DNA of 24,219 nucleotides from a virus (taxonomy: Duplodnaviria; Caudoviricetes), in the IMG/VR virus record IMGVR_UViG_3300010403_000051, positions 1 to 24,219 of that record. The stretch is one strand, 5' to 3'. The notes under the pieces were generated by a model. That model saw only the letters and a list, made by a program, of their open reading frames with translations. It was not told the DNA's origin and made no database searches. Position 1 is the stretch's first letter. Each line of letters starts with the position of its first letter. This document shows positions 1 to 24,219 of the stretch, in pieces. Position numbers and translations under genes: made by a program.

Positions 1-44
1 AGGGCGGCGATGAGCGCGGCCAGAATCCACCGTCCATAGGTCAT
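1..44 (-). CDS. 5' end of a hypothetical secreted/membrane protein (MTYGRWILAALIAA...), truncated by the window edge
   Basis: ATG at 44-42 preceded by AGAAGGA; hydrophobic signal-like N-terminus. Confidence 0.5.
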   Translation of the reverse strand, partial: MTYGRWILAALIAA

Positions 45-96
45 TTGGTTTTGTCCTTCTCTTGGCGTTCCTGCGTCATCGGATCGATCCTGGAAG

Positions 97-192
97 TCAA
101 AGAAATGACAGGAGATCAGTCGCGAGTCCCACCGCCTGACGTGCGAGGTGCTCATCGATCTCCGCGTAAAACACGACGTGGCTGGTTCCCAT
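97..192 (-). CDS. Small hypothetical protein, 31 aa (MGTSHVVFYAEIDEHLARQAVGLATDLLSFL)
   Basis: GGAG RBS just after the methyltransferase stop, then ATG; translated by hand. Confidence 0.4.
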   Translation of the reverse strand: MGTSHVVFYAEIDEHLARQAVGLATDLLSFL

Positions 193-206
193 CGATGTGA
201 GTCTCC

Positions 207-1229
207 CTAACTCGCGGCTTCTGTCGCAAAGAGCGGCGCGGCAGTCCCAATCCGCCGGCGGGCCAGCTCCGCATACGCCGGATTCAGTTCAATCCCGACA
301 AACGACCGCCCGCACTGAATCGCTACCTGGCCAGTGGTGCCGCTGCCGCAGAACGGATCGAGCACGGTATTACCGAGTCTCGAGCCAGCCTTGATACAGC
401 GTTCAGGAATCGCTTCTGGGAACGTGGCAAAGTGCGCCTCGGGATACTGAGCCGGCGCGAATGACCATACGCTCCGGCAATTCGAACCGCCCATCCGCTG
501 CTCATCCTTCGGCATCGCGTCCCACCGGTCATTAAATCCTGCGTGGCGGCGTCCGTGGCCGCGCTGCTTGTCGCAGATGCGCCGCTTCACATCGCTGGCG
601 TTCTGCGCGCCAGTGCCCGCGTACGCCTTGCGCGCCTTGCCGTCGTAGCCGTCGCTGAATTCGCGGAGCGTTGAAGCCGCATACATCTCGCGGATGGCGG
701 GCGCGTCGTAGAAGTACCGCCGCCGCTTCGACAGCAGGAAGATGTATTCGTGCGCCTTCGTCGGCCGGTCCTGCACTGATTCAGGCATCGGGTTTGGTTT
801 CGACCAAATGATGTCAGCGCGGAGATACCACCCATCGGCGCGGAGGGCGAACGCCACCATCCACGGAATCCCCACCAGGTCTTTCGGCTTCAGCCCCGGC
901 ACGGATACATCCTGTGGTCGCAGGCCGTGCCGGCGAGCCGGCTGTTTCGGATCAATGCCATGCGCCTGCCCCTTCGCGTTCTGGTAGGAGTCGCCAAGGT
1001 TCAACCACAACGTGCCGTCAGCGCGAAGCGTGCGGCGGACGGAGGCGAATACATCGACCATCGCGGCGACGTACGCCGCCGGCGTCTGCTCGACGCCGAG
1101 CTGCCCGCGCGTGCCGTAATCGCGCAGACCCCAATACGGCGGCGACGTGACGCAGCACTGCACGGAGCCGTCCGGCAATTCAGCCAGCTTCTCGCGCACG
1201 TCACCGACGATCACCCGCCACTCCGTCAA
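207..1229 (-). CDS. DNA methyltransferase, N4-cytosine/N6-adenine, beta class (N6_N4_Mtase)
   Basis: Catalytic motif TSPPY near the N-terminus, SAM-binding DPFCGSGTT near the C-terminus, HFATFP and IIWSKPNPMPES motifs; TTG start with GGAGG RBS. Confidence 0.95.
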   Translation of the reverse strand: MTEWRVIVGDVREKLAELPDGSVQCCVTSPPYWGLRDYGTRGQLGVEQTPAAYVAAMVDVFASVRRTLRADGTLWLNLGDSYQNAKGQAHGIDPKQPARRHGLRPQDVSVPGLKPKDLVGIPWMVAFALRADGWYLRADIIWSKPNPMPESVQDRPTKAHEYIFLLSKRRRYFYDAPAIREMYAASTLREFSDGYDGKARKAYAGTGAQNASDVKRRICDKQRGHGRRHAGFNDRWDAMPKDEQRMGGSNCRSVWSFAPAQYPEAHFATFPEAIPERCIKAGSRLGNTVLDPFCGSGTTGQVAIQCGRSFVGIELNPAYAELARRRIGTAAPLFATEAAS

Positions 1230-1389
1230 CGTCCGTCCTCCGAATTACGTGCCACGAATCAGCTTTCTGATTACTGCGCGGTAGTTCCTGTCGCCACGAG
1301 TCACCACTGGGTACGCCCGCGCGCATCCTCTTCGTCGTTCTTCTTCCTCTGCCTGCTTCAGGAGACCTCTCCACTCGATGACTCCACGA

Positions 1390-1833
1390 TCACGCGGCTT
1401 CCCATCGCAGTTTCGTTTGCGTCGGATGCTTGTCCACTCGCGGCCGACTGGGCTTGTTCCATGATCCGCCCCCAGCCTCACCGACGCACCGATACCCAGC
1501 TCCTCGGAGGCTTGCGCCGCTCTCTGACGGCAGCGTGTAGGTCACGAGCCGCTTATAGCCAAGCGCGAATGCCGCACGCCTCGCGGCCCCGTAGAGCGCC
1601 GAACACGCGTCCTTACTGCCGTCTGTCGCCACGCGCGTAATCTCCAGTGTCAGCCCGTCGTCGAGATGCCGCGCCACGGGACGGCCGATGATGGCGACGC
1701 CGCGAATCTCCCGCGTGACGTCAGCGACGCCAAGCGAGAACCGATGGCCAACGACGCGCCCATGATGCCGATGGTGCTGCTGCACGAAGGCGTTGGCTTC
1801 GGCCAGCGGCAGCGGCACCACGTCGTATTTCAC
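1390..1833 (-). CDS. XF1762-family protein (GNAT-like, Mom-related)
   Basis: EANAFVQQHHRHH, GVAIIGRPVARHLDDGLTLEITRVATDG, ACSALYGAARRAA, ESGASLRGAG. GTG at 1833 is favoured because it overlaps the stop of the upstream mini-ORF; 1908 is an alternative start. Confidence 0.8.
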   Translation of the reverse strand: MKYDVVPLPLAEANAFVQQHHRHHGRVVGHRFSLGVADVTREIRGVAIIGRPVARHLDDGLTLEITRVATDGSKDACSALYGAARRAAFALGYKRLVTYTLPSESGASLRGAGYRCVGEAGGGSWNKPSRPRVDKHPTQTKLRWEAA

Positions 1834-1940
1834 AGACAATCCCCACTCGCCGACGTCGCCATGGCGAAACTGGACATCGGCTGCAATTGACTCGCCCTCG
1901 CTTGACACGTCGCCCGATCAGAGACGTATGCGCTGTTCAT
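1830..1940 (-). CDS. Small 36-aa ORF linking the endonuclease and XF1762 genes
   Basis: ATGA overlap with the upstream stop (1937-1940) and GTGA overlap with the downstream start (1830-1833); sequence uninformative. Confidence 0.35.
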   Translation of the reverse strand: MNSAYVSDRATCQARASQLQPMSSFAMATSASGDCL

Positions 1941-2368
1941 ACGATGCCCTTAATCGCCTGCTCGACGAGCGTCAACGCCGAGCCATCCGCGATCTGCTTC
2001 GGCGTCACCCGCAGCACTTTCCACCCGGCGAGCGTCGCCGTGTTGTACTTCTCCATGTCGTTGACCATCCCCGCGCCTCGTGAATGCCGCCCCGCCACGA
2101 ACACGCCCCCTTCCACCTCGAGCGCGACTGGCGGTTCGACCTTCGGCCACGCGTAATCGAATCGCCAGCGCCGCGGAGGGGCAAACCTGTACTCCGCAGT
2201 CGGCTCCGGCAAGGCGGCCAGCCGGCATTGAATCGCCAACGGGACTGCGGCTCTTTTCATTTCACGGGCCTGATGAGAGTCTCCCTCCGCCGTCTCCCCT
2301 GAGTCGGCCGGACCTGACACCCACTGCTCATGGCCGTCCTTGTTCTCCCACCAGGCCCAACTTGTCAC
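1937..2368 (-). CDS. PD-(D/E)XK endonuclease (DUF559/Vsr-like phage family)
   Basis: EYRFAPPRRWRFDYAWP...ALEVEGG...GRH...DMEKYNTA...GWKVLRVT; GTGA-coupled start. Confidence 0.85.
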   Translation of the reverse strand: MTSWAWWENKDGHEQWVSGPADSGETAEGDSHQAREMKRAAVPLAIQCRLAALPEPTAEYRFAPPRRWRFDYAWPKVEPPVALEVEGGVFVAGRHSRGAGMVNDMEKYNTATLAGWKVLRVTPKQIADGSALTLVEQAIKGIV

Positions 2369-2703
2369 GACGCGAGGTCATCGAGCGATGTGATGATCGG
2401 CTTGCCGATCGACACGGCGTACTCTCGTTCCTTGAGCGCACCGGCACTCGTCTCCCAGCGCGGCAACATCAGGACGTGGGTGCAGCGATCGATCACCGCG
2501 AGGTCGTAGTCGAGCCAGCGATCCCACGGCACATCCGACCACGCGGACGGAAAGGCACCCGACAGATGCGGGCAGAACACTGGGATCCCGCGCTTCAGCG
2601 CATCGAGAAACACACGCAGACCAGCGGCGACGTTCTCTTCGACGGTGAAGCCATGCTTCGCCGTCATCGGCCCGGAGAGGTAGACGAATACGTCTCGCCT
2701 CAC
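2365..2703 (-). CDS. DUF4406/DUF1937-like protein (nucleoside 2-deoxyribosyltransferase-like fold)
   Basis: VYLSGPMT, VFCPH, DLAVIDRCTHVLMLPRWETSAGALKEREYA...GKPI; GTG start overlaps the upstream TGA. Confidence 0.8.
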   Translation of the reverse strand: MRRDVFVYLSGPMTAKHGFTVEENVAAGLRVFLDALKRGIPVFCPHLSGAFPSAWSDVPWDRWLDYDLAVIDRCTHVLMLPRWETSAGALKEREYAVSIGKPIITSLDDLAS

Positions 2704-3215
2704 GTGCCCACCTTCTCCGGTGGCTGCGCGTACTTCGCATTTGCCTCGCGGCGTCGCCGCAGCGTTGGGTTCCACGATCGACAGGCACAGGGTTCGACCC
2801 ATTCGTGCGCCGCGTGCTCGAAGTCTCGGCCGCACGGCTCGACCGGACACGCCCGCGGGTGCCAGCCGCTGTCCCCGCACGTCGCACAGTCGAACCGCCA
2901 GAGCCTGGTAATCGGGATCCGGATGTCGATCCCGCTCGCCGGATTAGTCAGGACGAGCTCGCGTCCGCCGCCGACCAGGTCTTCGACGTGCGGCTCGGGC
3001 AGCGGCAGGGGCAGCGTGTTGACGGCGTCGCAATCGGCGCGCAACTCCGCCGGCGTCGGAAACCACTGCCGGGTCCGGATGGCGTGGTTCACGGCGCGGG
3101 AAAACAGATCGTCCGGCACGTCTTGGAGCGCCGCGAAATACTCGACCACGTCACCAGGGACGCCGCGCAGCACGCGCAACCGGTCGATCTGCTGGTCGCA
3201 ATGGGCCGCCGTCAC
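2700..3215 (-). CDS. Putative helicase loader/inhibitor-like replication protein with C-terminal Zn-binding region
   Basis: Directly after the initiator; AVNHAIRTRQWFPTPAELR resembles the G39P-type FPxPAEL motif; CATCGDSGW...CAC at the C-terminus. Confidence 0.6.
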   Translation of the reverse strand: MTAAHCDQQIDRLRVLRGVPGDVVEYFAALQDVPDDLFSRAVNHAIRTRQWFPTPAELRADCDAVNTLPLPLPEPHVEDLVGGGRELVLTNPASGIDIRIPITRLWRFDCATCGDSGWHPRACPVEPCGRDFEHAAHEWVEPCACRSWNPTLRRRREANAKYAQPPEKVGT

Positions 3216-3982
3216 GGCTTGGCCTTCCCCGCGCGGGCGGCTTCCAACTGCTGCCACTCGGCCAGCCGCGACGGCCACGGAGCCTTGCGCGCGGGCGCCG
3301 CCGCCGCTGGTAATTCCTGTCGCCAGCGTTCCTCCTCGAACCAGACGTCCATGCCCGGAATCATGCGGGGATTGGCCCACTGCTCAGACACAAGATGATT
3401 TTCCAGCGCTGCCATCAAGGCGGCGAACCCTCCCGCTAAGTCGAGCGCGCGCAAGAAGTTCTGCTCGACCAGCGGACCGCCTTTGCGCCGCGACCGCGGA
3501 TACGCGTCCCGAAATTCCGCAAACGCGACGTCGTTCTCTTTTTCTTTGAAAGAGCTTTGCAGTCTGCTATCTGCACTCTCCATTACGCGCGGGTTAAGCG
3601 GTGGGCTACCAGTGGCTTCGATCTGGCTTAGGGGTTGGGTTAGCCGGCCACCCTTCTTTCCGTTCTCCGACTGGCGCTGCCGAAAGGCAATCTGTTTGCG
3701 CCGCTCGTCCTCCAACCGCGCGTTGACGAGCCGGCCGTCGCGCTCGATGAAACAGGCCGAGAGGACGCCGCCCCACAGCTTCCGAAAGCGCGGCTCTGAA
3801 AGGCCGAGGATGCGGGCCAGGCCGCCCGGACTATTCGGGAGACTCCCGTCCAACCATTCGACCGACAGCAGCGTGATGTAGGCCCCGCGCTCGGTGAGAC
3901 TCATCGCCATCACTTTCGACGAAGACAGAAATTCCTTCGGGTAGAACTGAAAGGCCGGACTCGCTTTCTCCGCTTCCGCCAT
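3212..3982 (-). CDS. Phage replication initiator, DUF1376/YdaU family
   Basis: PAFQFYPKEFLSS...MSLTERGAYITLL..EWLDGSLP...GRLVNARL; C-terminal FAEFRDAYPR...WFEEERW domain. Confidence 0.88.
   Translation of the reverse strand: MAEAEKASPAFQFYPKEFLSSSKVMAMSLTERGAYITLLSVEWLDGSLPNSPGGLARILGLSEPRFRKLWGGVLSACFIERDGRLVNARLEDERRKQIAFRQRQSENGKKGGRLTQPLSQIEATGSPPLNPRVMESADSRLQSSFKEKENDVAFAEFRDAYPRSRRKGGPLVEQNFLRALDLAGGFAALMAALENHLVSEQWANPRMIPGMDVWFEEERWRQELPAAAAPARKAPWPSRLAEWQQLEAARAGKAKP
3534..3642. promoter_or_regulatory. Probable phage replication origin inside the initiator gene
   Basis: Degenerate KGGYTW hexamers at 3591, 3603, 3613, 3624 and 3637 (10-13 bp spacing) next to an AT-rich tract at 3534-3552, in the inter-domain linker, as in lambdoid O genes. 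Confidence 0.45.
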
Positions 3983-3997
3983 CAGTTGCCGCCTTTG

Positions 3998-4201
3998 CTA
4001 CGCCACGTACACCGAGTCCGCGCGCGGCCCTTTCGGCCCCTGCCCGGCTTCAAACTGCACCGTCTGCTGTTCTCGCAGGTCATCGAACCGCGCGCCTTTC
4101 ACGACCGATCGATGGAAGAAGAATTCTTCCCCCGTGTCGGGATTGCGCAGGAAGCCGAAGCCTTTCTCCGTGTAGAGCCGTTGAATCAAGCCGGTCGTCA
4201 T
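3998..4201 (-). CDS. Cold-shock domain protein (Csp family), 67 aa
   Basis: RNP1 KGFGFL, RNP2 EFFFHRS, C-terminal GPKGPRADSV. Confidence 0.93.
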   Translation of the reverse strand: MTTGLIQRLYTEKGFGFLRNPDTGEEFFFHRSVVKGARFDDLREQQTVQFEAGQGPKGPRADSVYVA

Positions 4202-4473
4202 CGCGTCGCCTCCGTCGTCACGTAGCGGTACCAGAGCAGGACGTAGGTGTCGGGTTCGATCAGTTGAATGGCCTCGACGTGCGCGTGGGGCATCCGCGCG
4301 ATCTCATTGAGCCGCGCCGCGCACGCGTCGTCCGTCGTCACGCGCTCGATGGCCCAGTGCTCATGCTGGACGCGCGGGTCGTCGTGCATCCGGCGATAGG
4401 CGGCATCGAGCGCGGCGGCGTCGGGATCGATCTCCGCGAGATGCTCCGTGTCGATCAGGGCCTGTTGTTTCAT
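4198..4473 (-). CDS. Hypothetical phage protein, 91 aa
   Basis: ATGA-coupled at both ends. Confidence 0.7.
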   Translation of the reverse strand: MKQQALIDTEHLAEIDPDAAALDAAYRRMHDDPRVQHEHWAIERVTTDDACAARLNEIARMPHAHVEAIQLIEPDTYVLLWYRYVTTEATR

Positions 4474-4625
4474 CGGTGCGGCTTCAGTAACTCGTCAAGT
4501 TCGCGCAACGCGCTCGCCTGCTGCACGCGTGGCACCCAGCGCATCACCCAACGAGCGAGCGCTACTTCGAGCGGCATCTTCTCTGGCGCTGGCGTCACGA
4601 CGTCGCCGAAGAGATTGCGATCCAT
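4470..4625 (-). CDS. Hypothetical protein, 51 aa (MDRNLFGDVVTPAPEKMPLEVALARWVMRWVPRVQQASALRELDELLKPHR)
   Basis: Not in the ORF track; TAATG overlap upstream and ATGA overlap downstream fill the gap exactly. Confidence 0.65.
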   Translation of the reverse strand: MDRNLFGDVVTPAPEKMPLEVALARWVMRWVPRVQQASALRELDELLKPHR

Positions 4626-4813
4626 TAGTCGCGCGCCATCCATCTGTCGCGTGGCCGAATGACAGCGTGCGGACCCTCATCAATGGCCGCTTCCAGATGG
4701 CAGGGATGAGTCGAGAGGCCCCACTGGGCGCTGCGCTCGAACCGCTCGATGTAGATCGGCCGGTCCTTCATCGGCAATCGCTGCAATTGCTCGATCAGGT
4801 CGTTGATGGTCAT
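4625..4813 (-). CDS. Hypothetical protein, 62 aa (MTINDLIEQLQRLP...)
   Basis: Common phage N-terminal pattern MTxxxLIExL; fits the coupled operon. Confidence 0.65.
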   Translation of the reverse strand: MTINDLIEQLQRLPMKDRPIYIERFERSAQWGLSTHPCHLEAAIDEGPHAVIRPRDRWMARD

Positions 4814-4814
4814 C

Positions 4815-4991
4815 TCACTTCGTCTTTCCGTTGCTTCGTTCCCGCGCATACGCGACGTGGATCATCAGATTCCAGAGCACCCGTTTCGCTTCTTTCAATT
4901 CGCATTTCGCTTCATGCCGTGGAATGTCCTCGCGGTCCGCGAGTGGCTGATGGCAATAGCAGCACCGGAATCGCGGCGGATCCGTTGGCAC
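4815..4991 (-). CDS. Small Zn-finger-like protein, 58 aa (MPTDPPRFRCCYCHQPLADREDIPRHEAKC...)
   Basis: Not in the ORF track; CxxC-x12-HxxxC pattern; fills the gap between neighbours exactly. Confidence 0.6.
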   Translation of the reverse strand: MPTDPPRFRCCYCHQPLADREDIPRHEAKCELKEAKRVLWNLMIHVAYARERSNGKTK

Positions 4992-4992
4992 C

Positions 4993-5310
4993 TCATTCCC
5001 GCTCGATCCTGTCTGTCACGCGCACTACATGACCCCTCGACCAATCCTGTGAGGCATGCTCGGCCAGATGGCAATCGGCGCAGAGCGGCTGAATGTTCGC
5101 CTTCACCGTGCGCAACTCCGGAGCTAATGACCGCGGCCTGATGTGATCGTGGTGAATGCCCGTGACCCACCGGCCGCACGTGGCGCACTCGACGTAGCCG
5201 TTCTCGCCGTGCTCACGATCAATCTCCGCACAGACAGCCCGATACACGCGCTGGCGTTTCGCACGCTTGGCGCGCCGCGCTCGCGCCGTCGGACCTGCTG
5301 GAGTCGCCAT
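4993..5310 (-). CDS. HNH endonuclease
   Basis: CATCG...HHDHIRPRS...NIQPLCADCHLAEH. Confidence 0.88.
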   Translation of the reverse strand: MATPAGPTARARRAKRAKRQRVYRAVCAEIDREHGENGYVECATCGRWVTGIHHDHIRPRSLAPELRTVKANIQPLCADCHLAEHASQDWSRGHVVRVTDRIERE

Positions 5311-5495
5311 TACAACCGTCTCTCCAAGAGCCGCTCGCAGATCTGATCGGCCGCGGTCTTGACCGCCGCATCCAGTGCCGCCTCGAGCCGTGCAATCTCC
5401 ACCAGCAGCACACGAATGTCGGCTGGTGTCGGGTCTGAGGCGCAGGGATGGCCGTGTGCGATGTGCTCCAGCCGTAAACGGTGAGCAGCCGTCAT
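5310..5495 (-). CDS. Hypothetical protein, 61 aa
   Basis: Coupled at both ends; DIRVLLVEIARLEA helical motif. Confidence 0.6.
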   Translation of the reverse strand: MTAAHRLRLEHIAHGHPCASDPTPADIRVLLVEIARLEAALDAAVKTAADQICERLLERRL

Positions 5496-5758
5496 GGCTC
5501 TCTCGCTTTCAACATGGCGTCGGCTTGCTCATACGACCACGCCGCAGCCTTCGCCGGGTTGTCGCGGCAATCGCTCACCAGCAGGAATCCGACGAGCGCT
5601 TGCCCGGCGAAGTAGTCACGCAGCGACATGCCGCTATGCCTCGCTTCGGCTGTGGCAAAGTTTCGCGGATCGTCTGGCTCAAACACACCCTCAGCGACAT
5701 ACCGCACACGCTTAGTTCGCTCGCACGGAAACGCGGGGCCGCCGTCAGGCTCAGTCAT
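5492..5758 (-). CDS. Conserved phage protein (GGPAFP...GMSLRDYFA family)
   Basis: DGGPAFP, GMSLRDYFAGQAL, YEQADAMLKAR motifs; ATG at 5758 overlaps the upstream stop. Confidence 0.85.
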   Translation of the reverse strand: MTEPDGGPAFPCERTKRVRYVAEGVFEPDDPRNFATAEARHSGMSLRDYFAGQALVGFLLVSDCRDNPAKAAAWSYEQADAMLKAREP

Positions 5759-5952
5759 GCGACGGCCACGCTCGGGAAATCGACATCGATATTGGTGAGC
5801 GTCAGGCCCATCGCGACCGCCCGCGTCCGGCAGCTGCCGCACAGACACCACTCCTCGTCGCGTCGGCCGTCCGCCTCCGGACGCACCCAGATGCAGTCGT
5901 CCTTCGCCTTGCCGCAGCGGTCACAGATCGCTTTCCGATAGACGGCCGGCAT
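5755..5952 (-). CDS. Small Zn-binding hypothetical protein, 65 aa
   Basis: CDRC...CLCGSC; coupled at both ends. Confidence 0.6.
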   Translation of the reverse strand: MPAVYRKAICDRCGKAKDDCIWVRPEADGRRDEEWCLCGSCRTRAVAMGLTLTNIDVDFPSVAVA

Positions 5953-6611
5953 CAGAAGGCCCCAGCCAATTCGACCTGCCGCGCATCCAACGCGTCCTTG
6001 AGCCCCTTGGCCGTCACGTAGGCATCGAAGTCACGCACCAACCGCTCGCAGTCCTGCCGCATCCCAGCGTAGGGATACAGCGTGAACGTCTCGATGCTGT
6101 TGAGGCTGATGACGTTGTTGGTGGCTTCGTGCAAGCAGTACACCTGGTAGGTGAGCGCCTTCGCTTGGAAGGTATCGAGCAGGTAACGCCACTGACAACT
6201 CGCTGCATACTTGTCAAAGTCGAACGACGACAGCCGCGCCTTCGTCTCGATGATTTGCGCCCCCACCAGTTGATCTGCCTTCGTGACCACGTCGTGTCCG
6301 GCGTAGACGCCCACCGCCTTGGGTTCGAACACGGCGTGCGCGCGGTCGATCAATGCGAGCGCCGGATCCATCACGTCATCGTCCAGCTCGATGACGTCCG
6401 TCGTGCCACGCGGGGTCACGCGATAGCCACCGGATACCTTGAAACGTTCCGGGTCGCGCAGGACAAGACCGAAGGCTTGGCCAATGTTCACTAAGTGATT
6501 CGGTGTCCACCGATTGCAGATGGTGTCGAGGAGTTCCGACTCTTCCATCCATTCCTGCTCGGGCTCCATGAACAGCCGGAAGGATTCGAGGACCGTGGTC
6601 GAGATCCTCAC
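5952..6611 (-). CDS. PD-(D/E)XK exonuclease-like recombination protein
   Basis: ISTTVLESF N-terminus, GQAFG, KAD...IIETK catalytic-type motif, QWRYLL; located next to the Sak4-like ATPase. Confidence 0.65.
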   Translation of the reverse strand: MRISTTVLESFRLFMEPEQEWMEESELLDTICNRWTPNHLVNIGQAFGLVLRDPERFKVSGGYRVTPRGTTDVIELDDDVMDPALALIDRAHAVFEPKAVGVYAGHDVVTKADQLVGAQIIETKARLSSFDFDKYAASCQWRYLLDTFQAKALTYQVYCLHEATNNVISLNSIETFTLYPYAGMRQDCERLVRDFDAYVTAKGLKDALDARQVELAGAF

Positions 6612-6862
6612 GGCCGATCACCCGCCACGATGACAAGGCCCTCCATCGTGGTGATGACCGTGATCAGCGCATCGGCCAAGGCCCGGGCGTACGCGACCGA
6701 CTCCGCATCGAATCCCGGCAGGAAGATGGACACGTCGGTGCCCAGGCGCAGCACGATGAAACGCTTGCCGCCGTCGGGCCCTTCGTTGGCCATCTGCCGC
6801 ATGACCGCCTCCGGCTGCGCGTCCTTCGCGTCGTAGAGGCCCACGCTCACGTTGACCGCCAT
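6608..6862 (-). CDS. Hypothetical protein, 84 aa
   Basis: Clean ORF with high GC3, coupled to the nuclease gene. Confidence 0.7.
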   Translation of the reverse strand: MAVNVSVGLYDAKDAQPEAVMRQMANEGPDGGKRFIVLRLGTDVSIFLPGFDAESVAYARALADALITVITTMEGLVIVAGDRP

Positions 6863-6865
6863 GAC

Positions 6866-7801
6866 CTACGCCCCCACCGCCGCCGGCTCCGCGGCCGTCT
6901 TCGGCGCCTTCACAAACGCTTTCTTCGCCGTGTCATAGGTCAGCCCGAGCGCTTTGGCCCGGTCCCGCAGGAGGCCCTTGACTGGCGCGACGATGAGCGG
7001 CTTGCCGACCGCGTTGATCGGCTCCACCAGCGCCGTGCATTCGTCCGCCTTCGAGCAGTTCTCGATCTTCGTGCGCCAGTCCGCGACCGCTGCCGTGATC
7101 GCCGCGCTCTCCTCGGAGATCGCCCCGAGCGCCATCCGCCCGTGGTCGAACAGGTCCGCCATAAACGTCTGCGCCTTCGCCACCGGCGGGACGACGAGCG
7201 GCTTCCACCCCGCCGGGTTCTTGCCGATCCACCGGTCCGTCGGGTTGAAATCGAGCACCCGCTCCCGCCCGTTCATGTAGCAGTAGCCGACGAAGTCGCT
7301 GACCTTCATGACTTCGGCGTAGCTGCCGCCGACGATCTCCGGTCGTACCACGCGCGTGTCGCCGTCCTTGTCTTCCTTGTCGTGCGCGATGAGCAGGACG
7401 TCCTTGCCTTTCGCGCGAAGGTTCGACATCCACGTCCGGAAGGTGTTCTTCAACTGCCCCCAGCCCTGCTGGCTGGGATTGCCGCCGGGGAACTTCTTCG
7501 GATCGGCCGACGCCAGGTGCGCGATCATCACGTCGAGACAGCGCCCGACGGTGTCGACCGTGAGCGAGGCGTAGGGCTCGAGCACGTCCGGTGACTCCAT
7601 CAACTCGATGACGTCGGCCCACTTGTCGATGACGAGCGTGTCTTTCCGGTTGGCCGCCCGGTGCGCGCCCTTGTCGAAGTCGAGCGTCAACCCATCCTTC
7701 GTCGAGTAGCCGAGCGAACTTTTACAGATGCCCGGCTGGCCGAAGATGAGGAACACGGGGTGCTCGACGGTGATGGGTTCGGTCGCCTTGATGATTTTCA
7801 T
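6866..7801 (-). CDS. Sak4-like AAA_24 ATPase / single-strand annealing protein
   Basis: Walker A-like GQPGICKS, LDFDKGAHR, Walker B LTVDTVG, LLIAHDKE, DFVGY, GKNPA; ATG with GGAGG RBS. Confidence 0.85.
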   Translation of the reverse strand: MKIIKATEPITVEHPVFLIFGQPGICKSSLGYSTKDGLTLDFDKGAHRAANRKDTLVIDKWADVIELMESPDVLEPYASLTVDTVGRCLDVMIAHLASADPKKFPGGNPSQQGWGQLKNTFRTWMSNLRAKGKDVLLIAHDKEDKDGDTRVVRPEIVGGSYAEVMKVSDFVGYCYMNGRERVLDFNPTDRWIGKNPAGWKPLVVPPVAKAQTFMADLFDHGRMALGAISEESAAITAAVADWRTKIENCSKADECTALVEPINAVGKPLIVAPVKGLLRDRAKALGLTYDTAKKAFVKAPKTAAEPAAVGA

Positions 7802-7989
7802 GAGCGACCTCCCTTGATCGCTTTCAGCGTGCGTGAGATCCGCAACGGCTCCGGCACCTCGCGCTCCGAGAGCGGCGGTGTCCCGTAGACCGTGCGCCAG
7901 ATGGCATTGCCAATCCGCAGTCCCGCCAGGAGGGGATCGTCGTCGTAGGGGATCACGGGGAGTGGTTTCGGTGTATCCTTGGGTGTCAC
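7798..7989 (-). CDS. Hypothetical protein, 63 aa
   Basis: GGAG RBS before GTG; stop overlaps the ATPase start. Confidence 0.6.
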   Translation of the reverse strand: MTPKDTPKPLPVIPYDDDPLLAGLRIGNAIWRTVYGTPPLSEREVPEPLRISRTLKAIKGGRS

Positions 7990-8021
7990 TGGTTCGACTC
8001 CATTTCTGAGTCCGCCAACAG

Positions 8022-8046
8022 GGCCGCACGTTCACCGCGTGCGGCC
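8022..8046. terminator. Intergenic hairpin (possible weak terminator or RNA-processing stem)
   Basis: Perfect 9-bp stem GGCCGCACG/CGTGCGGCC with a 7-nt loop in a rare intergenic gap; only short T tails. Confidence 0.45.
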
Positions 8047-8056
8047 TTTCGTGTGT

Positions 8057-8422
8057 TTACGCCGCTTTCTTCCGAAGCTCCTCCGGCCCGGTGATCACGA
8101 CGCCGATCGTCTGCGCCGCGTAGACCTCACAGGCCTGGAGAAAGTCGCGCATCTCCTCATAGGTGGTGTCCGAGAGCGTCACCACGCCCGGCGATAAGCA
8201 CTCGGTGCGGAAGATCGCGTCCATCTCGCGGAGTGAATAGCCGGTCGCTTCACAGCACGGACGGACGATCCAGCCGAAGTACCATTTGAGTTGCCAGTAC
8301 TGCTTCGCGTCCGCCGCACGGCTTACGCGAATCTCGAGCTCTTCCCCCTCGCCGATCCGCATCTGCCGCAGATCGCGCGCGTACTGGTTCGGGTCGACGA
8401 TCTGCAGCACGCCGCCAGTCAT
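8057..8422 (-). CDS. NinB/DUF1367-like recombination-associated protein
   Basis: QLKWYFGWIV...ATGYSLREMDAIFR...TLSDTTYEEMRDFLQACEVYAA...GV pattern. Confidence 0.6.
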   Translation of the reverse strand: MTGGVLQIVDPNQYARDLRQMRIGEGEELEIRVSRAADAKQYWQLKWYFGWIVRPCCEATGYSLREMDAIFRTECLSPGVVTLSDTTYEEMRDFLQACEVYAAQTIGVVITGPEELRKKAA

Positions 8423-8556
8423 GACCGCTGGCGCGCTGACGTGTCCCAGCGGTTTCGAATCGCGTCGAGCAACTGATCGCCGAGCAGGCGGCGCCGATCG
8501 GTCCGCTCGTTCCACCGCGTCGCGAGATTCACCCACAGCCACGTCCACCGATTCAC
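8419..8556 (-). CDS. Hypothetical protein, 45 aa (MNRWTWLWVNLATRW...)
   Basis: GTGA and ATGA coupled, GGAGG upstream. Confidence 0.55.
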   Translation of the reverse strand: MNRWTWLWVNLATRWNERTDRRRLLGDQLLDAIRNRWDTSARQRS

Positions 8557-8738
8557 CGGAGCGCCTCGCGCATCCGTCGCGCGCGCCGCTCTGGCCATGC
8601 AATCTGCTCCTGGTGGATGCGTCGCCGCAGACGGCGCTTGATGAACGCGGCGCGAATGTCGGCGACGATCGGCGAGACGAGCCACAGGGACAGCAGGATG
8701 GCGACGGCCAGCATCAGGTACGGCAGGTTATTGGACAC
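8553..8738 (-). CDS. Small single-pass membrane protein, 61 aa
   Basis: GAGGAG RBS; TM LPYLMLAVAILLSLWLVSPIV followed by a basic tail. Confidence 0.6.
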   Translation of the reverse strand: MSNNLPYLMLAVAILLSLWLVSPIVADIRAAFIKRRLRRRIHQEQIAWPERRARRMREALR

Positions 8739-8934
8739 GGGGATACTCCTCATCAGAATCGCCGGGGGTGGTCCACATCGGCCGGCGCGCGGCGTAGTCA
8801 CGACGCAGGCGGTCGCGTTCGGCTTCGCTCAGCCGATGATGGCGTAACTTCACGAGGGCCCAAGCAAAGACCAGCAGGACGAGCAAGCCGATGAGCGCGG
8901 AGACGTGCTCGAGCGCGTGGAAGAGCGTCGTCAC
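8728..8934 (-). CDS. Small single-pass membrane protein, 68 aa
   Basis: GGAGG RBS, GTGA coupling; TM VSALIGLLVLLVFAWALV. Confidence 0.6.
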   Translation of the reverse strand: MTTLFHALEHVSALIGLLVLLVFAWALVKLRHHRLSEAERDRLRRDYAARRPMWTTPGDSDEEYPRVQ

Positions 8935-9275
8935 GCAGCAACCCTCCGGCCGCAGGTCTTGCACTCGTGCTGAACGACGATGCGGCCGTCTACGGTCACG
9001 TTGACTCGTCGCAGCCGTCCACCACACGGGGCTGGTTGCGGATTCTTTTTTGAGGGCTCGACGACGAACTGGCAGCGCGGCGCGATCTTGATCTGCGGCT
9101 GCTGAATGCGCAGGCTGGCGAACCACGCCTTGGCGCGTGTCACAAGCGAGACGCGGGACTCGTCACGTACCACGCGCGGAGCGCGGCGAATCTCTCGACG
9201 CTGAACCTTCCGCACGCGCCGCGCCTGCTGCGCATCAGTCCGCCGTTCGTGCAAGGTGCCGAGGCGATACATCAT
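8931..9275 (-). CDS. Basic hypothetical protein with C-terminal Zn-ribbon-like motif, 114 aa
   Basis: C...CGG...ECKTCG; coupled at both ends. Confidence 0.6.
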   Translation of the reverse strand: MMYRLGTLHERRTDAQQARRVRKVQRREIRRAPRVVRDESRVSLVTRAKAWFASLRIQQPQIKIAPRCQFVVEPSKKNPQPAPCGGRLRRVNVTVDGRIVVQHECKTCGRRVAA

Positions 9276-9625
9276 TCGATCCCCACCGCCAGCAGGCTCA
9301 GCGACTGCACGGCATCGCGCTCTTGTTGCTGTTCGATGGACTCAACCCAATCGGCAATCCGCTCGCGGGTCCAGCGATGCTCGTCGTTGAGCGTGAAGAT
9401 GGCCTGTAAAAGCGTGACAGCAACACCATCAGTCGGCATCGGAACCGAAGCCGTTAAGAACGGCCATGACTGCTGCAACCCGTGGTAGTTGATGCCCGAG
9501 CCCCAGCACCAGATCCCAGTGGCCTCACACGCAGCCCTGAGCGCGCAACTGGCAATAACGGACGTGCCATCGAACGCTTGCGGCTTCATCATCGAACCAA
9601 GTCGGATCGCTTCTGAGAGCTTCAT
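9272..9625 (-). CDS. Hypothetical phage protein, 117 aa (MKLSEAIRLG...CAL...LNDEHRWTRERIADWVE)
   Basis: TGATG coupling; CAL and LND..WT...IADW motifs typical of a small phage family. Confidence 0.7.
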   Translation of the reverse strand: MKLSEAIRLGSMMKPQAFDGTSVIASCALRAACEATGIWCWGSGINYHGLQQSWPFLTASVPMPTDGVAVTLLQAIFTLNDEHRWTRERIADWVESIEQQQERDAVQSLSLLAVGIE

Positions 9626-10026
9626 CAATCGATCCCCACCGCGATCAGACTCAACGCCTGCATCGCTTCCCGCAACGCCCGCTGACCGAACTGTTCTTTG
9701 TGATGCAGCGCGACGTGGAACTTCCACACCACCACGGGTCCGCAGCGCAGGAGTTGCACGAGGGAGACGCACTCGCGGTAGTTCGGCGAGCGCATCCGGT
9801 TGATGAGCGATTCGGAGACGCCGACCAGATGCGCGGCTTCAGCGCTCGTCACGCGGGCGTCATCCAGCGCGCGGTCGAACAATTCAGACGCGAGGATGGT
9901 CGTGGCGTCCGGCTGCGAATCTTTTGTTCGGCCGGCGCGCTCGCTCTCTAAAGATGTTCGTGACGTCGCCTTGCCCGAAGGATTCGCAACTAGCGACGGC
10001 GGCAGGTTCAGTTGAGACTTGGACAT
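9625..10026 (-). CDS. HTH transcriptional regulator, CII-like by position
   Basis: TSAEAAHLVGVSESLINRMRS helix-turn-helix; located downstream of cro. Confidence 0.65.
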   Translation of the reverse strand: MSKSQLNLPPSLVANPSGKATSRTSLESERAGRTKDSQPDATTILASELFDRALDDARVTSAEAAHLVGVSESLINRMRSPNYRECVSLVQLLRCGPVVVWKFHVALHHKEQFGQRALREAMQALSLIAVGID

Positions 10027-10030
10027 GGAC

Positions 10031-10594
10031 TTAGGCCGCCGCGTGCTTCTGGGCCAGCTGCCGCCGCTCTCCGCGCAGGTAGAGCGAGACAAATCCTTTC
10101 GATACGCCGAGGTGCGTGGCGATGGCGACCTGTGTCGCCCCGCCGGCATAGAGGGCGTCGATCTCACGCAACTGGGCGGCGGACAACTTCTGACCGCGCG
10201 GGCGCGGGACGTGGAGCCGCCCCTTCGCCGCCGCGTCCTTCATGTTGTCGGCCTGCGTGCCGAGAAACAGGTGCGATGGATTGACGCAGATAGGGTTGTC
10301 GCAGCGATGCAGGACGCTCATCCCGTCAGGGATCGCGCCATGCGTCAACAGGTAGGCGTAACGATGGGTGTATTCCGGCCCGCGGTAACGACGTCCGTCG
10401 CGGGCGGTGCGTGTTACATTGATGCCGCCATAGCCGTCTGGCCCGTTCTTCGATCCGAGCCAGGCCCAGCAGTCGTCACGGCCGACGCCGCGGTCCACCC
10501 TGGACCAGAATCGACGCGCGTCCGCTGTCGTGAAATCAGACGATGTTTCACGGTTTGTGACGTTAGTGGAACATCTACTATACGACGTTGGCAT
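10031..10594 (-). CDS. HNH_3 endonuclease with C-terminal HTH (homing-endonuclease-like)
   Basis: RFWSRVD..CWAW..GYG..HRYAY..VLHRCDNPICVNPSHLFLGTQADNMKD; TQVAIATHLGVSKGFVS. Confidence 0.9.
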   Translation of the reverse strand: MPTSYSRCSTNVTNRETSSDFTTADARRFWSRVDRGVGRDDCWAWLGSKNGPDGYGGINVTRTARDGRRYRGPEYTHRYAYLLTHGAIPDGMSVLHRCDNPICVNPSHLFLGTQADNMKDAAAKGRLHVPRPRGQKLSAAQLREIDALYAGGATQVAIATHLGVSKGFVSLYLRGERRQLAQKHAAA

Positions 10595-10889
10595 TTTCCC
10601 GAACCATTCTGCGCCGAGCCTTGGTCGTGCGCCTGAAAGTCTCTTGTATTCGTGAAATCCGCGCGTCATCCCAGCGGGTCAAGACGTCCATGTCCACGCC
10701 GGTCACCATGTGGAGCGCGTACGCGTTGACGCGTGAGCATCGCCGCGAGCGGCTCAGGATCATTGAGAGCAAGGACTGGGAAATGACATGGCCGGTCTGC
10801 GCCTTGACCAGCGCCAGGAGCGTAAGACCGTTTGTGCCGGTCCGCTCCATCCAATCTTGCAGTGAGGTATAGGGTCGTCTTCGCTTCAC
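10578..10889 (-). CDS. Cro-like HTH regulator
   Basis: First gene divergent from the repressor; LQDWM...ISQSLLSMILSRSRRCS...ALHMVTGV. Confidence 0.7.
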   Translation of the reverse strand: MKRRRPYTSLQDWMERTGTNGLTLLALVKAQTGHVISQSLLSMILSRSRRCSRVNAYALHMVTGVDMDVLTRWDDARISRIQETFRRTTKARRRMVRENANVV

Positions 10890-10897
10890 GAATCGGA

Positions 10898-10925
10898 ACT
10901 ATATCACTAAGAGTGAACGGATCAA
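10898..10925 (-). promoter_or_regulatory. Leftward lytic promoter with operator palindrome
   Basis: Minus strand TTGATC-16 nt-TATAGT with extended TG, 8 nt before the cro GTG (leaderless); the spacer contains the palindrome TCACT-AAG-AGTGA (10904-10916). Confidence 0.65.
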
Positions 10926-10929
10926 GTGC

Positions 10930-10984
10930 TTTCTGTATACGCGCGGCAGAAACGTGAAAGTAGCAGTAAAACCAGTGATATACG
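10930..10984 (+). promoter_or_regulatory. Further operator-like sites and weak repressor promoter
   Basis: Inverted repeat TTTCTG-N11-CAGAAA (10930-10952); AGTGATA half-site (10974-10980) is the reverse complement of TATCACT at 10902; TG-a-TATACG lies 8 nt before the repressor ATG. Confidence 0.4.
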
Positions 10985-10992
10985 GGTATCCC

Positions 10993-11541
10993 ATGACCGC
11001 CTCCGACGCGACGGCCAAAGAGCGAGTCAGCCAACGGATCAAGGAACGCCTCGACGAGTTAGGCATGAACGCCCGAGCCTTCGCGCGGAAGATGGGCTAC
11101 AAGGACGGCTGGATCAACGCGATCAAGGATGGGCGTAATGCCCTGCAGTTAGAAGACTTGGACCGTGCGGCGTTTCACCTGCGCACGACCGCCGGCGACC
11201 TGATACGGCGGGGCGACGAGCTATACGATTTACGGCCGTCAGAGGCGCGCCTCGTTCGCGCACTGCGCCTGTTGCCCCCGGTGATTCAGGATTACCTGGT
11301 CACCCTCACCGAGTATTTGGTCGGCGTGCTACCCGAGGAGGTCGGACTTTTAGAGGAGTTCCGGGACCTGGGAGACGACCAGCAGGCGCAGATCCGCCGG
11401 TGGGTCCATGTGATGCACATTGCCGGTCCGCGTGGAGCGCACGCGCCAGAAGCGCCAAACCTTGACGATCTGTCGAGCCTAGTCCGCGGAAGTGGGCCAA
11501 CAACTCACGCTCCAGCACGCGGGCGGAAGCGTCCGAAGTAA
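10993..11541 (+). CDS. Phage immunity repressor, XRE/CI-like HTH, no S24 peptidase domain
   Basis: RIKERLDELGMNARAFARKMGYKDGWINAIKDGRNAL HTH; divergent from cro. C-terminus has two helical repeats. Alternative GTG start at 10954. Confidence 0.85.
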   Translation: MTASDATAKERVSQRIKERLDELGMNARAFARKMGYKDGWINAIKDGRNALQLEDLDRAAFHLRTTAGDLIRRGDELYDLRPSEARLVRALRLLPPVIQDYLVTLTEYLVGVLPEEVGLLEEFRDLGDDQQAQIRRWVHVMHIAGPRGAHAPEAPNLDDLSSLVRGSGPTTHAPARGRKRPK

Positions 11542-11578
11542 CCGTCGCCGTCAGCGTGAACGGGAGCACGCGCGCCAT
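11306..11578 (-). CDS. Antisense ORF overlapping the repressor 3' end; putative anti-repressor / repressor partner
   Basis: MARVLPF start with upstream GAGGA (alternative ATG at 11590); ERELLAHFRGLG matches the repressor's EVGLLEEFRDLG; has its own sigma70-like promoter. Confidence 0.55.
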   Translation of the reverse strand: MARVLPFTLTATVTSDASARVLERELLAHFRGLGSTDRQGLALLARALHADRQCASHGPTGGSAPAGRLPGPGTPLKVRPPRVARRPNTR

Positions 11579-11624
11579 GCGTAATTTCATCCTCGTGTGG
11601 GGCCGAGGTCCGTACGGCGCGGGC

Positions 11625-11654
11625 ATACTAGTGGGCCCACTTTACTGAGCGCAA
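11625..11654 (-). promoter_or_regulatory. Leftward promoter for the antisense ORF with a palindromic operator
   Basis: Minus strand TTGCGC-18 nt-TAGTAT; perfect 12-bp palindrome AGTGGGCCCACT at 11630-11641. Confidence 0.5.
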
Positions 11655-11753
11655 GAGCGGAGATCGTAATTGTTCTCCGAGACGCGCAATTCTTGTCCGC
11701 GATCGTCTGACAGCACACGATTTATCTTGCACCGTCCGATACAGTGATTAGGT

Positions 11754-12455
11754 ATGGCGAAATTCATCCCCTTGGCCGTCGCCCTGTTCCTTGCCGGCTG
11801 CAACGCCGAGCAACTAACACCGGTCGCCCCGTCCGCGACGACACCGGGAGCGCCCTCCACGGGGCCGCGCCTGCCCCAATTCACCGCCTTTGACGTGACG
11901 CTGCGCAACGGCACCACCTTCGCGATTGCCGATAGCGCCTGGCTGGGCTTCCTCTCCGTCCTGCCGCACGAAGGCGCGCTCATCACGACGCCGAGCCGCG
12001 TGCTGGTGGACTGCGGCAACGGCACCGTGATCAATCTGGGCGCCGGGATCGGCTCCGATATCCGCTTCAGTTGTCGGTGGGCCACCGCCGGAGATGTCGT
12101 CGTGCGGGCGGTGGTCGAAGCGCAGAACGGCGTGACGACCAGCGCGCAATTGCCCCTGCACGTCGAGCCGCCGATCGTCGTGACGGATCTCGTCTCGGTG
12201 GATATTGCCGTGGCGTCAGCCGTGCCGGAAGGCGGCGTGCAACGGTGGACGTTCACGCCCACGACCGTCGGCCCCGTCTCCTCGATCACGTGGGACTTCG
12301 GCGATGGCAGCGCCGGGCTCATCAACGGTCCCGCCTCGGCGGTGACGCATCACTACCAGCAGAATGGCGTCTACGTCGTGACGGCGACGGCAAAACTTCA
12401 GGATGGCAGCACGCGCGCCGCCGGCCGCGTCGAGATTCTCGTCTCCTCGCTGTGA
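11754..12455 (+). CDS. Lipoprotein with C-terminal PKD domain (moron / lysogenic conversion candidate)
   Basis: Signal peptide with lipobox LAGC (Cys16), Pro/Thr linker, Ig-like region, PKD motif ITWDFGDG...VTHHYQQNGVYVVT. Confidence 0.85.
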   Translation: MAKFIPLAVALFLAGCNAEQLTPVAPSATTPGAPSTGPRLPQFTAFDVTLRNGTTFAIADSAWLGFLSVLPHEGALITTPSRVLVDCGNGTVINLGAGIGSDIRFSCRWATAGDVVVRAVVEAQNGVTTSAQLPLHVEPPIVVTDLVSVDIAVASAVPEGGVQRWTFTPTTVGPVSSITWDFGDGSAGLINGPASAVTHHYQQNGVYVVTATAKLQDGSTRAAGRVEILVSSL

Positions 12456-12459
12456 TCCG

Positions 12460-12705
12460 TCACCAGGTCGCCAGGATCTGCGCGCCGCCGGTCACCGACC
12501 CGCCCCAGGTCTTCCCCACCCAGGCCTGGACGGTCCACGTCTCGTTCAGTTTGGCAACGACGGCGGCGTTGACGCCGGCATCGGTCGCCACGCCCACGAT
12601 CGCCCCGGACTTGCCCTGCGGTAAGGCGGCCACGGCTCGCTGAATCGACGCCGCGATGTCGGGGATGAGATGGTCGGGCGGCTGGTTGAAGACGACGCCG
12701 GTCAT
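12460..12705 (-). CDS. 81-aa protein resembling a YadA-type trimeric autotransporter membrane anchor
   Basis: ATGA-coupled to the endolysin; helix-AALPQGK followed by four amphipathic strands and a terminal Trp. Confidence 0.6.
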   Translation of the reverse strand: MTGVVFNQPPDHLIPDIAASIQRAVAALPQGKSGAIVGVATDAGVNAAVVAKLNETWTVQAWVGKTWGGSVTGGAQILATW

Positions 12706-13250
12706 GTAGCATCCGCGGCGGTGCCGGCCTGCACGCGGCTCCACGCTTCCGCGTAGTGGTGATTCCAGGCGGTCCGCAGTTGCTGCCGCTGCTCTTCGGT
12801 CCCTCGGGTATAGGCCCCTGGTTTCCAAATGGCGAGGTATTGCCGCCACGCCAAGTCGGGATTGTCCGGACCCGCCAGCGCCGGGGGAAACGTCCACAGG
12901 TTCAGCCGCGCCAGGCAGTACGCCAACGTATCGTTGTGCGTCATCGCTTCCCAGAGTTCCAGCGTCTGTCTCGCGATCGTCGCCTTCGGCACCCGGTAGC
13001 AGAGCGCATCGACCACGCTGTCCGCCGCGGCTTTCGTGCGCGCGTGCTCGAGCACTTCGCGCACGGCCACCGGCTCGAGCTGCCAGAAACTATGTGCCGG
13101 TCCGCCGTGGTACTGCTTCCGGGCGGTGAAGCCGTCGCCTTCATGCAAGCCGATGGCGAGGAGCATCGCTGTCGCGCGATCCGACGCCATCGCCGGCGGG
13201 AGGAGCGCGTAGGCCGCCGGCACCGTGAAGCGGTGGATGTGATCGATCAT
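12702..13250 (-). CDS. Putative endolysin, lysozyme-like fold
   Basis: MLLAIGLHE...RKQ..GGPAHSFWQLE...NDTLAYCLARLNLW...AWRQYLAIWKPG pattern; located after the tail genes. Confidence 0.75.
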   Translation of the reverse strand: MIDHIHRFTVPAAYALLPPAMASDRATAMLLAIGLHEGDGFTARKQYHGGPAHSFWQLEPVAVREVLEHARTKAAADSVVDALCYRVPKATIARQTLELWEAMTHNDTLAYCLARLNLWTFPPALAGPDNPDLAWRQYLAIWKPGAYTRGTEEQRQQLRTAWNHHYAEAWSRVQAGTAADAT

Positions 13251-14437
13251 GCCGGGAGCACCAACAGATACACCTGCCCGTCGACCATGTAAGTCGCGAC
13301 GCGCCCGCTCGGATCGAGATTCGCTTTGACGCGGGCGTCGTAGTCGTTGCTCCGCACGCCGTGGTCAATGAGCGGCGTCTCACCGGACCCGTCGAGCGCC
13401 ACGAGGCTCAGGTGCGTCTCGCCGCTATGGAGACACCGCCCGCCGCGGATCGACACGTAGCCCATGTTCCACGTCGGGAACAAATCCCGCCGCCGCCCGG
13501 GCGTGAGCGGCTGAGTGAGATCCCAGAGGACGCACGCGCCGTGGATGTTGTCTTCGCCGACCAGCAGATGCGGCCCGCAGTCGGAATGCCCCACCGCGCC
13601 GTCGGCGTCGCGCAGGATCTGCGTGTGCCGGGTGTCCAGGTTGATGACGCGGTTGTCGTCGTCTTCCTTGATGACCAGCCACCCGCCGTCAGGTGTCACC
13701 TGGGATTCATCGAGTTCGCCTTGCGCTGGGAAGTATTCCTGGCGTCCCTTGCGAAAGACGACCGTGCCGAGCGCGGGATAGGCCCCGTCGCTGACGACTC
13801 GTTTCACCGTCGCCGAGTGCGTCTGTCCGTCGTCGGAACTGTGCGCTTGCCAGAGGATGCAGCCGGGATGCGTGTCCGCGAGATCGAACACGACGCGCGC
13901 TTCGTTGGTGAAGGGACTCACGCGCATCAGCCGCGTCCCGTCGAGAAGATAGATCCAGCCGTTGGCGTCCCAGTACCACCCTTCGGTCGTGCCGACAAAG
14001 CCGAGCATCGGGCCGAGCCGTTCTACCGCGCCGGTCGTCAGGTCGACCTTGAAGAAGCGCGGCAAGCCGTCGACGTGCCCCGCGAAGACGTAGGCGGCAT
14101 TGCCGTGGATCCAGGCGTTGCTCCAGTAGCTGTACATGCGAGGGACGAAGTCCCCATCGCTGGCATCGGTGACGCGGATGACTCGCGGCGTGGCTGACGA
14201 GGCGGGCCCGGGGGCCGGCGGCTCAGGCACCGGGGCCGGTGGCCGTGGCTCCACCGGCGGCAGCACCACGGGCGGCCGGCTCGCCCCGAGCCCAGCTTCA
14301 TAGGAGAACTTGTCCCACACCGGCGTCATCTGCCCGGGCACGATCCAGTTGTCGTACACGACGTCATTCCCGTCACCTTCCCCTTCGGTGGTGATGGCGT
14401 GCGTGTAGTGCCCGTCCGGCGTGGTGAAGAGCGGCAT
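13247..14437 (-). CDS. Hypothetical protein with Pro-rich linker and predicted beta-propeller, 396 aa
   Basis: Repeated blade-like motifs (HSSDDGQT, VTPDGGWLVI, LDPSGRVATY); PPVEPRPPAPVPEPPAP linker. Confidence 0.7.
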   Translation of the reverse strand: MPLFTTPDGHYTHAITTEGEGDGNDVVYDNWIVPGQMTPVWDKFSYEAGLGASRPPVVLPPVEPRPPAPVPEPPAPGPASSATPRVIRVTDASDGDFVPRMYSYWSNAWIHGNAAYVFAGHVDGLPRFFKVDLTTGAVERLGPMLGFVGTTEGWYWDANGWIYLLDGTRLMRVSPFTNEARVVFDLADTHPGCILWQAHSSDDGQTHSATVKRVVSDGAYPALGTVVFRKGRQEYFPAQGELDESQVTPDGGWLVIKEDDDNRVINLDTRHTQILRDADGAVGHSDCGPHLLVGEDNIHGACVLWDLTQPLTPGRRRDLFPTWNMGYVSIRGGRCLHSGETHLSLVALDGSGETPLIDHGVRSNDYDARVKANLDPSGRVATYMVDGQVYLLVLPA

Positions 14438-14440
14438 CGG

Positions 14441-14944
14441 TCACGAATCCTTCGGCCGCTCGCCGTCGGCATTCTTGTCATGAATCGACTGGATGGTGTC
14501 AATGACTTGATTGAGGTCTTCCGTCCGGACCGCCGGGACCGTAATCGTTTCCTTCCGGTCCGCACTCGCCTCGAGCACGCGTGTGGCCGTGAGGATGTTG
14601 ACGAGCGTGGTCACGGTCTTTTCGAGCCCCTCGTTCCGGGCCATCAATTGGTTCACTTCGTCGGTCAGTTTCGTCAGATGGCCATTGGTCTGCGCGGCGA
14701 TCTTGTCGCTCTGCGTCGAGATGTCCTGCGTCGCCATGCGGACGGCTTCCACCTTGGCGGCGGTGTCGCTCGCGTGCGTGGCGGCCGTCTCCGCCTTCAT
14801 CGCGGCAGCGTCCGCGCTGCTCGCGGCCTGATCCACTTTCCGGCCATTGCTCTGCCCCTGCCGCAAGGCACCCCACGCCACGATCGTTGGCGGCAAGGCC
14901 GTCAAGGCTGCCACCACAATGGCCTGAATCGTGGCGTCCGTCAC
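14441..14944 (-). CDS. Membrane-anchored coiled-coil protein (holin or i-spanin candidate)
   Basis: N-terminal hydrophobic segment IQAIVVAALTALPPTIVAWGAL, then Ala-rich heptad helices; first gene of the lysis region. Confidence 0.6.
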   Translation of the reverse strand: MTDATIQAIVVAALTALPPTIVAWGALRQGQSNGRKVDQAASSADAAAMKAETAATHASDTAAKVEAVRMATQDISTQSDKIAAQTNGHLTKLTDEVNQLMARNEGLEKTVTTLVNILTATRVLEASADRKETITVPAVRTEDLNQVIDTIQSIHDKNADGERPKDS

Positions 14945-14995
14945 GACTCAGCCCGCCCCCACGGTCGCGCGCCGTTCGTCCACGCCCGCGTCACG

Positions 14996-15337
14996 TCAGA
15001 CCCACGGACGCGCCTTGTACGCGTCGATGATCTTTTGTCGCGCCGTGCCGTACTTCGCTTTACTCGCCGGGGCACTGTAGGTGTCGATGATCGCCCAGAC
15101 GACCGCCGAGATGAGCCGCTCGGCATCCAGCGCCTGTTTCACTTCGCTATCGAGATCGGTGTCGACGTTGGTCGGGTCGTTCGGATCGAACGCGTCGATG
15201 ATTGGTTGCGCCTGCGGCTGCAGGGAGGCGGGTGAGACCTTCCAGGTCGTCTTGTCGCTGGGGATCCCGATCGCCACGCCGGTAATCGCGACACCGGAGG
15301 CTTTCAGTTTGCGGTCGAGCCATTCTGCGAGTGCCAT
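14996..15337 (-). CDS. Hypothetical protein following the tail fibre (possible fibre chaperone), 113 aa
   Basis: AAGGGA RBS, ATG at 15337; position directly after the fibre gene. Confidence 0.6.
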   Translation of the reverse strand: MALAEWLDRKLKASGVAITGVAIGIPSDKTTWKVSPASLQPQAQPIIDAFDPNDPTNVDTDLDSEVKQALDAERLISAVVWAIIDTYSAPASKAKYGTARQKIIDAYKARPWV

Positions 15338-15348
15338 ACGCCGTCCCT

Positions 15349-16683
15349 TCAGCAGTGCCACATCCCGACCAGCCCCGAGCCCAGCTCGCCGCCGTTGTCC
15401 CCGTACCACGTTGTCGTCCCGACGGCGCCGCTGTTCTCAAGCGCCGCGTAGTAGTGCCGCCCGACCGCGGGTGTCTTGTGCAACCGCGAGATCGCCTGCA
15501 GGAGCTGTGTCGCCGGACTCGCGGCGGACTTGGCGACCTGATTCCCGACCTGCGTCGAGCCGGTGCCGGTCGGCGCCGAAACCGTGTCTTCCCCGATCCC
15601 GCAATAGAGATTCACATTCCCCGAGGAATTCGAGACATAGGTAAACAGCATCACATCGACGCTGCCGACGATGTAGCCGTTCATGATCTCGACTTGGTTC
15701 GCGGTGGAGTTGTTCGCCTGCCGCCACGTCGCCGTCGTGTACGTCCACGAGTCGGTCGTGTCGATCCGTCGCAGATGCCGGGGCGCCTGGTGGTAGTAGT
15801 TGAAGAGATACCGCTTCGCCGCTGAATCCTCAGTCGTGTTCGTGCCGCTCGCATAGAGCGAGCCCACATAGCGCCGCGTCGTCGCGCCGGACTTCACGAG
15901 CACGCCGTCTTGCAGCACCAACGCCGTCGCCCGTGTCGTGTCGTTGGTCCAGACCAGGACTTCGAGGGTCGGTGTGCCGCTGCTGTCGTAGACGAAGACG
16001 TCGTAGGGCTTGCCGCTCGTGAGCGTCAGGGCCAGCGACTGCTGCGCGGCTTGCCGCACGTTCCACGCGGCGCCGTCGTAGAGCGCGATGGCGTTGCCCT
16101 TGAACGGCGTGAGGTAGAGCGTGCCGGCGCCCGTGACGTCCGAGTCGGTCACCGGGACGTTGGTGGTCAGCGTCAGGCGGAACCCGTTGGTCGCCGGGTC
16201 TACGGTCCCGCCACCCGCCGCGGCCGCGCTGCTGCGCGCGAGTTCGTACCACGTTGTCCCGTCCCGGTAGAGCATCAGCCGGTGGTCGGCATCGCTCATC
16301 GCGAAGTCGCCGCCCTTAAGATGGATGTTCCCGGTGCCGTGCTTCACCGTCACGACGCGCGCGACGTTTTCTGCTTTCAGGATCAGGAATCGCGCTTCCC
16401 GTCCGCCGCTGTCCAGCGTGATCGTGGCGAGATTGTCGGAGGCGGCGTTGGCTTCCGTGTCGATGCTGTAGACGTTCTTCCCGGCGGTGAGCGTGACGGC
16501 ATCGGAGGCGATCGTGAGTTCGGTGGACGCCGCGAAACTCAGGGCGCCGTTGTCGTCAATCGCATCGAGGACGTTGTCGACGTCGTCATAGATCGCGTCG
16601 ATCATCGCCTTGTCGACGGGCGTGCCGTCGCCCACGCCGGTGTCGTCGACAAGCGTGTTGTAGTAGGTGCGACTGAGCGCCAT
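15349..16683 (-). CDS. Tail fibre / minor tail protein, 444 aa
   Basis: Thr/Ala/Gly-rich beta-structured modules (IDTEANAASDNLATI; RLTLTTNVPVTDSDVTGAGTLY); follows the tail-tip gene with TAATG coupling. Confidence 0.75.
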   Translation of the reverse strand: MALSRTYYNTLVDDTGVGDGTPVDKAMIDAIYDDVDNVLDAIDDNGALSFAASTELTIASDAVTLTAGKNVYSIDTEANAASDNLATITLDSGGREARFLILKAENVARVVTVKHGTGNIHLKGGDFAMSDADHRLMLYRDGTTWYELARSSAAAAGGGTVDPATNGFRLTLTTNVPVTDSDVTGAGTLYLTPFKGNAIALYDGAAWNVRQAAQQSLALTLTSGKPYDVFVYDSSGTPTLEVLVWTNDTTRATALVLQDGVLVKSGATTRRYVGSLYASGTNTTEDSAAKRYLFNYYHQAPRHLRRIDTTDSWTYTTATWRQANNSTANQVEIMNGYIVGSVDVMLFTYVSNSSGNVNLYCGIGEDTVSAPTGTGSTQVGNQVAKSAASPATQLLQAISRLHKTPAVGRHYYAALENSGAVGTTTWYGDNGGELGSGLVGMWHC

Positions 16684-19256
16684 TAGGCCCTTCCCTGTCT
16701 CAGCAAGGCTTCAAACGTAAACCGGCGCGAGCTGGCGTCCACCTGGCGCCGGGGCCAGGTGCGCTGCAGGCCGTCGAAGTCACTAATCGTCACGCTCTGG
16801 ATCTTGAAGGTGCCGGTCAGGCCGAGCAGGGTCGATGTGAACGTGACTTCGCGCCCGGCGCGGGTGTGGCGATCCCGCGTCTCATAGCGCACGGAGACGA
16901 GCGGATCCTTGACGAGGTCCAGTTGCGCCTGGGCGCGCGCCGTCGCTTCCGTCGAGGACAGCCGGCGGTCTTGGATGTACTCCTCGATGACGCCGTCCCC
17001 ACCGACCAGCGCCGCCAGTGTCGCCTGCGCGCCGGCATCGTCCACCGTGACGAGCAGGTTCACGTCGTCACCGGTCGTGATGTCGTAGAGGATCGATCCC
17101 GCCCCATTCGCCGGGATGCCGGTCAGCGCCGACGCGGGCGTGACCGTGGAGTTGTAGCTGATGCTCGCTTCGATGGCTCCAACCCCGGTTGCGGGGATGC
17201 CGGTCAGCGCGGTACTGGTGAGCCCGGTATAGCGAATCACCTGTTGCCCGTTGCCGATGACCGCCCAGCCCCCGCCCGAGGCAAACGCGCTGAGCCCAGC
17301 AATGATGAGCGACGTACTCCCAGCCGTGACCTGACCCGCTGGCTGCGCCAACCCGGACGTGTCGGACGTCGGGACATTCGCGCCGAGGCTCGCATCGGCC
17401 GTGCTGTCGGTGGCGGTCGTTGTCGTGTTGTCGGCGATGGTGGACTGCAACTTGAGTTGGCTGCCGCCGGCCGTCGTGCGGTAAATCTTGCGCTGCGTGA
17501 CGCTCGCGCCGCCGATCGGAATCGCCGAGAGCGCGACTTGGTTCGCGGTGGCGGTGTTGCTGGAGGGCGCGTCGGCCCCTAAGCTCGCATTCGCGGCGGT
17601 ATCGCTGTACGTCGTGGCCGTATTGTTGGCAATGGTCGTGACGAGCTTATAGGTGCCGGCTCCATTGAATCGCCGATACAGCTTGCGTCCCGTGACGAGC
17701 GTGCCGCCAAGAGGGATCGCCGTCAGCGGAATCGTCTGTGCCGCCGTGGTGTTTGATGTCGGCGGATGTCCGCCGAGACTCCCGTCCGCTTTGGTATCGG
17801 TATACGTCGTGGTCGTGTTGTTGTTGATCGTCGTGAGGAGCCAGAAGTCTGTGGCGGCGCTCGCGCCCGTGGGGCCATCGACAAACGTGCGGTACACTCG
17901 GCGTCCCGTCACGCCTGATGGGCCAGTCGGGATGCTGTTGAGATCTAATGCACTATGACCTGAAATCACAAAGAAGTCCGCCACGTGCGCGTTGGAGAAT
18001 TCTGTTTCGCCCGTCGCGCTGAGAAACGTCGTGATGTACCAGTAATGACCGGTAGCCATCGAACCCGCTGTGAGTGTCGAGGTGGCACCAATCGCCGATG
18101 ACGGCGTTGAGAGTGCCGCCGTCGCGGTCACTTGATTGCTCGTCGGCCCGGGCGTGGTTTCCCCGCTCGCGGTGACGAAGGTGACTTCGTAATCGTGCGC
18201 ACCGGCGTCGACACTGCCGCCCGCGGTCGCACTCCCGGCCGTGGGCGCTGCGCCCGGAGCCGACGTTAGCCCGACGGTGATACTGGCGGTCGGTCCGGCA
18301 ATCGATTCGCCTGCCGCGGTTACAAAGGTGACGGCGTATCCGTGGCTGCCGCTCTCGACGCCAGACCCGGCCGCCAGCGCCAACGTCGGCGTGCCGGACG
18401 GAGCCGCACCAGGCCCCACCAGCCCGCCGCCCGCCCCGGTCTGCACGCCGGTGTAGGTGATGCGCTGCGGACCGGAGACGACCGTCCCGCCGCTCGGCTC
18501 GTACCACGTGCTGTCCTCCACAGGGAGCATCGTCTCGCCCGCCACGACGGAGGTGAGCGCGGTCGAGCCGCCGCCTTCTACGACCACGCGGGTCCGCACC
18601 GGGGAGAGATCCCGGTCCCACCGCACCTGACTCGCGCCCCGGTGCGTATCGTCAATCGCCGTCGCCGTGAGGGTTTCGCTGAGGAAGAGATGCAGGTCTT
18701 TCGACTCGTCCACGTACCACGCCCCGCCGATCCGGTCGGTCAAGCGGTCGAGCGCATCGGTGAGGTCTTCATTGGTCAGCGTGAATTCCTCGAGCGACGG
18801 CAAGCCGGCCGCGACGTTCGCCACGGTGAAGTCCGGCGCGTAACTCGCGATGAGGCTCGTCGCGATCGTCGTCGCCGACTGCGACATAAAGCGCGCGTTG
18901 ACCTTGTGCCGATTGAGCCGCCACTCGTACGAGATGCACGTCAAGTCGTAGGCGACGTTCTCGACGTTGTCCGCTTCGTAGATGCGCGACGTCTTGAGGA
19001 TGTGTCCGGCGAAGATCGAATGCGCCGCATCGAGCGCCCCGAGCCCGAGCCGGACGGCCTGCCCTTCTTGCGGGTCGAACCCCGACACGCGCATCGTCGC
19101 GGTGTTCGGGATGCCGCCTTCGGTATCCCGCACCGTCAGGTGATCGATCCGCAGCCGTCTCGCCACGCCATCGACCGACAGGTAGACGTACGGCCGGTAA
19201 TCGCCGAGTCGCGTGGCACCGAGTCGCGCGATGCCGAGCCGGGCTTCGCGCCGCAT
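16683..19256 (-). CDS. Tail-tip / baseplate hub protein with inserted FN3/Ig-like domains, 857 aa
   Basis: Follows the tape measure; hub-like N-terminus (DALDRLTDRIGGAWYVDESKDLH...RTRVVVEGG) and C-terminus (RAGREVTF...FKIQSVTI) enclosing repeats. Confidence 0.8.
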   Translation of the reverse strand: MRREARLGIARLGATRLGDYRPYVYLSVDGVARRLRIDHLTVRDTEGGIPNTATMRVSGFDPQEGQAVRLGLGALDAAHSIFAGHILKTSRIYEADNVENVAYDLTCISYEWRLNRHKVNARFMSQSATTIATSLIASYAPDFTVANVAAGLPSLEEFTLTNEDLTDALDRLTDRIGGAWYVDESKDLHLFLSETLTATAIDDTHRGASQVRWDRDLSPVRTRVVVEGGGSTALTSVVAGETMLPVEDSTWYEPSGGTVVSGPQRITYTGVQTGAGGGLVGPGAAPSGTPTLALAAGSGVESGSHGYAVTFVTAAGESIAGPTASITVGLTSAPGAAPTAGSATAGGSVDAGAHDYEVTFVTASGETTPGPTSNQVTATAALSTPSSAIGATSTLTAGSMATGHYWYITTFLSATGETEFSNAHVADFFVISGHSALDLNSIPTGPSGVTGRRVYRTFVDGPTGASAATDFWLLTTINNNTTTTYTDTKADGSLGGHPPTSNTTAAQTIPLTAIPLGGTLVTGRKLYRRFNGAGTYKLVTTIANNTATTYSDTAANASLGADAPSSNTATANQVALSAIPIGGASVTQRKIYRTTAGGSQLKLQSTIADNTTTTATDSTADASLGANVPTSDTSGLAQPAGQVTAGSTSLIIAGLSAFASGGGWAVIGNGQQVIRYTGLTSTALTGIPATGVGAIEASISYNSTVTPASALTGIPANGAGSILYDITTGDDVNLLVTVDDAGAQATLAALVGGDGVIEEYIQDRRLSSTEATARAQAQLDLVKDPLVSVRYETRDRHTRAGREVTFTSTLLGLTGTFKIQSVTISDFDGLQRTWPRRQVDASSRRFTFEALLRQGRA
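17350..18410 (-). repeat. Three N-half repeats followed by three C-half repeats (protein level)
   Basis: GxHxYxVTFVTAxGE[ST]-like x3 (about 18350, 18203, 18050), then IPxGxxxVTxR[KR]xYR...TIxxNTxTTxxDxxAxxSLGxxxPxSxT x3 (about 17933, 17717, 17522). Confidence 0.85.
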
Positions 19257-20590
19257 CAGCGGCCCCCTCGACTCGCGGAACGTGTCCCGAGCGCGGTGAC
19301 GACCTTATCGGCAAGGCGTTGCATGCCGGCGGGCGTGTCGAAGATCGACTCCCGTGCGTCCACGAAAATGGAGTTCCCACCGGTTGGTGTGAGCTTGCCC
19401 GGCTGATTGACCCCTGGAATGTAGCCGTAGGGGTTGCCGTAGTCGTCGTAGCGGATGGAGGAACCCGCGGCGCCCGGGGCCACGCTCTGAAAGGAGCCGC
19501 CCAGCGTGCCCTGTCCCGCGCGCACCGCTGCCATCGCGTCATCCCACGACGTCTTGGTCTTCGCCGCCGCCTCCGCCGCACTCTGGCCGATGACGACGAA
19601 GTTCTCTTTCATGGCCCTGGCGAGTTCATCTGATTCGCGCGCGAGCCGCTCTTCGTCGGATTCCATCTGGGTCGTGGAGGCGGTGTGCGTCTGCTGCGCG
19701 GCGACGACCGCCAGGCGGAACTGTTCGAACTGATTCGTCAGGTCGTCGGCCGCCAAGCCTTGCCGCACCATCCCATCGATCCCGGCGGTGAGTGCGTCGA
19801 AGACGTCCTGCAAGGCCGCCGAACTGAGCACCGCCACGTTCTCCACCCGCCCGAGTTCCTCGACGTAGTCCTGTGCTGCCTTGACGGCATCGTTGCCGAA
19901 GAGTTTGTCCGCGCCCGCGTGGATGGCGTCTTCGTGCGCCTTCTGCAATTTCTGAATGGCTTCCGCTTCCCGTTCGGCCGCCTCCTTGGCGTCCTTCATC
20001 GCCTTCTCGTGGGCCTTGGTGACTTCGGCCGCTTCCCGCACGCGCTCGTTGCTCTTGGCCGCCCAGTCCGTATTGAACTGGATCGCCTGCGTGTAACTGA
20101 TGGTTGCGTCGGCGCCTCTGGAGATCGCGAGGTTGATGGAATCCTGTTTCGCGCCGGCTTCCTGCGCGGCCATCCCGAGGCCCATCACGCGATCGACCAG
20201 ATGCGCGATCTTGTTGTCGGCGTCGGTCCACTCGGCGATCCGGCGCCCGATGCCGATCCCGCCGAGCGCCGCGGCAGCGACCAGTGAAGCCGAGCCAATC
20301 AGCCCGAGTTCGCTGGCGGTCTTGCCGGCGGCCTGCGAGAGTTCGTCGAGGGCGTGAATCTCCGGGCCGATGTGGACCCCGAACGCGCCGAGCGTCTTGT
20401 CCGCCGCCGAGAGCCCCGTGGCGAGATCGCCGATCGCCCCGCCCGCACGCGTGCTGCTGCCGTGCACCAAGCGGAGGGAGGATTCGCTCCGGTTCGAGCT
20501 GTCGGTGAATTGGCGGAGCTTGCCATCGGCCGCGTCGACGGCGCTGTTGAACTGGCTGAAGTCCGCTTGGAAGATTCCTTGGATCGCCAT
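19256..20590 (-). CDS. Tail tape measure protein (short, 444 aa)
   Basis: ADFSQFNSAV N-terminus, Ala/Gly-rich helices; lies immediately after the frameshifted chaperone. Confidence 0.85.
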   Translation of the reverse strand: MAIQGIFQADFSQFNSAVDAADGKLRQFTDSSNRSESSLRLVHGSSTRAGGAIGDLATGLSAADKTLGAFGVHIGPEIHALDELSQAAGKTASELGLIGSASLVAAAALGGIGIGRRIAEWTDADNKIAHLVDRVMGLGMAAQEAGAKQDSINLAISRGADATISYTQAIQFNTDWAAKSNERVREAAEVTKAHEKAMKDAKEAAEREAEAIQKLQKAHEDAIHAGADKLFGNDAVKAAQDYVEELGRVENVAVLSSAALQDVFDALTAGIDGMVRQGLAADDLTNQFEQFRLAVVAAQQTHTASTTQMESDEERLARESDELARAMKENFVVIGQSAAEAAAKTKTSWDDAMAAVRAGQGTLGGSFQSVAPGAAGSSIRYDDYGNPYGYIPGVNQPGKLTPTGGNSIFVDARESIFDTPAGMQRLADKVVTALGTRSASRGGR

Positions 20591-20744
20591 TTAGGTCTGT
20601 GGTTCCAACTCCTTCACGAGGTCTGCGATCAGGAGGTCATAGACGTCCGCCGGTAGCTGTTGCACGTCGAAGTACGTCATCCCACAGCGGCGAGCGATGA
20701 AGAGGTCGGTGCGAACGCGCTCGTCCCAGTGCCTCTTTTTTTTT
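20591..20744 (-). CDS. Tail assembly chaperone -1 frameshift extension (gpGT-like 'T' part)
   Basis: -1 frame after the A9 run reads KRHWDERVRTDLFIARRCGMTYFDVQQLPADVYDLLIADLVKELEPQT and stops (TAA) adjacent to the tape measure ATG. Confidence 0.85.
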
Positions 20745-21204
20745 CTGCCTGTTGTGCGTCGTGATGCGCCTTGAGCGCGTCGCGGATCTCGTCGTAGCTC
20801 TCGGCGTCGAGCGCGTTGATGGTGGCGATGCGATCGTCCTCCGGCATGTCCAGCGAGTACGGGACTGACGAGGACCAGCTCACCAGATAGCCCGCCAGTT
20901 CCGCCGCGCGCAGGTCTTTCCCGTCGTTGGCGCGCATCCGGGCGAGCATCGCGTCGCGCTCGCCGTGTGAGAGACGTTTCTTGAAGATCACGTAGTCGCC
21001 GTCCTCGATGGCGGCATCCACGCGCGCTTGTGACTTGGCTAACTTCTCCGTTGCAGCCGCTTGCCGTGCGAGTGCATCCGACGGACTCTCGTCTTTCGGT
21101 TGAGGGGCGTTGGCTAGTTCTGTGACTAGCGCGGCATGGGCACGGCGCGCAACATCAGCTAGCGCTATGCGTTCAGTCTCAGGCTTGATGAATCGAATCC
21201 CCAT
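20677..21204 (-). CDS. Tail assembly chaperone (gpG-like), 175 aa
   Basis: TAAGGAG RBS before ATG 21204; YLVSWS motif; ends ...AEKK at a slippery site. Confidence 0.85.
   Translation of the reverse strand: MGIRFIKPETERIALADVARRAHAALVTELANAPQPKDESPSDALARQAAATEKLAKSQARVDAAIEDGDYVIFKKRLSHGERDAMLARMRANDGKDLRAAELAGYLVSWSSSVPYSLDMPEDDRIATINALDAESYDEIRDALKAHHDAQQAEKKRGTGTSAFAPTSSSLAAVG
20736..20744 (-). other. Programmed -1 ribosomal frameshift site (GAA AAA AAA AGA)
   Basis: Nine consecutive A on the coding strand, giving an in-frame A AAA AAA heptamer, in an otherwise GC-rich sequence. Confidence 0.85.
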
Positions 21205-21217
21205 CTGACTCGTCTCC

Positions 21218-21514
21218 TTACCGGCGTGCGGTGACCATCTCTGGCAACTGCGCGCCGAGGGTGCCCTGTATCTCCCGAGGTCCGCGTCCCTCCCCGAGGT
21301 CCAGCGTGCGAATCGGCCAGCGCCATTCCCCATCCTTGTGGGGCGCGACAAAGATGAGCGGGCGCTGGCGAATCTTGAACGCGTCGACACTGACGGCGGT
21401 CCCGCGCAAGGTCCACGACCCATCGGCGCACGGCCGCACCGCGTACCCGTTGATTGCCGCCGCCGCGAAATACCCCCAGTCGATGCGGCCCACCACGCCG
21501 CGGATGACTTCCAT
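21218..21514 (-). CDS. Hypothetical tail-module protein, 98 aa (MEVIRGVVGRIDWGYF...)
   Basis: Fills the gap between tail tube and chaperone; beta-rich sequence. Confidence 0.7.
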   Translation of the reverse strand: MEVIRGVVGRIDWGYFAAAAINGYAVRPCADGSWTLRGTAVSVDAFKIRQRPLIFVAPHKDGEWRWPIRTLDLGEGRGPREIQGTLGAQLPEMVTARR

Positions 21515-21518
21515 CCGG

Positions 21519-21935
21519 TTACGGCGCGATCGTCCAGTTGCCGCCGGCATCCCACTTCCCGGCCGTCTTGATCGCCCCGGTCGCGCTCACGTTCACGCTC
21601 CCGTCGATGTTGGCCAAGCCTTGGAAGTAGACGGTGGGATCGTTCGTGTTCGGGATGAGCCGCAAGGTGACCGGTGTGCCCGCAAGCACCGCCGCGAAGT
21701 AGGCCGGCGAGGAGCTGGCGACGGCGTTCCACCAGCCGCTCAGCGTCCCGGAGAAATCCGGCAAGCCAGCGACGCGTCTGACGTTGGTATCGCCGAAGGC
21801 GGTCACCACCTCGCGCGCCGTGGACATATCGAGCGTCCAGGAATCGAGATCGGTCAGCGTGACGAGCGCCGACCCGCCGGCCGGATCCATTTGGACCCGC
21901 CCGTTTTTCCCGTGGAGCCGTTGATCAAGAGGCAT
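21519..21935 (-). CDS. Tail tube (major tail) protein, 138 aa
   Basis: HGKNGRV...SWTLDMS..EVVTAFGD...GLPDFSGTLSGWW...YFQGLANI; GGGGGAG RBS. Confidence 0.8.
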   Translation of the reverse strand: MPLDQRLHGKNGRVQMDPAGGSALVTLTDLDSWTLDMSTAREVVTAFGDTNVRRVAGLPDFSGTLSGWWNAVASSSPAYFAAVLAGTPVTLRLIPNTNDPTVYFQGLANIDGSVNVSATGAIKTAGKWDAGGNWTIAP

Positions 21936-21971
21936 GTGTCACTCCCCCACAAAAGGTGTCCCCGAGTCGCC

Positions 21972-22472
21972 CTAGGCACTCGTCCCGAGAATCAGCACGT
22001 CGTAGGTCACGCCCGTGCCGCCGGCGCTGTTGGTGATCGTCAACAGGTCGCCCGTCGCCGGGGTGACCGTCACGCCCGTCCCGCTGCCGAACCAGGCGAA
22101 GACGAAGCCGGGCTTCAGCGCGATCCCGTCGCCCGCCGCCATGAGGAACGGCACGCCGTTCGACGCCGGGCGCGTCAGTTGCACGTCGTTGGTATTCCCC
22201 GCGGCGGCCTTGATGATGATCGCCTTCACAGTGACGAAGGTGAGCACCGCGCCGTACGCGTCCGTCAGCACGCCTGCGAGATCGAGGTTCTCGGTCCCGC
22301 TCGCGGCCAGGGTCCGCGTGTCGGCGAAGATGCGATCCGCCTTTCCGGAGGTCGTCCCGTCGGTGAAGGCGACTTCCGTGCTGATGGCAAACGGAAACGT
22401 CGCCGTCCCCTGATCGAGGACGCTGGTCTGCTTGCCCGTCGCGTAGAGATTGATGTTGGCGGTCAGTGCCAT
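21972..22472 (-). CDS. Structural protein of unknown role, 166 aa, beta-rich
   Basis: Strong RBS; DTRTLAASGTENLDLAGVLTDAYGA...TYDVLILG; lies between terminator and tube genes. Confidence 0.75.
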   Translation of the reverse strand: MALTANINLYATGKQTSVLDQGTATFPFAISTEVAFTDGTTSGKADRIFADTRTLAASGTENLDLAGVLTDAYGAVLTFVTVKAIIIKAAAGNTNDVQLTRPASNGVPFLMAAGDGIALKPGFVFAWFGSGTGVTVTPATGDLLTITNSAGGTGVTYDVLILGTSA

Positions 22473-22493
22473 TGGCCTGTCCCTTTCTCTGGG

Positions 22494-22934
22494 TTACGTG
22501 CTCATGACGACGCGATACTGACCGCCGCGGTGATACCACCGCACCGTCGGATCCACATCGTCCACTTCCGTCGTGCGAATTCGCGACTCGCGCTCCACGA
22601 CCATCGTGGAATAGCCCGACACCATCAGCGTGGCGCCCTCCAAGAGTTCATCGATCCGAGCGGCGGCGCTCTTCACGTTTGCGGCGGCATTTGGCGCGGT
22701 TGAGAGCGCGACGGCCAGCACCAGATACCGCGCTTCCTCGAACGCCCTCGATTCGAAGCGCGATTCATCGTGCTCGTCGACCAGCGTGATCCGAACGAAT
22801 CGCCGTGCGACAAAGTTCTGCGACTGCGGCGGCGCTTCATCGAACCAGACGTTATCCGGCATGTAGGAGAGCAGCGTCGGATCGCTACTGAGCTTCGTGA
22901 GCAGCGCCGTGTCGATGTCCTGGCTGTCAGGCAT
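22494..22934 (-). CDS. Tail terminator / tail completion protein (DUF3168-like)
   Basis: IDTALLTKLSSDPTL..VWFDEAP..AARIDELL..WYHRGGQYRV; gene order. Confidence 0.75.
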   Translation of the reverse strand: MPDSQDIDTALLTKLSSDPTLLSYMPDNVWFDEAPPQSQNFVARRFVRITLVDEHDESRFESRAFEEARYLVLAVALSTAPNAAANVKSAAARIDELLEGATLMVSGYSTMVVERESRIRTTEVDDVDPTVRWYHRGGQYRVVMST

Positions 22935-23346
22935 CGCCGAACACCCGCGAGAAGCCGAACTTCGTCAGCATGTCCTTCAGCATCAGAAACATCGCCCGCC
23001 GCCGCTGCAAGACGATCGGAAGAAACACATGCCCCGGCGGCATCGAGCCGCGATTGGCCCCGATGCGCGTGTGCCGCGCCTGCGTCCCGTATTCGAAGAT
23101 CGCCGCGTGGCGCGCCGTGTTCTTCACGACGTAGCTCACCAGTCCCCCACGACTGACGCGCCGCTGCACGACGACCTTGCTGCGCAGGTTCCCCGTGCGC
23201 GCCGGGTAGCGGGAGCGAATCGCAAACGCGGCCGCGTTGGCTTCGCCCTGCACGATGTGCTCGGCTTCCGTCGAGACGTTCTCGGGGAGGCTCTCGAGCC
23301 ACGTCTGGAATTCCCGCAGGCCCTTCCAGGTCACGCTCGCGCTCAC
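22927..23346 (-). CDS. HK97 gp10-like tail/neck protein
   Basis: VTWKGLREF, PARTGNLRS, HAAIFEYGT, MPPGHVFLP; GTG start coupled to the upstream stop. Confidence 0.85.
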   Translation of the reverse strand: MSASVTWKGLREFQTWLESLPENVSTEAEHIVQGEANAAAFAIRSRYPARTGNLRSKVVVQRRVSRGGLVSYVVKNTARHAAIFEYGTQARHTRIGANRGSMPPGHVFLPIVLQRRRAMFLMLKDMLTKFGFSRVFGDA

Positions 23347-23495
23347 AGCGATCGCCCCTGCAGGAGTCTCACCACGATCAGGATGAGGATGACGACGAGA
23401 ATCAGATGCACGAGCGACGTGCCGACCGGGAAGATGACGCCCCCGAACAGCCACGCGACCAGCAGGATGACGATCAGGATTTCGAGCAGGCTCAT
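23343..23495 (-). CDS. Small two-TM membrane protein, lmo0937/DUF5670-like, 50 aa
   Basis: MSLLEILIVILLVAWLFGGVIFPVGTSLVHLILVVILILIVVRLLQGRSL; ATGA and GTGA coupled; not in the ORF track. Confidence 0.75.
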   Translation of the reverse strand: MSLLEILIVILLVAWLFGGVIFPVGTSLVHLILVVILILIVVRLLQGRSL

Positions 23496-23830
23496 GGCGA
23501 CACCACCTCGTTACACAGCAGGACCAGCGTGATGTTCCGCTCTTCCGGATTCTTGACGTCGTTGACGTAGAGCGTGCGCGTCCCAAAGACGATCTGCGTC
23601 GCGGTGGTGATATCCGCCCGCCAGTCGCCCTCGACGATGTGCGTCGCGACCGTGAGCGCGGTCCCAGAAGTCACCCGCTCGAGATCGCGCTGCGAGGCCG
23701 GACGAATCGAGCAGTACCAGGTGGGCGGGGTGAATGCCGTCGGCGTCTGCGTATACCCGCCCTGTCCATCGGGCACCGTCGTCGTCGGCCCCTGCAACGT
23801 CACGAGGTGGCGATAGTCGCTGCGTCCCAT
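23492..23830 (-). CDS. Head-closure / head-tail adaptor protein (SPP1 gp16-like)
   Basis: YRHLVTLQ..DGQGGY..WRADITT..IVFGTRTLYVNDVKNPEERN..LVLLCNE. Confidence 0.88.
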   Translation of the reverse strand: MGRSDYRHLVTLQGPTTTVPDGQGGYTQTPTAFTPPTWYCSIRPASQRDLERVTSGTALTVATHIVEGDWRADITTATQIVFGTRTLYVNDVKNPEERNITLVLLCNEVVSP

Positions 23831-24219
23831 CAGGCCACCGCCGGATCACGCATCCGGGCAAGCAGACGCCCGACGGCATTCCAGAGGTTCTCGTCGGCGG
23901 CCATGTCCTCGCCGCGGTGATCCCAGAGATGCGTGAGGACCAGCAGGATCGCCGCCTTCACCGGCGTCGGCACCGTCACGTCCGTCCAGGTGAAATTCGC
24001 AAACAGCCGTCCGCCAGTCGCAGGACTCGCGGGCGAGCCGCTGATCGGGACGGTGAAGGTCGTCGTGCTCGTCACCGTCGAGACGAACGAGCCGCTGTAT
24101 TCCGGCTCCGCCGTCCCGATGACCCGCACGACATCGTTGGTCGTCAGGCCGTGCGGATAAGGCGTGGTCACCGTCGCAATGCCCCCACTGCTCGTGATGG
24201 AGGTGAGCGGAATCGGCCG
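23830..24219 (-). CDS. Head-tail connector (gp6/gp15-like), 3' part; 5' end outside the window
   Basis: Frame open from the window edge (RPIPLTSITSSGGIATVTT...); C-terminal VPTPVKAAILLVLTHLWDHRG...LLARMR motif. Confidence 0.85.
   Translation of the reverse strand, partial: RPIPLTSITSSGGIATVTTPYPHGLTTNDVVRVIGTAEPEYSGSFVSTVTSTTTFTVPISGSPASPATGGRLFANFTWTDVTVPTPVKAAILLVLTHLWDHRGEDMAADENLWNAVGRLLARMRDPAVA

Follow-up and report, generated by a model that had tools for sequence, protein, structure and literature searches.

The 3′ end of a repressor-like gene of a tailed phage is overlapped, on the opposite strand, by an open reading frame (ORF) that is almost certainly a coding gene. Its product lacks an HTH domain and carries a helical motif that, by sequence-profile comparison, is homologous to the C-terminal repeats of the repressor itself. 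The product is probably an antirepressor that acts in the manner of SinI and AimX (estimated probability about 60%, by analogy with these proteins), and it would pair with a repeat of the repressor and break up the repressor oligomers. The locus lies in a 24,219-nucleotide stretch of DNA (the window), of which a preliminary description already contained the outline of this proposal. All positions given there agree with those determined here (Table 1).

Table 1. Positions of the repressor, the putative antisense gene and their neighbours in the window.
Feature	Position	Strand	Basis and remarks
Cro-position gene (cro-like by position only)	10578..10889	-	Divergent from the repressor; heads the early operon
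Promoter of the cro-position gene, TTGATC-16-TATAGT	10925-10898	-	Promoter scan; matched in L005 (3857-3932)
Repressor-like XRE/HTH gene, 182 aa	10993..11541	+	ORF; PHROG repressor/regulator matches; called gene in the protein collection
HTH domain, residues 8-71	11014..11205	+	AlphaFold helices H8-23 to H67-71, pLDDT 94-97
Helical repeat 1, two helices, residues 82-111	11236..11325	+	AlphaFold; related to repeat 2
Helical repeat 2, two helices, residues 114-144	11332..11424	+	AlphaFold; opposite the tail of the antisense gene
Repressor tail, poorly conserved	11425..11538	+	Opposite the motif of the antisense gene; missing in L010
Putative antisense gene, 90 aa, HTH-less	11306..11578 (ATG at 11578)	-	ORF; 236-nt overlap with the repressor; no called gene
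Predicted helical hairpin of the antisense protein, residues 16-31 and 35-56	11411..11533	-	AlphaFold; profile matches
Shine-Dalgarno-like GAGGATG	11588..11594	-	9 nt before the ATG at 11578
Promoter-like TTGCGC-18-TAGTAT	11625..11654 (TTGCGC 11654-11649; TAGTAT 11630-11625)	-	46 nt before the ATG
PKD-domain neighbour, lipoprotein-like N-terminus	11754..12455	+	Pfam PKD, E 1.4e-10; N-terminus read from the sequence

The record from which the window is taken belongs to a tailed phage with a GC content of 65%. The same phage is also represented by a longer record, G001, which extends from a portal gene to a terminal HNH gene. To the left of the repressor are replication-type genes encoding a Sak4-like annealing protein, a primosomal protein and a methylase, as judged from Pfam and PHROG matches; to its right, PHROG matches indicate tail, neck and unknown-function genes. 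The replication and tail blocks are separated by the leftward gene in the position of cro, the rightward repressor gene and a PKD-domain gene, which is divergent from the antisense gene. The cro-position gene has no HTH match in Pfam or PHROGs, and genes similar to it are present in the related loci L005 and L007. Only 8 nt separate the end of its −10 motif from the GTG at 10889, which suggests a nearly leaderless transcript. The gene that follows it is of the HNH type (10031-10669, Pfam HNH_3), as are, by eye, the corresponding genes of L005, L007, L011, L012 and L013; the position is unusually fixed for a homing endonuclease, and the gene is possibly a domesticated regulator. Downstream of the repressor and on the same strand, the window, L005 and L007 contain mutually unrelated lipoprotein-like genes, which may be superinfection-exclusion cargo. 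Farther away in the window (1390-2880), a Mom-like DNA modification gene and a nucleoside deoxyribosyltransferase-like gene are located beside a DNA methylase, and the head gene region of G001 includes a gene matching a PHROG labelled alpha-2,3-sialyltransferase (L019:4297-4923).

The repressor has only weak HTH matches in Pfam (HTH_26, E 0.004), and its predicted structure matches those of ClgR, SinR and lambda repressor in Foldseek. The AlphaFold model consists of the HTH domain, two helical hairpins and a low-confidence tail (pTM 0.49). It had been proposed that the repressor lacks an S24 self-cleavage domain and carries two helical repeats instead. Both statements hold: no S24 domain match was found in Pfam, the model is all-helical, and the two hairpins correspond to repeats that are related to each other (profile E 1.9e-7). 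The antisense protein is modelled by AlphaFold as one hairpin followed by a disordered tail (pTM 0.36; pLDDT 88-93 over residues 21-50). The motifs that the two proteins share are thus both predicted to be helical hairpins, and the low-complexity tail of either gene faces the motif of the other, as the preliminary description had noted.

Protein searches identify six close relatives of the repressor besides the window's own cluster, and 219 relatives at E<=0.001. The family loci with DNA sequence comprise ten distinct members, whose repressors are 26-60% identical to that of the window. Loci L001-L004 carry the window's repressor protein and are counted once together with it, and L005 and L006 are merged and counted once. 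L014, which has a generic HTH match only (E 4e-4, residues 16-64), was rejected as a family member and left out of the counts. The family loci share ancestry, and the counts and pairs derived from them are not independent. No relatives of the repressor were found in 50,697 GenBank phage records or in the genome collection scanned, and further scans of viral sequences found nothing; the Atlas neighbours come from several phyla.

In nine of the ten loci (the window, L005/6, L007, L008, L009, L011, L012, L015 and L013+L018), the same antisense phase contains a start and a motif of two helices; conservation of this kind in relatives is what the preliminary description had named as a test. L015 and L018 both fit this pattern, which had already been defined when they were identified. 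The overlap between the repressor and antisense genes ranges from 149 to 245 nt across the loci. In L013, the overlap is interrupted by a 3.5-kb insertion, on the far side of which are the antisense start, the promoter motif and the helical motif (L018). The inserted element has inverted ends and splits the repressor directly after repeat 2 (L013:3413-6507 and L018:1600-3150). By eye, it contains what we take to be a transposase-like ORF, an HTH gene and a 48-aa ORF resembling a fragment of cytochrome oxidase subunit I. The repressor of the tenth locus, L010, stops just after repeat 2, and the antisense gene and the repressor tail are both missing; no antisense-gene match was found anywhere in this record, which is rated complete. 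L010 groups with L009 (94/93), which suggests a joint loss of the gene and the tail. Since L010 keeps its repressor without the antisense gene, the gene is dispensable. The repressor frame runs on through the antisense gene, and the tail of the repressor is likely to be mostly a by-product of this.

The assignment of ATG 11578 as the start of the antisense gene is supported by a matching N-terminus in L005. An alternative start at the upstream ATG 11626 is ruled out by its overlap with the −10 motif. The preliminary description had attributed to the gene a promoter of its own, TTGCGC-18-TAGTAT, and this motif is present and conserved: the pattern TTG-17/18-TAnnnT occurs 35-46 nt before the start in six of the nine loci (the window, L005, L007, L009, L011 and L018) and at 0.38% of arbitrary positions. 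L015 contains only the −10 part of the motif, and L008 and L012 contain neither part. A generic sigma-70 scanner makes no call at TTGCGC-18-TAGTAT. Shine-Dalgarno matches of at least 5/6 precede seven of the nine starts versus a background of 3.7%, a comparison in which the starts were picked by eye, partly from the Shine-Dalgarno sites themselves. The antisense proteins of the window (11578-11558), L005, L007, L008 and L009 open with a short hydrophobic motif before the hairpin (VLPF, MLTF, LRLV, IRIV).

Sites through which the antisense promoter could be regulated were also searched for. Autoregulation by the repressor was rejected, as the promoter has no 8-mer in common with the repressor/cro intergenic region of the window. 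Six LexA-type box patterns have no match in the window, L005, L008 or L012, and a literature search on the box found nothing. CTGT-N8-ACAG, a candidate box, occurs in L007. In L009 and L011, a GTTC-N7-GTTC sequence with one mismatch lies over the −35 motif, approximately 75 nt before the antisense start, and is possibly a LexA-type box.

The antisense protein has no database relatives, whether searched singly or as a four-row alignment. It belongs to no Pfam or PHROG family and has no PDB sequence match and no Foldseek match, and its best Atlas score of 0.84 is a lead only. Its exact sequence is missing from a collection of 15 billion proteins because the gene lies under the tail of the repressor. 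Among 79-codon stretches of 15 other genes of the window, 8.3% are open in the same antisense phase by chance. From the window alone, the antisense match is not above chance; with the relatives included, it is above chance.

Further evidence for the antisense gene comes from the pattern of conservation within the overlap. In all seven loci measured, repeat 2 and the antisense motif are 55-59 codons apart, so the register in which the loci are compared was not chosen at will. In the antisense-motif region, which comprises 28 codons and lies entirely inside the repressor ORF, the identity among the seven loci is 35% in the antisense frame versus 16% in the sense frame, and all 21 pairs, which share ancestry, favour the antisense frame in BLOSUM score. 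Base identities at the three antisense codon positions are 0.48, 0.49 and 0.33, with the third position being the most variable, and different codons are used at 136 of the 205 identical residues. Because the second codon position of the repressor is the most variable one in this region, the conservation of the antisense frame is not a shadow of the selection on the repressor. In the region of repressor repeat 2, the identity is 33% in the sense frame versus 16% in the antisense frame, 20 of the 21 pairs favour the sense frame, and the identity at the third position is 0.32. Conservation at the level of the protein, which had been deduced from codon usage in the window, is therefore borne out, with the antisense codons rather than the bases being under selection.

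The likeness between the two proteins can be seen in the segments ERELLAHFRGLG of the antisense protein (11512-11477) and EVGLLEEFRDLG of the repressor (11338-11373). As described previously, they are identical at 7 of 12 residues and use different codons at 5 of these 7. An inverted repeat at the DNA level as the source of this likeness is ruled out, since only 19 of the 36 bases are identical. A pairwise BLASTP comparison of the antisense protein, in the 106-aa form starting at the upstream ATG, with the repressor is not significant (E=3.4). A profile built from the repressor repeats only gives the window's antisense protein a higher score than 500 of 500 shuffled sequences, 495 of 495 off-frame sequences and 189 of 189 segments of real proteins, and it finds the same register in all seven antisense proteins. 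The shuffled sequences that reach the score of the real one number 0, 30, 0, 10, 17 and 32 of 500 for the other six proteins and 10 of 500 for L015. The weaker members L007 and L012 (30 and 32 of 500) score -12.6 and -12.2, barely above the -13.7 that the best antisense stretch of L010, the locus lacking the gene, attains, and profiles of single repeats miss several of the antisense proteins. In hhalign, the antisense motif matches repeat 2 with an E of 6.6e-7 and repeat 1 with an E of 6.9e-5, versus 0.19 for the HTH control. The match of the full-length antisense profile to the repressor has a probability of 49% only. The description of the ORF as an HTH-less protein with a motif related to the C-terminal repeats is sustained by the hhalign match to repeat 2.

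It is extremely unlikely that the antisense frame just shadows the repressor sequence and gives rise to no protein. Such a shadow would explain that the frame was never called as a gene and has no database relatives, and open frames of this length do arise by chance; however, the antisense protein is more conserved than the overlapping repressor sequence in every pair compared, the second codon position of the repressor is the most variable there, and the conserved promoter motif and the starts lie outside the repressor gene. The conserved convergent promoter motif, together with the extent of the overlaps, would also suit a locus whose main regulator is the antisense transcript, acting by RNA pairing or by the collision of polymerases, with a subordinate role for the protein. 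The preliminary description had invoked antisense RNA as a second layer of control. This part of the proposal is unsupported, as the length of the overlap follows from the first stop of the frame. A dominant role of the RNA is very unlikely: the selection tracks antisense codons and not base identity, the transcript has no Rfam match, and no terminator for it was found inside the repressor gene. In the study of AimX, recoding of the overlap was without effect in that system, and mutants with the start changed to a stop lost function (bioRxiv 10.1101/2025.11.23.689978).

The remaining alternatives accept the gene and assign another role to its product. The protein could be directed at a different host or phage protein, with its likeness to the repeats reflecting functionless ancestry or the convergence of amphipathic hairpins. 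The motif is short, the full-length profile match is of limited probability, the weaker members score near background, and the N-terminal segments differ among the loci. Even so, a different target is quite unlikely, because the gene keeps its position relative to the repressor even where the identity of the repressors falls to 26%, none of the 189 segments of real proteins matches the profile score of the window's protein, and the gene and the repressor tail were lost together in L010. The protein could also bind the repeats and tune repression, as a co-repressor, as a stabiliser or by retargeting similar to that of SlrA/SlrR, or it could act mainly on co-resident repressors of the family. 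The evidence from the repressor-repeat profile and hhalign is the same for such roles as for an antirepressor. The presence of two repeats would allow one to be occupied with the dimers kept, SinR pairs also with SlrR (PMC3163267), and cross-acting antirepressors are known (PMC3121763). Nevertheless, these roles are unlikely: the two precedents that were tested, SinI and AimX, are HTH-less partners that prevent the repressor from binding DNA, and the antisense protein of the window closely resembles repeat 2 of its cognate repressor.

The proposed SinI-like or AimX-like antirepressor can be compared with several known systems. AimX of the AimX-AimC-AimL module of Bacillus arbitrium phages is a small, convergent and partly overlapping antirepressor that binds the C-terminal domain of its repressor directly and thereby prevents oligomerisation and DNA binding; tests of its antisense RNA showed little effect (bioRxiv 10.1101/2025.11.23.689978). 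The AimX/AimC pair, missed in the preliminary description, is a closer precedent than SinI/SinR. Like AimX, which has 29-80 aa, the antisense gene encodes a small protein that is predicted to be helical, and it is convergent on, and in the case of AimX sometimes overlaps, a repressor composed of an HTH and a helical oligomerisation domain, a role that the repeats of the window's repressor would share. Further likenesses are the divergent cro-like gene upstream, which is cro-like by position only in the window, and the omission of the small gene from annotations. Unlike in the AimX locus, aimR and aimP are not upstream and co-oriented, and the upstream neighbour is the divergent PKD-domain gene. 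No match to the AimR/AimP receptor was found with Pfam and PHROGs, which were used without an AimR model, among the scanned ORFs, including the next co-oriented genes. The overlap of AimX in phi106 is 30 bp, whereas the overlaps of 149-245 nt include the whole functional motif inside the repressor ORF. In sequence, the antisense protein is homologous to a repeat of its own repressor, a relation that the sections consulted do not describe for AimX. Unlike AimC, as presented there, the repressor has two tandem repeats, and no integrase was found.

[quoted passage not shown] The SinR/SinI entry 1b0n is third in the Foldseek search with the repressor model, a rank that is probably driven by the HTH. 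The SinI-SinR pair is described as a chromosomal biofilm switch, whereas the pair reported here is convergent, overlapping and located in a phage. None of the seven antisense proteins has a Pfam SinI match, and SinI is not among the PDB sequence or Foldseek matches. In the LexA-controlled Gifsy GfoA/GfhA system, a small binding protein inactivates a non-cleavable phage repressor (PMC3121763), which is the role proposed for the antisense protein, and the repressor of the window likewise has no S24 self-cleavage domain. By analogy, the antisense gene probably works like SinI/SinR and AimX/AimC but is a member of neither system. Three points set it apart from the known systems: how deeply the two genes interlock, a partner that is homologous to the tandem repeats of the repressor, and the fact that an integrase is apparently lacking. 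The literature searched, with partial coverage of subscription journals and of the AimX supplements, describes no repressor-homologous antirepressor inside the ORF of its repressor.

By analogy with SinI/SinR and AimX/AimC, the helical repeats would oligomerise the repressor, the antisense protein would take the place of one repressor subunit, and the promoter of the cro-position gene and the early replication operon would then be released. The term induction control, which had been applied to this switch, presumes lysogeny. Searches for a tyrosine integrase, a resolvase, a recombinase and ParA, five in all, gave no match in any of the five records covered by each (from G001-G006), of which two are rated complete and the others are fragments; the searches use a loose first look and can miss divergent enzymes. 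Because the phages have no detected integrase or ParA, induction is inferred only. All of G001-G006 carry a repressor/cro-type module despite the lack of integrase and ParA matches. The dormant state of these phages, if there is one, may be non-integrated or may depend on a divergent enzyme.

The mechanism itself has precedent, which limits the surprise of the finding. The overlap is a clean natural example of two homologous motifs that lie on opposite strands and are under reciprocal selection. It also suggests a simple rule for sequence mining: where the tail of an HTH repressor is long and unconserved, an antisense partner may be present. A more far-reaching and rather doubtful possibility is that the repressor and antirepressor homologs form a self-interlocked pair, with each pairing motif placed inside the dispensable tail of the other. 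They would constitute an inseparable, co-evolving titration switch of the SinI/SinR type that operates without cleavage in an undescribed family of tailed phages with no recognisable integrase or ParA, and that possibly governs non-integrated dormancy. As an antirepressor, the product of the antisense gene would show that the AimX/SinI design also occurs outside Bacillus and outside arbitrium systems, and it would explain how a family of non-cleavable repressors could be switched off.

Follow-up and report, generated by a model that had tools for sequence, protein, structure and literature searches.

The window analysed here is a 24,219-nucleotide stretch of viral DNA (Duplodnaviria; Caudoviricetes), comprising positions 1 to 24,219 of IMG/VR record IMGVR_UViG_3300010403_000051. 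Its lysis region encodes an 81-aa protein that belongs to a genuine phage family, which has no annotation and is clearly, though not always, associated with lysis cassettes. The gene is coupled to a probable endolysin gene by an ATGA overlap, its product has no signal peptide, and genes of the family are frequently linked to endolysins of five classes. The protein is predicted to be a subunit of an oligomeric membrane beta-barrel, for which we infer an outer-membrane location and a role in lysis. In the reading that we favour, tentatively and as one falling just short of probable, it is a beta-barrel that is released by the holin and takes the place of spanins in breaching the outer membrane.

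Gene organisation of the lysis region

The late operon of the window runs from the tail genes through the genes at 14441-14944 and 13247-14437 and the probable endolysin gene (12702-13250) to the barrel gene (Table 1). A preliminary description of this DNA had given the coordinates, the length of 81 aa and the coding nature of the last ORF correctly, but not its strand, which is the minus one; the plus-strand frame at 12460..12705 is broken by a stop. The sequence quoted there comprised residues 17-81 only, and the missing first 16 residues carry the family motif. The reported overlap with the stop of the upstream gene was borne out, the ATG of the barrel gene and the upstream TGA together forming ATGA. 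The codon model of the window gives the reading frame of the gene a score of +24.7, and the remaining frames of that strand -25.4 and -27.9; its GC3 is 0.91. An in-frame GTG start would make the gene 64 codons longer, and because this extension scores -25.6, the resulting 145-aa form was ruled out and the ATG start is preferred.

Table 1. Features of the window around the barrel gene.
Feature	Position	Strand	Basis and remarks
cI-like repressor	10954..11541	plus	weak HTH matches, Pfam and PHROG repressor families; temperate-phage context
Lipoprotein with PKD domain, 233 aa	11754..12455	plus	lipobox scan; PKD E 1.4e-10
Barrel-subunit gene (predicted), 81 aa	12705..12460	minus	ORF position and translation; last gene of late operon
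Probable endolysin, 182 aa	12702..13250	minus	phrog_3108 E 2e-24 (listed as unknown function); lysozyme/transglycosylase-like
Accessory protein, 396 aa, Pro-rich linker	13247..14437	minus	weak Pfam matches: oligogalacturonate lyase E 0.015, WD40 E 0.12
Single N-terminal hydrophobic segment and coiled-coil-like body, 167 aa	14441..14944	minus	candidate holin or i-spanin-like
Tail-fibre-like gene	15349..16683	minus	Phage_depo_C E 4.6e-5; upstream of lysis cassette, same late operon

The gene at 12702-13250 probably encodes a transglycosylase-like endolysin. Relatives of the protein are annotated as lysozyme, its Atlas neighbours are lysozyme and SLT clusters, Glu37 is invariant, and the best profile match in the PDB is endolysin gp144 (E 0.025). 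In LIT1-like phages, the annotation of phrog_3108 relatives varies between lysozyme and major capsid protein.

The product of 13247-14437 probably adopts a beta-propeller fold, and homologues were found in five of the 27 other barrel-gene loci (L130, L140, L143, L144 and L145). These propeller-like proteins share 29-60% identity, carry swappable N-terminal lectin-like domains and a Pro-rich linker, and are encoded in lysis regions. The 14441-14944 protein, which had been proposed as a possible partner of the barrel protein, matched the Rz-like family phrog_312 at E 0.0026, near an unrelated match at E 0.0061. Since tblastn revealed no homologue in the 27 other barrel-gene loci, it is not a fixed partner. 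Pfam and PHROG profiles identified no holin in the window.

The PKD lipoprotein gene is convergent with the barrel gene, lies on the repressor strand and ends four bases from the barrel-gene stop. It is probably a lysogeny gene rather than an o-spanin gene, the latter function being rejected on account of the opposite strand and the length of the product. Genes for PKD-domain proteins or lipoproteins recur on the opposite strand just downstream of the cassette in L131, L400 and L425 (L425:13329-14189), and are candidates for lysogenic surface or superinfection-exclusion genes.

As with the spanins lambda Rz/Rz1 and T1 gp11, the barrel gene of the window stands directly after the endolysin gene, and its product would likewise act in the presumed final step of lysis (PMC6139136). 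The earlier proposal that the gene occupies the spanin slot was borne out by Proteobacteria phages with the same endolysin family, in three of four of which the next gene, at the position of the barrel gene, is Rz-like with an overlapping lipoprotein ORF. The lipobox scan works, since it recovered these Rz/Rz1 lipoprotein ORFs. In agreement with the earlier remark that the cassette has no o-spanin, its relaxed version picked up nothing along the entire minus strand of the window, which has no short lipoprotein gene of the o-spanin type on either strand. The strict scan of 34 barrel-gene loci returned one same-strand lipoprotein, 4.2 kb off, to which the relaxed scan adds a 69-aa candidate in L138. 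Wider flanks of three Vicinamibacteria prophages contain same-strand lipoproteins of 311, 312 and about 178 aa, larger than the control ORFs of 66-78 aa. Because of these three lipoproteins and the L138 candidate, the exclusion of lipoproteins is not clean. Loci with phrog_3108 in Gammaproteobacteria are too distant from P0002 for a spanin-linkage test (12 of 14 unmatched). In a single case, the Vicinamibacterales prophage L453, there is no barrel gene within 1.47 kb downstream of the endolysin; the phrog_3108 endolysin is followed there by one ORF (L453:841-1626) with an apparently holin-like N-terminus and a lipoprotein-like C-terminal part.

Unlike spanins, the barrel protein has no lipobox, transmembrane helix or periplasmic coiled coil, and it could not bridge and fuse both membranes by the spanin mechanism. 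The absence of a signal peptide and a lipobox, noted in the preliminary description, holds for the full 81 residues, which contain no Cys at all; no Cys is conserved in the family, and the sole helix is amphipathic with charged positions.

A family of small phage proteins

A scan of 1.84 billion representatives at the 50%-identity level yielded 228 family proteins at E<=0.001; three long proteins among the 150 matches listed (P0086, P0101 and P0106) were dropped as unrelated repeat proteins. The profile search returned 46 proteins with lengths of 66-102 aa, of which 34 were new. Viral, genome and metagenome contigs were also scanned by pattern, and filtering with the profile left 24 distinct members, that of the window included. 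Most pattern-scan loci were chance matches, the profile confirming one of 120 genome loci and 18 of 120 metagenome loci, and L397 was rejected as a member, being located inside a long host ORF.

Members of the family are 66-110 aa long (median 91 aa in 155 sequences) and comprise one helix, four strands and a terminal Trp or Phe, which is the C-terminal residue in 125 of the 155. No convincing signal peptide was found in these 155 sequences, the six mildly hydrophobic N-terminal windows not being signal-like. The family has its own motifs, GKxW and an N-terminal GVxFxxPP in which G3, V4, F6, P9 and P10 are conserved. Of the AALPQ-like motif described earlier, the L/I/V and P positions are indeed conserved (P in 152 of 189 sequences), but Q occurs in only 10 of 189. 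Position -3 is often K, G or A and not aromatic, and the median net charge of the family is 0.

Pfam contains no family matching the 81-aa protein at E<=1, and no match was found in PHROG, NCBIfam or the cultured phage records. Sequence searches of the PDB with the protein (P0001) and with A1 gave chance matches only, and in the Atlas the protein falls into a neighbourhood of unnamed viral clusters. Among the papers listed in literature searches, no title or abstract opening described the family, and no paper was found that joins Acidobacteria, prophage and spanin.

The domain also occurs in fused forms (L427:8055-8657, L428:8015-8614, P0054, P0140 and P0069), with a signal-peptide-like segment and a nuclease (phrog_452) or DUF5658 downstream, and DUF1353 or a GH19 fragment upstream. 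A free terminal Trp is not always present, because in L427, L428 and P0054 the domain continues into a hydrophobic segment and another domain.

Linkage to endolysins and probable hosts

Gene neighbourhoods were counted in 28 loci, many of them with short flanks; three loci of less than 700 bases, two extra copies from a single genome and loci nearly identical to the window had been set aside. An endolysin lies at most 4 kb away in 15 of the 28, and in 13 of the 20 loci with at least 4 kb upstream, against a chance rate of 20% (p 1.5e-5 for loci that are not independent, two of the lysozymes being 95% identical). The endolysins of the 15 loci belong to GH108 (four), M15 (four), T4-type lysozyme (three), phrog_3108 (three) and a TIGR02594-like class (one). 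The neighbourhood survey suggested by the preliminary description supports the linkage, but not as a universal one, seven of the 20 well-flanked loci showing no endolysin. Among these seven are copies between terminase and portal genes (L142), after a DNA methylase gene (L324) and at the end of an exonuclease-like ORF (L348).

Several other genes accompany the barrel gene. Phage_holin_10 genes are present in the same cassettes in three loci (L134, L137 and L145). In six of the 28 loci an alpha/beta-hydrolase gene is the immediate upstream neighbour or is separated from the barrel gene by a single short ORF, the Pfam Abhydrolase domain being encoded between the endolysin and barrel genes in L132, L280, L390, L425 (L425:10678-11274), L427 (L427:8629-9303) and L428. 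Such hydrolase genes in phages of a probably diderm host recall mycobacteriophage LysB. A papain-like peptidase gene (phrog_16701, Peptidase_C1) adjoins or lies near the barrel gene in L130, L131 and L137. In the holin position of three Vicinamibacteria prophages there are proteins with an N-terminal hydrophobic segment and a PAS domain (L427:10982-11563, L428:10943-11554 and L429:12574-13218); the ORF L453:3-434 looks similar, and L145:6381-6926 is a PAS ORF within the cassette. A sensor-bearing holin or antiholin would be unusual. In G356, three near-identical copies of the cassette (L391, L398 and L400) are located amid insertion-sequence genes, and in L400 the match contains a stop and the ORF as called has only 50 aa.

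The hosts are likely Vicinamibacteria (Acidobacteriota), to which the prophage copies point. Matches were found in seven of 401 genomes of the class of a Vicinamibacteria-labelled genome, six of them real, and the four examined loci from this class are prophages with tail and lysis genes. The class of a Gemmatimonadales genome gave no match in 301 genomes; two matches in 301 genomes of the Terriglobia class, partial and inside frames of 571 and 682 aa, were provisionally judged spurious. One copy is located on a phage-like contig in an Alphaproteobacteria-labelled assembly.

Predicted fold and comparison with trimeric autotransporter anchors

AlphaFold2, supplied with 138 sequences, predicts a helix at residues 11-26 and strands at 34-41, 44-53, 56-64 and 71-80 (pLDDT 89.7). 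The helix, spanning about residues 11-28, is amphipathic. Column statistics on 189 sequences define two faces of the sheet. The odd face, which is hydrophobic, is bordered by Trp57 and Trp81 on one side and by Trp67 and the conserved Lys65 on the opposite rim; the even face carries conserved Gly34, Gly64 and Gly74, Asn46 and Lys/Arg52. The strongest couplings of the helix (I21-V50, L28-V50 and I21-L78) reach the even face, the preference being modest (mean 1.65 vs 1.25), and W62-G74 forms a cross-strand pair on this helix-contacting face.

Co-variation in 188 sequences revealed the three hairpins and, in addition, an antiparallel diagonal between strands 1 and 4 at i+j of about 114-115, with pairs such as T41-G73, V37-I77 and V39-Q76. 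Its mean z is 0.92; the hairpins reach 0.74-0.89, and non-neighbour pairs of strands 0.47 and 0.11. The register was identical in 30 of 30 subsamples, and the diagonal was seen again with a second alignment and in each subfamily (0.79 at 115; 0.65 at 116); none of 40 within-subfamily shuffles reached the signal, and the within-block permutation p is only 0.03. Every strand is thus paired on both edges, so the sheet closes, and as four strands cannot close round a helix, the co-variation points to a ring of several subunits. The barrel-subunit anatomy proposed in the preliminary description is supported in this respect by the predicted helix and four strands, the division of the faces and the pairing of strands 1 and 4.

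The AlphaFold2 monomer had no Foldseek match at E<=0.001 in the PDB and viral sets. In the VIA wide fold search its matches were soluble helix-plus-meander folds only, with a best Z of 4.2, none at Z of 5 or above and no autotransporter among the 50 best rows.

The protein shares with YadA_anchor domains (PF03895; Hia, YadA and AtaA) the order of a helix, a short LP linker, four sequential antiparallel strands and a terminal aromatic residue. As in those anchors, strand 4 is predicted to pair with strand 1 of the next subunit (i+j 114-116). In hydropathy (2.23 vs 2.20) and in the share of charged residues (2% each) the odd face closely resembles the outer face of a set of 13 YadA anchors; this set was obtained from 16 sequences by removing L412, which is not an anchor, and L405 and L406, near copies of L404. 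Strands 2-4 align without gaps to the L413 anchor. The hhalign probability was 3% with five anchors and 40-50% with 13; the score of 24.4 exceeded those of the reversed profile (9.7) and of 60 parity-keeping shuffles (at most 19.3), and the pairwise P was 2-3e-4, which would not be significant at library-wide scale. Six of ten Atlas structure rows are YadA_anchor clusters with TM 0.61-0.64, all below the bar of the tool. The likeness to YadA anchors appears real but is weak.

Differences concern both the architecture and the interior. Unlike YadA anchors, the family has neither signal peptide nor passenger, its loop between strands 1 and 2 is shorter, the aromatic residue at -3 is missing, and the GVxFxxPP and GKxW motifs are its own. 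The mean residue volume is 122 cubic angstroms on the inner face, against 95 in YadA anchors, and 131 against 115 in the helix, where 19% of residues are charged compared with 4%; the G/A/S fraction of the lumen face is 0.40 vs 0.70. In trimeric autotransporters the lumen residues are described as all small (PMC3297439). The 12-stranded YadA-type trimer of the preliminary description is accordingly doubtful, since an inner face and three helices that are bulkier and more charged would make it too crowded. A lumen that is bulkier and charged hints at a water-filled pore built of more than three subunits.

The comparison with Pfam proposed earlier gave no support for membership in YadA_anchor, and the AlphaFold2 model gave no trimeric-autotransporter match; the likeness to anchors is weak but non-random. 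YadA_anchor was absent from the best 25 of the 39 Pfam families matched by 138 members, the remaining 14 ranking below a single-member match at E 0.12. No longer, passenger-bearing relative was found among 8000 scored candidates, which is a weak test. With signal peptide, passenger and small lumen residues missing, the family should not be filed as a YadA anchor; it has an anchor-like build and is not demonstrable as a YadA_anchor member.

Proposed role of the barrel protein

In the favoured reading, the barrel protein would be made late, wait in the cytoplasm and reach the periplasm through the holin lesion together with the endolysin. It may then insert into the outer membrane unaided, or via BAM by its terminal Trp. 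Subunits are predicted to join antiparallel, strand 4 to strand 1 of the next subunit, with the hydrophobic face and its rims of Trp57/Trp81 and Trp67 toward the lipid and the helix lining the inside. A pore wider than that of a trimer would weaken the outer membrane once the wall is cut, while being far too small for virion passage. The mechanism is plausible because of two precedents: pores were formed in liposomes by a trimeric-autotransporter barrel synthesised cell-free (PMC12963341), and in phiKT, a phage without spanins, the cytosol-made protein gp28 disrupts the outer membrane (10.1101/515445). Against it, the fused forms with a downstream hydrophobic segment and the copies outside lysis cassettes are left unexplained, and the hydrophobic sheet would need to stay unaggregated in the cytoplasm, for which the model offers no explanation. 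The full proposal, that Vicinamibacteria phages use a stand-alone, signal-less relative of the anchors, released through the holin lesion and self-assembled into a wider-than-trimer pore, in place of spanins across five unrelated endolysin classes, is slightly less probable than the core of the idea.

The disruptin phiKT gp28 resembles the barrel protein as a small cytosol-made protein of a spanin-less cassette with a proposed action on the outer membrane (10.1101/515445). Disruptins are short cationic amphipathic helical peptides, gp28 having 56 aa, whereas the barrel family is mostly beta, with four strands and a neutral median net charge, and is predicted to form an oligomeric barrel. By language-model features the nearest named clusters are insect attacin and gloverin (0.88 and 0.87, below the bar of 0.9), antimicrobial proteins that act on the outer membrane.

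It is unlikely that the protein is instead a soluble oligomer whose linkage to lysis genes is incidental and whose role would be lipid binding or that of a late accessory or virion component. One example would be two four-stranded sheets that form an eight-stranded barrel with a hydrophobic core and the helices on its exterior. Such an assembly would agree with the strongly amphipathic helix, 37-57% charged at positions 18, 19, 22 and 23 as if solvent-exposed, with the many conserved small residues of the hydrophobic face (A35, A47 and A61), with the exclusively soluble fold matches of the monomer and with the several copies outside lysis cassettes, and ring closure fits it too. However, it is on the face in contact with the helix that the conserved glycines and the W62-G74 pair are located, and glycines with an aromatic-Gly cross-strand pair are the pattern expected in a barrel interior. 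The Trp residues at both rims, the outer-face hydropathy equal to that of YadA anchors and the profile likeness exceeding shuffles also argue for the membrane barrel.

Less likely again is an action at the inner membrane, which the beta-barrel pore would enter from the cytoplasmic side to serve as a holin-like factor or to time lysis. A protein with no signal peptide would meet the inner membrane first, the window has no profile-matched holin, the hydrophobic segment fused to the domain in L427, L428 and P0054 would tether it there, and a related type of barrel is described as inserting into plain phospholipid liposomes (PMC12963341). The Phage_holin_10 genes in the same cassettes, the Rz/Rz1 position of the barrel gene in related cassettes and the terminal Trp/Phe, which resembles an outer-membrane signal, speak against this reading.

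Marginally more improbable still is a supporting outer-membrane barrel, either a dock or conduit for the co-encoded alpha/beta hydrolase, which would attack membrane lipids, or a means of blocking phage receptors on cells undergoing lysis. Besides the six upstream hydrolase genes, variable envelope enzymes are encoded nearby, the propeller-like protein in the window and five loci and the papain-like peptidase in three. However, neither the window nor the majority of loci yielded the hydrolase, which makes the barrel gene the more constant of the two.

Very improbable is a true trimeric-autotransporter anchor, deprived of its passenger and still forming a 12-stranded trimer with three helices in the lumen. 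The shared order of elements, the ungapped alignment to L413 and the Atlas structure rows are set against the larger and more charged interior, where true anchors are described as having only small residues, the lack of a Pfam match, the weak test that revealed no passenger-bearing relative, and the occurrence of YadA_anchor in only one of 151 genomes of the likely host class.

About 15% of phages are reported to have no spanin gene, and in one coliphage a cationic peptide was shown to fill this gap (10.1101/515445). The hundreds of small predicted barrel proteins in lysis cassettes represent a new candidate for a spanin substitute, which is directly testable by the existing lambda RzRz1 complementation assay. 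The barrel protein is also a possible minimal nanopore scaffold, and its gene a possible marker for little-studied acidobacterial phages. If the proposed role is true, the family would provide a natural barrel of the outer-membrane type that reaches its membrane without Sec, and this would bear on barrel assembly and on the origin of autotransporter anchors.
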